Assembly: GCA_002361955.1 (NCBI GenBank)
Contig: DESK01000059.1
Location: 7,145 to 71,144 of the forward strand
Length of the DNA: 64,000 nucleotides
Direction of reading: 5' to 3'
Source: Lachnospiraceae bacterium UBA3316
GTDB lineage: Bacteria > Bacillota > Clostridia > Lachnospirales > Lachnospiraceae
In this document: positions 1 through 64,000 of the stretch, in pieces
Numbering within the stretch: the stretch's first letter is position 1
Layout: every line of letters starts with the position of its first letter
Notes under the pieces: model-generated
Told to the model about the DNA's origin: nothing
The model's database searches: none
What the model saw: only the letters and a program-made list of their open reading frames with translations
Program-made: the position numbers and the translations under genes

Positions 1-162
1 CTGCGGCATACGGGGAATGATGAAACATGGCTATTAAATCAGATCAAAGGGCAGGGAGCTAAGGGAGTGGCAGAGGTTCTCCTTGCGACCTGCGATGCCT
101 CCAACCAGGTAACCGTCTTTTTGAAAGGACACCGGAGGGAAAGCAAAAGTATCCTGGTGTAG
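1..162 (+). CDS. C-terminal end of a DUF421/YetF-family membrane protein (partial)
   Basis: Frame 1 reads LRHTGNDETWLLNQIKGQG...EVLLATCDASNQVTVFLK...* (TAG 160-162), resembling the YetF C-terminal domain. Confidence 0.6.
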   Translation: MRHTGNDETWLLNQIKGQGAKGVAEVLLATCDASNQVTVFLKGHRRESKSILV

Positions 163-353
163 GCATGGCCTAGACGTATTACCGGCCCAGGGCGTTGTAT
201 TGCTGCTGTAAATGAAAGATACAGACAGTAAGCGATACAACTCTCTGGGCCAAACTGCGGCAGAAAAACAGTGGAAAACTTTTCGGACTGGTGCTATAAT
301 TACCATGGTTTTTAAAAATTGAATGAATTTTTATACATAGGAGAGACACAGAG

Positions 354-1691
354 ATGGAGAGAGATCTGACAACAGGAAGCGTATTCAAAAACATCGTATT
401 TTTTTCATTACCCTATCTGCTGTCTTACTTTTTACAGACACTCTACGGCATGGCCGACCTGTTTATCGTCGGCCAGTTCAACGGCGTTGACAGCATCACC
501 TCTGTTTCTGTGGGAAGCCAAATCATGCATATGATCACCGTCATGATCGTGGGGCTGGCCATGGGTTCCACCGTAACGATCGGCAGGGCAGTAGGAGGCA
601 GGCGGGCCGACCAGGCAGCCCGGACGGTCGGAAATACGATCTCCTTATTTATGGGCCTGTCCCTTGCCATCACAGTGCTTCTGCTGGCAGTGGTAAAACC
701 GATAACGGCAGCCATGTCCACCCCCAAGGAGGCTGTGTCCGAAACGATTCTCTACCTGACGATCTGTTTTATCGGCATTCCCTTTATCACCGCCTACAAT
801 ATTATCAGCTCCATTTTTCGGGGGCTGGGTGATTCCAAAAGCCCGATGTATTTTATTGCCATCGCCTGCGGCGTCAATATCGCCCTGGACTACCTCTTTA
901 TCGGTGTCTTCCGCATGGGAGCGGCAGGAGCGGCCCTCGGCACTACGATCTCCCAGACGGTCAGCGTGCTGGTGGCTCTGGCGGTGATCCTTGGGCGGAA
1001 AACGGGAATCCGGCCCAGGAGAACAGATTTTAAGCCCCATGCGGAAACTATGAGGCAGATTTTAAAAATCGGCATCCCCGTGGCCCTGCAGGATGGCTTT
1101 GTCCAGATCGCGTTCATTCTGATCACCATCATCGCGAACCGAAGGGGGCTGAATGACGCGGCGGCAGTGGGGATCGTAGAGAAAATTATAGGCATTGTCT
1201 TTCTTCTGCCCTCAACGACGCTCTCCACGGTTTCCGCCCTGTCTGCCCAGAATATCGGAGCAAAGAAGCACGGCCGGGCGACAGCTACCCTGCGCTACGG
1301 GATTTTGATCGTGGCCGTTTTGGGCTTTGCGGTATCTGTGGCCACACAATTTGTGGGGAGAAGCTTTGTGGGGCTGTTCACGGAGGATACTGCGGTCACG
1401 CTGCTGGGAGACCAGTATCTGCGGGCATACATTTGGGATTGTATGTTCGCCGGCGTACATTTTTGTTTCAGCGGATACTTTTGCGCTTACGGACTGTCGG
1501 GAATTTCTTTCCTGCACAATGCGCTGTCCATTGTATGTGTGCGCGTCCCCGGCGCGTTTCTGGCGTCAAAGTACTTTGCCGATACCCTTTATCCCATGGG
1601 GCTTGCCGCCCCCGGCGGTTCCCTGCTGTCCGTGATCGTGTGCGTGGCCGCCTTTCTCCTTTTGCGGAAGCAAAAGACGCTGCCGTCGTAA
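354..1691 (+). CDS. MATE family efflux transporter
   Basis: 445 aa, about 12 TM segments; MATE motifs MERDLTTGS, LYGMADLFIVGQ, RGLGDSKSP, QNIGAK. Confidence 0.95.
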   Translation: MERDLTTGSVFKNIVFFSLPYLLSYFLQTLYGMADLFIVGQFNGVDSITSVSVGSQIMHMITVMIVGLAMGSTVTIGRAVGGRRADQAARTVGNTISLFMGLSLAITVLLLAVVKPITAAMSTPKEAVSETILYLTICFIGIPFITAYNIISSIFRGLGDSKSPMYFIAIACGVNIALDYLFIGVFRMGAAGAALGTTISQTVSVLVALAVILGRKTGIRPRRTDFKPHAETMRQILKIGIPVALQDGFVQIAFILITIIANRRGLNDAAAVGIVEKIIGIVFLLPSTTLSTVSALSAQNIGAKKHGRATATLRYGILIVAVLGFAVSVATQFVGRSFVGLFTEDTAVTLLGDQYLRAYIWDCMFAGVHFCFSGYFCAYGLSGISFLHNALSIVCVRVPGAFLASKYFADTLYPMGLAAPGGSLLSVIVCVAAFLLLRKQKTLPS

Positions 1692-1816
1692 TTCGGTCCG
1701 GGACTTTGCACTCCCTGCAGCGCAAAGCCAGGCCTTTCGGGCAAGGTTTGTAAAGATACGCGACATTTGCAGAATGGGCGCTGCCCATACAGAATAGTAG
1801 AAGGAACGGTGATAAT

Positions 1817-2359
1817 ATGATGAATGAAAAACAAATAGCAGCCTGTGCAATAGAAGAGAATTTTTCGGATGCCGCGGTGATAGATACGAAGGATATCGTT
1901 TTCGATCCCTCCTTCCGGCCCTATTGTGAAGAAAACCTCTGCGGACAGTACGGCGTGAATTATTCCTGTCCGCCGAGCTGCGGAACGCCGGAAGAGATGA
2001 AGGCAAAGATCCTGGCCCACAAAAAAGCGCTGGTGCTGCAGTCCGTATGGGAGATTCCCGATTATACAGACAAAGCGGCCATCAAAAAAGCAAAGGGCTC
2101 CCACAACCAGGCAGCGATCCGCCTGATGAAACGCCTGCGGGCAGAGGGGCATGAGGGCTTCCTGATCGGGGCCAGCGGATGCGCCCTGTGCAGCCCCTGC
2201 GCCCTCGTCAACAAAGAACCCTGCCGTTTCCCGGATTTATGTTATTCCTGTATGTCCGCCTACTGCATCTTTGTCCGGAAAGTGACGGAGAAGTGTGGAA
2301 TTGAGTATGACTGCGGAGAAGGGCTGCTGACGTTTTTCGGTATGTTTGTGTTTGATTAA
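1817..2359 (+). CDS. DUF2284 family Cys-rich metal-binding protein
   Basis: CEENLCGQYGVNYSCPP and GCALCSPC...C...CYSCMSAYCI pattern. Confidence 0.85.
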   Translation: MMNEKQIAACAIEENFSDAAVIDTKDIVFDPSFRPYCEENLCGQYGVNYSCPPSCGTPEEMKAKILAHKKALVLQSVWEIPDYTDKAAIKKAKGSHNQAAIRLMKRLRAEGHEGFLIGASGCALCSPCALVNKEPCRFPDLCYSCMSAYCIFVRKVTEKCGIEYDCGEGLLTFFGMFVFD

Positions 2360-2377
2360 AACTCAAAAATTTTTCAG

Positions 2378-2406
2378 TTGACGCATTTTCTAAAATGTGT
2401 TACTAT
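2378..2406 (+). promoter_or_regulatory. sigmaA promoter of rplU operon
   Basis: TTGACG (2378-2383), 17 bp, TG-t-TACTAT (2401-2406). Confidence 0.75.
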
Positions 2407-2411
2407 ACTTA

Positions 2412-2478
2412 GGATGCCGCATAAAGAGGTTTAAGTGTTATGCAAATAACCACCATATTTAGCGAGTAATGATAATAG
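2412..2478 (+). ncRNA. Probable L21 ribosomal protein leader
   Basis: About 80-nt 5' UTR before rplU with hairpin GTTAT-GCAA-ATAAC; position matches the Firmicutes L21 leader; no covariance search run. Confidence 0.45.
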
Positions 2479-2488
2479 GAGGTGCCAT

Positions 2489-2794
2489 ATGTACGCAATT
2501 ATTGCAACAGGTGGTAAACAGTACAAAGTAGCCGAGGGCGATATCATTAACGTAGAGAAGCTTGGTGTAGAGGCCGGCGAGACTGTAACTTTTGACCAGG
2601 TACTTGCAGTGAGCAACGACGGACTGAAGGTCGGAGCTGACGTAGCGAACGCAACCGTAACAGCCAGCGTAGTAAAGAACGCTAAGGCGAGAAAGGTTAT
2701 CGTTTACAAGTACAAGAGAAAAACTGGTTATCACAAGAAAAACGGTCACAGACAGCAGTACACCCAGGTTAAGATTGAAAAGATCAACGGTTAA
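2489..2794 (+). CDS. rplU: 50S ribosomal protein L21
   Basis: [14 protein letters not shown]...[18 protein letters not shown]. Confidence 0.99.
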
Positions 2795-2799
2795 TTCTT

Positions 2800-3120
2800 A
2801 TGATTACAGTTGAGATTCATAGATCCGGGGAGACCTACAGAGGTTTTCTTTCCTCCGGGCACGCAGACTACGCAGAGGAAGGTTACGATATCATCTGCGC
2901 TGCCGTGTCGGCCCTTACCGTAAATGCCATCAATTCCATTGAACAGTTCACGGACGACGCCTTTGCCGTAAGGCAGGGGGACGGGCTGGTGGAGCTTATT
3001 CTGGAAGGCGAGGTTTCGGAGAAGACAAGCCTGCTTTTGGATTCTATGATTCTGGGTTTGCAGGAGATTAAGAATACTTACGGTAATGAATATATTGAAT
3101 TGCAATTCAAGGAGGTGTAA
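2800..3120 (+). CDS. prp: Ribosomal-processing cysteine protease Prp
   Basis: Between rplU and rpmA; SGHA and DIICAAVSAL catalytic motifs. Confidence 0.95.
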   Translation: MITVEIHRSGETYRGFLSSGHADYAEEGYDIICAAVSALTVNAINSIEQFTDDAFAVRQGDGLVELILEGEVSEKTSLLLDSMILGLQEIKNTYGNEYIELQFKEV

Positions 3121-3123
3121 GCA

Positions 3124-3408
3124 ATGATGACAATGAACCTTCAGATCTTCGCCCACAAAAAGGGAGTTGGTTCTACAAAGAACGGCAGAGATTCCGAGTC
3201 AAAGAGATTAGGAGCAAAAAGAGCTGACGGTCAGTTCGTAAAAGCCGGAAACATCCTTTACAGACAGCGCGGTACTAAGATCCATCCGGGCGTAAACGTA
3301 GGACGCGGCGGCGATGACACTTTATATGCTCTGGTTGACGGTGTTGTAAGATTCCAGAGAAAAGGAAGAGATAAGAAACAGGTTTCTATCGTTCCGGTTG
3401 CAGAGTAA
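3124..3408 (+). CDS. rpmA: 50S ribosomal protein L27 with Prp-cleaved N-terminal extension
   Basis: [30 protein letters not shown]. Confidence 0.99.
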
Positions 3409-3415
3409 TGCATGA

Positions 3416-3448
3416 GGCTTCAAATCACTTTGGTTTGAAGCCCTTTTT
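3416..3448 (+). terminator. Intrinsic terminator after rpmA
   Basis: GGCTTCAAAT-cactttg-GTTTGAAGCC followed by cTTTTT. Confidence 0.75.
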
Positions 3449-3468
3449 AAATAGTAAGGAGATAACGT

Positions 3469-4761
3469 ATGTTTGCAGACAGAGCCAAGATCTTTATCCG
3501 TTCCGGAAAGGGCGGCGACGGCCATGTGAGCTTCCGCCGGGAGCTGTTCGTTCCTGCCGGAGGGCCTGACGGCGGCGACGGCGGCAAAGGCGGCGACATC
3601 ATTTTTGAAGTAGATAAGGGCATGACCACGTTAGCCGACTATCGGCACAGAGGAAAATTCTGCGCCCAGGATGGCGAGCAGGGAGGAAAGAAACGCTGCC
3701 ACGGTAAGAACGGCAGTGATCTGGTGCTGAAGGTTCCGGAGGGAACGATTATCAAGGAAGCAGAGTCCGAAAAAGTGATCGCGGATATGTCCGGTGAAAA
3801 CAGCCGGCAGGTGATCCTGAAAGGCGGCCGGGGCGGCCAGGGAAATATGCACTATGCCACCGCCACCATGCAGGCTCCCAAATATGCCCAGCCGGGCCAA
3901 AGCGCCCAGGAGCTGTGGGTGAAGCTGGAGCTTAAGGTGATCGCAGACGTAGGCCTTGTGGGATTTCCGAACGTTGGAAAATCCACGCTGCTTTCCCGTG
4001 TCACAAACGCAAGGCCCAAGATCGCCAACTATCATTTTACCACCTTAAACCCGAACCTGGGCGTGGTGGACCTGGAAGGCGGAAAGGGCTTCGTGATCGC
4101 CGACATTCCGGGGCTGATCGAGGGAGCCTCTGAGGGTGTTGGCTTAGGCCATGAATTTCTCCGCCACATTGAGAGAACACGCGTGATCATCCATATGGTA
4201 GACGCGGCCTCCACAGAGGGACGCGACCCCATTGACGATATTTACAAGATCAACGAGGAACTCCGGGCCTACAATCCGGAGATCGCCCAGCGGCCCCAGG
4301 TAATCGCTGCCAATAAGATCGACGCCATCTATGCCGGCGATGAGGATCCGGTACAGCGCATCCGAGAGGAATTTGAGCCCAAGGGCATAAAAGTATTTGC
4401 CATATCGGCTGTGAGCGGAAAGGGCCTGAAGGAGCTTTTATACTGTGTCCGTGAGATCTTAGATACCCTTCCCCAGGAGCCCGTAGTCTTCGAGCAGGAG
4501 TATTTCCCGGAAGAGGAGGCCTTCAGAAACGACCTGCCCTACACAGTGGAAAAATCTGCCGAGGAGGAAAACACCTATATTGTTGAGGGCCCGAAGATTG
4601 AAAAAATGCTGGGCTACACCAATCTGGATTCCGAGAAGGGCTTTGCCTTCTTCCAGAAATTCCTGAAGGAGACAGGAATCCTGGAGGAGCTGGAAAATGC
4701 CGGTATCCAGGAGGGAGACACCGTTCGGATGTACGGACTGGTCTTTGATTATTATAAATAG
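3469..4761 (+). CDS. obgE: GTPase ObgE
   Basis: Gly-rich Obg domain; GFPNVGKST, DIPGLIEG, NKID; C-terminal OCT domain. Confidence 0.99.
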   Translation: MFADRAKIFIRSGKGGDGHVSFRRELFVPAGGPDGGDGGKGGDIIFEVDKGMTTLADYRHRGKFCAQDGEQGGKKRCHGKNGSDLVLKVPEGTIIKEAESEKVIADMSGENSRQVILKGGRGGQGNMHYATATMQAPKYAQPGQSAQELWVKLELKVIADVGLVGFPNVGKSTLLSRVTNARPKIANYHFTTLNPNLGVVDLEGGKGFVIADIPGLIEGASEGVGLGHEFLRHIERTRVIIHMVDAASTEGRDPIDDIYKINEELRAYNPEIAQRPQVIAANKIDAIYAGDEDPVQRIREEFEPKGIKVFAISAVSGKGLKELLYCVREILDTLPQEPVVFEQEYFPEEEAFRNDLPYTVEKSAEEENTYIVEGPKIEKMLGYTNLDSEKGFAFFQKFLKETGILEELENAGIQEGDTVRMYGLVFDYYK

Positions 4762-4772
4762 AGGAAAAAAGA

Positions 4773-5063
4773 ATGACAAGTAAACAGAGAGCATACCTGA
4801 AAGGACTGGCTATGACCATGGATCCGATCTTCCAGATCGGAAAAGGCAGCCTGACACCGGAAAATACCCAGGCAATTGCCGAGGCTTTAGCTGCCAGGGA
4901 GCTGATCAAAATCAGCGTTCTGCAGAACTGCCTGGATGATCCCCGGATGCTGGCGGAGGTAATCGCGGAGCGCACCCGCTCCCAGGTCGTTCAGGTGATA
5001 GGGAAAAAAATTATCCTGTATAAAGAGGGTAAGGACAATAAGAAAAAAATTGTACTGCCGTAA
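4773..5063 (+). CDS. yhbY: YhbY/CRM RNA-binding ribosome assembly protein
   Basis: MTSKQRAYLKGLA...IFQIGK...RELIKISVL. Confidence 0.95.
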   Translation: MTSKQRAYLKGLAMTMDPIFQIGKGSLTPENTQAIAEALAARELIKISVLQNCLDDPRMLAEVIAERTRSQVVQVIGKKIILYKEGKDNKKKIVLP

Positions 5064-5076
5064 AGTAGAGGAAATT

Positions 5077-5712
5077 ATGTCAGAAGAGAAGCGCAGAAAA
5101 GTAGGAATTATGGGCGGCACCTTTGATCCGATCCATATAGGTCATTTAATTTTAGGCGAAAATGCCTATCAGCAGTTTGGGCTGGACTACGTACTGTTTA
5201 TGCCCTCCGGAAATCCTCCCCACAAGAGGGAACGCTCCGGGAGAGCCACCACCCAAGAACGAGTGGAGATGGTGGCCCTGGCTATTCAGGACAATCCTCA
5301 TTTTATTTTATCTCTGGCAGAAACCCATGAGGATGGGTACACCTACACAAAGGAGACTCTGACACGCCTGACGTCAGAGAACCCTGACACGGATTATTAT
5401 TTTATCATGGGCGCCGATTCCCTCTTTACCTTTGAGAGCTGGAAGGAGCCCCAGGGCATCTGCGATCTCTGTACGATCCTGGTGGCCGTGAGAAACGACG
5501 TCCCCACCCAGGCCATGGACAGGCAGATTGCCCATATTCGCGAAAAATATAACAGCCGGATTTTAACACTTGATACGCCAAACATTGAGATTTCGTCTGA
5601 GGCCCTTCGGGATCATATCCGGCAGCAGCGCTCCCTGCGCTATTATTTGCCATATCCGGTGGCAGACTATATCAGGGAACACAAGCTTTATACGCAGGAG
5701 GCGGACATATGA
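5077..5712 (+). CDS. nadD: Nicotinate-nucleotide adenylyltransferase
   Basis: GGTFDPIHIGH, PPHK, IMGADS, ISS motifs; ATG 5077 preferred (GAGG upstream). Confidence 0.97.
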   Translation: MSEEKRRKVGIMGGTFDPIHIGHLILGENAYQQFGLDYVLFMPSGNPPHKRERSGRATTQERVEMVALAIQDNPHFILSLAETHEDGYTYTKETLTRLTSENPDTDYYFIMGADSLFTFESWKEPQGICDLCTILVAVRNDVPTQAMDRQIAHIREKYNSRILTLDTPNIEISSEALRDHIRQQRSLRYYLPYPVADYIREHKLYTQEADI

Positions 5713-6299
5713 GCGAATATCATATGAAAAAGATGCAGCATAAGCTGAAAAAAAATCTGGACGAGAACCGCTACGAGCATACCATGGGTGTGCGCTACAC
5801 CTGTGCGGCACTGGCCATGCGCTATCAGTATGACCTGGAAAAGGCGCAGGTTGCAGGGCTTCTCCATGACTGTGCCAAATGTATACCCGATAAACAAAAA
5901 ATCAGGCTTTGCAGAAAAAATCATATTGAAATCACCCAGGCAGAGCTGGACAGCCCCTACCTGCTCCACGCGAAAGCGGGCGCATACATTGCCAGGGAAG
6001 ACTATGGGGTGGAAGATGAAGAGATCTTAAGCGCCATCGCCTGCCATACCACCGGGAAAGCGGAGATGACCCTGCTGGATAAGATTGTCTATATCGCAGA
6101 TTATATAGAGCCTCACAGGAATACGGCTCCCTGTCTGAACGAAATCCGTATGCTGGCCTTTGAAGACATTGATAAGGCCATGTATACCATACTAAAAAAC
6201 ACCTTGGATTACCTGGCGGAGAAGGGAAAGGCGATTGATCCCATGACCCAGGTATCCTTCGAATATTTCAGCAAACTTATGAAAGAAAAGGAGGGATAG
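5709..6299 (+). CDS. yqeK: Ap4A hydrolase, HD domain
   Basis: RYEHTMGV, LLHDCAK, HTTG, DKIVYIADYIEP; nadD-yqeK-rsfS synteny. Confidence 0.93.
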   Translation: MSEYHMKKMQHKLKKNLDENRYEHTMGVRYTCAALAMRYQYDLEKAQVAGLLHDCAKCIPDKQKIRLCRKNHIEITQAELDSPYLLHAKAGAYIAREDYGVEDEEILSAIACHTTGKAEMTLLDKIVYIADYIEPHRNTAPCLNEIRMLAFEDIDKAMYTILKNTLDYLAEKGKAIDPMTQVSFEYFSKLMKEKEG

Positions 6300-6300
6300 A

Positions 6301-6648
6301 ATGAACTCAAAAGAAATGGCAAAGCTGGTATGCAGCGCTCTGGAAGAAAAAAAGGCCGAGGACATTAAAGTCATCAACATCGCGGAAGTCTCCGTGCTGG
6401 CCGACTACTTTATCATTGCCAGCGGTACAAACAGGAACCAGGTGCAGGCCATGGCAGATAACGTGGAAGAAACCCTCGGCAGGGCCGGCGTCAATCCGAA
6501 ACAGATTGAGGGCTATCAGACAGCCAACTGGGTGCTGCTGGATTACGGCGATGTGGTGATCCATGTGTTCGATGAGGAAAACAGGCTGTTTTATGATCTG
6601 GAACGCATCTGGAGAGACGGAAAGAGCGTAGCAGTGGAAAGCCTCTGA
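6301..6648 (+). CDS. rsfS: Ribosome silencing factor
   Basis: EKKAEDI, DYFIIASG, WVLLDYGDVVIHVF, FYDLERIW. Confidence 0.97.
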   Translation: MNSKEMAKLVCSALEEKKAEDIKVINIAEVSVLADYFIIASGTNRNQVQAMADNVEETLGRAGVNPKQIEGYQTANWVLLDYGDVVIHVFDEENRLFYDLERIWRDGKSVAVESL

Positions 6649-6667
6649 TCAATCAAATATGCGAAAG

Positions 6668-6693
6668 AATACCCTGCTGATTGGCAGGGTATT
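6668..6693. terminator. Hairpin between convergent rsfS and lipid kinase genes
   Basis: AATACCCTGC-tgattg-GCAGGGTATT, 10-bp stem. Confidence 0.7.
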
Positions 6694-6708
6694 TCTATGT
6701 CCCCCTGT

Positions 6709-7635
6709 TCAGCAGGGCAGGGATGAGATAAACTTCAGCCTGTTCTCCAGGATCCCTACTGTCAGGTCGTTATGAAATCCAAAGGCCTCCCCGTCTGTAT
6801 GGACGGCCAGGGGATGCTTTGTCCTGATCCGGGCCTTGCGGCAGCGATAAATATGTACCTCTTTTGTACTGGTGTGCTTTCCCGGAAAAGCAGTGGGCAA
6901 AACACGCAAAATCTTTCTCACGGGCATCCGCTCTACCAGGCAGATATCCAGATAACCGTCATTGGGAAGAGCGTCCGGGCAGAATTTAAAGCCTCCCCCT
7001 TCATATTGCATATTCATAAAGGCGCTGAAAAATATCTGGGGAAAGGAAAATCTGCGTCCGTCATCCAAAATAAGCCCGGCCGAGGAGCTCTTTAAAAAGA
7101 GGATATGCTTCAGGGCGATTCCGAGATACGTCAGTTTTCCCAGGTGAAAACGGTTCAGGAAGTTTTTTATGCGGGAATTGAGAGCCTCATGGCAGACAGC
7201 AGCATCAAATCCTATGCCTGTACTTACCAGAAAGCGCCTCGTTTCTCCCTCAGAAGAAACGTACCCCACATCCGTGAGGCAGATCCTCTCCGGATGTAAG
7301 AGGAGATCAAGGGTCTTTTCCGGCTCTTTCGGCAGCCCCATAGCCCGCGCTAGGTCATTGCTTGATCCCGCCGGCAAATAGCCAAAGGTTGTGTTCGCAA
7401 AGTCCTGTATCCCATTGAGCACTTCATTTGCCGTACCGTCGCCGCCTACAGCCGCCAGTGTAAGCGCCTCACCCCGGGATGTGATCGCTTTCGCCAGGCA
7501 TACGGCGCTTCCCGGACCGTCTGTAAAAGAGACCTTGTAGGGAATCTGCTTTTTTCGCAGCAGGGATGCCATCACCTCCCATTTCTTTTTGCCCGCGCCG
7601 GAGCAGGCCTTTGGATTAACAATAAAATATATCAT
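6709..7635 (-). CDS. Diacylglycerol/lipid kinase family protein (YegS/DagK-like)
   Basis: FIVNPKACSG, GGDGTANEV, LPAGSSNDLAR, GIGFDA, HTDGE; start moved to ATG 7635 with GGAGGT RBS. Confidence 0.92.
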   Translation of the reverse strand: MIYFIVNPKACSGAGKKKWEVMASLLRKKQIPYKVSFTDGPGSAVCLAKAITSRGEALTLAAVGGDGTANEVLNGIQDFANTTFGYLPAGSSNDLARAMGLPKEPEKTLDLLLHPERICLTDVGYVSSEGETRRFLVSTGIGFDAAVCHEALNSRIKNFLNRFHLGKLTYLGIALKHILFLKSSSAGLILDDGRRFSFPQIFFSAFMNMQYEGGGFKFCPDALPNDGYLDICLVERMPVRKILRVLPTAFPGKHTSTKEVHIYRCRKARIRTKHPLAVHTDGEAFGFHNDLTVGILENRLKFISSLPC

Positions 7636-7845
7636 ACAGGATACCTCCCATAACTTATCCGTATTTATTACACAATTTTTACAGCAAATCCTATTGTAAT
7701 CTGCTGTCAGGTAGTGTATATTATTCACGAAACTCGTGGTTTTTCTGACCTCCTGGGGCTGTTTGCCCAAGGCCGCCACAGCGGCTGGCTCTTTGCCCGC
7801 AGGAATGAAATATGTCTCATCTATGTTAAACGGAGGAAACACATT

Positions 7846-8325
7846 TTGCTGACCAAATATCTGATCGTTTTTCTAATTTCTATGGTTCCACTGATCGAGC
7901 TGCGCGGCGCAATCCCTTATGCCACAGGATTTCATCTTCCTTTCATCCAATCCTATGTCATCGCAGTGATTGGAAATATGCTGCCGGTACCCTTTATTTT
8001 TCTGTTTGCCCGCAAGGTTTTAGAGTGGGGCGCCGACAAGAAACTCACCGGAAAGTTCTTTCGCTTTTGCCTGGAAAAAGGCCATAAGGGCGGAGAGAAG
8101 CTGAAAGCAAAAGCAGGACGCGGGCTTCCGCTGGCTTTGCTCTTATTTGTGGGCATTCCCCTTCCCGGAACAGGGGCCTGGACGGGAACTCTCGCCGCAA
8201 GCCTTCTCGATATGGACTTTAAAACAAGCGTCATAGCCGTAATGTGCGGCGTCCTGCTGGCAGGAGTAATCATGGCAGCGGCCAGCGCCGGACTGTTCGG
8301 AGCCATAGGGGCTGTTTTTTCCTGA
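7846..8325 (+). CDS. COG2426 'small multi-drug export' family membrane protein
   Basis: ISMVPLIELRGAIP and FVGIPLPGTGAWTGTLAA; TTG start after GGAGG. Confidence 0.88.
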   Translation: MLTKYLIVFLISMVPLIELRGAIPYATGFHLPFIQSYVIAVIGNMLPVPFIFLFARKVLEWGADKKLTGKFFRFCLEKGHKGGEKLKAKAGRGLPLALLLFVGIPLPGTGAWTGTLAASLLDMDFKTSVIAVMCGVLLAGVIMAAASAGLFGAIGAVFS

Positions 8326-8362
8326 TAGGAAAGCCGTCCCTGCGGCAGCTGCCTGTACAAAG

Positions 8363-8425
8363 AAAAACCTGCATACACGGACAGATCAGAAACATCTGAA
8401 GCTCTGCCGGCGTATGCAGGTTTTT
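8363..8425. terminator. Long bidirectional hairpin/terminator between COG2426 gene and lexA
   Basis: AAAAACCTGCATAC ... GTATGCAGGTTTTT perfect 14-bp outer stem with further inner pairing. Confidence 0.75.
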
Positions 8426-8462
8426 GTTATAGGTTCAGCCATAGGGCGAACGGTTCTCATTT

Positions 8463-9080
8463 TTAAAGGAAACGAAAGACTCCGATCACCTTTCCCAGAA
8501 CTTCCATGTGGTCGACGATGATGGGCTCCATCGTGTCATTTTCCGGCTGAAGGCGGTAATGGCCGTTCTCCTTGTAATACGTCTTTACCGTGGCGGAATC
8601 ATCATCCACCAGAGCGACCACCATATCGCCGTTCTCCGCGGTTTTCTGGGACTTTACAAGGATCCTGTCATTGTCGAAAATACCGGCGTTGATCATGCTG
8701 TCCCCCTTCACCGTCAGCATAAAGGTCTCTGCGTTCGGCATAAATTCCGCCGGGACAGGAAAGTAGCTCTCGATATTCTGCTCCGCCAAAATCGGCATCC
8801 CTGCGGCCACACGCCCGATCACCGGCACGCTCACCATCTCGCGCCTGAGCATATTAAAATTGTCGTCCAGAATCTCAATGGCCCTGGGCTTTGACGGATC
8901 CCTGCGGATATATCCGTTTTTCTCTAACGTCTCCAGGTGGGCATGGACAGAGGAGGTGGACTTTAAATGTACCGCTTCACAGATATCCCGTACTGAGGGC
9001 GGAAATCCCCTGCTCACAATCTCGCTTTTAATATATTCTAAAATTTCTTCCTGCTTTTTTGAAATCTTTCCATTTATCAT
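8463..9080 (-). CDS. lexA: SOS repressor LexA
   Basis: wHTH (GFPPSVRDIC), VAAG cleavage site, GDSM serine, ATVK lysine. Confidence 0.99.
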   Translation of the reverse strand: MINGKISKKQEEILEYIKSEIVSRGFPPSVRDICEAVHLKSTSSVHAHLETLEKNGYIRRDPSKPRAIEILDDNFNMLRREMVSVPVIGRVAAGMPILAEQNIESYFPVPAEFMPNAETFMLTVKGDSMINAGIFDNDRILVKSQKTAENGDMVVALVDDDSATVKTYYKENGHYRLQPENDTMEPIIVDHMEVLGKVIGVFRFL

Positions 9081-9112
9081 ATAGTCATTACCTCCTGTCG
9101 GAACATGCTTTC

Positions 9113-9141
9113 ATCATAACATACTTAATAGGTAATTGCAA
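9113..9141 (-). promoter_or_regulatory. lexA sigmaA promoter
   Basis: Minus strand TTGCAA, 17 bp, TG-t-TATGAT. Confidence 0.65.
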
Positions 9142-9175
9142 ACAAAAGTTCAGAAAACTTGTTCGAGAATTATGG

Positions 9176-9204
9176 TTGACAAACAGATGTTCGTGTACTA
9201 TAAT
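9176..9204 (+). promoter_or_regulatory. Consensus sigmaA promoter of yneA-like gene
   Basis: TTGACA (9176-9181), 17 bp containing an SOS box, TATAAT (9199-9204). Confidence 0.85.
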
Positions 9205-9322
9205 GCAAGTATGCCGAACAAAGGTTCGGAGCAACGTGCGAAAGCACAGAGAAATCTGTATCACTGTTGGGGATCCCTGTCATTGACCCCAACATCCTAT
9301 TTTGTGATGGAGGTAATTTTAT

Positions 9323-9667
9323 ATGAGTGAGCGAAAGAGAAAGCAGGCAGCACGAAAACAGGCACAGCAAAGAAGGATGCTTTTCCTGGCAGCAGCATTG
9401 ATCTGCGTATTTATCCTTGGAATCATCTGCGGCGGACGCATGGTAGACGCCTCTAAGCCTGTAAAACACAATTACAAATATTATAAAGAGCTGAAGGTAG
9501 GCCTGAATGATACCCTGTGGGATATCGCCGATACCTATATGACGGAAGACTATGCTTCTGTGAACGATTACATAAAGGAGATACAGGAGATCAATTCCCT
9601 GACGGACGATCAGATCGTCTACGGACAGCGGCTACTGATTCCCTATTATTCTCACGAATGGAAATAA
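9323..9667 (+). CDS. yneA: YneA-like SOS cell division inhibitor (TM + LysM)
   Basis: Basic N-terminus, single TM, LysM (DTLWDIA...IQEINSL...I.YGQRLLIP); divergent from lexA behind SOS boxes. Confidence 0.8.
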   Translation: MSERKRKQAARKQAQQRRMLFLAAALICVFILGIICGGRMVDASKPVKHNYKYYKELKVGLNDTLWDIADTYMTEDYASVNDYIKEIQEINSLTDDQIVYGQRLLIPYYSHEWK

Positions 9668-9704
9668 ACTCCCCAGATGCCCAACGAAGGCTTTTACATA
9701 AACG

Positions 9705-9733
9705 AAAGAGGGTGGCAAATCCACCCCCTTTTT
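9705..9733 (+). terminator. Terminator after yneA, overlapping the next promoter
   Basis: AAAGAGGGTGG-caaat-CCACCCCTTTTTT; TG-t-TATAAT follows at 9733-9741. Confidence 0.55.
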
Positions 9734-9794
9734 GTTATAATAGGAGCCAGACGCTACAGAAACATAAAAAGCTGATGATAGGAGGATTCATTCT

Positions 9795-10025
9795 ATGCGC
9801 CAGGAAAAATTTAAAATGGAACGCCCGAATCTCGTCGAACCGGGACAGAGGGTGGAAATTACGGAAATACAGACAAATATGAACTACAGCTACATTATTG
9901 AGCCTGCCGTGGCCATGTCCGGCTGCTTTAAAGGAAGTAACCGGATCAAAGCCAAAGAAGGCACCATTGTCAGCATTGAAGACACGCCGAGAGGCTTTAT
10001 CGTCACCGCTGAATTTGAAGAGTAG
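9795..10025 (+). CDS. Small hypothetical protein (76 aa)
   Basis: AGGAGG RBS, candidate own promoter, fills the gap between yneA and the C39 gene. Confidence 0.7.
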   Translation: MRQEKFKMERPNLVEPGQRVEITEIQTNMNYSYIIEPAVAMSGCFKGSNRIKAKEGTIVSIEDTPRGFIVTAEFEE

Positions 10026-10047
10026 GCGCAACAGGCAGAAGCAGTCT

Positions 10048-11112
10048 TTAAAAAAGCTCGCACGGATTTATGGCTTCCCGGTTTTGGAACGTGCCGCCTG
10101 CTTCCTCTTCATTTTCTGCCGGATACATTTTCCAAAGATTTTTTATCTGTGGCAGCAGTGTCTCAAGCTCCCACAGGCGGCCGCTGTTTGCATAGCTGTA
10201 GGGATCGTTTACTTTTATTTCCCCGTCTTCGCAGCCTGCAAGCACGATGAAATGGCCGCCGTCGGTAAAGTCGCCGGGGCGGACGCTGCATATGATGGGA
10301 AATCCCTGCTTTAAGGTATCCATGACGATCTCCCGATCCAGGGAAATCGCCTGTCCCAGCACTCCAAACTCTCTGCCTCCCTCGGCAATAAAACTCCACA
10401 TCGTGTTCCCTTCTCCGTCCAGATAGCCATTTTTATAGCTCTTAACAGCCATGACATAAGGCGTTACCTGGGTATTTCCCGTAAGCCCGGCGATGACCAT
10501 GGCCAGGCAGGCAGGGCCGCAGCCATTCGTTGCCACAAGACCGTCACCGTAGCTGCCATACCCCCAGCGCTGGTCCCACTGGATCAAAAGAGGGATTCCC
10601 TGGCCGGCCATATCCTCCCTTGTCAGGGCATAGCCGTAAACCTGCCCCTGCTTTTGGGGATACTCATATACAAAATCCAGCGTCTCCCTGTTTTTGTCAA
10701 GCATACCCAGAATTTTCTCCGGATACCGGAGCCTGTTTCTCTGAATCTCTTCCAGTTTCTCCTGATCCGTTAAGGGATCCTCCGCGGATCCTTCCTCTGT
10801 ATCCCGTTGGGGCAGAAGAGAAGACGCCGTCTCCATTTCTGATTCCACAGATTCCCCTGTCTCCGGATCCGCTTCCTTCCGGCCTTCTGCAGCTTCCGCA
10901 GGAGACGTATCCGCCCTGTCAGATCCTCGCGTATCCGTTGCCATTTCCGTGCATTCCCGGCCTTCCTGCCGACGTTCCAATAGAGATCGCACCTCACCCA
11001 CACAGATAAAGATCACCAGCAGCATTCCTGACAGCAGGAGAGTGCCCTGCAGAATACAGCGGACCCTGTGCCGCCTCTTTCTCTTTTTGCTTTCCTTTTT
11101 ATGACTCCCCAT
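10048..11112 (-). CDS. Membrane-anchored C39-like cysteine peptidase
   Basis: N-terminal TM, acidic linker, QWDQRW, GCGPACLAM (Cys), GHFIVL (His), VNDPYS. Confidence 0.85.
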   Translation of the reverse strand: MGSHKKESKKRKRRHRVRCILQGTLLLSGMLLVIFICVGEVRSLLERRQEGRECTEMATDTRGSDRADTSPAEAAEGRKEADPETGESVESEMETASSLLPQRDTEEGSAEDPLTDQEKLEEIQRNRLRYPEKILGMLDKNRETLDFVYEYPQKQGQVYGYALTREDMAGQGIPLLIQWDQRWGYGSYGDGLVATNGCGPACLAMVIAGLTGNTQVTPYVMAVKSYKNGYLDGEGNTMWSFIAEGGREFGVLGQAISLDREIVMDTLKQGFPIICSVRPGDFTDGGHFIVLAGCEDGEIKVNDPYSYANSGRLWELETLLPQIKNLWKMYPAENEEEAGGTFQNREAINPCELF

Positions 11113-12259
11113 GCGCGTTCTCCGTATCCCCGTTCCCCGGTTTTTTCAGCGAGACAACGTCAGCAGCCCGGCGCCTGTTTTCGTCGCTCATTCTGGCATA
11201 ATGCTTCTTTGTCGTATTGACATCTTTATGGCCCAGCACGTCAGCCACCAGGTAAATATCCCCCGTTTCCCGGTAGAGGGCCGTTCCATAAGTACTGCGC
11301 AGCTTGTGGGGCGTGATCTTCTTATTTGTTTCAATCATCGAACAGTATTTTTTCACCATCACCTCGATGCTCCTGACCGCCATGCGGTTTCCCCGGAGGG
11401 AGAGAAAAAGGGCCTTTTCTTCTTTGTCCTCCTTTAAAAGCCGCTGTCTGGGCGAAAGCTTTTTGATCTCCCCGTCCTTAGCATTTTTCTCCGGCTGTTC
11501 GCCCGCTGTTTCCTCCTCATCGTATTCCTCGATTCCCAGATAGTAATTCAGTGCGTCCCGCACATCTTCCCCGAAATAAATGTAAGATTCATTTCCACCT
11601 TTACGGATCACCCGAAAGGTCTGGTTATGAAAATCCACATCCGTCAGATTTAATCCCGCCAGCTCAGACACACGCATCCCCGTTCCCAGAAACGTCGTCA
11701 AAATAGCTCTGTCCCTGGCCGCCGTAAGATCATGGAATTTTCTCTGGCGTTCCGTCATACGGGGAGGGGCCTCCACAGCCTCCAGAAGATCGAACACCTG
11801 ATCCTGATCCAGGGTAATGATCGCCTTTTCATGGAGCTTGGGGCGTTCCACAGCATTCAGGGGGTTATTATGGACAATCTGACGGCGGTTAAAGAAGCTG
11901 TACAGATTGCTGAGAGCAGAGAGCTTCCTGGCCTTGGCCGCCTCGCCGTTGCGGTATTCAATCCCTTCATAAACGTAGTAGTTTAAATGCTCTAAGTATT
12001 CATCAATATCGGCAGACGTCATTTCTTCTAAAGCCTGTAAAGGAATTTCCCGGATCTCTTTATCCCTGTAGATGGGATTTTCCATCACAATAAACTGTAA
12101 AAAGGTATAGATATCCCTGCAATATCCGGCCTGGGTTCTGGGAGATGTGGAAGAGGCGATTCCTCGAAAATAATCCGTACAGAAGGGCGGCATTTTTTTC
12201 AGCATAGAGCGCAAAAGCAAAACATTCTGTTTTCGGACGGTTTCTGCATATTCGTTCAT
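11099..12259 (-). CDS. Tyrosine recombinase, Xer family (XerS-like)
   Basis: Full catalytic set: GMRVSEL (R), RKGG (K), PHKLR (HxxR), LGH, KHY (Y); SAM-like N-terminal domain; housekeeping context. Confidence 0.93.
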   Translation of the reverse strand: MNEYAETVRKQNVLLLRSMLKKMPPFCTDYFRGIASSTSPRTQAGYCRDIYTFLQFIVMENPIYRDKEIREIPLQALEEMTSADIDEYLEHLNYYVYEGIEYRNGEAAKARKLSALSNLYSFFNRRQIVHNNPLNAVERPKLHEKAIITLDQDQVFDLLEAVEAPPRMTERQRKFHDLTAARDRAILTTFLGTGMRVSELAGLNLTDVDFHNQTFRVIRKGGNESYIYFGEDVRDALNYYLGIEEYDEEETAGEQPEKNAKDGEIKKLSPRQRLLKEDKEEKALFLSLRGNRMAVRSIEVMVKKYCSMIETNKKITPHKLRSTYGTALYRETGDIYLVADVLGHKDVNTTKKHYARMSDENRRRAADVVSLKKPGNGDTENAHGES

Positions 12260-12287
12260 AAAATGGTTCCTTCCTGATTTTTCGGTA

Positions 12288-12323
12288 TATTATTGCGTAA
12301 AACATGGATTTCACGCAATAATA
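12288..12323. repeat. Perfect 11-bp inverted repeat just upstream of the recombinase
   Basis: TATTATTGCGT-14 bp-ACGCAATAATA. Confidence 0.85.
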
Positions 12324-12452
12324 CATGTAACTCCTTTTTACTGCCCCAAGGGCTGCATCCTGGCTGCAAACGAGGTTTTTGGCCCTGACAACGTCAAACG
12401 TTTTTTATTAAAAATTTTTATTTTTTTTCTGCAAAATTTATTCTTGCAAAAT

Positions 12453-12896
12453 TTATTGCAAGTCTTCTTCCTCACAATCCGGCAAGAAAGATTCTTTTCC
12501 AAAACTTTCCGGGAGAAGCTCAGCCAGGGAATACACTTTATATTCCAGGCGTTCATTTCCCAGGATAATTTGAAACCTTTCCGGATCACAAAATTCAGCC
12601 ATCACCTGGCGGCAGACACCGCAGGGGGCGCAAAAATCCGCCGCGCCTGCCTGCCTGGTTCCGCCGACTATGGCTATGGCTGTAAATTCCCTTTCCCCCT
12701 CGCTGACCGCCTTAAAAAATGCCGTCCGCTCTGCACAATTTGTAGGGGAATAAGACGCGTTTTCAATATTGCAGCCGGTATATGCCTTCCCTGACCGGCT
12801 AAGGAGGGCTGCCCCCACCTGAAAGCCGGAATACGGCGAATACGAATTTTTTCTGGCCTCCAGCGCCAGCTCGACCAATGCCGTCTCTGTCATCAC
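12453..12896 (-). CDS. cdd: Cytidine deaminase
   Basis: SPYSGFQVGAAL, GCNIENASY, CAER, PCGVCRQ. Confidence 0.98.
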   Translation of the reverse strand: MMTETALVELALEARKNSYSPYSGFQVGAALLSRSGKAYTGCNIENASYSPTNCAERTAFFKAVSEGEREFTAIAIVGGTRQAGAADFCAPCGVCRQVMAEFCDPERFQIILGNERLEYKVYSLAELLPESFGKESFLPDCEEEDLQ

Positions 12897-12963
12897 TTCA
12901 CCTCATCCATTAAGGGCCATCCCTCCACCAGGACAAATCCCTTTCTGCTGATAGCCCTTCTCT

Positions 12964-12987
12964 TAAACACTCCAATAAACACTCCAA
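12964..12987. repeat. 12-bp tandem direct repeat x2
   Basis: TAAACACTCCAA TAAACACTCCAA. Confidence 0.9.
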
Positions 12988-13000
12988 AGAGTTTCCGTAA

Positions 13001-13033
13001 ATAAGTTTCCATAATTATATTATGTAAACTTAT
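13001..13033. other. dif-like chromosome dimer resolution site (candidate)
   Basis: ATAAGTTTCCATAA-TTATA-TTATGTAAACTTAT; 13016-13030 identical to the last 15 nt of B. subtilis dif; near a Xer gene and the strand-orientation flip. Confidence 0.7.
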
Positions 13034-13075
13034 GCATGCAATAATTAAACTACTTCGCGCAATAATCTATTCTCC

Positions 13076-13115
13076 GAAAAAACCGGCGAAACACATGCCG
13101 CGCATTTCGCCGGTT
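13076..13115 (-). terminator. Intrinsic terminator after dtd
   Basis: AACCGGCGAAA...TTTCGCCGGTT stem followed on the minus strand by a T-tract. Confidence 0.8.
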
Positions 13116-13134
13116 CCTATAAGGGACTGCCTCT

Positions 13135-13581
13135 CTACATCTGATCCGTATCGAGAATCACCGTAAAGGGACCGTCATTGCACAGCTCTACCTGCATCTC
13201 GGCCCCAAAGCTTCCCGTTTCCACCGTGGCCACCTTTTTCCGGCACTCTGCGATGATATACTCATACAGCTCCTGGGCGAGACGGGGCTCTGCCGCATCC
13301 GTAAAGCTGGGACGGTTCCCCTTTTTACAATTGGCATATAAGGTGAACTGAGACACAAGGAGAAGCTCTCCTCCCACGTCTGCCAGGGACAGATTCGTTT
13401 TTCCCTCCTGATCCTCAAAAATCCGGAGCCCCGTCATCTTTTTTACCAGGCGGTCAGCCTCCGCTTTCGTATCCTTCTGTCCCACGCCGATCAGTACCAA
13501 AAATCCCTTGTCAATCCTGCCTATCACCTGTCCGTCCACTGAGACGCCGGCATGGGAAACCCGCTGAATCAAAAACCTCAT
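13135..13581 (-). CDS. dtd: D-aminoacyl-tRNA deacylase
   Basis: [26 protein letters not shown]. Confidence 0.98.
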
Positions 13582-14207
13582 GCTTCTGCCTCCCGCAGGG
13601 CAATGTACTCCTTTAAGAACTGTACTGTGCGGTCAATTCCAAGCGCGCTGCTGTCTACGCATAAATTGTAGCCGTTCACATCCCCCCAGCGTTTGCTGGA
13701 ATAATAGTTATAATAGCTGGCCCTGCGTTTATCTGTTTTGATAATCCGCTCCTTGGCTTTTGACTCAGAAAGCTGATACTCTTCCATAATCCGCTCTGTC
13801 TTCGCCTTCATGCTTCCATAGATGAAAACGGATATCAGGTTCGGAAAATCCGCCAGGGCATAATCCGCGCAGCGGCCGACGATAACACAGGGGCCTTCCT
13901 GGGCGATCTGCTTAATCGTGTTGAACTGGGCCAAAAAGATTTTGTGATCGATGGGCATCTCTGCCAGGGCAGGCGAAACGTATCCCATAGAATAAGTATC
14001 CATCACCAGGGAATAGAGGAAGCTGCTGGTAGGCTTTTCGTCATGGTTCTCAAAAAGCTCCTTACACAGCCCGCTCTCCTTTGACGCCCTGTCTAAAAGC
14101 TCTTTATCATAACAGGGAATCCCCAGATCCGCAGCCAGGCGTTTACCGATTTCATGGCCGCCGCTTCCATACTGACGGCCGATCGTAATTACAGATTTAC
14201 AAGTCAT
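13578..14207 (-). CDS. Cytidylate kinase-like family protein
   Basis: [35 protein letters not shown]; ATG 14207. Confidence 0.9.
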
Positions 14208-14336
14208 AACACTCACGTCCTTTCCATCAAATATAAACATAGTATACAACACCTAAGCAAAAATGTACATATTTTTTATATAAAATAGCCAAAATCCTTT
14301 TTTCAAATCAACAGCCTGCTGTTTTCGCGGCTCCCA

Positions 14337-15257
14337 CTACTCCGGAAGTTTTTCCAGGAGCTCCCGAAAGTATTCCGGGAGCGGAGCCTCAAACTCCATA
14401 TAAGCCCCTGTACGGGGGTGAGAAAAGCCGAGAATCCTGGCGTGGAGAGTTTGCCCCTGAAGCTTATAAGGGCACCTGGATGGCCCGTATACGGCGTCTC
14501 CCAGCAAGGGATGCCCCAGGCTTGCCATATGCACCCTGATCTGATGGGTACGTCCCGTCTCGAGGCTGCATTCGATATAAGTATATTGGCGAAACCGCTT
14601 CAGCACCCGGTAATGGGTCACGGCCTCCCTGCCGTTTTTGTAGTTGACGGCCATTTTTTTACGGTCCACCGGATGACGGCCGATCGGCGCATCCACGCTG
14701 CCCTCGTCCTCCTTTAAAACGCCGCAGACCACCGCCTGGTATCTTCTCGTGATGGAGTGCACCTTGAGCTGCTCTGCGAGGCTGTTGTGGGCAAAATCAT
14801 TTTTGCATACTACCAGGGAACCGGTGGTATCCATATCAATACGGTGAACAATCCCTGGGCGCAGTACGCCGTTGATACCGGAAAGCTGCCCTGCGCAGTG
14901 GTACATCAACGCATTCACCAGCGTTCCGCTGTAGTGGCCTGCGGCGGGATGCACCACCATCCCCTTTGGCTTATTGACCACCAGCAAATCACTGTCCTCA
15001 TAAAGAATGTCCAGGGGAATCTCCTCCGGCAGGATATCCGGCTCCGAAAGCTCCGGCAGGGTAAACCTGACCGTCTCCCCTGCCGCTATCTTATAATTAG
15101 CCTTCACAGGTTTTCCCTGTACGAAAACCCGCCCTTCCTTCATCAGCTTTTGAAGGTAAGAGCGGGACTGTCCTTCCATTTTTTCCGAAAGGAATTTATC
15201 GATCCTCATGCCGGAGGCATTCTCCGGCACGCACAGCGTTATCTCTTCTATAGACAT
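14337..15257 (-). CDS. rluD: RluA/RluD family pseudouridine synthase
   Basis: S4 domain, NKPKGMVVHP, HRIDMDTTG, GRTHQIRVH. Confidence 0.93.
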   Translation of the reverse strand: MSIEEITLCVPENASGMRIDKFLSEKMEGQSRSYLQKLMKEGRVFVQGKPVKANYKIAAGETVRFTLPELSEPDILPEEIPLDILYEDSDLLVVNKPKGMVVHPAAGHYSGTLVNALMYHCAGQLSGINGVLRPGIVHRIDMDTTGSLVVCKNDFAHNSLAEQLKVHSITRRYQAVVCGVLKEDEGSVDAPIGRHPVDRKKMAVNYKNGREAVTHYRVLKRFRQYTYIECSLETGRTHQIRVHMASLGHPLLGDAVYGPSRCPYKLQGQTLHARILGFSHPRTGAYMEFEAPLPEYFRELLEKLPE

Positions 15258-15793
15258 CACTTTTCCTTCCCTTTCCCGGGAAACAGGCACTGCAGCTCCT
15301 CCTCCTTATAGATAAACAGAAACAGCACAAAAAAGCAGGCCACAGAGACCGTCACGTAAATATCCGCCACATTAAACACCGGAAAGTCGATCAGCGAAAA
15401 ATAAAAGAAGTCTACCACAAAGCCCCTGCACACCCTGTCAATGGCATTTCCGATGGCTCCGGCCGCCAGCGCCACGATTACCAGGCGAAAAGGCGTATAG
15501 CGCCTGGTGGCAGGCAGGCGGAAATAGGCGTAGCCGACGATTCCCAGCACCAGCGCCACACAAACCAAAAAGAGCCAACGCTGGTTTTGCATCAGGCCGA
15601 AGGCGGCCCCCCTGTTTTCCAAATATTGCAGTTCAAAGACGCCCTTGAGCAGCACAACAGAGTCATGCCCCTTTAAGCCTTTCACTGCCCAGAGCTTTGT
15701 GATCTGGTCGATGGCCGTAAGTAAAAGAACGCCTGCAAGTCCTGCAAAGAGCTGTCCTGCCGTAACTTTTTTCTTTTCCATATTCATCCTCAA
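15257..15793 (-). CDS. lspA: Lipoprotein signal peptidase II
   Basis: DQITK, NRGAAFG, GNAIDR, VVDF, FNVAD. Confidence 0.98.
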   Translation of the reverse strand: MRMNMEKKKVTAGQLFAGLAGVLLLTAIDQITKLWAVKGLKGHDSVVLLKGVFELQYLENRGAAFGLMQNQRWLFLVCVALVLGIVGYAYFRLPATRRYTPFRLVIVALAAGAIGNAIDRVCRGFVVDFFYFSLIDFPVFNVADIYVTVSVACFFVLFLFIYKEEELQCLFPGKGKEK

Positions 15794-15802
15794 TTCTTTT
15801 TG

Positions 15803-16924
15803 TCAATCCATCTGATGGCAGTCTGCGTTCAGGTAGTTCAAAGCGTCCCGCATCTCATCGTCTGTCACTGTCTTGTCGATATAGGCATGGCCGATGCCCT
15901 TTAAAAGCACAAACTTAATGGTTCCTGCCTCCATCTTCTTATCCGATTTGGTCGCCTCAATAATCTTCTCCGTATCCAGGCCGGAAAAGGAAATCGGCAG
16001 GTCAAAGCCCACATTCATATCCCGAATCTCAAAAAATTCCTCAGCGCTCAAAAGCTCTCTCTTATAGGAAATATAAGCAGCAGCCACATAGCCGAGAGCC
16101 ACACACTGGCCGTGAAGCATATGGAAATCCATCAGCTTCTCGATGGCGTGGCCGATCGTATGGCCGAAATTCAGCAGAGCCCTCTCCCCTTTTTCCGTGG
16201 GGTCTTTCTCCACCACAGCCCGCTTGATTTCGCAGCTCCGGGAAATCATCGTTTTCAGAACGGGAAGCTCCCGTTCGCAGATTTCCGACATATGCTCAAT
16301 CGTCCATTCATAGTAGGACGCGTCCCGGATCAGTCCATGCTTCAGGATCTCGCCCATACCGCAGAAAAACAGCTCATCGCTCAGGGTCTTCAGGGTATTT
16401 ACATTCATATAGACAAGCCGGGGCTGGTGAAAGGCGCCCACCATATTTTTATAGCAGACAAAATCCACGCCTGTTTTTCCACCGATACTGCTGTCCACCT
16501 GGGAGAGCAGCGTGGTAGGCACCTGGACAAAATCGATCCCCCTGAGATAGGTGGCTGCCCCATAGCCCGTGAGATCACCCACAACGCCGCCTCCTAAGGC
16601 TACCAGCATATCCCTTCTGTCAAAATGATTGACGATCAGATGCTCATAAAGAGCTTTTACGGTGTCAAGGGTCTTGCTGGCCTCCCCGGCCGGAAAGACA
16701 AAGCGGGTCACTGTACGGCAAATCCCCTGGAGAAGCTCTTCCACCTGGTGGCCGTAATATCCGTCCACCACGGAATCCGTGACAATACAGAGCCTGCGGT
16801 CCACGGTCTCAAGCTCCTTCAAATACTCCGGAAGCTTTTCAAAGGACTCCTCCAGATATATGTGGTAGGCCAGCTTATCATCCTTTTTTACCGGTATACA
16901 CATCCGTTCTTTTTCTTTACTCAT
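15803..16924 (-). CDS. aroB: 3-dehydroquinate synthase
   Basis: ALGGGVVGDL, PTTLLSQVDSSIGGKTG, LNFGHTIGHAIE. Confidence 0.98.
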   Translation of the reverse strand: MSKEKERMCIPVKKDDKLAYHIYLEESFEKLPEYLKELETVDRRLCIVTDSVVDGYYGHQVEELLQGICRTVTRFVFPAGEASKTLDTVKALYEHLIVNHFDRRDMLVALGGGVVGDLTGYGAATYLRGIDFVQVPTTLLSQVDSSIGGKTGVDFVCYKNMVGAFHQPRLVYMNVNTLKTLSDELFFCGMGEILKHGLIRDASYYEWTIEHMSEICERELPVLKTMISRSCEIKRAVVEKDPTEKGERALLNFGHTIGHAIEKLMDFHMLHGQCVALGYVAAAYISYKRELLSAEEFFEIRDMNVGFDLPISFSGLDTEKIIEATKSDKKMEAGTIKFVLLKGIGHAYIDKTVTDDEMRDALNYLNADCHQMD

Positions 16925-16936
16925 ATCTGCCTCCGT

Positions 16937-17692
16937 TTATACATACTTTTCAATATCTACATAGCAGCGCCCTTTTTTTGTCTGGGCCGTCATCCCCAGA
17001 TAGCGGAATTTTCCAAGGCCCCTTGCGGAGACCACATCCCCCTCTTTCAGATTGTATCCGTTCGAGAGGACGGCCCTTCCGTTTACGAAGACCTTGCCTC
17101 CCTCAATCCAGCCTGACAGGCTGCTCCTGGAGGAGCGGAAAGCTAAGGCCAGCACACTGTCCAGCCTCACAGAGGCCACCGTTCCCCGGATCATCTCTGT
17201 CCGCGGCGTGTAAGAAAATTCTCCCATAGGCACCTGCTTGCAAAGGACGGAGGTGTGGCGCACCCGCGTCAGCTCCTCTGAGATAAACTCCGCCATATTG
17301 TCTTTACAGAATACATAGGCCCTGTCTTCCTCCACCAGAATATCCCCCAGCTTCGGGCGCTCGATTCCCAGGTTTAAGATCGCCCCCAGATAGTCTCTGT
17401 GACTCAGGGCGTCTGAGAATTTTTTATTCAAAGGACGAATCTCCAGGCAGGCGACAGGGTATTTTTTTTCATAACAAAGAGCATCAGGAAGAAAAGCTGC
17501 TATCTGACGCTCTGCTGATTCATATCCGCCAAAAGTATCCCATAAAATATAGGAAAACTTTTGGACAGTATGATGAAAAATATTCAATTCATTCAGATCC
17601 ATGAAATCTGAAAAGGTGACAATGCCCCTTTGGTAGGCTGCATCCGCCAAATCCAGAAGATGCTTCTGGAATATCTCATCGCTTCTATTCAT
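16937..17692 (-). CDS. ylmH: YlmH/Sll1252 family S4 RNA-binding protein
   Basis: LSHRDYLGAILNLGI, SVRLDSVL, SARGLGKF. Confidence 0.92.
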   Translation of the reverse strand: MNRSDEIFQKHLLDLADAAYQRGIVTFSDFMDLNELNIFHHTVQKFSYILWDTFGGYESAERQIAAFLPDALCYEKKYPVACLEIRPLNKKFSDALSHRDYLGAILNLGIERPKLGDILVEEDRAYVFCKDNMAEFISEELTRVRHTSVLCKQVPMGEFSYTPRTEMIRGTVASVRLDSVLALAFRSSRSSLSGWIEGGKVFVNGRAVLSNGYNLKEGDVVSARGLGKFRYLGMTAQTKKGRCYVDIEKYV

Positions 17693-17698
17693 AAATCT

Positions 17699-18280
17699 TT
17701 AATATCCTGTGTGCATCGCAGGCACTTCAAAGGCTCCTGTCAGGATCTGCTGAAAATCTCCGGAAATGTCCACGATCGAGGGTGTAATGATAAAGATAAA
17801 GCTGCTGATCTTCTGCAGGTTACCCTGTACTGCATAACAGGAACCTGAAGCGAAATCAATGATCCTCTGGGCAACGTCTACATCTAAGCCCTCCATGTTC
17901 AGCACAACGGTACACTCCGCCATAAGAGTTTCCGTAATCTCACGGGCATCCTCCATCGTATGAGGCTTGATCACGCATACTTCCATGCCGCCGGCTTTCC
18001 GCGGACGCATGGGGGAAATCTTACTGCCTGACGAAGAAGACACTGTCTGCGGCTTCGACTGGCGCACCTTGGGTTTCGGCTGAGATTTCACTTTGCGCTG
18101 AGAAACATCGTCAAAATCATCATAGTCATCAGACTCTTCTGCTTTTTTGAAGACACGCCTCTTTGCGGGACGCTCTTCCTCGTAATCCTCATCTATTTCA
18201 TCATCCAGGAAATCATCATCATCAAATCCATCATCATCGTTCAATTTCATGGCATTTAAAAATCTGTCAAGTACTCCCAT
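17699..18280 (-). CDS. sepF: Cell division protein SepF
   Basis: Acidic N-terminus; VVLNMEG...AQRIIDFASGSCYA...IITP. Confidence 0.95.
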   Translation of the reverse strand: MGVLDRFLNAMKLNDDDGFDDDDFLDDEIDEDYEEERPAKRRVFKKAEESDDYDDFDDVSQRKVKSQPKPKVRQSKPQTVSSSSGSKISPMRPRKAGGMEVCVIKPHTMEDAREITETLMAECTVVLNMEGLDVDVAQRIIDFASGSCYAVQGNLQKISSFIFIITPSIVDISGDFQQILTGAFEVPAMHTGY

Positions 18281-18342
18281 TCTTTACCTCCAGTACCGCA
18301 TTCGGCGGTTTCATTCAGGAACGGATTTCCGTTGCCTATCTG

Positions 18343-19038
18343 TTACGTTAAATTATAATTTCGTGCGCCAAAGATTCCGGTTCCGACCCGCACCATCGTA
18401 GCGCCTTCTTCAATCGCAACCTGGTAATCTCCTGTCATTCCCATACTCAAACTGCACATAGATACATTATCAATGTTTTTTCTTTTGATGTCAACATATA
18501 ATTTTCTTAATTTTTGAAAAAAAACACGATTTTCTTCGGCAACCTCCACAAAAGGAGCAATTGTCATGAGTCCCTCCACATGGATATGGGGTAGCCGGGC
18601 TATTTTTTCAATAAATTTTGCCGTATCCTCAGCGTAAACGCCAAATTTTGATTCCTCCCTGGCGATATTTACCTCCACCAGTACAGGCATCACGATACCT
18701 ATTTTTCCGGCCTCCTGGCTGATGGCCTCCGCCAGCCGCTCAGAATCTACTGAATGGATCATGCAGGCCTTGTCAATAATATATTTGATCTTATTGCGCT
18801 GCAGATGGCCGATCATATGCCAGCGGATATCATCGGGAAGCTGCCCGTACTTCTCCTTCAGCTCCTGGGGCTTATTCTCCCCAAAATCCCGGCTTCCTGC
18901 CGCATAGGCCTCCTCCAGCATGGACACAGGCTTCGTCTTGCTGACAGAGATCAGACGGACCTCCTCCCGCTTTCTGCCGCTTCTGGCGCAGGCGGCACAA
19001 ATATTGCGTTCTACTTCTTCCAGATTTTCTTTAATCAT
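18343..19038 (-). CDS. yggS: YggS/YlmE PLP homeostasis protein
   Basis: LISVSKT, FGENKPQE, WHMIGHLQRNK, LSMGMTGDY, VRVGTGIFG. Confidence 0.97.
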   Translation of the reverse strand: MIKENLEEVERNICAACARSGRKREEVRLISVSKTKPVSMLEEAYAAGSRDFGENKPQELKEKYGQLPDDIRWHMIGHLQRNKIKYIIDKACMIHSVDSERLAEAISQEAGKIGIVMPVLVEVNIAREESKFGVYAEDTAKFIEKIARLPHIHVEGLMTIAPFVEVAEENRVFFQKLRKLYVDIKRKNIDNVSMCSLSMGMTGDYQVAIEEGATMVRVGTGIFGARNYNLT

Positions 19039-19086
19039 GGTATCACCTCACTACCAATATTCGTAACAGTTCCGATCCCTTCCCTG

Positions 19087-20484
19087 TTACCGATATTCAA
19101 TATCTTTATCATTCACTGTGGACGCATCCAGAGCGATGTGGTCATACTGGGAAAGTCCGAAGGTGGCTCCCTCCTCCACAATACAGTACTCTTCGTTCTG
19201 GTCCACCACAGTAATTGCGCGGAATATGGCATATCCCTTATTGATATTATAGACGCCCTCCAGCGTTTCCTTATCCCCTATGGTGTACTGCTTTGACTTC
19301 TCTGCCATCAGAATCACATCTCCCTCCTCAAAATGGGAGCTGTCTACCAGGAAATACGTCTTTTCTTCTTTATATACGGTTGCCGTAATATATTTGGCGC
19401 TGGAAGAGCCGTCTTTTTTCGTAACCTGCTTGATGATGCTGATTTCCTTGGGCTCCTCTTCCTCATAGAGGGCAAACTCCTTGGGGATTTTATAAAAAAC
19501 CTTCTGGGCAATGGCCGAATTTGGTATCTTAAGCCCTGTCTTCCGGCTCAACACCAGCTCGATCTCCAGAAAACGCTCTGACGCATAGCGAATCAGGGAT
19601 GTACTCATATCAATCTTTCCAAAGTACCCATCCTTATTATTAAAAATAGAAAAATCCCCGGTAAAGGTAGTTCCGTCCTTCAGGAAGCGGAAACGGATGG
19701 AGGTTCTGTCGGAAAACTCCGCAGCCATCCTCTGGTCCAAAGGAAAGATCAGCGACCAATTCTCGTCCGTCAAAAGCTTATACAGGCTGTCTCCCGTAGA
19801 AATCTCCTTATTCAGACGCAGGTTTGTCTTGTGATAATTTTTAAGGTCAAAGTCTGAAGCCTTCACATCCTCCGCCTGCAGATCCTCGTAACCGTCCTCC
19901 GAATAGACAACGATCCCCTCCTTAGGCGCCGTACACAGATCCACCATACTCAGTGTGCTTCCCTGGCTGTCCTTCAGGCTGGAGAGGGCCTTTTCATTCG
20001 TCAGCTCCAGAATGCTGCTTTCCACATCTGATTTGAAATTGTAGACTGCCTGGTACGACGTGGCGCTATAATTGGCCGCAAAGGAAGACATCTCGCTCCG
20101 GATCTTAGAAAGCATCTCCTTATCAGCCCCCTCCACCAGCTCCTCCTTGGCAGTCGCCGCAACAGAAGCCATCTTACCGGCCTCATCGATGGAACAGACG
20201 CTGTTTCCCATTCCCACCTTGCTACCCTCACGGGCATAATAGCTCACTGTACCATTTTGGTCAGCCTTCACGACAGTCTCCTTTTTTAAAGCCAGAGCCG
20301 TATAACGGTAATTTCCCGCCAGGGGCCCCGCTGTCACTTCGTAGGGCGTCACATGCTCCGTCGTCAGATACATGACCAGACAGATGATCATATAGACAAA
20401 AAGCACGCCGAACATGATCGTGCCAATATTAAAAAAACGGTATCTTCTATAAGGTATAATCTTATTTTTCCTGCTGTTTGCCAA
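19087..20484 (-). CDS. Membrane-anchored HlyD/membrane-fusion-like protein of unknown function
   Basis: N-terminal TM, split barrel-sandwich motifs (EGSKVGMG; APKEGIVVY) around a coiled region; TTG start. Confidence 0.7.
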   Translation of the reverse strand: MANSRKNKIIPYRRYRFFNIGTIMFGVLFVYMIICLVMYLTTEHVTPYEVTAGPLAGNYRYTALALKKETVVKADQNGTVSYYAREGSKVGMGNSVCSIDEAGKMASVAATAKEELVEGADKEMLSKIRSEMSSFAANYSATSYQAVYNFKSDVESSILELTNEKALSSLKDSQGSTLSMVDLCTAPKEGIVVYSEDGYEDLQAEDVKASDFDLKNYHKTNLRLNKEISTGDSLYKLLTDENWSLIFPLDQRMAAEFSDRTSIRFRFLKDGTTFTGDFSIFNNKDGYFGKIDMSTSLIRYASERFLEIELVLSRKTGLKIPNSAIAQKVFYKIPKEFALYEEEEPKEISIIKQVTKKDGSSSAKYITATVYKEEKTYFLVDSSHFEEGDVILMAEKSKQYTIGDKETLEGVYNINKGYAIFRAITVVDQNEEYCIVEEGATFGLSQYDHIALDASTVNDKDIEYR

Positions 20485-20566
20485 ATGAAAGCCTCCTTTT
20501 CCTGACTATTCTACCACGATTACACTTTGGGGACAACCAAAAAAGGAAAAGTCTTCAAAAGAAAAC

Positions 20567-20595
20567 GCATAAAAACCCGCGATAGGGCAAGAATA
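20567..20595 (+). promoter_or_regulatory. Possible forespore (sigmaF/G-type) promoter of the DUF378 gene
   Basis: GCATA-14 bp-GGCAAGAATA; spacer one short of the usual sigmaF consensus. Confidence 0.4.
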
Positions 20596-20642
20596 AAAAC
20601 AGAGCGTGGACGCTTAAGTACATGACAAGGAGGAAATTCGTA

Positions 20643-20855
20643 ATGGAAAGCAGAGGGTTCGACTACACCTGCCTGACACTTGTGATCATCGGCGCTGTAA
20701 ACTGGGGACTGATCGGTTTTTTCAGCTTTGACCTGGTTGCCTTTCTTTTTGGAAATATGGGCTGGATCTCCAGGATCATTTACGCACTGGTAGGACTGGC
20801 AGGGCTTTATATGATCAGCACTTACGGACGGATCGGCACCATGGGCCGGGAATAA
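20643..20855 (+). CDS. DUF378 (YuzA-like) small membrane protein
   Basis: LVIIGAVNWGLIGFFSFDLVA...IYALVGLAGLY; AGGAGG RBS before ATG 20643. Confidence 0.92.
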   Translation: MESRGFDYTCLTLVIIGAVNWGLIGFFSFDLVAFLFGNMGWISRIIYALVGLAGLYMISTYGRIGTMGRE

Positions 20856-20863
20856 AAATTTTC

Positions 20864-20898
20864 AAAAAAAGGACACCAGAAAAAGTATCTGGTGTCCT
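20864..20898 (-). terminator. Terminator between convergent genes
   Basis: AGGACACCAGA-7 nt-TCTGGTGTCCT with a 7-T tract on the minus strand. Confidence 0.8.
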
Positions 20899-20922
20899 GC
20901 CTATACACGTTCCGTGTATGTA

Positions 20923-21342
20923 TTACAATGAAATAATGACTTTTGACTTTGCATTCTCCGGCATCTCCGCCTCATCCAGAGAAATGCTCAGTACAAAGTC
21001 TACGGAATACTTTCCGCTGATCGCCTCTAAGCGGTTCAGGGTCTCCTCAATGCTCTTGTCCTCCAGCTTCGCAATCTTTAAGAAGCTGTCCAGGTACATC
21101 TGCTCCAGATCGTGATCCTGAGAAATCAGGCCACAGATAAAGCCGATAAACTCTTCACTGCTCTGTAAGTCAAACTCAGAGACATCGATTAAACGGATCC
21201 TGTTGTTAAGCTCATACATATGCTTGCTGCTTTTGTCAAGGTAAACAATATTTCCATGTGCAGTCTTAATCTCTGCGTTCACCTTGTCAAGTAATTGTTT
21301 CGTCTTACCCTTTCCTTTTCTGCCTGCGATGATCTGTATCAT
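20923..21342 (-). CDS. Small P-loop protein of unknown function (about 139 aa)
   Basis: Walker A GRKGKGKT, putative Walker B QMYLD; RBS GGAGG before ATG 21342. Confidence 0.8.
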   Translation of the reverse strand: MIQIIAGRKGKGKTKQLLDKVNAEIKTAHGNIVYLDKSSKHMYELNNRIRLIDVSEFDLQSSEEFIGFICGLISQDHDLEQMYLDSFLKIAKLEDKSIEETLNRLEAISGKYSVDFVLSISLDEAEMPENAKSKVIISL

Positions 21343-21420
21343 TGTAATCTCCTCCTTTAAACATAGTGGCACAAGTATTATAGACAAAATTATAATATAT
21401 TATTTGAAAAAACACAACCG

Positions 21421-22431
21421 TTATTTGTTTATTTTAGACAATAAATCATTCATTTCTTCATAAAGACTGTCCTTGTCTTCTGCATGCATGATAATGGAGA
21501 TGAAAGGATCCCCATATTTGTTCATACTGTACAGGCAAAGGCAGGCACCTGCAGCATCTGTAGTTCCCGTCTTGCCTCCGCTTACCAGCACATCCGCGGG
21601 TGGAACGGCTTCGTTGATGAAATAGTGGTTGGTGGATTCCCACATAATTCCCTGCTCTTCCCCGGCGGCATCCGTATACTCCGCGTAATACGTATGGCGA
21701 TTGATGATATCCTTAAAGACGTCATACTTCAGCGCCTCGTGAAACATCAGGTAGACGTCGTAGGCAGTTGTGTAATGCTGCTCATCCTGAAGGCCATGGG
21801 GATTCGCGAAATGCGTGTCCACCGCGCCGATGGCGGCCGCCTCCCGGTTCATCATTTCCACAAACTGCTCCACGCTTCCGCCGATATGGACGGCGATGGT
21901 CATAGCCGCGTCATTTCCTGAGTTGATCATAAGGCCGTAAAGAAGCTGCTTCAGCGTAAATCTATCGCCCACATGGATATCGCAGACGGAGGATCCGTAT
22001 TCAATATCCTTGCATTCCTCCCCCACAGTGATCACATCATCCAGATTCCCGTATTTCAAGGCCACCAGAGTGGTCATGATCTTTGTCAGGCTTGCCGGAT
22101 ACCTCTTTTCGTGGAGCCCTTTCGCGTAAACCACCTGACGCTCCGCCTCATCAAACAGGGCGGCCGACTGGGCGGGAACTTCAAAATCCCCCAGGGCCAC
22201 ATCCCCGGCGGAAACGCAGAGATCTGCGGCGAAAGATGACGCCATGCCATTTTCCAGCGTGAGAGCCGAGGTGCCCAGGACCGGATGATTTTTATCGTAG
22301 CCCATGTCCAGACTGATATCACGGACACGGAAAAAAAGCAAATAGACAGCTGCTCCCAATACCATCAACAGGACGGCAAGCAGGAGCACAAAAATGCGGG
22401 CTGTCCGCTGTTCCTTTTCTCTTCGATTCAT
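21421..22431 (-). CDS. D-alanyl-D-alanine carboxypeptidase (S11)
   Basis: PASLTKIMT (SxxK), SGNDAA (SxN), GKTGTT; N-terminal TM. Confidence 0.93.
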   Translation of the reverse strand: MNRREKEQRTARIFVLLLAVLLMVLGAAVYLLFFRVRDISLDMGYDKNHPVLGTSALTLENGMASSFAADLCVSAGDVALGDFEVPAQSAALFDEAERQVVYAKGLHEKRYPASLTKIMTTLVALKYGNLDDVITVGEECKDIEYGSSVCDIHVGDRFTLKQLLYGLMINSGNDAAMTIAVHIGGSVEQFVEMMNREAAAIGAVDTHFANPHGLQDEQHYTTAYDVYLMFHEALKYDVFKDIINRHTYYAEYTDAAGEEQGIMWESTNHYFINEAVPPADVLVSGGKTGTTDAAGACLCLYSMNKYGDPFISIIMHAEDKDSLYEEMNDLLSKINK

Positions 22432-22439
22432 ACATCTAC

Positions 22440-22835
22440 CTACCTGTACATCTCGCGCCATTCCAGGTCGCCTCTTTCCAGGGACTTAATAAGCATCTCC
22501 GCGGTTGCCAGGTTCGTCGCCATAGGAATGCTGTGCATGTCACAGAGCTGAACCGTGTTCGCCATATCCAGCTCATGAGACTTTGGCTTCAGCGGATCCC
22601 GCAAAAAAATCATCAGGTCAATCTGGTTGTGCTCAATCTGGGCTCCCATCTGCTGCTCGCCTCCCAGGTGCCCGGCCAGGAATTTGTGAACATTTAAATT
22701 TGTCACTTCTTCTACCAGCCTTCCCGTGGTTCCTGTGGCATACAGATTATGCTTACATAAAATCCCCCGATAAGCAATACAGAAATTCTGCATCAGCTTC
22801 TTTTTTGCGTCATGCGCAATCAATCCTATATTCAT
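22440..22835 (-). CDS. mgsA: Methylglyoxal synthase (divergent active site)
   Basis: IAHDAKK, ATGTTG, DPL, ATNLATA; GGEQQ replaces GGDQQ. Confidence 0.85.
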   Translation of the reverse strand: MNIGLIAHDAKKKLMQNFCIAYRGILCKHNLYATGTTGRLVEEVTNLNVHKFLAGHLGGEQQMGAQIEHNQIDLMIFLRDPLKPKSHELDMANTVQLCDMHSIPMATNLATAEMLIKSLERGDLEWREMYR

Positions 22836-22850
22836 ATGGCCTTCCCCCTG

Positions 22851-23960
22851 TCAATATTTTTTTACCTGAAGCCCTACATTCAATACAATCCCTATTCCAA
22901 TAAAAAAGCTTACCAAAGATGTGACACCTGCGCTCACGAAAGGAAGCGCAATTCCTGTGTTTGGCAAAAGGCCTGTGGCCACGCCGATATTAATAAACGT
23001 CTGAAAGAAAATCTGTGCCGCAAGTCCGCAGCAGACCATCATCCCCGCCGAATCACGGGCCTTTTTTCCTATGCGCACACATTCTATGGCAATAATCAGC
23101 TCCAAAATGATAATGATGCAACACCCAAGAAATCCCAACTCCTCACCCACAACCGCAAAGATAAAATCTGTCTGGGCCTCCGCGATAAAATTACCGTTTT
23201 TTACCGAAGAAACCACATTCGTGTTCAGTCCCTTTCCATAAAGCTGTCCGGAACCGATGGCAATCTTTGAATTCAACTGCTGATAGATAATGGAGTAATA
23301 CTGCGGATCCTCCGGATGCAGCCACGCCATGATCCTGTTGTACTGATATCCCCGCAGGATCGTCTGCCCAGGCTGAAGTATCAAGCTGAAAACAACTGTT
23401 ACCAGGGGAATTGCTATTACTATAATACCACCGATTATTTTATAACTCAAGCCCGCGATAAAAATCAGAACACAAAAAACCATGGCAATCGATATGGTCG
23501 TGGACAAATCCGGCTGTTTGATGATAAAAGCCAGCGGAACTACCAGGCAGAGCAGGGACAGGAAAATAACCTTTACGGTACTGATCTTTTCCTCATGCAT
23601 CATAAACAGCTTTGAAAAGAAAAGGATCAGGATAATCTTCATAACGTCCGAAGGCTGAAACTGGAAAAAGCCTAAATCAATCCAGCGGGTAGCCCCGTTT
23701 ACATTTTTTCCCACCAACGGAACTGCCGCAAGCATGGCAATACCTAAAACATAGTAGATCCAATAAAAATTCAGCAGCCAGGAGTAATCAATCAGGGAGG
23801 CCGCCACCATCAGAATTAATCCGATCACCAGGCCTATGATCTGCTTTTTCTGCGCCGCGTCCTGGGCGCTGCCGATTACCATAATTCCAAGAACCGAAAT
23901 GGCGACGACCCAGAGGATCAGCCTGAATTTATAGTCCTTTAATCTGTATTGTCTTAACAT
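22851..23960 (-). CDS. rodA: SEDS glycosyltransferase RodA
   Basis: GATRWI, FQPSD, QPDLST, TDFIFAVVGEELG, PFVSAG; same operon as pbp2/mre. Confidence 0.93.
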   Translation of the reverse strand: MLRQYRLKDYKFRLILWVVAISVLGIMVIGSAQDAAQKKQIIGLVIGLILMVAASLIDYSWLLNFYWIYYVLGIAMLAAVPLVGKNVNGATRWIDLGFFQFQPSDVMKIILILFFSKLFMMHEEKISTVKVIFLSLLCLVVPLAFIIKQPDLSTTISIAMVFCVLIFIAGLSYKIIGGIIVIAIPLVTVVFSLILQPGQTILRGYQYNRIMAWLHPEDPQYYSIIYQQLNSKIAIGSGQLYGKGLNTNVVSSVKNGNFIAEAQTDFIFAVVGEELGFLGCCIIIILELIIAIECVRIGKKARDSAGMMVCCGLAAQIFFQTFINIGVATGLLPNTGIALPFVSAGVTSLVSFFIGIGIVLNVGLQVKKY

Positions 23961-24180
23961 ATTCCTCACCCTGTCCTGCTTCTCTTGAAATATCCAACTG
24001 TATCTTAATGTTTGTCTGATCCAACTCCACGTATTTTGAAAGAACCTGTGTAATGTCCCTTTTTATCCTGTCAGTAGTCTCCGGGCTGCAGCTTAACCTG
24101 TCGGCCAGGACAACGCCCTTCAGCCGCTCTCTGGCTATGCTTCCGGAATTTTTCTTTAAAAATACCTGGATACTCTTCAC
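23929..24180 (-). CDS. minE: Cell division topological specificity factor MinE
   Basis: SGSIARERLK...LADR..CSPE...IKRDI...SKY; directly after minD; GTG start. Confidence 0.85.
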   Translation of the reverse strand: MKSIQVFLKKNSGSIARERLKGVVLADRLSCSPETTDRIKRDITQVLSKYVELDQTNIKIQLDISREAGQGEEYVKTIQIKGL

Positions 24181-24192
24181 CGGCCGGCCCTC

Positions 24193-24984
24193 TTAATTCT
24201 TTCTGAACAGTCCTGAAACCCTTGAAAAGAAGGACTCCGGCCTGCTCAAATCCATAAGGGGAACGCTCTCCCCGGTAATCCGCCTGCAAATATTCAGGAA
24301 CGCCTGTCCGGCCCTCGTGTCATCCCCCGCCAGGGGCTCTCCCTGGTTGGTGGAAATAACCACGCTCTCGTCGTCGGGCACCGCCCCCACAAGGTTCGCG
24401 GCCAAAATCTCAACCACATCGTCCACGGACATCATATCCCCCCGGCGTATCATATCCATACGCAGCCGGTTGATCAGAAGTTCTATTTTCTTAATATCGT
24501 TTGCCTCCAAAAGACCGATGATCCTGTCCGCGTCCCGAATAGCAGAAACCTCCGGCGTGGTGACAACGATGGCCCTGTCCGCCCCCGCTATGGCATTTTT
24601 AAATCCCTGCTCGATTCCCGCGGGACAGTCCAACAGAATATAGTCAAAATATTCCCTGAGGTCATCCGTCAGCTTTTTCATCTGTTCCGGCGTCACCGCC
24701 GTCTTATCCCTGGTCTGGGCCGATGGCAGCAGGTAGAGATTGGGATACCTCTTATCTTTGATCAGTGCCTGCTTCCGCCTGCAATTTCCCTCGATCACAT
24801 CCACCAGATTGTATACAATCCTGTTCTCAAGGCCCATGACCACGTCCAGATTGCGGAGGCCGATGTCTGTGTCGATCATGACCACCTTCTTGTTAAGCTT
24901 TGCAAGCCCTGTGCCGATATTTGCCGTGGCCGTGGTCTTTCCCACACCGCCTTTGCCGGATGTTACTACGATTACTTCACTCAT
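24193..24984 (-). CDS. minD: Septum site-determining protein MinD
   Basis: SGKGGVGKTT, DIGLRNLD, DCPAGIEQGF, C-terminal amphipathic helix. Confidence 0.99.
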   Translation of the reverse strand: MSEVIVVTSGKGGVGKTTATANIGTGLAKLNKKVVMIDTDIGLRNLDVVMGLENRIVYNLVDVIEGNCRRKQALIKDKRYPNLYLLPSAQTRDKTAVTPEQMKKLTDDLREYFDYILLDCPAGIEQGFKNAIAGADRAIVVTTPEVSAIRDADRIIGLLEANDIKKIELLINRLRMDMIRRGDMMSVDDVVEILAANLVGAVPDDESVVISTNQGEPLAGDDTRAGQAFLNICRRITGESVPLMDLSRPESFFSRVSGLFRKN

Positions 24985-25051
24985 ACGCTCCTGTCCTCCT
25001 ACATCAGGCCTGCCTTTCCGGGGGCCTGTCAGATTTACGCAATCTTAGCTG

Positions 25052-25753
25052 TCACTCATCCTTCGTCTCTTCTTCCCCAGCGGAAATCTCATTTAAGGTA
25101 TCTCTGGATATCGGTTTCACATAGATATGGTTATCTTTTATGTAGGCAATCTTTGGATCTATGCTGTATTCGCAGGAATCCACCCGTTTTACAATGGCGC
25201 TTCGCGCGATCTTGTCCGCGATCCGCACCTGGATGGGCTTCATGACCAGGGCGGCCACAAGGCTGTCCCGGTCACCGCTGGCTCCGGCGTAAACGTTTCC
25301 CCTGCAGGCCCCCAGAACAATAATGTTCCCTTTGGAGATCACGCTGGCCCCGGGGTTTACGTCCCCCAGGACAACCACGCTGTGTTCCGTTTCAAGGACC
25401 TGTCCGGCCCGGAGTGTCCCCCGGTAAAACATGCCTTCGCTCTCCCGCCGCTGTTCCAGGGCAAACTCTACGGCCTGTCTGTAGTACTCCTCATGCTCAG
25501 GTGCCTCATCCACAATGCACAGGATATGGATCCCTGAATTTCCCACGATGGTCTCCACCACCGCCTTTTCCTGGGGTTTTGTCAGCACCCGCCCCCGGAA
25601 ACTGACTGCCATTTTCGCGTTTTTAAAGAAATCTGCGGACTCCCTGAACTTGTCCGCAAGATCCAGCAGCAGCTCCTCAAAAGGAATTTTATCGTCCAGT
25701 ATGACAACAAGTCCATACTTATTGCTTTTGATCATTACCGAATTACGGTTCAC
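25052..25753 (-). CDS. minC: Septum site-determining protein MinC
   Basis: GTLRAGQ, VVLGDVNPGA, GNIIVLGACRG. Confidence 0.95.
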   Translation of the reverse strand: MNRNSVMIKSNKYGLVVILDDKIPFEELLLDLADKFRESADFFKNAKMAVSFRGRVLTKPQEKAVVETIVGNSGIHILCIVDEAPEHEEYYRQAVEFALEQRRESEGMFYRGTLRAGQVLETEHSVVVLGDVNPGASVISKGNIIVLGACRGNVYAGASGDRDSLVAALVMKPIQVRIADKIARSAIVKRVDSCEYSIDPKIAYIKDNHIYVKPISRDTLNEISAGEEETKDE

Positions 25754-25781
25754 ACTGTATGCCTCCCTCTCTTTATGCGTT

Positions 25782-28724
25782 TTAGTCCTGCGCGGTATTA
25801 TCCGTACCTACGATGGTTGCGCTTCCTGTGATCAGGCTCTTCTCATCCTCCAGGCCGAAACGGTATTTTATAATATCGCGTGCCACCAGGGCAGCGTTTT
25901 TGGATGTGTAACCGTTTGTGATACGCACGGCCATGGCAATCTCCGGCTGATCATAGGGAGCATAACCGATGAACAGCGCATGGTTTGCTTTATCGTTTCT
26001 CTGCTGGGCAGTACCTGTTTTTCCTGCCATTTCAAACTTATATTTGGTTCTCATCTCTTTCAGGGCCGCACTATTATTTGCCATGGCATTCATGCCCTGA
26101 TGGATCGTATCCCACAGCTCCTGGGGTATATCCACCCGGCTGTGTACCACCGGTTCCGGCTCATCCTGGGGCACTCCTGAGGAATCTGTCACCTTCTGCA
26201 GAAGGGTCAGGTCATAGCAAGTTCCGCTGTTTGCGAGGGTTGCCACATACCGGGCCAGCTGGGAGGTCGTGTAGGCATGATCCGACTGTCCCATAGCAGA
26301 ACGGGCCGGGTCAGCTGTCGCCATATGGGGAGCTATCTCATCAATCTCAAGCCCCGATTTCGCGTCCAGGCCATACATTTTTGCATACTTCAGCAGCCTT
26401 TCCATTCCGTAGGAATCGCTGTAGCTGTCCTCGTCGCTGCTCTTCTTTCCCAGAAGGTAGCCTACCGTATTGAAGTAGTAGTTACAGGATTCCTTGATCG
26501 CGTCCGCCATCATAAGCGGTCCGTGGGCGCCTCCGCTCTTTGGGCTGTAGATCCAGCAGTTGATCGGGCGCGAATCGTCCAAAAGATCAAACTGTCCCGT
26601 ACAGTTGACCGTATCATACAGACCGATGACTCCCTCTGAATACCCGGCGGTAGCGGATACCAGCTTGAAGGTAGAACCGGGCGCCGTCTGCTCCTGTGTC
26701 GCCTTGTTGTAAAAGGGGCTGGACAGATCGGTATTCAGCTTATTATAGTAATCAGAATCCATGTCGTTTGCCAGGCGGTTGTTATCGTATCCGGGATAAG
26801 TGACGCAGGCAAGGACGTCGCCGGAGTCGGGATCCGCGATCACCACGGAACCTGTACAGGGCTCCAGAGCCAGCTGCCCCGGCGTCAGCTCCAAATTCAG
26901 GATCTTAGACCGGATAAAATCGTAAGCGCCCATAGCCCCGGAAGCCAAAAGCCCGTAATCCTCATCATCCTGTTCCAGAATCCCCTGGTCATAGAGGAGC
27001 AGGCACACATCCGCGCCGCTTAAGCTTCCCTCCATAATCATGTATTTGTAAATCTTACGGCTGAAGGTTTCATCCTCCGACAGCTTTTCCTCCACGAAAT
27101 CAGCCAGGGCCCTGTTGACCTCCGCCGTGTCCAGATAATCGGTCTCAATCTTAAGCTTCGTCACATCCAGCCATCCCTGGGCGATGGCATAGTCGAGATA
27201 CTCCTGCATACTGATGGACTCATCCGTAGTCCACGCCTTGTAGGTGGCATCATTCTTATCAATTTTGTCCGCGTCCAGAATTCCGGTGGCGTCCGTCAGC
27301 AGGTCATTGACAATATAGGACATATAAACCTGCCACTGCTCATCCTCCATCGCTTCATCGTAGGAGTTGTAGGGCCGGGGGTTTTCCGTGGTGAGCTGAT
27401 TTCTCAATTCCGCAAAGACACTCTCCTGCTTGGAAAGAAACGCCTGGTATACCCGTTTTTCATTGTCCGTGGCGTCGTCGGAAGCCAGATGGCGCGCGTC
27501 CAGCACATTATTTTCAAACAGCGCATAGTAGGCATCATAGACGGGAATACGGATCTCGTCACTGGAGTTTGCCCACTCTGCGTTAAACTCCCTCTCATCA
27601 ATCATGTTGGCATACACGATACCTGCGATATACTGCTCCAAAATCTTGTAGGCGGCAATCTGAAGATCCGCGTCGATCGTAAGATAGATATCGTTTCCGG
27701 CCTGGGGAGCCACCTCCGCATCCTTCATCAAAATCTTTCCCAGGTTATCTACGTACACCGTCTCAGAGCCATCCACACCCTGAAGCTGGAACTCAAAGGA
27801 TTTTTCAAGCCCTGCCTTTCCCACGATGTCCGTGGAGCTGTAAACCTCATTGTCCTCGTTATACTCCTCCAGCTCCTCCATGGAAATCTGGCCGGTATAA
27901 CCGATCAGCGGCGCAAAATAAAGGCTTTCATTGTAGACGCGCAGGGAATCCTCCACCACATCGACGCCCTCATAAACGTCCTTATTTTCCATGATCACAG
28001 CCATGGTCTCCTCGTTAATATCCTTGGCAATGGTGGTGGCCATATATTTCTGGTAGCTGTTGGCGGCTACCTTGCTCCTCATGATCGCAAGCTTCAGAAC
28101 CGTCTCCTTGTCCATCTGCTCCCGGAGGGGAAGCCCTGCCTGAAGAAGCTGTTCGTCCGTGTAGTCGGGATCCAGGATTCCGTACATCTTCTGGCCGCAC
28201 ATATCCTCAATCATCTGATCGGCTGTGGCTTCCGCCTGCTCATCCGTCATATCTTCGATATAGGCCTCACCGTAAATATCAGCCTTGAAACGCTGCAGGC
28301 TGACGCCCTCCCTGGTAAACTCATATTCCTGGTTTTTGTTGAGTTGGATACCGAAATCCATCAGGATGCTGTTTCCGTTGTCCTCGATCACCCGCAGCAG
28401 CCCGTACATACTGCTGTTCAGCGCAAGATTTTTCTCACGCATACTGGAATATGTGCCGCTGTCCTCAAAGGTAACGGAGTACGCCAGCTTATTGTAAGCA
28501 AGGGGATAGCCGTTCCTGTCAAAGATCTCGCCCCTTGTGCTCTTTATGGTCTTTTCCTTTTTGATCTGCATGGTAAAATCTGTCAGGTAGCTCTCCCCGT
28601 TTACGATCTGTAGGTTAAAAAGCTGTTGTATGAGCACAAAGGCAAGAACGCCGAAAACGATCACCAAAACCGCTCCTCTTGACTCTCCCGCCTTTGTAAG
28701 TTTCTCTTTTAAAAATCTAAACAA
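25782..28724 (-). CDS. mrdA: Class B penicillin-binding protein 2 (enlarged, 980 aa)
   Basis: RGEIFDRNG, PGSTFK, ESCNYYF, GKTGTAQ; lies between mreD and minC. Confidence 0.93.
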   Translation of the reverse strand: MFRFLKEKLTKAGESRGAVLVIVFGVLAFVLIQQLFNLQIVNGESYLTDFTMQIKKEKTIKSTRGEIFDRNGYPLAYNKLAYSVTFEDSGTYSSMREKNLALNSSMYGLLRVIEDNGNSILMDFGIQLNKNQEYEFTREGVSLQRFKADIYGEAYIEDMTDEQAEATADQMIEDMCGQKMYGILDPDYTDEQLLQAGLPLREQMDKETVLKLAIMRSKVAANSYQKYMATTIAKDINEETMAVIMENKDVYEGVDVVEDSLRVYNESLYFAPLIGYTGQISMEELEEYNEDNEVYSSTDIVGKAGLEKSFEFQLQGVDGSETVYVDNLGKILMKDAEVAPQAGNDIYLTIDADLQIAAYKILEQYIAGIVYANMIDEREFNAEWANSSDEIRIPVYDAYYALFENNVLDARHLASDDATDNEKRVYQAFLSKQESVFAELRNQLTTENPRPYNSYDEAMEDEQWQVYMSYIVNDLLTDATGILDADKIDKNDATYKAWTTDESISMQEYLDYAIAQGWLDVTKLKIETDYLDTAEVNRALADFVEEKLSEDETFSRKIYKYMIMEGSLSGADVCLLLYDQGILEQDDEDYGLLASGAMGAYDFIRSKILNLELTPGQLALEPCTGSVVIADPDSGDVLACVTYPGYDNNRLANDMDSDYYNKLNTDLSSPFYNKATQEQTAPGSTFKLVSATAGYSEGVIGLYDTVNCTGQFDLLDDSRPINCWIYSPKSGGAHGPLMMADAIKESCNYYFNTVGYLLGKKSSDEDSYSDSYGMERLLKYAKMYGLDAKSGLEIDEIAPHMATADPARSAMGQSDHAYTTSQLARYVATLANSGTCYDLTLLQKVTDSSGVPQDEPEPVVHSRVDIPQELWDTIHQGMNAMANNSAALKEMRTKYKFEMAGKTGTAQQRNDKANHALFIGYAPYDQPEIAMAVRITNGYTSKNAALVARDIIKYRFGLEDEKSLITGSATIVGTDNTAQD

Positions 28725-29235
28725 AACTATCTACACTCCTTTGTTCTGCTTTCTCCAATTTACGGTTCAACGCCAGTAACAGCCGATAACAAAGCATGGT
28801 TAAGATCGCCGTATAAATGACCTCCGGTATGATGATGCGCCCCAGATAGAAGAAAAAGTCTGTCCTTCCCCTCAAAAGGAAGCGGAAAACATATACCAGA
28901 ATATTGAGCGCCAGGTCACTGCCGCAAACAAGCAGGATCGGCATCTTGATATCGTCGTCATAGAAGATCCTGCAGCAAAACCCATTCACAAACCCTACGT
29001 ACGTATATAAGAGGGTATAGAACCCCAGTCCGCTTGAAAAGAAAATGTCTGTTAAAATGCCTCCCAAAAAGCCCACAAACATTCCCTCCCGTTTCCCCCG
29101 CATCAGAGCGAAGGATACTGTGATCACAAGCAGCAAATTCGGGGATATGGAAGCCACAGCTATGGCCTGGAGGACGGTACACTGCAAAAGAAATGACAGC
29201 AATACCAGGAAAATCATCACAATTCTTCTTTTCAA
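28717..29235 (-). CDS. mreD: Rod shape-determining protein MreD
   Basis: Hydrophobic; ISPNLLLVI...GK.EG...GF.GG...D. Confidence 0.93.
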   Translation of the reverse strand: MKRRIVMIFLVLLSFLLQCTVLQAIAVASISPNLLLVITVSFALMRGKREGMFVGFLGGILTDIFFSSGLGFYTLLYTYVGFVNGFCCRIFYDDDIKMPILLVCGSDLALNILVYVFRFLLRGRTDFFFYLGRIIIPEVIYTAILTMLCYRLLLALNRKLEKAEQRSVDSFV

Positions 29236-29237
29236 TG

Positions 29238-30188
29238 CTATTCCTCCTCTGTCCCGCTCTCTGTCTCCGTCTCACTCTGGGATGTATCAGCCGTTACACT
29301 GTTCTCTGTGTCAGACTGGGCATCTAAAGATTCTTTTGCCGCATCAATCTCCTTAAGCTGCTTGATCACGAGAACCTCATGGAGATGACGGAAATCAACC
29401 ACCGGGGTGATCGTTCCGGACTTTGTAAGATTGTTGGAATCCATCCCCACCTCGCTGATATAGCCAATCAGAATTCCCGGCAGAAAACGGTCACTCACAT
29501 CGGAAGTCACGACCTTATCTCCTACCGTGACCTTGTCATTGGTATCCGTAAGCTTCACCAGCCGGATCTTTCCCTCGTCGATCAGACGGAGATCTCCCGC
29601 AATGATACAGTTGTCCGAGGTAGATGTAACCGTGGCGCTCACATTGCTGTAATCATCGATAATCGAACGGACGGTAGCCCAGTTCGGCCCTGTCTCCGTA
29701 ACGATGCCCACCAGCCCGCCTTCCGTGATCACATTCTGGTCCACCTGTATGCCGTTCGCAGAACCCTTGTCAATGGTAAACACATTGAACCAGTTTCCCG
29801 CGTCCTTGGCTATGATCCTGGCTCCAATCTTTTCATAATCCTCATACTGCTTATCCAGCTCATAGAGGGAGCGAAGCCTGTTCAGCTCCTCCTTATCCTG
29901 AAGAAGCTGGTTGTTCTCAGCCGTCAGGGTGTCCACCTTCTCCTTCAGCTCCTCGTTTTCGGCTACCAGGTCCGTGGAGTTCTGAAGATAGGCTCCCCTT
30001 TCAGTAATCCAGTCCCCCACCTGGTTCAGCCCGTTCTGGACGGGAGTAATCACATATCCCGCCACATATCCCACAGGGCCGGAAGCCATGTCCGTCACGA
30101 ACGTCAGCACAATGAGAATCAGGCAGAGCACTGTGATCACAATCAGAATATATTTGCTTTTTAATGAATCATTAAACTTCTTCTTCAT
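29238..30188 (-). CDS. mreC: Rod shape-determining protein MreC
   Basis: TM, coiled coil, FTIDKGS..GI, GLVGIV, PVVDF. Confidence 0.95.
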   Translation of the reverse strand: MKKKFNDSLKSKYILIVITVLCLILIVLTFVTDMASGPVGYVAGYVITPVQNGLNQVGDWITERGAYLQNSTDLVAENEELKEKVDTLTAENNQLLQDKEELNRLRSLYELDKQYEDYEKIGARIIAKDAGNWFNVFTIDKGSANGIQVDQNVITEGGLVGIVTETGPNWATVRSIIDDYSNVSATVTSTSDNCIIAGDLRLIDEGKIRLVKLTDTNDKVTVGDKVVTSDVSDRFLPGILIGYISEVGMDSNNLTKSGTITPVVDFRHLHEVLVIKQLKEIDAAKESLDAQSDTENSVTADTSQSETETESGTEEE

Positions 30189-30269
30189 GAAATTTCCTCT
30201 TTATGATTGATTCCCGCAAGCAATGAGCCAAGTGCCGCGCTTGCAGCGGGATATTTGACTTTAAAGCCC

Positions 30270-31277
30270 TTACAGGTCTTTCACTGAAAATGTAAGCTTC
30301 CGAAGCTCAGGGTCGTTCATGATCCTGACAAGCCCCCGGACGGTGGACGCCTCAGGCTCCGGCACGTTGTAAGTCGTCACTCCCAGATGCTGCCCCACAT
30401 ACTCGGCGCAGTTAGGGATCTGCGACAGGCCGCCGGTAAGATACACGCCGTTTTTGTAAATGTCAGAGGCCAGCTGGGGCGGCGTCCGCTCCAGTGTCGT
30501 CTTTACATTCTCCGCGATCTCCAGTAGCGAACCGGCCACAGCGTCGTTCACATCCTCGGAGGAGACAAGCACCGATACAGGAAGCCCCGTCACCGCGTGA
30601 ATACCGCACACCTTCATCTGCCTGCTGACGCCCCGCAGCATATAGGCAAGGTTGTTCTTCAAAAGCTCAGCTGACCGGTGCCCGATATTCAGATCATAAC
30701 GCCTCCTGACGATCGTGACAATGTCCTCGTCCAATCGGAAGCCGCCAATGCCCAGCCTCTTCCCGACAATAATCTTTCCCTCAGAGATCACGCCAATATC
30801 CGTTGTGGAGGCACCCATATTCACCACCATATTTCCCATAGGATGGAGAATAGGCATGCCAAGCCCCGCCGCGTCAGCCAGCCCGTTTTCAATGAGCGCC
30901 ACCCGCTTTGCCCGTATGCTGCCTGTCAGCAGCTGGCCGAAAGCCATGCGCTCCAGCTCGCTGATTCCCACCGGCACGGTAATAATAATATCCGGATGCT
31001 TCGCCAGCAGGTTCGTGTATCGTTTCAAAAGCTGTGTCAGCACAATCTCAAGGTTCTTTACATCCGCAATCGTTCCGTGCTGCATAGGACTTCCCGCTTC
31101 CACATTTGCCGGTGCTTTCTCATAAATTTCAAAGGCCTTGCTCCCGACAGCGATCACCTTTGCCTGGTTGCGGATAGCAATCATATTTTTTTCACATACA
31201 TATTTTTTTTCATTTTTATCGCAGATCTTGATCGTATCTGTCCCCAGATCTACTCCGCAGATTTTTCGAAAAAGCAT
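30270..31277 (-). CDS. mreB: Divergent MreB-family actin-like protein
   Basis: GVDLGT, GTIAD, LERTPPQLASDI, LTGG; radC-mreB-mreC position; nucleotide motifs degenerate. Confidence 0.88.
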   Translation of the reverse strand: MLFRKICGVDLGTDTIKICDKNEKKYVCEKNMIAIRNQAKVIAVGSKAFEIYEKAPANVEAGSPMQHGTIADVKNLEIVLTQLLKRYTNLLAKHPDIIITVPVGISELERMAFGQLLTGSIRAKRVALIENGLADAAGLGMPILHPMGNMVVNMGASTTDIGVISEGKIIVGKRLGIGGFRLDEDIVTIVRRRYDLNIGHRSAELLKNNLAYMLRGVSRQMKVCGIHAVTGLPVSVLVSSEDVNDAVAGSLLEIAENVKTTLERTPPQLASDIYKNGVYLTGGLSQIPNCAEYVGQHLGVTTYNVPEPEASTVRGLVRIMNDPELRKLTFSVKDL

Positions 31278-31292
31278 AGCTATCCCTCTTAT

Positions 31293-31994
31293 TCACTCTT
31301 CCAGAAGGCAGCTCTCCCGGAAGCTCATGTATTTTCTGTCTCCGATAATGATATGATCCAGCAATTCTATGCCGAGAAGATGTCCCGCCTCCTGAACCCT
31401 TCTGGTAAAGGCGATATCATCCCTGCTGGGAGCCGGATCCCCGCTGGGATGGTTATGAACCAGCACAACAAAGACTGCATGATAATGCAGCGCCTGCAGA
31501 AAGATTTCTCTGGGAGAGATCATGGAAGCATTTGCTGTCCCCTTGGAGATGATCTGTTCTCCCAAAAGCCTGTTCTTCGTATTCAGCATCATAAGTATCA
31601 TCTGTTCCTGGTCGCTGTGCCGAAAATCTTCCATAAAATATGCCGCGATGGTGGACGGCTTATGAAAATGCAGCGTCTCCCCTGCCCGTTTCTTGGCAAG
31701 CCTTCTGGAAAGCTCCAGAATACACTGAATCTGCATGGCTTTGACCTTGCCCACGCCGCGGATCCCCATCAGATCAGGAATCGTCAGCCGATGAAGGCCG
31801 AGGATCCCCTCCTCACCGCAGGCAGCAGCCAAAATATTTTTCGACAGCTCAATCACTGTCATCCCTCTTGCCCCCGTCCGCAGGATAACGCTCAAAAGCT
31901 CCGCGTCGCTGAGGGCTGATGAACCCAAGGCCATGCACTTTTCATAAGGTCTCTCCTCGTCGGATAGTTCCTTCATTGTCAATTTTTCATTCAT
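31293..31994 (-). CDS. radC: RadC family JAB domain protein
   Basis: ERPYEK, LSDAELL, HNHPSGDPAPS..D, LLDHII. Confidence 0.97.
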   Translation of the reverse strand: MNEKLTMKELSDEERPYEKCMALGSSALSDAELLSVILRTGARGMTVIELSKNILAAACGEEGILGLHRLTIPDLMGIRGVGKVKAMQIQCILELSRRLAKKRAGETLHFHKPSTIAAYFMEDFRHSDQEQMILMMLNTKNRLLGEQIISKGTANASMISPREIFLQALHYHAVFVVLVHNHPSGDPAPSRDDIAFTRRVQEAGHLLGIELLDHIIIGDRKYMSFRESCLLEE

Positions 31995-32145
31995 ACTGTA
32001 TACTGCATGGCTCTCTCCCGACAGAAAACATGGTAATACATTATGAATCCCGTTATATTATAAACATGGTTCATTTTAGCACAAAAGAGGGATAATGTAT
32101 ACCGTCGGAATCCTTAAATTTTTGTGACCGAAAAAAAATGTCCCT

Positions 32146-33747
32146 TTAACGCGGGCCGCCCCAGGGGGCATACAGCCGAATGATACTTTCCGCCACGCGG
32201 AGGCCGTCCATGGCGGCGGAGGTAATTCCCCCCGCGTACCCGGCCCCCTCCCCGCAGGGATACAGGCCGGCTATGGAGCTTTCGCATTCCTCATTCCTTG
32301 GAATCTTTACGGGGGAAGAGGTGCGGCTTTCCACTCCTGCCAGAAGGGCGTCCCCTCGGTCAAAGCCTTTGATCAGTCGGCCGCAGCCCGTGATTCCCTC
32401 CCGCAGGGACTCGTAAAGTTCCGCCGGAAAGCAGGGCTTCAAATCCCCAAGGGCGTACCTTCCCCGGACAGCCGGTTCTACCTCCCCCAGGCTTCTGCTT
32501 GGCACCCCCCGGCAGAAATCCCCCAGAAGCTGCACGGGAACGCGTCCCTCCCCGGCCCGGTAAGCAGCCTCCTCGAGATGCCTCTGAAATCTCATGCCGG
32601 CCAGGGCATCCCCGCTTCCGTAATCTGCAGGGCTTACCGTCACTACCATGGCGCTGTTGGCATTCTTTCCGTCCCTGGCGTGATAGCTCATGCCGTTGAC
32701 GGCCGTCCGCCCCGTCTCTGAAGAGGCGTCCACCACGTATCCCCCGGGACACATGCAGAAGGAGTAGACGCCCCTGCCGTTGGCAAGCTTCCTTGTCAGC
32801 TTGTAATCGGCGGCGGGCAGCTCCCTCCCCCTGGGCCTTCCATACTGGGAAAGATCAATCATAGGCTGGGGATGCTGGATGCGCACGCCTACGGCAAAGG
32901 CCTTCGCCTCCATGCGGAGGGGCTTTTCTGCCAGCATCTCAAAGGTATCTCTGGCACTGTGGCCGATGGCCATCACCAAAACGCCGCAGTCCATCCAGGA
33001 CTCCCCGTTAATCTCGATCGCCTTGACCTGCCCTTGTTCCGCGCGCAGGTCGGTCATCCGGCTTTGAAAGCGCACCTCTCCCCCCAGGGACAGGATCTCC
33101 TCCCTGATATTTTTTACCACATCCCGCAGGATATCCGTACCGATGTGGGGCTTGTTCAGCCACAGGATCTCCTCCGGCGCTCCCGCCTTCACAAAGCTTT
33201 CCAGCACATAGCGGTTCCTTCCCGTGGCGTCCTTCACAGCCGTGTTCAGCTTTCCATCGGAAAAAGTACCTGCGCCGCCCTCCCCGAACTGTACGTTGGA
33301 AGACGTATCCAGCATACCTGTATGCCAAAAGGCTTCCACCTTCCTCTGCCGTTCCTCCACCCGTTCTCCCCGCTCTAAAAGAATCGGGCAGTACCCGGCT
33401 CTGGCAAGAAGCAGGCCGCAAAGAAGCCCTGCGGGGCCGGTTCCCACAATCACCGGGCGGCAGGAGAGCTTCCCCTCTCCGTGGACAGGGGGACAGTAGC
33501 CCTTCTGTTCCAGCCTCTGGATATTGGAAGACCGGACACGCGTCAGGACTTTCTTCTGGTCCCTTACCTCCGCGTCGATGGAATAGACAAACATCACCTC
33601 CGGCTTTTTTCTGGCGTCAACCGATCGCCTGGCGATGCGAAAGGAGAGCAGGTGGTTCTCCTTTATTTTCAGCGCCTTTATAATTTCCCGGCGAAGCTCC
33701 TCCGGCGTATGGGATACCGGCATTTTCAACTGTCCGATACGTATCAT
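32146..33747 (-). CDS. FAD-dependent oxidoreductase (COG2509)
   Basis: GTGPAG, VQFGEGGAGTFSDGKL, FCMCPGG, GEGAGYAGGITSAAMDG. Confidence 0.9.
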   Translation of the reverse strand: MIRIGQLKMPVSHTPEELRREIIKALKIKENHLLSFRIARRSVDARKKPEVMFVYSIDAEVRDQKKVLTRVRSSNIQRLEQKGYCPPVHGEGKLSCRPVIVGTGPAGLLCGLLLARAGYCPILLERGERVEERQRKVEAFWHTGMLDTSSNVQFGEGGAGTFSDGKLNTAVKDATGRNRYVLESFVKAGAPEEILWLNKPHIGTDILRDVVKNIREEILSLGGEVRFQSRMTDLRAEQGQVKAIEINGESWMDCGVLVMAIGHSARDTFEMLAEKPLRMEAKAFAVGVRIQHPQPMIDLSQYGRPRGRELPAADYKLTRKLANGRGVYSFCMCPGGYVVDASSETGRTAVNGMSYHARDGKNANSAMVVTVSPADYGSGDALAGMRFQRHLEEAAYRAGEGRVPVQLLGDFCRGVPSRSLGEVEPAVRGRYALGDLKPCFPAELYESLREGITGCGRLIKGFDRGDALLAGVESRTSSPVKIPRNEECESSIAGLYPCGEGAGYAGGITSAAMDGLRVAESIIRLYAPWGGPR

Positions 33748-33795
33748 GCTTTGCTCCTTCCTAACCATTCTTCCGTTTCCGGCTATACCTGCCCC

Positions 33796-35025
33796 CTAAA
33801 ATCCCCAGGCCCCAAGAGCGGCTGCCGCGCTGCTCCCCGCCGTATAGCCGCTGGACCAGGCCCACTGGAGATTGTAGCCTCCGCAAATGCCGTCCACATC
33901 CAGAAGCTCTCCAGCCAGATACAGCCCCGGCATTTTCCTGGATTCCAGGGTTTCAGGAGAAACCTCCTTCTCCGGGACGCCCCCTGCGCAGACCTGCGCC
34001 ATATCAAAATCCTTCGTTCCCGTGACAGTGACCGTCAGATCCTTCAAAAAGGCAGCCGCAGCGTCAGCAAAGGCCTGTCCTCTCTCCTGACAAACCTTTT
34101 TTCCTGTCAGCTTTACAAAAGCCGCGATCGTTTTCTTCTTCATAAATCCCGCGAGCAGCTCCTCCGCCCCCTGTTCCGGGCAGAGGGAACGGCGGCGGGC
34201 CAGCATTTCTACCAGTTCATCCCTGGAATACTCCGGCATCTGGTCAATATGAAGAACCGGTCTCTTTTTTTCGCTTAAAGCAGCCGGGAGAAATCTGGAC
34301 AGCTGAAAGACCACGATCCCTGACACACCGTAATCCGTCCACTGAAGTTCCCCCGTCTCCCTGCAGCAGATCCTTCCGTCAATCTCAAGGGCCAGGGCTG
34401 CCTGGGTACGTGTCCCGGAAAGCATCCGCGGCAGCGGGCCCTCTGCCTTCAGCGGAACGAGGGCCGGATAGATGGGCGTCAGGCTGTGTCCGCAGGATAG
34501 CGCCAGTTCATAGCCGCTGCCGTCAGACCCGGTCTGGGGGGCAGCCTTCCCTCCGGCGCAGAGAATCACCTTGCTGCAGGGATAGCTCCAGGTATCGGTG
34601 CGCACCTGGAACCCTTCATCAGTCCGCAGGATCTGCCGCACGTTCTCATTATATTTCATCTTGACCTTCAGGCGGCGAAGCTCCAGAAGCAGCAGCTCAA
34701 GCACGCTTCCCGCCTGGTCGGTGTAGGGATACACATAGCCCGCCCTCTCTCTTGTCAGAAGGCCAAGCCCATGAAAGAAATCCATCGTATCCTGTACGCC
34801 AAAACGCCCCAGAACCTGCCGGACGAAGGCCTGGTCCGCTCCCCGGTAGGCTGCCTCCGCAGGCAGTGTATTCGTAAGGTTGCATCTGCCGTTTCCGGTG
34901 ATCAGAAGCTTCCTGCCCGGTTTTTCCATCTTCTCAAGAACCGTCACAGACGCGCCCTGCCTGGCGGCGGCGATGGCCGCTGTCAGTCCGGACGGGCCTG
35001 CGCCGATAACGATAATCTGTGTCAT
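33796..35025 (-). CDS. HI0933/BaiN family flavoprotein
   Basis: GAGPSG, GRKLLITGNGRCNLTN, GGYNLQWAWSSG. Confidence 0.92.
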   Translation of the reverse strand: MTQIIVIGAGPSGLTAAIAAARQGASVTVLEKMEKPGRKLLITGNGRCNLTNTLPAEAAYRGADQAFVRQVLGRFGVQDTMDFFHGLGLLTRERAGYVYPYTDQAGSVLELLLLELRRLKVKMKYNENVRQILRTDEGFQVRTDTWSYPCSKVILCAGGKAAPQTGSDGSGYELALSCGHSLTPIYPALVPLKAEGPLPRMLSGTRTQAALALEIDGRICCRETGELQWTDYGVSGIVVFQLSRFLPAALSEKKRPVLHIDQMPEYSRDELVEMLARRRSLCPEQGAEELLAGFMKKKTIAAFVKLTGKKVCQERGQAFADAAAAFLKDLTVTVTGTKDFDMAQVCAGGVPEKEVSPETLESRKMPGLYLAGELLDVDGICGGYNLQWAWSSGYTAGSSAAAALGAWGF

Positions 35026-36308
35026 GGCAGTTTTGCGATCCCGGCGTCGATCAGTTTCTGAAGGGCCTTCAGGATGCCAAGCTTGGCATGGTACCAGGTA
35101 AGTCCTCCCTGAAAATATACGGCGTAGGGGGGCTTGATGGGGCCGTCGGCAGAAAGCTCGATGGAGGAGCCCTGCACAAAAGCGCCGGCCGCCATGATCA
35201 CCTCACTGTCATAGCCGGGCATCGCCCACGGCTCCGGCGTCACATAGCTGTCCACCGGTGCCGCGGCCTGGATCCCCTCGCAGAACGCCACCACTCCCTC
35301 GGGAGATCCAAAGGTTACGGCCTGTATGATGTCGTGACGGCTCTCGCTGCCGTCCGGCACCACGGGAAAGCCCAGCCTCTCAAAGACATTGGCCGCGAAT
35401 ACTGCCCCTTTTAACGCTCCCGCCGTCACCGTGGGCGCCAGGAAAAAGCCCTGGTAAAATGACTGCATGACCCCCAGGGAAGCGCCAACCTCCCGTCCCA
35501 GGCCGGGAGAGGTAAGCCGGTAAGCCGCATTTTCAATACACTCCTCCGTGCCCGCGATATAACCGCCGATGGGCGCCAGGCCGCCTCCCGGATTTTTGAT
35601 CAGAGAACCAACCACCATATCGGCTCCCACATCTGAAGGCTCCGTGCGTTCCACAAACTCCCCGTAGCAGTTATCTACCATACAGATGATATCGGGGCGG
35701 ATTCCCTTTACGAAGGCGATCGCCTCCCCGATTTTTTCCACTGACAGAGTGGGTCTGGTCTGGTATCCCTTCGAGCGCTGAATGGCCACCAGCTTCGTGG
35801 CAGGCGTGACAGCCTGCCGGATACCTTCCAGGTCAAAGCTTCCGTCTGCAAGGAGATCCACCTGACGGTAGGTGATGCCGTACTCAGCCAGGGAACCCTT
35901 TGACGGGCGGATGCCGATCACCTCCTCCAGGGTATCATAGGGCTTTCCTGAGATAGACAAAAGCTCGTCCCCCGGCCTGAGATTTGACATCAAAGCCAGA
36001 GCCAGGGCATGTGTGCCGCAGGTAATCTGGGGACGCACCAGCGCCGCCTCCGTATGAAAGGCCGCCGCGTAAACCTCCTCCAGCTTATCACGTCCCAAAT
36101 CATTGTAGCCGTAGCCGCTGCTGGCATTGAAACACTCGGCGCTTACCTTGCATTTCTGCATGGCCCCGATCACCTTCAGCTGATTGTACTCCGCAGTGGC
36201 GTCAATGGCCTCAAATCTCTCCTTCAGCTCTGATTCAATCCTTTGCCCGTAGTCCAGCACCTCACTGCTGATGCCGAGGCTGCGGTAAACACTCTCCATT
36301 GTTTCCAT
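35022..36308 (-). CDS. ynbB: YnbB / methionine gamma-lyase-like PLP protein ('aluminium resistance')
   Basis: GYGYNDLGRD, GTHA, DNCYGEF, GSLIKNPGGG. Confidence 0.92.
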   Translation of the reverse strand: METMESVYRSLGISSEVLDYGQRIESELKERFEAIDATAEYNQLKVIGAMQKCKVSAECFNASSGYGYNDLGRDKLEEVYAAAFHTEAALVRPQITCGTHALALALMSNLRPGDELLSISGKPYDTLEEVIGIRPSKGSLAEYGITYRQVDLLADGSFDLEGIRQAVTPATKLVAIQRSKGYQTRPTLSVEKIGEAIAFVKGIRPDIICMVDNCYGEFVERTEPSDVGADMVVGSLIKNPGGGLAPIGGYIAGTEECIENAAYRLTSPGLGREVGASLGVMQSFYQGFFLAPTVTAGALKGAVFAANVFERLGFPVVPDGSESRHDIIQAVTFGSPEGVVAFCEGIQAAAPVDSYVTPEPWAMPGYDSEVIMAAGAFVQGSSIELSADGPIKPPYAVYFQGGLTWYHAKLGILKALQKLIDAGIAKLP

Positions 36309-36310
36309 TT

Positions 36311-37267
36311 TTACCTCCCTGGCAGAATCTCTTTTTCTCTCAGAATTTCCGCCATCCTTTCCAGTATTTTCTCATGATCGTAGGCAAAAGCCTCTTTGTC
36401 GATCCAGCAGACCTCCTTCTCCCGCCGGAACCAGGTAAGCTGCCTTTTGGCAAAGTGGCGCGTATCACGTTTAATAATATAGACAGCCTCCTCGAGGGTG
36501 CATTCGCCGTTCAGATAACTCAAAATTTCCTTATAGCCAAGGCCCTGCATGGACACCATCTCCCTGGTGCATCCCCTCTCCCTGAGGGCCTGCACTTCCT
36601 CCACCAGGCCGTTTGCCACCATGATGTCCACCCGCTCATCAATCCTTTGATACAGCCTGTCCCGCCTGTCATTTAAGACAAAGTAGGCAAACTGATAGGG
36701 GGAAACCTTTTGGCGCTCCTTCTCGTTGTGCCTGGAAATAGGTTCCCCGGTCTCTTTATAATATTCCAGCGCCCGGATCACCCGCTTCACATTATTGGCA
36801 TGGATCTGTTCTGCCGAAACGGGGTCAACGCTTTTCAGCATCTCATGCAGCGCATCCGCTCCCTTTGTCCTAGCCAGGGCTTCCAGCTCCCTCCGGCAGC
36901 TGCCGTCCCCGCCGTTCTCCGTAAAATCAATATCATAGAGCACTGCCTGGATATAAAAGCCCGTGCCGCCCACTAATACCGGGACGCGCCCCCGGCTGTA
37001 AATCTCCTCCATACAGCGGCGGGCGCATTCCTGAAACCGGACGACGTGAAATTCCTCCTCCGGCTCAAAAACATCCACCAGATGATGGGGTACGCCCTGC
37101 ATCTCCTCCGGGCGGATTTTCGCGGAACCGATATCCATATGCTTGTATACCTGCATGGAATCCGCGGAGATAATCTCCCCGCCCACCATCTTTGCCAGAC
37201 GGATCGACAACTCCGTCTTCCCTACAGCCGTAGGGCCTGTCAAAATAATCAATGGTCTTTTCATCAT
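36311..37267 (-). CDS. miaA: tRNA dimethylallyltransferase
   Basis: GPTAVGKT, SADSMQVY, VGGTGFY, AKRQLTWF. Confidence 0.98.
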   Translation of the reverse strand: MMKRPLIILTGPTAVGKTELSIRLAKMVGGEIISADSMQVYKHMDIGSAKIRPEEMQGVPHHLVDVFEPEEEFHVVRFQECARRCMEEIYSRGRVPVLVGGTGFYIQAVLYDIDFTENGGDGSCRRELEALARTKGADALHEMLKSVDPVSAEQIHANNVKRVIRALEYYKETGEPISRHNEKERQKVSPYQFAYFVLNDRRDRLYQRIDERVDIMVANGLVEEVQALRERGCTREMVSMQGLGYKEILSYLNGECTLEEAVYIIKRDTRHFAKRQLTWFRREKEVCWIDKEAFAYDHEKILERMAEILREKEILPGR

Positions 37268-37268
37268 G

Positions 37269-39311
37269 TTATACGACTCTCTTAAATTTTTTCTCCAGCT
37301 CATACTTTGTCATGGAGATGATCGTGGGCCTGCCGTGGGGACAGTTGTAGGGATTTTCCAGGGAAAGGAGCTCGTCGATCAGCGCCTCCGCCTCCCTGGC
37401 AGACATCCTGTGCCGCCCCTTCACAGCCGCCTTGCAGGACATAGAGGCGATCCTCTCATGGATGACCTCCGCCTGTATCCGCCCCGTCTGCTCTGCCAGT
37501 CCGTCCAGCATCTCGAGAAACAGCTCCTTCTGGGCAATTCCATAGAGGTTTGCCGGGACGGCGCTGACCGCGTATTCCCGCCCGCCGAAGGGCGCGATCT
37601 CAAAGCCTAGGCTTTGAAACTGCTCCTGATACTGGGACAGGAGGGTCTCCTCCTGCATATTCAGCGTGAGGATCAAAGGCGGCGAAAGCTGCTGGGAGGT
37701 AAATTCCTTCTGCTTCAGGCTTCGCATAGTGCGCTCATAGAGCACCTTCTCGTGGGCGGCATGCTGATCGATAATGTAGAGCTTTTCCCGGAACTCCACC
37801 AGCCAGTAGGTATCAAAGAGCTGGCCGATCAGACGATGCTCCCTGATATGCTCCTTAGACAGAAGCTTTTCTTCAAAAAGATCCATCTGGCGGGCCAAAA
37901 CACTCTCCTGTTTCACCCCAGTCTCCCCAGAAGGATCCGTCACTTCCTTCGGGGCTTCTGCCCTTTCTTTTGGATTCTTCGGGGCAGCCTCCTCCGGCGG
38001 CAAAGCCTTCTCCTGCGCAGATGCAGGCACCTCTGCCGACACCGGCGCGAGTGTTCCCGGTTTTTTCTCCGTAAGGTAAGAGCGCATCCTCTCCTCCGGC
38101 TTCCGGTGATCCTCCCGGCTCCTCCCCTCCTTTACAAACTCCTCCACAGGCTTCAGCACAGGCATTTCCAGACTGCCGGTCCGATCCGTCCTGTAAGCTC
38201 CCCGTTCCTCCCGGATCTGCTCCATGCGCTTCTTCTCAAAAGGCTCCGGCACCGAGGAGGGCTGCTTCATAGGGGGAAGATCCCTCTTTTTCTGCTCCTC
38301 CACAGCCACCACCGGAATCAGCTCCCTGTGAAAGAGCCCCTGCCTTACCGTGTCATGGACCAGCTGGTACATGCCCTGATTGTCGGCAAACCGCAGCTCC
38401 ATCTTTGTGGGATGCACGTTGATATCCAGAAGCCCGCCGTCTATAGAAAAATGCAGGGCCGTAAAGGGGTATTTATGCTGCATCAAAAAGGTCTTGTATC
38501 CGTCCTCGATGGCCTTTGAGAGAATCCCGCTGCGGATATACCGCCCGTTGATAAAGTAATTCTCATAATTTCTGTTTCCCCTGGAGATAACGGGTTTCCC
38601 GATAAAGCCGTCGATGGAAATGTCTCCCTCTTTCCTGTGGATCTCCACCAGGTTGGCGGCAATATCCCTGCCGTAGATGCCGTAGATCACATCCTTCAGG
38701 TTGCCGTTTCCCGAAGTATGGAGCTTTGTCTGGTTATTGCTGATAAATTTGAACGCGATTTCCGGATGGGACAGAGCCATACGTTCCATCAGATCGCTGA
38801 TATAGCCGGCCTCCGTAGCCGGCGTCTTCAGGAACTTTTTTCTGGCAGGCGTATTGTAAAAAATATTTCTCACAAGAAAGGTGGTTCCCTCCGGCGCGCC
38901 GATCTCCTCTGAGCTCTTTTCTTTTCCACCCTCGATCACATAGCGGACGCCTGTCAGGCTCCCCGCCGTCTTTGTGATAAGCTCCACCTGGCAGACGGCG
39001 GCAATGCTTGAGAGAGCCTCCCCGCGGAATCCCAGGGACGCCACGCTTAAAAGATCCTCCACTTTCTGGATTTTGCTGGTGGCATGGCGCAGAAATGCCA
39101 AAGGCACCTGAGACGCCCCGATGCCCTCCCCATTATCGGTGATGCGGATCAAGGAAATCCCGCCCTCCTTGATCTCCACAGTGACGGCGTTTGCCCCTGC
39201 GTCTATGGCGTTTTCTACCAGTTCCTTGGCGATGGAGGAAGGACGCTCAATCACTTCCCCCGCCGCAATCTTATCAATCGTATTCTGATCTAATACCGCA
39301 ATCTGTTTCAT
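37269..39311 (-). CDS. mutL: DNA mismatch repair protein MutL
   Basis: IAAGEVIERP, KELVENAIDA, GFRGEAL, DQHAAHEKV, CPHGRP. Confidence 0.99.
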   Translation of the reverse strand: MKQIAVLDQNTIDKIAAGEVIERPSSIAKELVENAIDAGANAVTVEIKEGGISLIRITDNGEGIGASQVPLAFLRHATSKIQKVEDLLSVASLGFRGEALSSIAAVCQVELITKTAGSLTGVRYVIEGGKEKSSEEIGAPEGTTFLVRNIFYNTPARKKFLKTPATEAGYISDLMERMALSHPEIAFKFISNNQTKLHTSGNGNLKDVIYGIYGRDIAANLVEIHRKEGDISIDGFIGKPVISRGNRNYENYFINGRYIRSGILSKAIEDGYKTFLMQHKYPFTALHFSIDGGLLDINVHPTKMELRFADNQGMYQLVHDTVRQGLFHRELIPVVAVEEQKKRDLPPMKQPSSVPEPFEKKRMEQIREERGAYRTDRTGSLEMPVLKPVEEFVKEGRSREDHRKPEERMRSYLTEKKPGTLAPVSAEVPASAQEKALPPEEAAPKNPKERAEAPKEVTDPSGETGVKQESVLARQMDLFEEKLLSKEHIREHRLIGQLFDTYWLVEFREKLYIIDQHAAHEKVLYERTMRSLKQKEFTSQQLSPPLILTLNMQEETLLSQYQEQFQSLGFEIAPFGGREYAVSAVPANLYGIAQKELFLEMLDGLAEQTGRIQAEVIHERIASMSCKAAVKGRHRMSAREAEALIDELLSLENPYNCPHGRPTIISMTKYELEKKFKRVV

Positions 39312-39319
39312 TCTGGAAA

Positions 39320-41983
39320 TCACCACCTGTTTTTCAGCTTCTGCTGCAGCCTGTAAAGTGTATTCAGCGCGTCGATAGGCGTCAGATGCCCCACATCGAT
39401 CTCGCCAAGCTCCTTTAAGATATCCTCCTCACGCACCGTCTCAAAGAGCGACATCTGTTCCACATCCACCTGGTCGTACTTCTTGACTTTTTTTGCCTTT
39501 TTCCTGGCGCCTGTGTCTGCCTTGATTTCACTGACCTTCTCCGTAATATCCGCGTTGCTCAGCTCCTCCGCCAGCTCCTTGGCCCTCTCGATCACCGAAT
39601 CAGGCACGCCGGCCAGCTTTGCCACCTGGATCCCGTAGCTCTTATCGGCACCTCCCTTTACGATCTTCCGGAGGAACACAATATCATCGCCCTTTTCCTT
39701 CACCGCGATGCAATAATTGTTCACAGAGCTGATCTTTCCTTCCAGCTCCGTCAGCTCATGGTAGTGTGTGGCAAACAGGGTCTTCGCCCCCAGAAGCTTT
39801 GGATTGCTGATATGCTCCACCACGGCCCAGGCAATACTCAGCCCGTCAAACGTACTTGTGCCTCTGCCAATCTCGTCTAGGATCAGCAGGCTGTCCCTGG
39901 TGGCATTGCGCAGAATGTTGGCCACTTCCGTCATCTCCACCATAAACGTGCTCTGGCCGGAAGCCAGGTCGTCGGAAGCCCCCACACGCGTAAAGATGCG
40001 GTCCACGATACCGATCTTTGCGGCGTCCGCAGGAACAAAGCTTCCCAGCTGCGCCATCAGCACGATCAGCGCCGTCTGGCGCATATAGGTGGATTTTCCC
40101 GCCATGTTGGGCCCGGTAATAATGGACACCCGGCTGTTCCCGTTGTCCAGATACGTGTCGTTGGAAATAAACATATCGTTGCTTATCATCTTCTCCACTA
40201 CGGGATGACGCCCGCCCTTGATGTCGATGACGCCCTTTTCGTTGATCTTCGGCCGCACATAATGATTGTGCTCTGCCACCACGGACAGGGAGGCGAACAC
40301 GTCCGTCTGGGCAATGGCCCTGGCCGTCTGCTGGATACGGACCACCTGATCCGCAATCTGGTCGCGGACGCCGCAGAAAAGCTCATATTCCAGGACAGAC
40401 AGACGGTCTTCCGCCCCCAGAATCATATCCTCCAGCTCTTTCAGCTCCGGCGTGATGTAGCGCTCGGCGTTTGTCAGCGTCTGTTTTCTCGTATAGCGCT
40501 CAGGCACCAGGTCCTTGAAGGAGTTTGTCACCTCCAGATAATAGCCGAATACCTTGTTAAACTTTATTTTCAGGTTTTTGATTCCTGTAGACTCCCGCTC
40601 CTTCGCCTCCAGCTCGGCCAGCCAGGTTTTTCCCTCCGTCTTGGAGCTGCGGAGCTTGTCGATCTCCTCATGATAGCCGTTCTTTATGATACCGCCCTCC
40701 CGCACCATAATCGGCGGCTCATCCACAATCGAGTCCTCCACCAGCCTGCAGAGATCCTCCAGCGGGTCAAGCTCCTTCTCGATCTCCTTTAGAAGCTCAG
40801 ACTGAAACCCTTTCAATATGTACTTGATATGGGGAAGCATCGACAGGGAGCTTTTAAAAGCGATGAGATCCCTGGGATTGGCCGACTTGTAGCTGATCCT
40901 GCCGATCAGGCGCTCCAGGTCATAGACGGGATTCAGATACTCCCGTATCTCCTCCCTGGAAATGGCATTTTCGTTCAGCTCCTGGATTGCGTCCAGACGG
41001 CGGTTGATCTCCTTCTTTTCAATCAACGGCTGTTCAATAAAGCTCCTTAACATCCTGGCTCCCATGGCCGTCTTTGTCTTATCCAGCACCCACATCAGGG
41101 AACCCCTCTTCTGCTTTTCCCGGAGAGTCTCGCACAGCTCCAGATTCCGTCTGGTGGAGCTGTCGATAATCATATATTTCCCCGTCACATAGGGTACAAG
41201 CCTGGTCAGGTTCGCCAGAGAGCTTTTCTGGGTCTCCATCAGGTAACGGAGCAGGGCTCCCGAGGCGATCACACCGCAGTCATAGTCCGACAGGCCCAGG
41301 CCCTCCAGGGATTTCACCTGAAAATGCTCCATCAGCGTCTGCCTGCACAGATCATCGTCAAAATACCAGTCCTCCAGGGAATAGACGCTGATCCCCATCC
41401 TGGACTTCAGATCCTCCATATCCATCCCGCTCACATAGAAAGATTCATTGCAGATAATCTCCGCCGGGACGAATTTTGTGATCTCATCCATCAGCTTTCT
41501 GGCTCCGTCCAGCTCAGTCATAAAATAATCTCCGGTAGTAATATCGGAGATGGACACGCCGTATCGATCCGCCGTGTATACAATACACATAATATAATTG
41601 TTTTTCGTCTCATCCAGAGCCTGGATATTCATGTTCGTTCCCGGCGTAACGATACGGATCACGTCCCGCTTCACGATGCCCTTCGCCTGCTTCGGATCTT
41701 CCAGCTGTTCGCAGATCGCCACCTTATATCCTTTGCCCACCAGCCGGTTCAGATAACCATCCACCGCATGATAGGGAATCCCGCACATAGGCGCCCTCTC
41801 GGGAAGGCCGCAGTCCTTTCCCGTCAAAGTGATCTCAAGCTCTCTGGATGCCGTAATTGCATCCTCAAAAAACATCTCATAGAAATCTCCCAGCCGGTAA
41901 AAAAGGATGCAGTCCTGATACTGCTCCTTTGTCTTTACATATTGCTGCATCATCGGCGTCAAACGCGCTGTGTCAATGTTCAT
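39320..41983 (-). CDS. mutS: DNA mismatch repair protein MutS
   Basis: TPMMQQY, GDFYEMF, GPNMAGKST, DEIGRGT, SYGIQVA. Confidence 0.99.
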   Translation of the reverse strand: MNIDTARLTPMMQQYVKTKEQYQDCILFYRLGDFYEMFFEDAITASRELEITLTGKDCGLPERAPMCGIPYHAVDGYLNRLVGKGYKVAICEQLEDPKQAKGIVKRDVIRIVTPGTNMNIQALDETKNNYIMCIVYTADRYGVSISDITTGDYFMTELDGARKLMDEITKFVPAEIICNESFYVSGMDMEDLKSRMGISVYSLEDWYFDDDLCRQTLMEHFQVKSLEGLGLSDYDCGVIASGALLRYLMETQKSSLANLTRLVPYVTGKYMIIDSSTRRNLELCETLREKQKRGSLMWVLDKTKTAMGARMLRSFIEQPLIEKKEINRRLDAIQELNENAISREEIREYLNPVYDLERLIGRISYKSANPRDLIAFKSSLSMLPHIKYILKGFQSELLKEIEKELDPLEDLCRLVEDSIVDEPPIMVREGGIIKNGYHEEIDKLRSSKTEGKTWLAELEAKERESTGIKNLKIKFNKVFGYYLEVTNSFKDLVPERYTRKQTLTNAERYITPELKELEDMILGAEDRLSVLEYELFCGVRDQIADQVVRIQQTARAIAQTDVFASLSVVAEHNHYVRPKINEKGVIDIKGGRHPVVEKMISNDMFISNDTYLDNGNSRVSIITGPNMAGKSTYMRQTALIVLMAQLGSFVPADAAKIGIVDRIFTRVGASDDLASGQSTFMVEMTEVANILRNATRDSLLILDEIGRGTSTFDGLSIAWAVVEHISNPKLLGAKTLFATHYHELTELEGKISSVNNYCIAVKEKGDDIVFLRKIVKGGADKSYGIQVAKLAGVPDSVIERAKELAEELSNADITEKVSEIKADTGARKKAKKVKKYDQVDVEQMSLFETVREEDILKELGEIDVGHLTPIDALNTLYRLQQKLKNRW

Positions 41984-42000
41984 GTTTACCTCACTTCAAA

Positions 42001-43452
42001 CTAATTTCCTTCTAATTCTCCAAGATAATAAAAGCCCTTGCTCTCGGTCAGCGTCACATTCACGATCTTTCCGATCAGCTCCTCTGTGCCCGGAAAGTGT
42101 ACCAGCAGATTGTTCCCCAGGCGCCCTGTCACAAGGTCTGGATCCTGCTCGTTGATCTGTTCCACCAGGACAGGCACTGTCTGTCCCTCAAAACGGCTGC
42201 TGGTTTCCTTTGAAATGGCCTGGACCTCCTTTAAAAGCCTGTCAAACCGTTCCTTCACCACATCCTCCGGCACCTGGTTTTCCATGGCTGCCGCCGGAGT
42301 TCCCGTTCTCTTGGAATAGATGAATGTAAACGCGCTGTCGTAGCGCACCTTCCGCACCACATCAAGCGTCTCCTGAAAATCTTCCTCCGTCTCCCCCGGA
42401 AATCCCACGATAATATCCGTCGTCAGGGAAATGTCGGGTATAGCCTCCCGGAGTTTTTCCACCAGGCGCAGATACTGCTCCTTTGTGTAACGGCGGTTCA
42501 TGATCTTCAGGAGGCGGCTGCTCCCGGACTGCAGCGGAAGGTGCATATGATGGCAGACCTTGGGAAGCTCCTTCATGGCCTGGATCAGCTCGTCCGACAG
42601 ATCCTTGGGATGGGAAGTCATAAAACGGATGCGCTGGATGCCGTCAATCTTTGCCGCCTCCCGCAGAAGCTCCGCAAAGGTGACGGGCATTTCCAGATTT
42701 TTTCCGTAGGAGTTTACATTCTGTCCAAGAAGCATGATCTCCACCACGCCGTCCGCCGCCAGTTTCTCAATCTCCCGCAGGATATCCTGAGGCTTGCGGC
42801 TTCTCTCCCTCCCCCTCACATAGGGGACAATGCAGTAGCTGCAAAAATTGTTGCAGCCAAACATGATGTTAACCCCCGATTTAAAGAAGTATTTTCTCTC
42901 CGCCGGAAGATCCTCCACAATCTTGTCCGTATCCTTCCAGATATCGATGACCATCTCCTCAGACTCCAGGCTGCAAAAGAGAAGCTCTGCGAATTTATAA
43001 ATATTGTGAGTGCCAAAGATCAGATTGACAAAGCGGTAGCTCTTTTTCAGCTTTTCCACCACCGAGGGCTCCTGCATCATGCAGCCGCAGAGAGCGATCC
43101 GCATACCCGGATTTTTCTTTTTCAGGCTGTGAAGAAACCCAAGTCTTCCGTAAACCTTCTGGTTCGCGTTATCCCGGACTGTGCAGGTATTGTAGATCAC
43201 AAAATCCGCGTGTTCGTCGGAGACGGTCTCATAGCCCACCTCCTCCAAAATACCTGTCAGCTTCTCGCTGTCCCTTGCATTCATCTGACAGCCCATGTTG
43301 ACTACACAGGCCTGGGGACGGCGGCCATGTTCCTTTGCGAAAGCATCCGTCCACTCCCTGCATTTTGCCATAAAATAATACTGCCTTTCAGGCTCTGCCA
43401 ACGGAGGCTCCTGGGCGGTATCGATTTTTGTAATATCTATTTCATTATACAT
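42001..43452 (-). CDS. miaB: tRNA-2-methylthio-N6-dimethylallyladenosine synthase
   Basis: GCQMN, GCNNFCSYC radical SAM motif, C-terminal TRAM domain. Confidence 0.98.
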   Translation of the reverse strand: MYNEIDITKIDTAQEPPLAEPERQYYFMAKCREWTDAFAKEHGRRPQACVVNMGCQMNARDSEKLTGILEEVGYETVSDEHADFVIYNTCTVRDNANQKVYGRLGFLHSLKKKNPGMRIALCGCMMQEPSVVEKLKKSYRFVNLIFGTHNIYKFAELLFCSLESEEMVIDIWKDTDKIVEDLPAERKYFFKSGVNIMFGCNNFCSYCIVPYVRGRERSRKPQDILREIEKLAADGVVEIMLLGQNVNSYGKNLEMPVTFAELLREAAKIDGIQRIRFMTSHPKDLSDELIQAMKELPKVCHHMHLPLQSGSSRLLKIMNRRYTKEQYLRLVEKLREAIPDISLTTDIIVGFPGETEEDFQETLDVVRKVRYDSAFTFIYSKRTGTPAAAMENQVPEDVVKERFDRLLKEVQAISKETSSRFEGQTVPVLVEQINEQDPDLVTGRLGNNLLVHFPGTEELIGKIVNVTLTESKGFYYLGELEGN

Positions 43453-43494
43453 TTTTCTATCTTTTATCCCTTTCTGGCATACTCATTTTGCTGG

Positions 43495-43565
43495 CTGCGC
43501 GGTAACCACTATCCCCATTATACACAAAATAAAGCAGTTTGCAATGAAAAAAGGTTACCGCGCAG
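43495..43565. repeat. Perfect 13-bp inverted repeats flanking the miaB promoter
   Basis: CTGCGCGGTAACC (43495-43507) and GGTTACCGCGCAG (43553-43565), 45 bp apart. Confidence 0.9.
43517..43544 (-). promoter_or_regulatory. sigmaA promoter of the miaB-mutS-mutL operon
   Basis: Minus strand TTGCAA, 16 bp, TATAAT, about 60 nt before the miaB ATG. Confidence 0.7.
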
Positions 43566-43620
43566 ACCTGCCTGAACGGTTAGTTACTGTGCACAAAGTG
43601 AACAGTACCAACGGTTACGC

Positions 43621-44517
43621 TCAGACTCCATATTTTAAAAAGCACAGGGGAAGCCAGCGAATCTCCCGATAAACCTCCTTCTGATATGCCAAATCCATCG
43701 GAAATCCTGCCTCATCCGCCACCGTCTCCACTGTGACAGCAGGCCGTCCATACCTTTCCGAATAATAGTTGACGGAGTTTCCGCCGTCAAACGTTGTCTC
43801 CCTCTCCTCCCTAGGGCTGCCAAGCCGATAGCCGGAGAGCTTCTGCATGCGCTTCGCCAGACGCTTTCCCCTGCGGTTGTACCTCCAGGTCATAGCCCTG
43901 CGATAATAGTACAAAACCTTCCCTCTGGAGTGGACGTCAAGATACCCCACCGATTCCGGGAACTCCGCAAATGCCCGTATCAAAGCCCTGGTTTCCGGCT
44001 CACTGGCAGCCTCCTCCATCCCCTCCCTTGGCAGGAAGGAAGCACAGGGGAAATTTCTGTTGATATCCACGCCTCGTCCATTCCCTTTCCACTCCTTCCA
44101 GGGAATGCCCTGGTTTCCGGCCTTTTCCCGGAGAGCCGCGTTTTGCAGTATCCCCCCGTCTCCCAGGGCGATCTCATAGCCGTCCGGATTCATAAGGGGC
44201 AGAAAATAAATGCTGTATTCCCGCAGAAGCTTCTTTCCCGGCTCAAACAGGGGATCGCTGTATTCATTCTCCCGGATCAGCGCGTACGTCTCAATCATCT
44301 GAAGTATCGCTGCTGTGTTGGCGCTCTCCCTTCCATGGATTCCCGCGCTCACCAGCAGGCACTTTGGGGAATCCCCCAGAAGGACTCCCGGGATTTCCCT
44401 GTCATCCGCGCTTTCTCCCGCAGGCCGATAGGACAGGTGCGCCGGATACCTGTGCGACATCTCCTTCAGTTTTTCTGTGATCTCCTCCGCCGTATACCTT
44501 CTATCCAGTTCTACCAT
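43621..44517 (-). CDS. M14 zinc carboxypeptidase (gamma-D-Glu-mDAP peptidase-like)
   Basis: HGRE, MNPDG, NGRGVDINRNF, DVHS, TVE. Confidence 0.88.
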   Translation of the reverse strand: MVELDRRYTAEEITEKLKEMSHRYPAHLSYRPAGESADDREIPGVLLGDSPKCLLVSAGIHGRESANTAAILQMIETYALIRENEYSDPLFEPGKKLLREYSIYFLPLMNPDGYEIALGDGGILQNAALREKAGNQGIPWKEWKGNGRGVDINRNFPCASFLPREGMEEAASEPETRALIRAFAEFPESVGYLDVHSRGKVLYYYRRAMTWRYNRRGKRLAKRMQKLSGYRLGSPREERETTFDGGNSVNYYSERYGRPAVTVETVADEAGFPMDLAYQKEVYREIRWLPLCFLKYGV

Positions 44518-44571
44518 CCGATCTCTTCCCGTCTCCCTCTTTCTTTATCATATGGAAAGAAGCAAAGAAGG

Positions 44572-45120
44572 TTACAGCCGATAAATCCGGGACTCCGTTA
44601 TGAGCATCCCGGGGGACAAATCAAAGGGCTCTGCCGGAACCTCCGGCACAATCTGGAAATCAAAGGCCGGGGCAATGGTGGAAAGCTGGGTATGGATGTT
44701 CAGAAACCTGTCATAAAATCCGCCTCCATAGCCGCAGCGGTGAAGCTTCTTGTCAAAGGCAACCCCCGGCATGATCATAAGCGCCGTTTCGCAGAAAGCT
44801 TCCTCTCCCCCCACGGGCTCCGGGATCCCGTAATAGCCAGGAGCCGTTTCCTCATAGGATGTTATATAGAAGAAACGCATTTCTTTTCCAAATACTTTCG
44901 GTACGGCCACCCGCTTTCCCTGGTTCCAGGCAGCTTCTATCAGGGAACGCATGCACACCTCCCCTTTACAGTCCATGTAGGCGTAAATGCAGGAAGCCTC
45001 CTTCCAAAGGGATGTCTCCATGATCTTTTCGCAGATGACGCGGCTCTTTTCCTCCAGCTCCTCCCTTTGGAGCAGGCGCCTGGCCGCAAAAATCTGTTTT
45101 CTAATTTCCTTTTTTTCCAT
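44572..45120 (-). CDS. 5-formyltetrahydrofolate cyclo-ligase
   Basis: KKEIRK, GIPEP, PGVAFD, GYGGGFYDRFL. Confidence 0.96.
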   Translation of the reverse strand: MEKKEIRKQIFAARRLLQREELEEKSRVICEKIMETSLWKEASCIYAYMDCKGEVCMRSLIEAAWNQGKRVAVPKVFGKEMRFFYITSYEETAPGYYGIPEPVGGEEAFCETALMIMPGVAFDKKLHRCGYGGGFYDRFLNIHTQLSTIAPAFDFQIVPEVPAEPFDLSPGMLITESRIYRL

Positions 45121-45319
45121 AGCGCTCCCCCAGATTCGTAATGCTTCCGTCCTTCTCCTTCACATCAATATGATCCAGCTGCGCCCGAAGATTCATCTTC
45201 ACAGCCTCAATATATTCCCGGCGCAAAGCGGCCTGCTCCTCTCTCTCTGCTCCTGTCAGGCCCTCCGCCTTTGCTTTTCTTGCCAGCTCATTAATTCTCT
45301 TCAGCTTTTCCTCATTCAT
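45101..45319 (-). CDS. DUF896/YnzC family protein
   Basis: KRINELARKAK...LT..E..EQ..LR.EYI. Confidence 0.9.
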   Translation of the reverse strand: MNEEKLKRINELARKAKAEGLTGAEREEQAALRREYIEAVKMNLRAQLDHIDVKEKDGSITNLGERYGKKGN

Positions 45320-45352
45320 CACTTCACACCTCATTCAAATAAGATACCGCTC

Positions 45353-46195
45353 TTATAAACGATCCAGATAGTCAATCAAATAAAATTCCTTTTTCGGGTC
45401 GCTGACAAAAAGCGTCCCGTGGTTCCTTCCCTGCATGATCTTATGGATCACATGGAAATCCTCCCCGTTGGCAATCACCATATCTACGCCTGCCGCCCCC
45501 GCCAGCTGGGCAGCCTGAAGCTTTGAGGCCATACCGCCTGTCCCCACACCGCTGCCGGAACTGGATTTCCCCATATCCAGAAGGTTCTGATCCAGCTTCG
45601 TCACCACATCGATAAACTCAGCGTCAGGATTTTTGTTGGGGTCATCCGTATACAGCCCGTCGATATCCGACAGCAAAATCAGAAGATCTGCTTCCACCAG
45701 AGCCGCTACGATGGCGGACAGGGAGTCATTATCTCCAAAGTGGATCTCGTAGGTAGCTACCGTGTCATTCTCGTTGACAATGGGGATCGCCCCCATGCGC
45801 AGAAGCTCCCGGAAGGTATTCAGCGCGTTATGGCGGCTCAGATTATCCATCACCGTATTTTTCGTCATAAGAATCTGGGCGGTCAATTGGTCGTATTCCA
45901 TAAACAGCTTCTGATAGATCATCATAAGGCGCGCCTGGCCGATGGCTGCGCAGGCCTGCTTTCCCTCCGTCTTTTCCGGACGGTTTTCGAGCCTGGCCGC
46001 CCGTACGCCCACTGCGATCGCTCCGGAGGATACAAGAATAACCTCCTTCCCCATATTGTGAAGGTCGCTGATCTCCCGAACCAAAATTTCAAGCTTCGTC
46101 AGGTTCAGCGCTCCCGTCTCTTCATGAACCAGGGATGAAGACCCCACCTTAATCACGATGCGCTTCTTATCCTTCAGTCGTTCTCTTACATTCAT
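45353..46195 (-). CDS. proB: Glutamate 5-kinase (no PUA domain)
   Basis: IVIKVGSSSL, VSSGAI, PIVNEND, FGDND, GTGGMASK. Confidence 0.97.
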   Translation of the reverse strand: MNVRERLKDKKRIVIKVGSSSLVHEETGALNLTKLEILVREISDLHNMGKEVILVSSGAIAVGVRAARLENRPEKTEGKQACAAIGQARLMMIYQKLFMEYDQLTAQILMTKNTVMDNLSRHNALNTFRELLRMGAIPIVNENDTVATYEIHFGDNDSLSAIVAALVEADLLILLSDIDGLYTDDPNKNPDAEFIDVVTKLDQNLLDMGKSSSGSGVGTGGMASKLQAAQLAGAAGVDMVIANGEDFHVIHKIMQGRNHGTLFVSDPKKEFYLIDYLDRL

Positions 46196-46210
46196 GGCTA
46201 AATTCCTCTC

Positions 46211-47044
46211 CTATTTCCATAGATACCTTAAATTTGGTTCCAGCAATACGCCCTGCCGTACAGGATAGCCCCAGGCATCCCCCGTGCGGATACAGCGGCA
46301 CACAAACTCGTGGGCCTTTTCGGCGGCCGCAAACAGGCCGTCCCCCAAAATCCTGCGCCCCAAAAGGACGGCCGCAAAGAGATCCCCCGTCCCCGGGTAG
46401 GCCCGCCCCGCCGCCTGTCTCTCTAAGATCTGAAGCCTTCCCTTCTCATAGACGGCCAGGGACATCTCTGCTTGAGGCAGCGGCACACTTGTGATCACCG
46501 TCTGCTCTGCCCCCAAGGCCTCCAGCCTCTGGCAGACGAAAAGCAGCTGCTCTTTCGTACAAACGTCCTTCCAGTCCAGGCCGGCCAGCAGACAGGCCTC
46601 CGTATAGTTCGGCGTGATAAGATGGGCCCTTCCCAAAAGCCTCCCCATGGCCTGCCCGTAGGCGTCGTCAAAATTCATATAGTAGGAGCCGTGGTCGGCC
46701 ATAATCGGATCCAGCAGCACCTCCGCCCTCGGGTACAGGCTGAGAAATTCCCCTACACGCTCCACCATCTCCAGGGTTCCCAGATAACCCACAAAAATAT
46801 GGGAGAATTCCACGCCGTTTTCTTTCAGATGAAACGCGCACCGCCCGGGAAAATCGGTCAATTCCTCCATCACAGGCCGGCCAAACCCTCCGGTATGGGT
46901 GGAAAGAACCATCGTAGGCACCGGGCAGGCCTCGATTCCCAGCACAGACAGCACAGGAAGAATATTCGTCATCGCAGCCTTTCCCACACTGCAGAGATCA
47001 TGGATGACTGCAGCCCTCGGCACAGGTTTTTCCTTCGCTTCCAT
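46211..47044 (-). CDS. pdxK: Pyridoxamine/pyridoxal kinase family protein
   Basis: IHDLCSVGK, STHTGGF, LDPIMAD, ITPNYTEA, GTGDLFA. Confidence 0.88.
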   Translation of the reverse strand: MEAKEKPVPRAAVIHDLCSVGKAAMTNILPVLSVLGIEACPVPTMVLSTHTGGFGRPVMEELTDFPGRCAFHLKENGVEFSHIFVGYLGTLEMVERVGEFLSLYPRAEVLLDPIMADHGSYYMNFDDAYGQAMGRLLGRAHLITPNYTEACLLAGLDWKDVCTKEQLLFVCQRLEALGAEQTVITSVPLPQAEMSLAVYEKGRLQILERQAAGRAYPGTGDLFAAVLLGRRILGDGLFAAAEKAHEFVCRCIRTGDAWGYPVRQGVLLEPNLRYLWK

Positions 47045-47099
47045 GGTTTCCATTCCTTTCTTTATTCTCGTCAGCCATTTGTTCCATGGCTGAACCGTC

Positions 47100-47129
47100 A
47101 AAAAGACAGCAGGCAGACCGCCTGCTGTC
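47100..47129 (-). terminator. Intrinsic terminator after the flippase gene
   Basis: GACAGCAGGC-5 nt-GCCTGCTGTC followed by TTTTT on the minus strand. Confidence 0.8.
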
Positions 47130-47158
47130 ACAAAATCCAGACATCATACTCCGCAAGC

Positions 47159-48796
47159 TTAAAGGATGCGGCATCTTTGCAGGATATATACCAGATATGC
47201 CCCCTTCGGCAATCCCCGGATCTCCCTCTCCGTGATCCCCCGTAGCTTCACCAGCAGCACCACATAGACGACCATTCCCATCAGAATCGCTATCACCGTG
47301 GAAATCAGCACGCCGGCAAAGAGCGCAAAGAGGCGATACACGCCATAGGCCGCCAGGCCCATCAGGCCCGACACAAAGACAGGAATAATAAAGGAACGCA
47401 TCAGCTCCTGCCGATAGCCCAGCGTCTGCCGGATTGCCCAGGCATTCAGCAGGCAAATGACAAGCGCAAAGAAGATGTTGGCATAAACCACACTGTAAAT
47501 ATTCATTCCGCTGAAATTCAGCATAAGTACCAGGACAATGATATGGAGAACCAGCGCCACTGCGGAATGAATCAGGGGTTTCTGCATCTCGCCCAAGCCC
47601 TGCAGAATTCCTGTCGTCAATGTCGACAGCGCATAGAGGACGATCATCAACGCGCCGCTCTGCATGATGCCTGCCGCCAGTGTACTGGAATCGTTGTAAA
47701 CAAGCTGCATGACGGGAGAGGCCAAGGCTGCCAGCCCCACCGCGCAGGGAATCGTAAACACCATGGTGTAACGGATGGAATCCCTCACCTTGATGCCCGC
47801 GCCCCTGTAGTCCTCATCCAGCATCGACGCCGTCAGGCTGGGCACCACGGAGGGCGCCAGGCAGGAGGCGATAGACAGCGGCACATTCATCAGTACCTTA
47901 AACTCCACGAAGATTCCCCAGACGGTGCTGTATTCCTTCTCCACAAACCCCTGGCCTGACATGATCGTACCGAAAATACCCTGGTCAATCACGGTGCTGA
48001 TATTGTAGATTACGGTACTTAAGACTACGGGAAGGATCGTGGCGACCAGCGCCCGGTAGATCCTCTTCTCCGATTCAAGACGCGGGGTATGATCCCGCTT
48101 CATCTGCCGTCTGAAGCTTCTCTGATACGAAACATAGATAAAACCTAAAAAAAACAGAGCCACCAGAATACTTATGACAGTTCCGAGTGTGCCTCCCGCC
48201 GCCCCAAAGGCCGGCCCCAGGGAGTCATTTCCCTGCTTTTCGCCAAGCTTCGCTCCATAGCCCACAAGCAGTGCAGCCCCCGCCACAGATACCACGGCGT
48301 TGACGATCTGCTCGATCACCTGGGAGACGGCGGTAGGTATCATCGTCTCATGGCCCTGGAAAAATCCCCGCAGCACGCCTACCACGGCGTACAGGAAAAT
48401 AGCGGGAGACAACACCCGCAGGGCGAAGGACGCCATCTCAAATTTCATGAATTTCGTGATGACTCCCCCCAGGGCGAAGGTCATCACCGACATGACGCCT
48501 CCCACCAGAAGGCCGAATTTCAGCGCGCAGATAAAGACCCTGTGGGCATTTTTCTTCTGTCCCTTGTGCAGCCTTTCCGAAACCAGCTTTGACACGGCAA
48601 GGGGCAGGCTGAACGAAGAGATCATCAGAATGATGGAATAGATCTCATTTGCGGTTGAATAGTACGCGTTTCCCTGGGCTCCCAGGATGCGGGTAAGGGG
48701 GATCCTGTAGATCATCCCAATCGCCCGCGCCACAAAAGAAGCGATCACCAGTATGGTACCCTGTACTAAATAGTTATTATTGTTCTTCTTTCCCAA
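47159..48796 (-). CDS. SpoVB/MurJ-like polysaccharide biosynthesis flippase
   Basis: About 14 TM; GMIYRIPL, LPLAVSK, RGFFQG, SQVIEQI. Confidence 0.9.
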   Translation of the reverse strand: MGKKNNNNYLVQGTILVIASFVARAIGMIYRIPLTRILGAQGNAYYSTANEIYSIILMISSFSLPLAVSKLVSERLHKGQKKNAHRVFICALKFGLLVGGVMSVMTFALGGVITKFMKFEMASFALRVLSPAIFLYAVVGVLRGFFQGHETMIPTAVSQVIEQIVNAVVSVAGAALLVGYGAKLGEKQGNDSLGPAFGAAGGTLGTVISILVALFFLGFIYVSYQRSFRRQMKRDHTPRLESEKRIYRALVATILPVVLSTVIYNISTVIDQGIFGTIMSGQGFVEKEYSTVWGIFVEFKVLMNVPLSIASCLAPSVVPSLTASMLDEDYRGAGIKVRDSIRYTMVFTIPCAVGLAALASPVMQLVYNDSSTLAAGIMQSGALMIVLYALSTLTTGILQGLGEMQKPLIHSAVALVLHIIVLVLMLNFSGMNIYSVVYANIFFALVICLLNAWAIRQTLGYRQELMRSFIIPVFVSGLMGLAAYGVYRLFALFAGVLISTVIAILMGMVVYVVLLVKLRGITEREIRGLPKGAYLVYILQRCRIL

Positions 48797-48861
48797 AACA
48801 TACCTCTTTCATCCGGGCAGTCCCTGAAAAATTTTAGTCTAATGCGTCGCCCTTCCGACAG

Positions 48862-49968
48862 TTACTCAATCACAATATCATCCGCGTAAGTATCCTGGAT
48901 AATGCACACCCAGGTTTTTCCCCTGTTCAGGATGATCTCCTCTCCGTCCTCATCGTAATACTTTGCCGGGGCATCCTCGCTCTCCCGCTTCCAGGTACAT
49001 TTTTCGTAGGTCCCGTTGGTAAAATAGTACGCGTCCCCGCCGGATAAGGTATCAATGTTCAGATAGCCGTGGTCATCGTAATTCTGCCACTGGGAAATCT
49101 GGAAGATCACGTTCTCATACGTGAGCTGTTCCCCTGTCAGCTCGTCCACCTGGGCGTCTCCGTACTGATAACGGTAATACTCCCCGTCCCGGTACTCAAA
49201 CCAGGGCTTGTTGACCTGATAGCCAGGCTTGATCGTGGTGGCCGTGCCGTCCTCAAGGCTCACAGTCTCCCCATCCGGGGCAAAGGTAAATTTCGCCTCA
49301 TGGTCTTCTTTTAAAAGCCTGCGGTATCCCAGCCTCGTGCAGGCGTTGTCGATTCCCTCACCGCTGGTGTAGCAGTTGTGGGGAGCCGGCCTGTCTGAGG
49401 TTCTGTAGAAAATATCCTCCCCGGCATAGCCATAGATCTCGCCTGCCCCTTCCTGCATGGAAAGGCCGCTCACATTGTCCACCTTATCGGAATTTAAAAG
49501 CTCCACCGCATAGACGGCCTGTCCATAGTGGACGTAGATCGCGTCAAACTCCCTGGCGTACATAGGATAATACGTACGGCAGCTCCTGACGGCGCCGATC
49601 TTCTCCATGCCGCTCACATCATCAAAAACTGCCATCAGACGGGTGATGGCTCCCTCCACCGGAGCCTCATACACCACGCCGGCCTTCTCGATACCGGCCT
49701 GGGGAACGGCGTTGATGATGTTATTCATCATCACTGCGATAGGCCTCCTGCTGTGGAGCTCTTCTCCCACCTCAAGTCCCGTCAGATAGCTGCGGTCCGT
49801 GGGCTCGGCCTCTGTTTCCGGCTCCATGACCACAGGTGTAGGATCTGCCGCAGTCTCCTCCTGTGTCTCCGTAGGCGGTTCCGTCGCCTCTGTCTCCGGC
49901 TGTTTTTTACATCCTCCTAAAATCATGGCTGCTATCATGAGCAGCGCTGCTGCTTGTCGCTTTTTCAT
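48862..49968 (-). CDS. DUF3048 (YerB-like) lipoprotein
   Basis: Lipobox ILGGC, RPIAVMMNN, PQAGI, VEG.ITR, VRSCR, PHN. Confidence 0.9.
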   Translation of the reverse strand: MKKRQAAALLMIAAMILGGCKKQPETEATEPPTETQEETAADPTPVVMEPETEAEPTDRSYLTGLEVGEELHSRRPIAVMMNNIINAVPQAGIEKAGVVYEAPVEGAITRLMAVFDDVSGMEKIGAVRSCRTYYPMYAREFDAIYVHYGQAVYAVELLNSDKVDNVSGLSMQEGAGEIYGYAGEDIFYRTSDRPAPHNCYTSGEGIDNACTRLGYRRLLKEDHEAKFTFAPDGETVSLEDGTATTIKPGYQVNKPWFEYRDGEYYRYQYGDAQVDELTGEQLTYENVIFQISQWQNYDDHGYLNIDTLSGGDAYYFTNGTYEKCTWKRESEDAPAKYYDEDGEEIILNRGKTWVCIIQDTYADDIVIE

Positions 49969-49980
49969 GCCTTTTCTCCC

Positions 49981-50478
49981 TTATCGTAATATATTCATCT
50001 GAGCAAGAATCTCAGACTGTCTTCTCTCCATTTCCCTGGCCTCCTCAGGTTCCATGTGGTCATACCCCATAAGGTGGAGCATACTGTGGGCCACCAAAAA
50101 GGCGAATTCCCGTTTGGGGGAATGGCCGTAGGCCGCGGCCTGCTCCAGCACCTTATCCTTTGAGATCACGATATCCCCCAGAAGCAGCTCTCCTGTGTCG
50201 GGATGGAAGCTATCGCCTCCGTCCTCCTCCAAAAAGCCGAACTCCCCCGGAGTCTCACACTCCACCATGGGGAACGACAGTACGTCCGTGGCCCTGTCAA
50301 TCTCCCGGTATTCCCGGTTCATCTTGTGAATCTCCTCGTCGGAGGTGAGCAGCAGGCTCACTTCCGCCTCATAGGGGCAGCCCTCATAGTCCAGGCAGTG
50401 TTCCGCTACCTGCAGCGCCAGCTCTTCCGGGTCAAAAGGAAGGGAAAGCTCATATTCATCTTCAAAATCCAGCGTCAT
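49981..50478 (-). CDS. ybeY: rRNA maturation endoribonuclease YbeY
   Basis: DRATDVLSFP, LGDIVIS, HSMLHLMGYDH. Confidence 0.98.
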   Translation of the reverse strand: MTLDFEDEYELSLPFDPEELALQVAEHCLDYEGCPYEAEVSLLLTSDEEIHKMNREYREIDRATDVLSFPMVECETPGEFGFLEEDGGDSFHPDTGELLLGDIVISKDKVLEQAAAYGHSPKREFAFLVAHSMLHLMGYDHMEPEEAREMERRQSEILAQMNILR

Positions 50479-51473
50479 TCCCTGCGCCTCCTGTTCGTTT
50501 TCGCGGGCCTGGCGGCCTGCTTTTCATATTCCTCATACGCCTTGACGATCTTCTGTACCAGAGGATGGCGCACCACGTCCTTGCTGGTAAGATTGCAAAA
50601 GGACACTTCCTCAATCTTGCTAAGGACACGGATGGCCACATCCAGTCCCGATTTCTGGCTGGAGGGCAGATCCTTCTGGGTCAGATCCCCCGTGATGATC
50701 ACCTTCGAGCCGAAGCCGATACGTGTCAGGAACATCTTCATCTGGGCCGGGGTCGTGTTCTGCGCTTCATCCAGAATGATAAACGCGTTGTCCAGGGTGC
50801 GTCCCCTCATGTACGCCAGGGGTGCCACCTCGATCAGCCCTTTTTCCATATTTTTCATGAAGCTGTCCGGCCCCATAATCTGGTAAAGAGCGTCATAAAG
50901 TGGCCTCAGGTAGGGATCCACCTTGCTTTGGAGATCTCCCGGCAAAAATCCCAGCTTCTCGCCGGCCTCAATGGCCGGGCGTGTGAGGATGATCCGTCCC
51001 ACCTCGTCATTTTTAAAGGCCTTGATGGCCATCGCCATGGCCAGGTACGTCTTTCCCGTTCCGGCCGGGCCGATCCCAAAGACGATCATCTTCTCCCGGA
51101 TCGCGTCCACGTACTGCTTCTGCCCCAGAGTCTTGGGCTTAATGGGTTTTCCGTTAATCGTGTGGCAGATGCAATCCTTGTCGATCTCAACAAGAGAAGC
51201 TTCTTTATCTTCAAAAGCTAAAGAAAGGGCGTAATCCACGTTCTGGGCGCTTATGATATTTCCCCGGCCAGACAGCTCCACGAGTTGCATAAACACGCTC
51301 TTTGCTTTATTTGCCGCTGCCTCGCTCCCGATAATTTTCAGCGTCCCGTCACGGGCGATCAGCGTTACATTCAGAGTTTTTTCGATTTTTTTTATATGCT
51401 CATCAAATTGCCCAAATACGTTCCGTTCATGCTCCGCAGGCACGGATGCTATGGTTTCGATGATATTGCTCAT
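50475..51473 (-). CDS. phoH: PhoH family protein
   Basis: GPAGTGKT, LTRPAIEAGE, YMRGRT, DEAQN, VVRHPLV. Confidence 0.97.
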   Translation of the reverse strand: MSNIIETIASVPAEHERNVFGQFDEHIKKIEKTLNVTLIARDGTLKIIGSEAAANKAKSVFMQLVELSGRGNIISAQNVDYALSLAFEDKEASLVEIDKDCICHTINGKPIKPKTLGQKQYVDAIREKMIVFGIGPAGTGKTYLAMAMAIKAFKNDEVGRIILTRPAIEAGEKLGFLPGDLQSKVDPYLRPLYDALYQIMGPDSFMKNMEKGLIEVAPLAYMRGRTLDNAFIILDEAQNTTPAQMKMFLTRIGFGSKVIITGDLTQKDLPSSQKSGLDVAIRVLSKIEEVSFCNLTSKDVVRHPLVQKIVKAYEEYEKQAARPAKTNRRRRE

Positions 51474-51531
51474 TCGCTAAATTCCTTTCTTCGCCGCGGT
51501 CCCTCCCTCCGGCCGGACCACAGCTGTTCTT

Positions 51532-52734
51532 TTACTCTCCCAACGAGCGCATAACCCGTTTGCCGGCCCTCTCTATCAGCACAATCTCTCCTTTAGCTGT
51601 ACAGCTTTTTGAACCTGTTTCTATTTTAACATTATTTTGCAATATTTGAACCCCTTTTTCTTGTATTTTCCAAAGAAATTTATGAAGGAATTCTTGCGCT
51701 TTTCTGATAGCTTCTTCTTTTGTATAGACCTTTTCTGTCAATACATATTCTCTGCTCCTGATACTTCCCCAGGACAGGGGAAGATAAAAATTTTCTGTCA
51801 GGTGAAGCTGTTTCTCTGCCCGCACCACATCATAATGGCCAAAGCCTCCGGGAGTCCCCAAAAAGGAAATATGTCTGCCGAGAATCGAAAAAAAGACTCC
51901 CTTTTTCAGCCTGCCCGTATATTCCTTTTTTATGTATTTCATGGAAAAGGACTCCTGATAGGGAAGCCTCGTCTCGATCTCAATGTCCGCGTCCGCGGCG
52001 CAGTACTGATAGTCCGCCACCTCCCCCGCGTCATCCAGAATCGGCACCTGGCCCACCACGAGAGGCTGCCCTTTTTTCACTTTGTCCCCCACCTTCACCA
52101 GGGGCGTACCGGAACGGGTGATCATGCCCCTGACCGTGCCCTCCACGTCTGATACCAGGTCGCTGGGAGCGGCCGCCGTTTTCTCGTCCAGGGTCAAATC
52201 GGTGTTTTCCTTGACGTCGATCACCAGGCTTGTTCCCTGGATTTTTACGGAGACCCAGATAAAGTTGTCAAAGGCCTTGCGGATATCCGCCGCCAGCGCC
52301 TTGCAGTCCAGGCTGGATTTTAAGATCCCATGGGAAACCTGCCGGCTCTTCAAAAAATCAAAGACCACATCATCCGTCCTGGCTTCATTCCCCTGAATCC
52401 GGATATCCCAAATGAAACAGGATAAAAAGAGCATCAGGAAAATGCCGAAAAGCACCCCCGCAGGCAAAAGCTTTCTCTTTCTGTTGGCATAGAGGAAAAA
52501 GGGAAGCCCGCGTTTTTCCAGGATGCGGATCTTCGTGCCGCTTTTTCTAGCCAAAGGCTTCAGGTTTTTAAAGCTCTTGATGGACAGACTGGCCTCGTAG
52601 CCTGCGTCACACGCCTTCAGATCCCACAGAATGATCCGGTGGCTGGCACACATATTCAGAAAGCGCTCGTAGGATCTGCCTGTTACGCGGATTCGCACAT
52701 GGCCCCTGGCGTACTGCAACATTTGTTTTACCAA
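51532..52734 (-). CDS. yqfD: Sporulation protein YqfD
   Basis: ERFLN.C, FIWDIRIQGN, WVSVKIQGT, G.PLVK.G; TTG start after GGAGGT. Confidence 0.92.
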   Translation of the reverse strand: MVKQMLQYARGHVRIRVTGRSYERFLNMCASHRIILWDLKACDAGYEASLSIKSFKNLKPLARKSGTKIRILEKRGLPFFLYANRKRKLLPAGVLFGIFLMLFLSCFIWDIRIQGNEARTDDVVFDFLKSRQVSHGILKSSLDCKALAADIRKAFDNFIWVSVKIQGTSLVIDVKENTDLTLDEKTAAAPSDLVSDVEGTVRGMITRSGTPLVKVGDKVKKGQPLVVGQVPILDDAGEVADYQYCAADADIEIETRLPYQESFSMKYIKKEYTGRLKKGVFFSILGRHISFLGTPGGFGHYDVVRAEKQLHLTENFYLPLSWGSIRSREYVLTEKVYTKEEAIRKAQEFLHKFLWKIQEKGVQILQNNVKIETGSKSCTAKGEIVLIERAGKRVMRSLGE

Positions 52735-52748
52735 ACAGATACCTCCGC

Positions 52749-53024
52749 TCACAGATAGTTGATCTGTTCGATATGTCCCTCCACCTTCATCTCATCCTCT
52801 GTATAATAGGAAATATAAAGCCCTGCCCCCAGCACCTCCAGGCGGCAATGCTTTGCCAGGAGCAGCAGACGGCACTCCGTATATTCCAGAATGCCCTTAT
52901 AATTTTCTATACAGGCCTCCTCCTGCCCTGTCACAGTGACCAGCACAGCCCCGTCGGCGAGATCCCGCGGAAGCTGGGCGGCGGCAGATATTTTATGGTA
53001 TAGGGATTTTGTTTTCGAACTCAT
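52749..53024 (-). CDS. yqfC: YabP/YqfC family sporulation protein
   Basis: LPRDL, IENYKGILEY; directly upstream of yqfD. Confidence 0.92.
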   Translation of the reverse strand: MSSKTKSLYHKISAAAQLPRDLADGAVLVTVTGQEEACIENYKGILEYTECRLLLLAKHCRLEVLGAGLYISYYTEDEMKVEGHIEQINYL

Positions 53025-53049
53025 GGACTATCTTCGCTTTTTATTACTA

Positions 53050-53078
53050 ACTATATGTGGGCGAAGGGCAGGTTATAC
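53050..53078 (-). promoter_or_regulatory. sigmaE-type promoter of yqfC-yqfD
   Basis: Minus strand GTATA-16 bp-CATATAGT; yqfCD is sigmaE-controlled in B. subtilis. Confidence 0.6.
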
Positions 53079-53645
53079 CAGCCCCTTTCCTGTATCGGAG
53101 GAAAGAAAGAGAATTCCGTACCACACCACAGTCCTTCCGTCATAGAAAAAGTCCATGGACAGCTTCTCCGCCGCTGCCGTGACGAGAATGCCATAGCTCT
53201 CGATACAGGGAAGCATAGCCTCCGGATGCCTGCAGGGGCCTTCCGGCCATGCGCAGTGGCTGCAGAGCGCGCAGGAATCGGAGGACAGCGCCAGAAATCC
53301 CATTCCCTGGGCGGACAGGTCCTCGCAGAGGGCATGAACGACACCCTCATGCTCCTTCCTGGTGGCCAGCGTTTCGTTCATATTTGAGACGTCAGATACC
53401 TCTGCCAGGGTGGTAAAGACGAGAATCTTTTCGTAGGCCGCGCATCTTTTTTGGCACTCCTCCACAGTCCCCACCGCCGGCGGGCAGGACCAGGAAGTAT
53501 TGTACCGGGGACATTCCTGAAGGCAGATCCGGCGAACCTCTTCCTTGAACTCGATCTCATCCACATCCAGGAAACCGTACTGAAAGACAGGGTACGCCGC
53601 AAGGATTTGTTCTATTTTCTCCTGTATTTCCGGTGTAAAACTCAT
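53073..53645 (-). CDS. DUF2284 family protein (second paralogue)
   Basis: C...CPRYNTSWSCPP, CALCSHC, IESYGI. Confidence 0.85.
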   Translation of the reverse strand: MSFTPEIQEKIEQILAAYPVFQYGFLDVDEIEFKEEVRRICLQECPRYNTSWSCPPAVGTVEECQKRCAAYEKILVFTTLAEVSDVSNMNETLATRKEHEGVVHALCEDLSAQGMGFLALSSDSCALCSHCAWPEGPCRHPEAMLPCIESYGILVTAAAEKLSMDFFYDGRTVVWYGILFLSSDTGKGLV

Positions 53646-53693
53646 AGGGTTCCTCCCTCTGCAGCCTGGCTTTTGGCCGCCTCAAGCTCCATG

Positions 53694-54362
53694 TTATGAC
53701 AGCTGCCCCAGCAGCTTTTTCGCCTCCCGCATCCTCTCTTCAAACTGTACATAGAAGTCCTCCTCCTGATAAGGCTTCCTGTAGAAGCTCTGCAATATAT
53801 ACAAATTCAGATTTTTAGGGCTGTCCGTATCCTGACTCTCTGTCACCAGCCTTGCGGCATCTTCCAGAAAGTAATGCCAGTCCGTTATGTACGCCTCATA
53901 TTGTTTAAGATTCGGCGTATCGATCCACTTTTTGACCTTCACCTTTGTTCTATCAGGCTTCGGGCACTCATGCACCTGAAGAAAATAGCGGAACTCTCTC
54001 TCCTGATAATATCTGCCAAGAGGGAAGAGGCGGCAGATGCCGGGACGAAACGAATGAATGCTGCACCGCCCCCTGCCGTCCAAAAAAACACAGGCTTCTT
54101 CCGGCCCTGTCATCCGCAGATTGGGCAGGATCGCCCCATCCACCATGCCCAGCTCCAATTCCTTCTCCAACAGCTCATCGAAGCTTTTCCCCAGGTTCAC
54201 CGAGAGCCTGCAAACATCCAGAGGATCCAGAATGATGGAGCTTCCCATCCCCCGGCAGCAGGCCGAGCATCCCCGGCAGTCATGGCAGTCCGCCTTTACC
54301 ATATCATTTAACGTATACAGCTTCCCGTCGGAGATCTCCTCCAGACTTACGTTTCGTTTCAT
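53694..54362 (-). CDS. YkgJ family cysteine-cluster protein
   Basis: CHDCRGCSACC, CVFL, CSIH..RP.ICRLFP; ATG 54362 after GGAGG. Confidence 0.9.
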   Translation of the reverse strand: MKRNVSLEEISDGKLYTLNDMVKADCHDCRGCSACCRGMGSSIILDPLDVCRLSVNLGKSFDELLEKELELGMVDGAILPNLRMTGPEEACVFLDGRGRCSIHSFRPGICRLFPLGRYYQEREFRYFLQVHECPKPDRTKVKVKKWIDTPNLKQYEAYITDWHYFLEDAARLVTESQDTDSPKNLNLYILQSFYRKPYQEEDFYVQFEERMREAKKLLGQLS

Positions 54363-54430
54363 GTGCTTCGTCCTCCATATCTCCTTTTGAGACAGCCGCG
54401 GCTGCCCCAAAGCGTCAAATACTTCACAGC

Positions 54431-54469
54431 AAACCGGCAGGCCTGCACAAAATGGCACAGGCCTGCCGG
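54431..54469 (-). terminator. Terminator after ddh
   Basis: CCGGCAGGCCTG-12 nt-CAGGCCTGCCGG then TTT on the minus strand. Confidence 0.65.
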
Positions 54470-54483
54470 ATCATAACCGCATA

Positions 54484-55470
54484 TTAAAGCATTGAGGCCC
54501 GCAGCTCCTCGCCGCTCTTCGGGCTTAAATACGCAGGCGCGATATCAAACACCGTACGGCAGCCCGTTTGCCCCTCACAGGCCAGGCGGCAGGCCGCCCT
54601 GGCATAAGCCACGATTACAGAGGAGGTAAACTCCGGGTTAGAATCCAGCTTCAGCCTGTATTCGATCAGATGGCTGTTCTCTTTCTCCCACCCTGTCACG
54701 CCGCTCCTCAGCACAAAGCCGCCGTGGGGAATTCCGCTGTGATTCTTTTTCAGCTCCTCTTCGCTGATAAAATGCACCTCCGTGTCGTAGTCCGCAAAAT
54801 AGTTGGGCATCGTCTTGATCTCTCTCTCCACCTTCGCCGGGTCCGCGCCCTCTTCCAGCACCACAAAACACTCTCTTGTGTGCTTCTCCCTGGTGGTAAG
54901 GTCGGGATTCTCTCCGGCCCTTACGGCTTCCAGGGCGGACTCCACGGGAATGGTGTACTGCTTTCCGTCCTTCACGCCCTCGATCCGCCGGATAGCGTCA
55001 GAATGCCCCTGGCTGACTCCCTTGCCCCAGAATGTGTAATCCTTTCCCTCCGGCAGGATCGCGTTGGCATACATTCTGTTTAAAGAGAACATTCCCGGAT
55101 CCCAGCCCACGGAAATGATACCGATCTTCCCGCTCTTCCTAGCCTCTGCGTCCACCGCCGCAAAATGCTCCGGAATCCTTGCATGGGTATCGAAGCTGTC
55201 GATCACGTTAAAGAGCTTCGCATACTCCGGCGTCTGTTTCGGCAGGTCGGTAGCGCTTCCTCCGCAGAGGATCAGCACGTCGATCTTGTCCTTCCAGTCC
55301 GGCGCCTCCTCCACAGAGCATACCGCCGCCGTCTCTGTAAGGATATGCACATCCGCCGGATTCCTTCTTGTAAAGACTGCCGCCAGCTCCATATCCGGGT
55401 TCTGACGGATCGCACACTCCACGCCCCGTCCCAAATTTCCATAGCCTAAAATACCGATTCTGATACTCAT
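54484..55470 (-). CDS. ddh: meso-diaminopimelate dehydrogenase
   Basis: GYGNLGRG, CGGSATDL, DSFDTH, GWDPG, SQGHSDA, NPEFT. Confidence 0.97.
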   Translation of the reverse strand: MSIRIGILGYGNLGRGVECAIRQNPDMELAAVFTRRNPADVHILTETAAVCSVEEAPDWKDKIDVLILCGGSATDLPKQTPEYAKLFNVIDSFDTHARIPEHFAAVDAEARKSGKIGIISVGWDPGMFSLNRMYANAILPEGKDYTFWGKGVSQGHSDAIRRIEGVKDGKQYTIPVESALEAVRAGENPDLTTREKHTRECFVVLEEGADPAKVEREIKTMPNYFADYDTEVHFISEEELKKNHSGIPHGGFVLRSGVTGWEKENSHLIEYRLKLDSNPEFTSSVIVAYARAACRLACEGQTGCRTVFDIAPAYLSPKSGEELRASML

Positions 55471-55533
55471 CTTTCATGTCTCCTTACTCTTTTAAAGTCG
55501 CACATGCGACATTGGACAAATATATCGACCCAT

Positions 55534-55562
55534 ATTATAACCTCAGAAACGCATTCTTTCAA
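55534..55562 (-). promoter_or_regulatory. sigmaA promoter of ddh
   Basis: Minus strand TTGAAA, 17 bp, TATAAT. Confidence 0.7.
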
Positions 55563-55572
55563 GAGAGCTGTT

Positions 55573-56364
55573 TTATTTTTTCGCAGCTGTTTTCCATTTT
55601 TGTGAACGGAGGAAGCCGCAATACGCGATCCTCATGAGCATGCCTGTGGGAAGCAGCCTGCATGCCAGGCGGAGGGCCTTCATACTCCCGCCGCAGACCG
55701 ACAGCTGCTTTCCCCTGGCAGCATCCCGGAGGGCCTTTTCCACCACAGCCTCCGGAGAGGCCATGAATCTCTTCTTGTACTCCGGCACAGGATATGCCTG
55801 ATGGTCAAAAAAGGGCGTGTCCACCGCGCCGGGGCAGACGGCCGTCACCGTGATCCCCTCCCTGCGCAGCTCCACCCCCAAAGCCCTGGAAAGGCTTAAA
55901 ACGTAAGCCTTGGAGGCCGCGTAAACGGCAAACCCGGGCTGGGGAACGAAGGCGGCGGCAGAAGCCATCTGGATGATCCTGGCTCCCCTGCCTATATAAG
56001 GAAGGCAGAGACAGGTGACGGCTGTGAGGGCCTCACAGTTGACGCGGACGCAGGAGCATTGCTCCCTTTGGGAAAGCCCGGAAACGGTGCCGATTCTCCC
56101 CATTCCGGCACAGTTTACGAGAAGCCTGATGTCGGGACGCTCCCGTTTAAGCAGCCTTCCCAGAGTCTCCAGGTCTTCCTCCCTCTCCAGGTCAAGGGAA
56201 AGGGGACGGAGGGGTTTTCCTGAAACAGCCTGCAGACAGGCAAGCTTCTCCTTACTCCGCCCGATGACCCACAGTTCATCCAGGGAGGAGCGGCCTCCCC
56301 CAATCCGGCGCGCAAACTCCCGCCCCATGCCGGAGGTCGCCCCTGTCACCAATGCGATCTTCAT
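55573..56364 (-). CDS. SDR family oxidoreductase
   Basis: TGATSGMG, NCAG, SAAA, YAASK. Confidence 0.93.
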   Translation of the reverse strand: MKIALVTGATSGMGREFARRIGGGRSSLDELWVIGRSKEKLACLQAVSGKPLRPLSLDLEREEDLETLGRLLKRERPDIRLLVNCAGMGRIGTVSGLSQREQCSCVRVNCEALTAVTCLCLPYIGRGARIIQMASAAAFVPQPGFAVYAASKAYVLSLSRALGVELRREGITVTAVCPGAVDTPFFDHQAYPVPEYKKRFMASPEAVVEKALRDAARGKQLSVCGGSMKALRLACRLLPTGMLMRIAYCGFLRSQKWKTAAKK

Positions 56365-56388
56365 CCTCTGCCAACCTGCCTTTCTCTT

Positions 56389-58305
56389 TTACTTCCGCGC
56401 TTTTTTATGGACATTTCGGATCGTTCTCTTTTTCGGGCCCCCTGACCCTGCTTTGGCCAAAGGGGCGCCGGACGTTCCTCTGCTGTTCCCCGGCTGCGCC
56501 CGCCGCCCCGTTTCTTTCGCGGGCCGTATCAGGCACTTCTTATCATATCCGATGAGATCCGTCCTGTGGGCGATCCGCAAAGCCTCCGCCACCAGCTCAT
56601 AATTCTTTGGATCCCTGTACTGGATCAGAGCCCTCTGCATGGCCTTCTCATGGGGATTTACCGGCACATAAACCTTCTCCATGGTTCTGGGATCTACCCC
56701 CGTGTAATACATACAGGTGGAGATCGTGGAGGGCGTAGGGTAAAAATCCTGTACCTGCTCCGGCATATATCCCAGATCCCGCAGATATTCCGCCAGCTCC
56801 ACGGCTTCCTTCATGGTAGAGCCCGGGTGGGAGGACATCAGATAGGGCACTAAAAACTGATTCTTCCCGCACTGCCTGTTCAGCTCTTTGTACCTGTCGG
56901 CAAATTTCTGGTATACGGCGTGCCTCGGTTTCCCCATGCGCAGCAGCACTCTGTCCGCCACATGCTCCGGCGCCACCTTCAGCTGGCCGCTGACATGGTG
57001 CTGTACCAGCTCCCGGAAGAAGGTCTCATCCCTGTCATAGATCAGATAGTCGAAACGGATGCCGGAGCGGATAAATACCTTCTTCACCTTCGGCAGCGCC
57101 CGCAGCTTCCGCAAAAGCTCCAGGTATTCCCGGTGGGTGATCCGCAGGTTTTTACAGGGCTCAGGAAAAAGGCACTGCCTTCCGGGACAGGCCCCCTTGG
57201 TGAGCTGTTTGTCGCAGGCCGGATGGCGGAAATCCGCCGTAGGCCCTCCCACATCGTGAATGTACCCCTTAAAATCCGGATCCTCCGTCATCTTCTTCGA
57301 TTCTTTTATAATGGATTCCTGGCTTCTGGCCTGAATGATCCGCCCCTGGTGAAACGTCAGGGCGCAGAAGCTGCAGCCGCCGAAGCATCCCCGGCTACTC
57401 ACAAGGGAAAATTTCACCTCCTGGATGGCAGGCACTCCCCCCAGGGCCTCATAGGAAGGATGGTAGGCGCGCTGGTAGGGCAGGGCATACACCTGATCCA
57501 TCTCCTCCCGGCTCAGAGGCCTGGCCGGAGGGTTCTGCACCACCACAAGCTGGCCGTCGTAGGGCTCTGCCAGCCGCTTCCCGGAAAAGGGATCCGTATT
57601 GCAATACTGGGTGTAGAAGCTCTTGGCATAATTCAATTTATCCTTTTTCAGCTCCTCATAGGAGGGCAGCTCCAGGTAATCGTAAAGGATCGAACGATCC
57701 CTGGTCTTAAATACCGTCCCCGGCACAAAGGTGATATCCTTCACTGCGATTCCACTGTTCAGCGCGTCGGCAATCTCCACAATCGAGCGCTCTCCCATCC
57801 CATAGGAGATCAGATCTGCCCCGGAATCCAGCAGAATCGACCGTTTCAGGGAATCTGACCAGTAATCATAGTGGGCCAGGCGGCGCAGGCTGGCTTCGAT
57901 CCCGCCGATAATCAAAGGCGTATGCTTATATTTCCGTCGAACCAGGCCGCAGTAAACGACCACGGCATGGTCGGGCCGCTTCCCCATGACGCCCCCCGGC
58001 GTGAAGGCGTCTGAGCTTCTCCGTTTCTTTGACACTGTATAGTGATTCACCATAGAATCCATATTTCCCGAGGATACCAGGAACCCAAGCCTCGGCTCTC
58101 CGTAAACGGCGATGCTCTCCGGATCATGCCAGTCCGGCTGGGAGATGATTCCCACCGAATAGCCCCGGGACTCCAGAAGCCGGCTGATGATCGCATGGCC
58201 AAAGGAGGGGTGGTCCACATAAGCGTCCCCGATGATGTACACAAAATCAAACTGCCGGATCCCCCTCTTCTCCATATCCTCCCGTGAAACAGGCAGAAAA
58301 TCCAT
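56389..58305 (-). CDS. YgiQ family radical SAM protein
   Basis: [45 protein letters not shown]. Confidence 0.95.
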
Positions 58306-58306
58306 C

Positions 58307-59011
58307 TTATCGCGCCTCCCTGCTGTAAAAAACATCATTTCTGGCATTCAGGACCTCATAGGTCCCATCAAAAATGTCCGTGAAGCTCTTAATATAAAAA
58401 TCCGCGAACCGCCTCTTATCCTCCGTCTGGTCAAGAGAAAAGGCGTCCTCCACGGCGCACACGGTCATCCCGGCATTTTTCCCGGCCAGAATCCCCATAG
58501 GAACATCCTCAAATACCAGGCAGCTCTCATACTCCGCCTCTAAATCCTCCGCCACCTTCATATAAATATCAGGCGCAGGCTTCCCGGCAGATACGTCGCA
58601 GGCGGTACACACGGCGTCTATATAGCTCTCCAGCTGATTGGCCTTCAGAACAGCCTCCACCAGCCGGATGCCGTTGCTGGTGGCAATCCCTGTGCGGATT
58701 CCCCTTTTTCGCAGGAATTTCAAAAAGCCCATAGCGCCTTCTTTCAGGGGAACCTGATGGGCATATTTCTCATAAGCCATCTCATACCAGTCCTCCTTGA
58801 TCTCCTCCGTACTTTTGGGTATCTGAAACGTCTCCTTAAAATAGACGGCCGTCTCGGTAAAGCTCATTCCCTCAATCTCCTGCTGCAGAGTCTCCGGAAC
58901 GGAAATGCCGAACTGCCCCAGATATTCAATATCAATATCCTTCCACATCCACATGGAATCCACCAATGTGCCGTCCAGGTCAAAAATCACTGCCTGTATT
59001 TCGTCTAACAT
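58307..59011 (-). CDS. HAD family phosphatase
   Basis: [23 protein letters not shown]. Confidence 0.95.
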
Positions 59012-59030
59012 ATGCCTTCTCCATTCTCAA

Positions 59031-59753
59031 TCATTTTTTCGTGGCATCCAAGCGTTTTCTTTCTTCTTCCGTCAAACGGCGGTACGCCCCCTTCTCCAGC
59101 GTCCCATCTAAAACAATCCCGCCCATGGACAGACGTTTCAGATAGATCACCCTGCAGCCCACCGCCGCGAACATACGCTTCACCTGATGGAACCGCCCCT
59201 CATGGACCGTAACCTCCGCCTCAGAAATTTCGCCGGAGCTTAAGATCCGAAGCTGTGCCGGAAGGGCAGGCTTAGGGTCTCCGATATCCAGCCCCGCCCC
59301 GAAGGCTTTGCCGTGCTCCGGAAGAAGCCGCCCCTCAACCTTCGCGTAATACGTCTTATCCACATGCTTTCCGGGGGACAGCAGGTCGTGGGCCATCCCG
59401 CCGTCATTTGTGATCAGCAGAAGCCCCTCCGTATCCTTATCCAGCCTTCCCACCGGGAAAAAGTGTTCCTTGCCGGGAATGTCCAGATAGTCCATGACCG
59501 TCCTGTCATGGCTGTCATTGGTGGCCGTGACGCAGCCCGCCGGTTTATGGAACATGTACGTATCATACTTTACGTAACACACTTCCCGGCCATCCGCCAG
59601 GATCCGGTCGCGCCCATCCTCCACCTTCATCTCCGGCTTTCCGGCAATCTCGCCGTTTACCGACACACGCCCCGTCCTGATCATCGTTTTTACCTGGCTC
59701 CTTGTGCCTACTCCCATATTTGCCAGAAGCTTGTCCAGCCGCATTTTACCCAT
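59031..59753 (-). CDS. RsuA/RluB family pseudouridine synthase
   Basis: S4 domain (RLDKLL), GRLDKDTEGLL, EGRFHQVKRM. Confidence 0.95.
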   Translation of the reverse strand: MGKMRLDKLLANMGVGTRSQVKTMIRTGRVSVNGEIAGKPEMKVEDGRDRILADGREVCYVKYDTYMFHKPAGCVTATNDSHDRTVMDYLDIPGKEHFFPVGRLDKDTEGLLLITNDGGMAHDLLSPGKHVDKTYYAKVEGRLLPEHGKAFGAGLDIGDPKPALPAQLRILSSGEISEAEVTVHEGRFHQVKRMFAAVGCRVIYLKRLSMGGIVLDGTLEKGAYRRLTEEERKRLDATKK

Positions 59754-61100
59754 TTACTGCACTCTCCATCCCGGATAATATTTGTTTTTCAGCATCCCGC
59801 CGGCAGCCTTGGCCCAGCCCAGGGGATACCCGTCGCATCCCACCAGAACCCAGCCCTTCTTTATGGAAGCTTCCTCTTCCAAAAGCTCCACCGTCTCCCC
59901 CTTTAAATAGCGCATGACACGGCCGTCCTCCGACGACAGGGACAGAGACTGGGGAAAATCCTCCAGCTTCAATGCCATGGCCAAAGACTGGCTTGGTTCA
60001 AAGCGGTTTCTTTTCCATTCGCCGAGATAAAGCCCTGTCCGCAGAAAACGAAGTCCCCTGGCAGGGGACAGCGCCTCCGGCAGCAGATAGGCCCGCCCTT
60101 CCAGCAGACGGATCTGTTCCTGCCGCCGGAAGGATGGGGGAAGCTGCTCTAAAAACTCCAAAAGCTCCGCCGGTAGCTTCTCCTTTTTTCTTTCCACAGC
60201 CCGAGCAGGGCCTTCGGCCTCCCCCGCCTTCTCAAGCAGAGCGGCAAAATGCCCCTCCCCCCGGAGCTTGTGGGGAAAGGCGCGGACGCAGCCCGGAAGC
60301 CTGCCCTCCAACAACCCGCCGCTTTTTTGAATCGGGAGCAGCGTAAGCTCCGGATGGGCCAAAAGCAGTGCCTCCACATTCTTCTCATTTTCCATCGTTG
60401 AAAAGGTGCAGGTGGAGTAAAGCAGCTTTCCGCCGGGAGCCAGAAGCCGTACGGCAGACTCCAGGATCTCCCGCTGAAGCTGGGCGTAATACGCAGGCCC
60501 GTGCTCCTCCCAGCTCTTTACCATGGAGGGATCCCGGCGAAACATCCCTTCTCCCGAGCAGGGAGCGTCGATCAGGATCTTATCAAAACACCCCTCATAG
60601 AAACGGCACAGCTTCTCCGGCGTTTCACTGGTGACAAACATATTTCCGATCCCAAAAAGCTCCAGGTTTTTCAAAAGCCCCTTGGCCCTGGAATTGCTGA
60701 TGTCGTTTGCCAGCAAAACACCCGTTCCCATAAGCCTTGCCCCAAGCTCCGTGGCCTTTCCGCCGGGAGCGGCGCACAGATCAAGCACCCTGTCCCCGGG
60801 CTCAATGGGAAGCCTCGAGGCGGGAATCATGGCGCTTGGCTCCTGGATATAATACAGCCCCGCGTAATAGTGGGGATGCCTCGTGACAGCCTCCCCCTCC
60901 TCATAATAAAAGCCGTTTTCCGTCCAGGGAACAGGTGTCAGATGAAAGGGCGTCAGCTTTAAAAAATCCTCCACGGAGATCTTCCGGGTGTTTACGCGCA
61001 GCCCCAGGGACTTTGGCTCCTCAAAGGAAGCCAGGTAAGCCTCATATTCCTCTCCCAGCAGCTCCTTCATGGCCGCCAGGTAGTTTTCTGGAAGTTTCAT
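59754..61100 (-). CDS. rsmF: RsmF/RsmB family rRNA m5C methyltransferase
   Basis: QEPSAM, DLCAAPGGK, DAPCSGEG, STCT; C-terminal PUA-like domains. Confidence 0.92.
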   Translation of the reverse strand: MKLPENYLAAMKELLGEEYEAYLASFEEPKSLGLRVNTRKISVEDFLKLTPFHLTPVPWTENGFYYEEGEAVTRHPHYYAGLYYIQEPSAMIPASRLPIEPGDRVLDLCAAPGGKATELGARLMGTGVLLANDISNSRAKGLLKNLELFGIGNMFVTSETPEKLCRFYEGCFDKILIDAPCSGEGMFRRDPSMVKSWEEHGPAYYAQLQREILESAVRLLAPGGKLLYSTCTFSTMENEKNVEALLLAHPELTLLPIQKSGGLLEGRLPGCVRAFPHKLRGEGHFAALLEKAGEAEGPARAVERKKEKLPAELLEFLEQLPPSFRRQEQIRLLEGRAYLLPEALSPARGLRFLRTGLYLGEWKRNRFEPSQSLAMALKLEDFPQSLSLSSEDGRVMRYLKGETVELLEEEASIKKGWVLVGCDGYPLGWAKAAGGMLKNKYYPGWRVQ

Positions 61101-61921
61101 AGATTCTCCTCATAGCGATGTTCATTTGATTGGGCGCGATACCCTTCCGCGATAACGTCCAGCTGCCTGTGGAAACGCCTGAGCTGCTCAATATCGTTCG
61201 TCTTGTAAATCCTGTAAAATTCATCCTGGATACGGATGATCTCCCTCTTATTTGCCAGACGGTAAAGATTCTGGATATTGTTCAGGATATCGCTTACAAG
61301 ATTTGCCTGGATCTGGAAGGAATTCTGGGCGTCCATAATCTCCCCCCGCACGGAGGACATCTCGTTGTCCAAAAGCAGGATCGCGTCTGAAGCATTCGTC
61401 AGCCTGGTGCGGATATGTTCCGGGATGCTGCCCTTATACTTATATTGCAGGGAATGCTCGATCGTGGACCAGAAATTCATAGCCAGGGTCCTAATCTGTA
61501 TCTCCGCCTGGATCTTCTTCCCTCCCCCCAGCGTCTGTACCTCATAATAAATAATCATATGGTAGCTTCTGTACCCGCTCTTCTTCGTGTGGGTCACGTA
61601 ATCCTTCTCGCTCTTTACCACCATATCCGTCCGGTTCCTGATGATCTCCACCACTTTCTCAATATCCTCAACGAACTGGCAGATGATGCGGATGCCTGCG
61701 ATATCTTCCAGCTTTTCCTCGATCTCCTCGATGCGGATATTCTTTTTCTGGGCCTTATCCAGGATGCTGGAAATGGTTTTCACACGGCCGTGTACCTGCT
61801 CGATCGGAGAATAGAGTCCCTGGGATCTGTGTTCCTGGATTAAATGATTAAACTTGACCGTCAGTTCCTTGACTGCCAGTTCATAAGGATCCAGGATCTC
61901 CTTCCATAACTGTATTTCCAT
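61097..61921 (-). CDS. Small alarmone synthetase (RelQ/YjbM-like GTP pyrophosphokinase)
   Basis: GRVK, DIAGIRI, SGYRSYH, EIQIRT, WSTIEH; no hydrolase domain. Confidence 0.92.
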   Translation of the reverse strand: MEIQLWKEILDPYELAVKELTVKFNHLIQEHRSQGLYSPIEQVHGRVKTISSILDKAQKKNIRIEEIEEKLEDIAGIRIICQFVEDIEKVVEIIRNRTDMVVKSEKDYVTHTKKSGYRSYHMIIYYEVQTLGGGKKIQAEIQIRTLAMNFWSTIEHSLQYKYKGSIPEHIRTRLTNASDAILLLDNEMSSVRGEIMDAQNSFQIQANLVSDILNNIQNLYRLANKREIIRIQDEFYRIYKTNDIEQLRRFHRQLDVIAEGYRAQSNEHRYEENL

Positions 61922-61990
61922 GTATTCTTAAATCTCCTTTTAGGCTTATTGACGTAACAGTTCAGATGCCTGAGCTGTTGTATTTTTGTT

Positions 61991-62020
61991 AGTATAGCAC
62001 ATCTAATGCCTGTATTTCAA
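61991..62020 (-). promoter_or_regulatory. sigmaA promoter of the relQ-like operon
   Basis: Minus strand TTGAAA, 18 bp, TG-c-TATACT. Confidence 0.55.
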
Positions 62021-62851
62021 CTTGCGGCGCTCCAGGCTTTTTAAAATCCAGTAAGGATTGACGCTGATCTCCTCCCCCTCCCGGGAATTGACGTAAATGC
62101 CCAGATGCAGATGAACGTCAAACTTTCCCCTGGTAGGCTCCGGGCCGTACCCCGTATCTCCCATAAAGCCAAGGACCTCCCCCGCGCGAACCCTCTGCCC
62201 CACCGAAAAGCCGCCTCCGTAATCCGATAGGTGCGCATAATAAAAATATCCGCCCTTGGGGCTCCTGATCCCGATGCGGTAGCCGCCCTTCTCCAGCCAG
62301 CCGATCTTCTCCACCACGCCGTCTGTCATACTGAAAACGGGATAGCGTCCGCTCACATTTTCCGGCGGCATCAGATCGCAGCCTTCATGTCCCCGCCGCC
62401 CGCCATAATTTCGCTCAAACATCCAGGAATCTTCATAAGTAACTCCCGTTTCTGTGGGAAAATACACCAGATCATCCCAGATGGCCCCATACAGGGAGCG
62501 AAGAGACGCTGCTTCCTTTTTTCGGTACCTCTCAAAAAGCTCCTTCTGGCTGCTAAACTGCTCCGTCGGCAGACCCTCCGGGGAAGAAAGGTCAAACCGC
62601 TTCGCTGGCATCCACACAGACAGAAGTTCACCTTTTGACAGGCCAAGCTGCTCCTCTGCCTGTTCCAGGTATTCCAGAGTCTCCGCGGACAGCTCCTGCC
62701 TGCGGAAGGCGTCCATCCGTTCCGCGTCCATATCCAGCTCCATGACCGGGGCAAACAGGAGGCACATACCGATCATCTCCACGCTGGCTCCCGCCAGAAA
62801 CAGAAGCAGAAGGATCCTGTATAAAAGATCGATCCATGGGGTTCCTTTCAT
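62003..62851 (-). CDS. M23 metallopeptidase, LytH/YunA-like
   Basis: HEGCD (HxxxD), GGYRIGIR, YYAHL, HLH; N-terminal TM. Confidence 0.9.
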   Translation of the reverse strand: MKGTPWIDLLYRILLLLFLAGASVEMIGMCLLFAPVMELDMDAERMDAFRRQELSAETLEYLEQAEEQLGLSKGELLSVWMPAKRFDLSSPEGLPTEQFSSQKELFERYRKKEAASLRSLYGAIWDDLVYFPTETGVTYEDSWMFERNYGGRRGHEGCDLMPPENVSGRYPVFSMTDGVVEKIGWLEKGGYRIGIRSPKGGYFYYAHLSDYGGGFSVGQRVRAGEVLGFMGDTGYGPEPTRGKFDVHLHLGIYVNSREGEEISVNPYWILKSLERRKLKYRH

Positions 62852-62966
62852 GTTCTCTCTCCGCCTTTTAGATTGCTGTACTTCCTAAAAAGTATATGCG
62901 GCGTCTTTCTCCGGGATTCCTGGGTAAAAGACTTCCCTTTCGCCCTGCCTGTCCGCCTCTTTTGTG

Positions 62967-62994
62967 GAATAGCTCTCCCGCCTGCGCATATAGT
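62967..62994 (+). promoter_or_regulatory. sigmaE-type promoter of ylbJ
   Basis: GAATA-15 bp-CATATAGT just before the AGGAGG RBS. Confidence 0.5.
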
Positions 62995-63012
62995 GTACAA
63001 AGGAGGCTGCCC

Positions 63013-63954
63013 ATGAAAAAACTTTGCTTTGAACTTTCCCTTGCCGCCATATTTCTTTTTCTCTTTCTCTATCCCTCCCAGGCGCTGGCCGCCTCCAGGG
63101 TCGGACTGCATCTCTGGTTTGACACCCTTCTGCCCACTCTGCTCCCCTTTATGATCCTGTCAGGGATCTTTATCCGCGGGGATCTGGCGCGCCCTCTCGT
63201 CTCCCTTCTGGCTCCCTTTTTCAAAAAAGCCCTGATGCTGAGCCCCGGCGGCACCTACGCGCTGCTGATGGGCTTTCTCTGCGGATGCCCCATGGGAGCA
63301 AAGACGGTCAACGACCTGCTGGAGCGGGGGCAGATCGCACCGGAGGAAGCCCAATACCTGGCCGGCTTCTGCAACAACTTAAGCCCTTCCTTTATCGTCA
63401 CGTTCCTGGTGACGGAAAAGCTTGGCCGCCCCGCCCTGATGCTCCCTGTCCTTGTGATCCTCTACGGCTCCCCCCTGCTGTTCGCCATACTGACAAACCC
63501 TGCCTACCGCCGCCTGGCGGCCTGCCCGAAGGAAACGCCCGCCCCCAATCCCCCTGCGGCCAGAGAAGCCTTAAGCTTCGTCATGGTAGACCACTGTATT
63601 CTGGACAGCGTCCTCACCGTCGTTCGCCTGGGCGGATATATCATGCTCTTTGCCATACTGGCCGGAGCCGTCCGGCTTCTCCCCTTCCCTCCAAAGGCAA
63701 CGGCAGTCCTGACGGCTCTGGCTGAGATCACCAACGGCATCCCGGCCATCCTGGAGGCCTTTCCCTTTCCGGCCGCCTTTCTGCTGCTCATGACGCTGGC
63801 GTCCTTCGGCGGCCTGTCCGCCCTGGCCCAGACTGACAGCGCCGGAGGATTTTCAGACAAAAAAAACGCACATCTTTCCTTATGGAAATATGTGCGCTCT
63901 AAGCTCCTGATCAGTCTAATCGCCGCGTTTCTATCGGTATGCTTTTTGCTTTAA
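63013..63954 (+). CDS. ylbJ: Sporulation integral membrane protein YlbJ
   Basis: LW...LPTLLPF, GFLCGCP.GAK, CNNLSPSF, EITNG, FGGLS; ATG 63013 after AGGAGG. Confidence 0.88.
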   Translation: MKKLCFELSLAAIFLFLFLYPSQALAASRVGLHLWFDTLLPTLLPFMILSGIFIRGDLARPLVSLLAPFFKKALMLSPGGTYALLMGFLCGCPMGAKTVNDLLERGQIAPEEAQYLAGFCNNLSPSFIVTFLVTEKLGRPALMLPVLVILYGSPLLFAILTNPAYRRLAACPKETPAPNPPAAREALSFVMVDHCILDSVLTVVRLGGYIMLFAILAGAVRLLPFPPKATAVLTALAEITNGIPAILEAFPFPAAFLLLMTLASFGGLSALAQTDSAGGFSDKKNAHLSLWKYVRSKLLISLIAAFLSVCFLL

Positions 63955-63963
63955 TGCATCGGA

Positions 63964-63999
63964 TCATTCGTCGTCATAATCCTCGGCAGGCACGGAAGC
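63964..63999 (-). CDS. C-terminal tail of a gene beyond the window (partial)
   Basis: Minus frame reads ASVPAEDYDDE*, converging on ylbJ; too short to identify. Confidence 0.3.
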   Translation of the reverse strand, partial: ASVPAEDYDDE

Positions 64000-64000
64000 G

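Follow-up and report, generated by a model that had tools for sequence, protein, structure and literature searches.

A dif-like palindrome of XerD-type arms beside the candidate dif of a lone Xer recombinase at a Lachnospiraceae chromosome terminus

Introduction

Canonical dif, as acted on in Escherichia coli and by CodV/RipX of Bacillus subtilis, is a unique site in the terminus region that joins an XerC arm, a centre of six bases and an XerD arm. The supplement of PMC3025954 gives the Bacillus-type sequence, ACTTCCTAGAATATATATTATGTAAACT, for B. amyloliquefaciens, and a review (PMC5357621) gives centres of 6–8 bases for other dif regions and of 11 bases for difSL. The latter is the site of XerS, the lone recombinase of about 360–390 amino acids of streptococci and lactococci, which is described as carrying its site directly upstream of the gene, with a conserved asymmetry of the arms (PMC2965235, PMC5357621); by the account in PMC2965235, streptococcal dimer resolution is done by XerS. 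Further single-recombinase systems are XerL/dif of Legionellales (PMC9765430), in which the dif of Legionella has perfectly symmetric arms, and XerH/difH of Epsilonproteobacteria. A different role for dif-like sequences has been described for the XDS of B. subtilis, which lie at the terminus and at which bound XerD unloads Smc-ScpAB (Karaboja et al. 2021, as cited in PMC11840125 and PMC10945525).

Lachnospirales are among the most abundant gut bacteria, and their dimer-resolution system is not described in the literature searched; specifically, our search found no paper describing a dif or Xer system of Lachnospiraceae. Moreover, the sites of the main published dif prediction are missed or misplaced in clostridia. 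Here, we analyse a window, i.e., the whole stretch of 64,000 nucleotides under study, from Lachnospiraceae bacterium UBA3316. It contains two inverted repeats, separated by 680 bases, in the vicinity of a tyrosine recombinase gene: a palindrome of XerD-type arms (site A) and a repeat just upstream of the gene (site B).

Results

Site A (13001–13033, unstranded), read directly from the window as ATAAGTTTCCATAATTATATTATGTAAACTTAT, comprises a left arm (13001–13014, ATAAGTTTCCATAA), the centre TTATA (13015–13019) and a right arm (13020–13033, TTATGTAAACTTAT). Of the 14 positions of each arm, 13 pair across the five-base centre, and 11-base XerD-type arms lie within them at 13004–13014 and 13020–13030. 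The second of these, TTATGTAAACT, is of the XerD-binding TTATGTnAAnT type and is identical to the right arm of dif in Bacillus and Staphylococcus, and together with four bases of the centre it forms TATATTATGTAAACT (13016–13030), the last 15 bases of Bacillus-type dif. Thus, the palindrome and the 15-base identity reported in the earlier note both hold, the former on direct reading and the latter against the sequence in the supplement of PMC3025954. Site A therefore resembles canonical dif in its right arm and part of its centre; it differs from it in that the centre has five bases and not six, and in that the XerD arm, with one change, is repeated on the left in place of a distinct XerC arm. 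A third XerD-arm-like half-site lies immediately outside (12990–13000, minus strand, TTACGGAAACT), with two mismatches to TTATGTAAACT and identity to the left arm at 10 of 11 positions. Read as AGTTTCCGTAA, this half-site is a direct repeat of the left arm placed 14 bases farther out.

Site A occurs once in the 2.65-Mb assembly of 67 contigs. No second match was found at up to four mismatches, and at six mismatches the sole extra match was the reverse strand of the site itself. Scored with a weight matrix built from 28 related sites in a leave-one-out manner, i.e., with site A excluded from training, it reached 47.5 bits among 5.3 million genome positions, compared with 20.9 bits for the runner-up. 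The GC skew changes sign from positive to negative, as expected of a terminus, at 6000–9000 of the window (unstranded), about 5 kb from site A. The earlier note is supported to this extent: site A is of the dif type, its arm sequence is that of canonical XerD arms, and it lies at the terminus. The neighbouring genes are all on the minus strand and include lexA (8463–9080), a gene for a C39-like peptidase (10048–11112), cdd (12453–12896) and dtd (13135–13581). Along the window, the order is recombinase, cdd, site A and dtd. As a single strand, site A folds at −7.3 kcal/mol (z = −4.65); neither site A nor site B carries the signature of an Rfam family, a promoter or an intrinsic terminator.

The recombinase gene (11099–12259, minus strand) encodes a lone Xer-type tyrosine recombinase of 386 amino acids (PF00589, 111 bits) in which the catalytic R, HxxR, H and Y are present. 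It lies 740 bases from site A with cdd alone intervening, so that the intact neighbouring recombinase of the earlier note is found where it was placed. The layout of the protein is XerS-like and its best NCBIfam model is XerS (NF003462); at 180 bits against a cut-off of 267, it is not an XerS equivalog. Its identity to true XerS is 25%, and to the XerD of its own genome 26%. Because of the sub-cut-off score and these identities, we treat the protein as a family of its own. Databases label this family merely as "tyrosine-type recombinase/integrase", and its best named relative, from Schaedlerella arabinosiphila, is 76% identical. Of 41 relatives, 38 have the gene, as do 183 of the 201 genomes in an order-wide sample, probably Lachnospirales, in which the family names of the genomes are inferred. 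Residues ~243–285 (window 11400–11530) form an acidic, lysine-rich insertion of about 40 residues, EEYDEEETAGEQPEKNAKDGEIKKLSPRQRLLKEDKEE, which sits between the halves of the catalytic domain and has no counterpart in XerD.

A profile search with PF00589 marked six places in the genome: XerD on contig C45, the 386-aa protein, a 278-aa recombinase, a phage-type integrase and two fragments at contig ends. XerD is an equivalog (TIGR02225, 349 bits; cut-off 329.6) with the full set of catalytic residues, and an array of XerD half-sites upstream of xerD is absent on contig C45. No protein of the genome reaches the XerC cut-off, in which it differs from the canonical XerC/XerD system. A canonical XerC/XerD pair elsewhere in the genome had been named in the earlier note as an argument against a one-enzyme system; its XerD half is found, on contig C45, and its XerC half is not. 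The genome also encodes Smc.

Site B (12288–12323, minus strand) has the sequence TATTATTGCGTAAAA-CATGGA-TTTCACGCAATAATA and is a 15-6-15 repeat in which 14 of 15 positions match. The site occurs once in the genome and lies upstream of the recombinase gene, its end being 28 bases from the ATG at 12259; on the gene strand, its centre reads TCCATG. Near orthologous genes, sites of this type follow the consensus ACTATTCG-nn-AAA-N6-TTT-nn-CGAATAGT, a 13-6-13 palindrome, with a conserved asymmetry at two inner positions and a loose centre consensus of CACAGG or CACAAC. Across 19 genomes, the dyad covaries: 9 of 14 pairs have changed on both sides, a value as high as this being found in none of 500 shuffles. 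A covariance model of site B (R1) gave one strong match per genome in 33 of the 38 relatives that have the gene, many of which had not contributed to its training. None of the three gene-less relatives was matched by R1, one of these genomes being 99% complete, and only one of nine further gene-negative genomes of the order had a strong match. Site B was not found in G199, G012 and G024, despite the presence of the gene.

Complete genomes allow the position of site B to be compared with the point opposite dnaA, which is used here as a stand-in for the true terminus. The site was found in nine of ten such genomes, and in seven of these nine it lies within ~100 kb of the dnaA antipode, at distances of 4 kb (G157), 7 kb (G074), about 16 kb (G084), 27 kb (G218), 43 kb (G206) and about 100 kb (G164 and G090). 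The chance that at least seven sites lie within 3% of the genome length of the antipode is about 1e-7. In G218, site B is at the terminus and the recombinase gene is 1.13 Mb off; in another case the distance between site and gene is 483 kb. Because site B stays at the terminus even with the gene 1.13 Mb away, it behaves as a dif and not as a promoter operator. Site B is the candidate cognate dif of the adjacent lone 386-aa recombinase. At locus L067 (G009:C2:95000-114900), two paralogous copies of the lone recombinase gene lie 3.8 kb apart; this locus further contains a pair of XerD-arm palindromes, with 560 bases between them, and two B-like sites, at 4617 and at 8099.

The distribution of A-type sites is a different one. 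Canonical XerD is patchy, being present in 19 of 41 relatives and 85 of 201 genomes of the order; some families have it almost throughout, and in others none of the sampled genomes gave a match. With a sequence model of the palindrome (R2; matches accepted at E up to 2e-3), 11 of the 19 relatives that have intact XerD were found to hold A-type sites, compared with 2 of the 22 others (Fisher p = 0.002, kinship ignored); because relatives are not independent, Fisher tests overstate this association. The remaining 8 of the 19 XerD-positive relatives lack a confident R2 match. The two exceptions without intact XerD, G023 and G026, both have truncated XerD derivatives, and there is no R2-positive genome among the other 20. 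The derivative of G023 has 248 amino acids (L273, G023:C5:122700-124100, 338–1084, plus strand) and that of G026 has 273 (L274, G026:C38:54500-56000, 356–1177, plus strand). XerD is the best family of both (161–171 bits); they have Lys in place of Arg-I and are without the HxxR, His and catalytic Tyr motifs, so that we read both as catalytically dead. G023 has two A-type sites and G026 three to four. G014 has XerD and two A-type sites, and neither the XerS-like gene nor site B was found there. In the order-wide sample, the exact pattern CATAA-N5-TTATGNAAAC was present, after removal of coding false positives, in 21 of 85 XerD-positive and 6 of 116 XerD-negative genomes. Kinship inflates the statistics here as well; the direction of the association is consistent at three sampling levels. 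Two to four A-type copies occur in G009, G014, G017, G023, G026 and G030. In complete genomes, A-type sites are 27–34 kb (G218) and about 51 kb (G206) from the dnaA antipode.

Several patterns and readings were rejected. The pattern GTTTNCATAA-N5-TTATGNAAAC with three mismatches was of no use for searching, since its reversed control occurred just as often. In the order-wide sample, the raw N5 count was raised by a conserved GGTAACCATAA-N5-TTATGGAAAC within an ABC-transporter reading frame (family f21), and these matches were removed; the look-alike is seen at ~7950–7969 of L269 (G218:C1:1586800-1595400) and at orthologous places in genera g56 and g107. In genus g107, a mobile element between paired A-type matches was considered and rejected: the intervening 6.9 kb consists of housekeeping genes, leuS among them, and the outer match of the pair lies within coding sequence. 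Similarly, the xerD genes of family f2 are not pseudogenes, as their in-frame stops are the natural end of a shorter protein just past the catalytic Tyr. These proteins (L263-L268, in G193, G165, G129, G025, G200 and G144) end 4–6 residues after the catalytic Tyr, e.g., ...STTQVYTHLAK*, and are without the last 11–13 residues of the usual C-terminal tail.

The five-base spacer, counted with the arms aligned to known dif arms (xxxxxCATAA and TTATGxxxxxx), is typical of A-type sites. It recurs in all related sites detected within the order, with spacers as varied as TTATA, TTGAA, CACTA, AAAAA, TATAC, TAATA, AATTG and others; because N5 is conserved across relatives, the spacer of site A is not an assembly error. 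The centre that the earlier note had described as unusual is thus real, and it is shorter than the reviewed dif centres. Versions of the exact pattern with N6 or N7 were no more frequent than the reversed control in the 201 genomes of the order. A scan for perfect XerD-arm palindromes across all prokaryotes, with one genome per species and the first 120 loci tallied, gave, among the matches listed, 82 with N5, 41 with N6, one with N7 and none with N4. Among these, N5 palindromes are chiefly from Lachnospiraceae, other Clostridia and Tissierellia, with some from Bacillaceae, and N6 palindromes are from Paenibacillus, Streptococcus, Gemella and Staphylococcaceae.

In the genus of this genome, each arm of the palindrome is 16 bases long, and its outermost five positions vary between species with complementarity kept. 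In the wide scan, 7–8 further complementary bases flank about one quarter of the perfect XerD-arm palindromes among the matches listed. Protein contacts are not an explanation for symmetric variation of outer positions that are not conserved in sequence. The symmetry may instead have been caused by template-switch mutation at quasi-palindromes or by selection for cruciform or hairpin formation. Arms of 16–18 bases, with outer positions that are species-variable and perfectly complementary, are seen at the sites of G003, G004, G006 and G023 and at loci L153, L160, L165, L194, L196, L199, L222, L238, L255, L258 and L261.

Discussion

Altogether, the reading that we favour, with some reserve, is that site A is probably an XDS-like docking site for XerD that lies beside site B, the probable dif of the lone recombinase. 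In this model, the 386-aa enzyme would resolve chromosome dimers alone at site B, as XerS does at difSL, and canonical XerD, the product of the gene on contig C45, would bind as a dimer to the two inverted XerD-type arms of site A. Site A would then serve as a docking place at the terminus where XerD acts without recombining, e.g., in the unloading of Smc-ScpAB. Because the dead XerD derivatives of G023 and G026 keep A-type sites, the function associated with these sites may not need catalysis; a spacer below the reviewed 6–8 bases, taken with the retention of sites beside these derivatives, fits a role of site A in binding only. Site A could be a symmetrised relic of an ancestral XerC/XerD dif that was retained, after the loss of XerC, beside a new dif.

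The comparison with XDS is close in several respects. Both are dif-like sequences with an XerD arm in the terminus region, and both are tied to XerD without an XerC partner, a tie that for site A is suggested by co-occurrence. B. subtilis has several XDS sites, and A-type sites likewise occur in multiple copies in several relatives. Site A differs in being present in one copy in this genome, where the next best position scores 20.9 bits, and in lying right beside a different dif. Its form, a (near-)perfect XerD–XerD palindrome with a five-base spacer, is set here against XDS as these are known from citing descriptions. With canonical dif, site A shares uniqueness, its terminus location and the presence of an XerD equivalog in the genome.

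Site B and its gene are in turn closest to XerS/difSL. The likeness extends to the lone recombinase of similar length, the site directly upstream of the gene and the conserved asymmetry of the arms, and the left arm of the B site of G017, ATTATTCGGAAAA, resembles the left arm of difSL, ATCTTTCCGAAAA. The proteins differ, in that true XerS scores 550 bits with the model for which the 386-aa protein stays below the cut-off, with 25% identity between them, and so do the sites, as site B has a six-base centre and symmetric arms of 13 bases, compared with the 11-base centre given for difSL. Site A is unrelated to difSL. It does not directly adjoin the recombinase gene or follow its distribution, and site B does both. 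XerL/dif and XerH/difH are, like site B, single-recombinase systems, with arm sequences and recombinase families unrelated to those described here. The three-part layout of the window recurs in Streptococcus varani (locus L173, NZ_CTEN01000002.1), where a perfect 15-6-15 palindrome, AATAAGTTTACATAA-TATTTA-TTATGTAAACTTATT (3925–3960), is followed ~600 bases on by difSL (4549–4579) and immediately thereafter by true xerS (4633–5703; 550 bits). Thus, a palindrome of XerD arms accompanies difSL and xerS there as site A accompanies site B and the recombinase gene here, with the same arms (AATAAGTTTACATAA) and a spacer of six bases compared with five. Short XerD has its own NCBIfam model, of 245 positions (NF002685), which we take to cover the short, non-catalytic XerD of streptococci.

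Since the XerD of this genome is catalytically intact, recombination by XerD at site A has to be weighed. A homotetramer of XerD could use site A, with a five-base or a shifted seven-base crossover, as a second unlinking system in parallel to site B. All catalytic residues of XerD are present, site A is dif-like in being unique and at the terminus, its odd-length centre is always asymmetric and thus gives the site a direction, and in G014, which has A-type sites, XerD is the sole Xer-type protein. We nevertheless consider this rather doubtful: among the dif centres given in the review (PMC5357621), with 6–8 bases elsewhere and 11 in difSL, none is as short as five; A-type sites are retained alongside catalytically dead XerD derivatives; several genomes have two to four of them near the terminus, unlike dif; and in the order, 116 of the 201 genomes searched gave no XerD, while the other system is kept. 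If true, two independent single-recombinase unlinking systems would lie side by side at the Lachnospiraceae terminus. Improbable, in our judgement, is a heterotetramer in which the 386-aa protein replaces XerC as the partner of XerD, with site A as its dif and site B as merely an operator or accessory site of the recombinase gene. It would account for a genome with both proteins and without a detected XerC and for sites A and B being nearly always a few kb apart, and the left arm of A-type sites in other families (e.g., ATTTACCATAA) agrees at 8 of 11 positions with ACTTCCTATAA, the XerC arm of Bacillus. However, in the genus of this genome the same XerD arm stands on both sides, so that nothing would position two different proteins; the arms of site B (ATTCGnnAAA) are unrelated to those of site A; and site B and the recombinase are kept in genomes without XerD. 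An operator, moreover, would hardly be expected at the terminus with the gene 1.1 Mb or 483 kb away.

The proposal of the earlier note, that the neighbouring XerS-like recombinase acts as the single enzyme on site A, is likewise improbable, as this recombinase has a far better candidate site, site B, and site A follows XerD. The proposal had included the expectation that the palindrome recurs near orthologous xer genes, which is borne out in several relatives, where gene and site are 0–6 kb apart, and fails in roughly every second genome with the recombinase, where no A-type site was detected. Proximity of this kind is explained by sites A and B both being at the terminus, as in G218. Conversely, A-type sites are present in G014, where gene and site B were not found, and in G131, which has no gene at the search threshold and yet has a strong B match. 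Least probable of all is that site A is mainly a hairpin or cruciform, or that it lies between dtd and cdd as an operator for some unrelated transcription factor. The species-variable outer flanks that stay complementary and the stable single-strand fold would agree with this, but the inner 11 bases are the XerD arm and are conserved across families and in other classes of Firmicutes, the genes flanking A-type sites differ from genome to genome, and a terminator signature and an Rfam match are both absent. On established knowledge, moreover, template-switch mutation at quasi-palindromes could yield the outer symmetry without any function.

Our results point to a lone, as yet unnamed Xer recombinase and its conserved 13-6-13 site as the dif system of the order. 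XerD appears to be retained patchily and, in some lineages, as a catalytically dead protein tied to a symmetric former dif with a five-base spacer, which would provide a natural series in which a recombinase has seemingly been converted into a pure DNA-docking protein. The pair of sites A and B offers a testable system for asking how dimer resolution and the unloading of SMC are arranged at a Gram-positive terminus. For annotation, palindromes of the A kind should not be called dif.

Finally, we note a site with the canonical spacing in genus g37. Two of its species, which have a divergent XerD (~273 bits) and are without the lone recombinase, have in common an N6 site, CATAAATGAACTTATGAAAAC (G077:C16:140673-140693 and G146:C9:117847-117867), and this may be a dif of canonical spacing in that genus.
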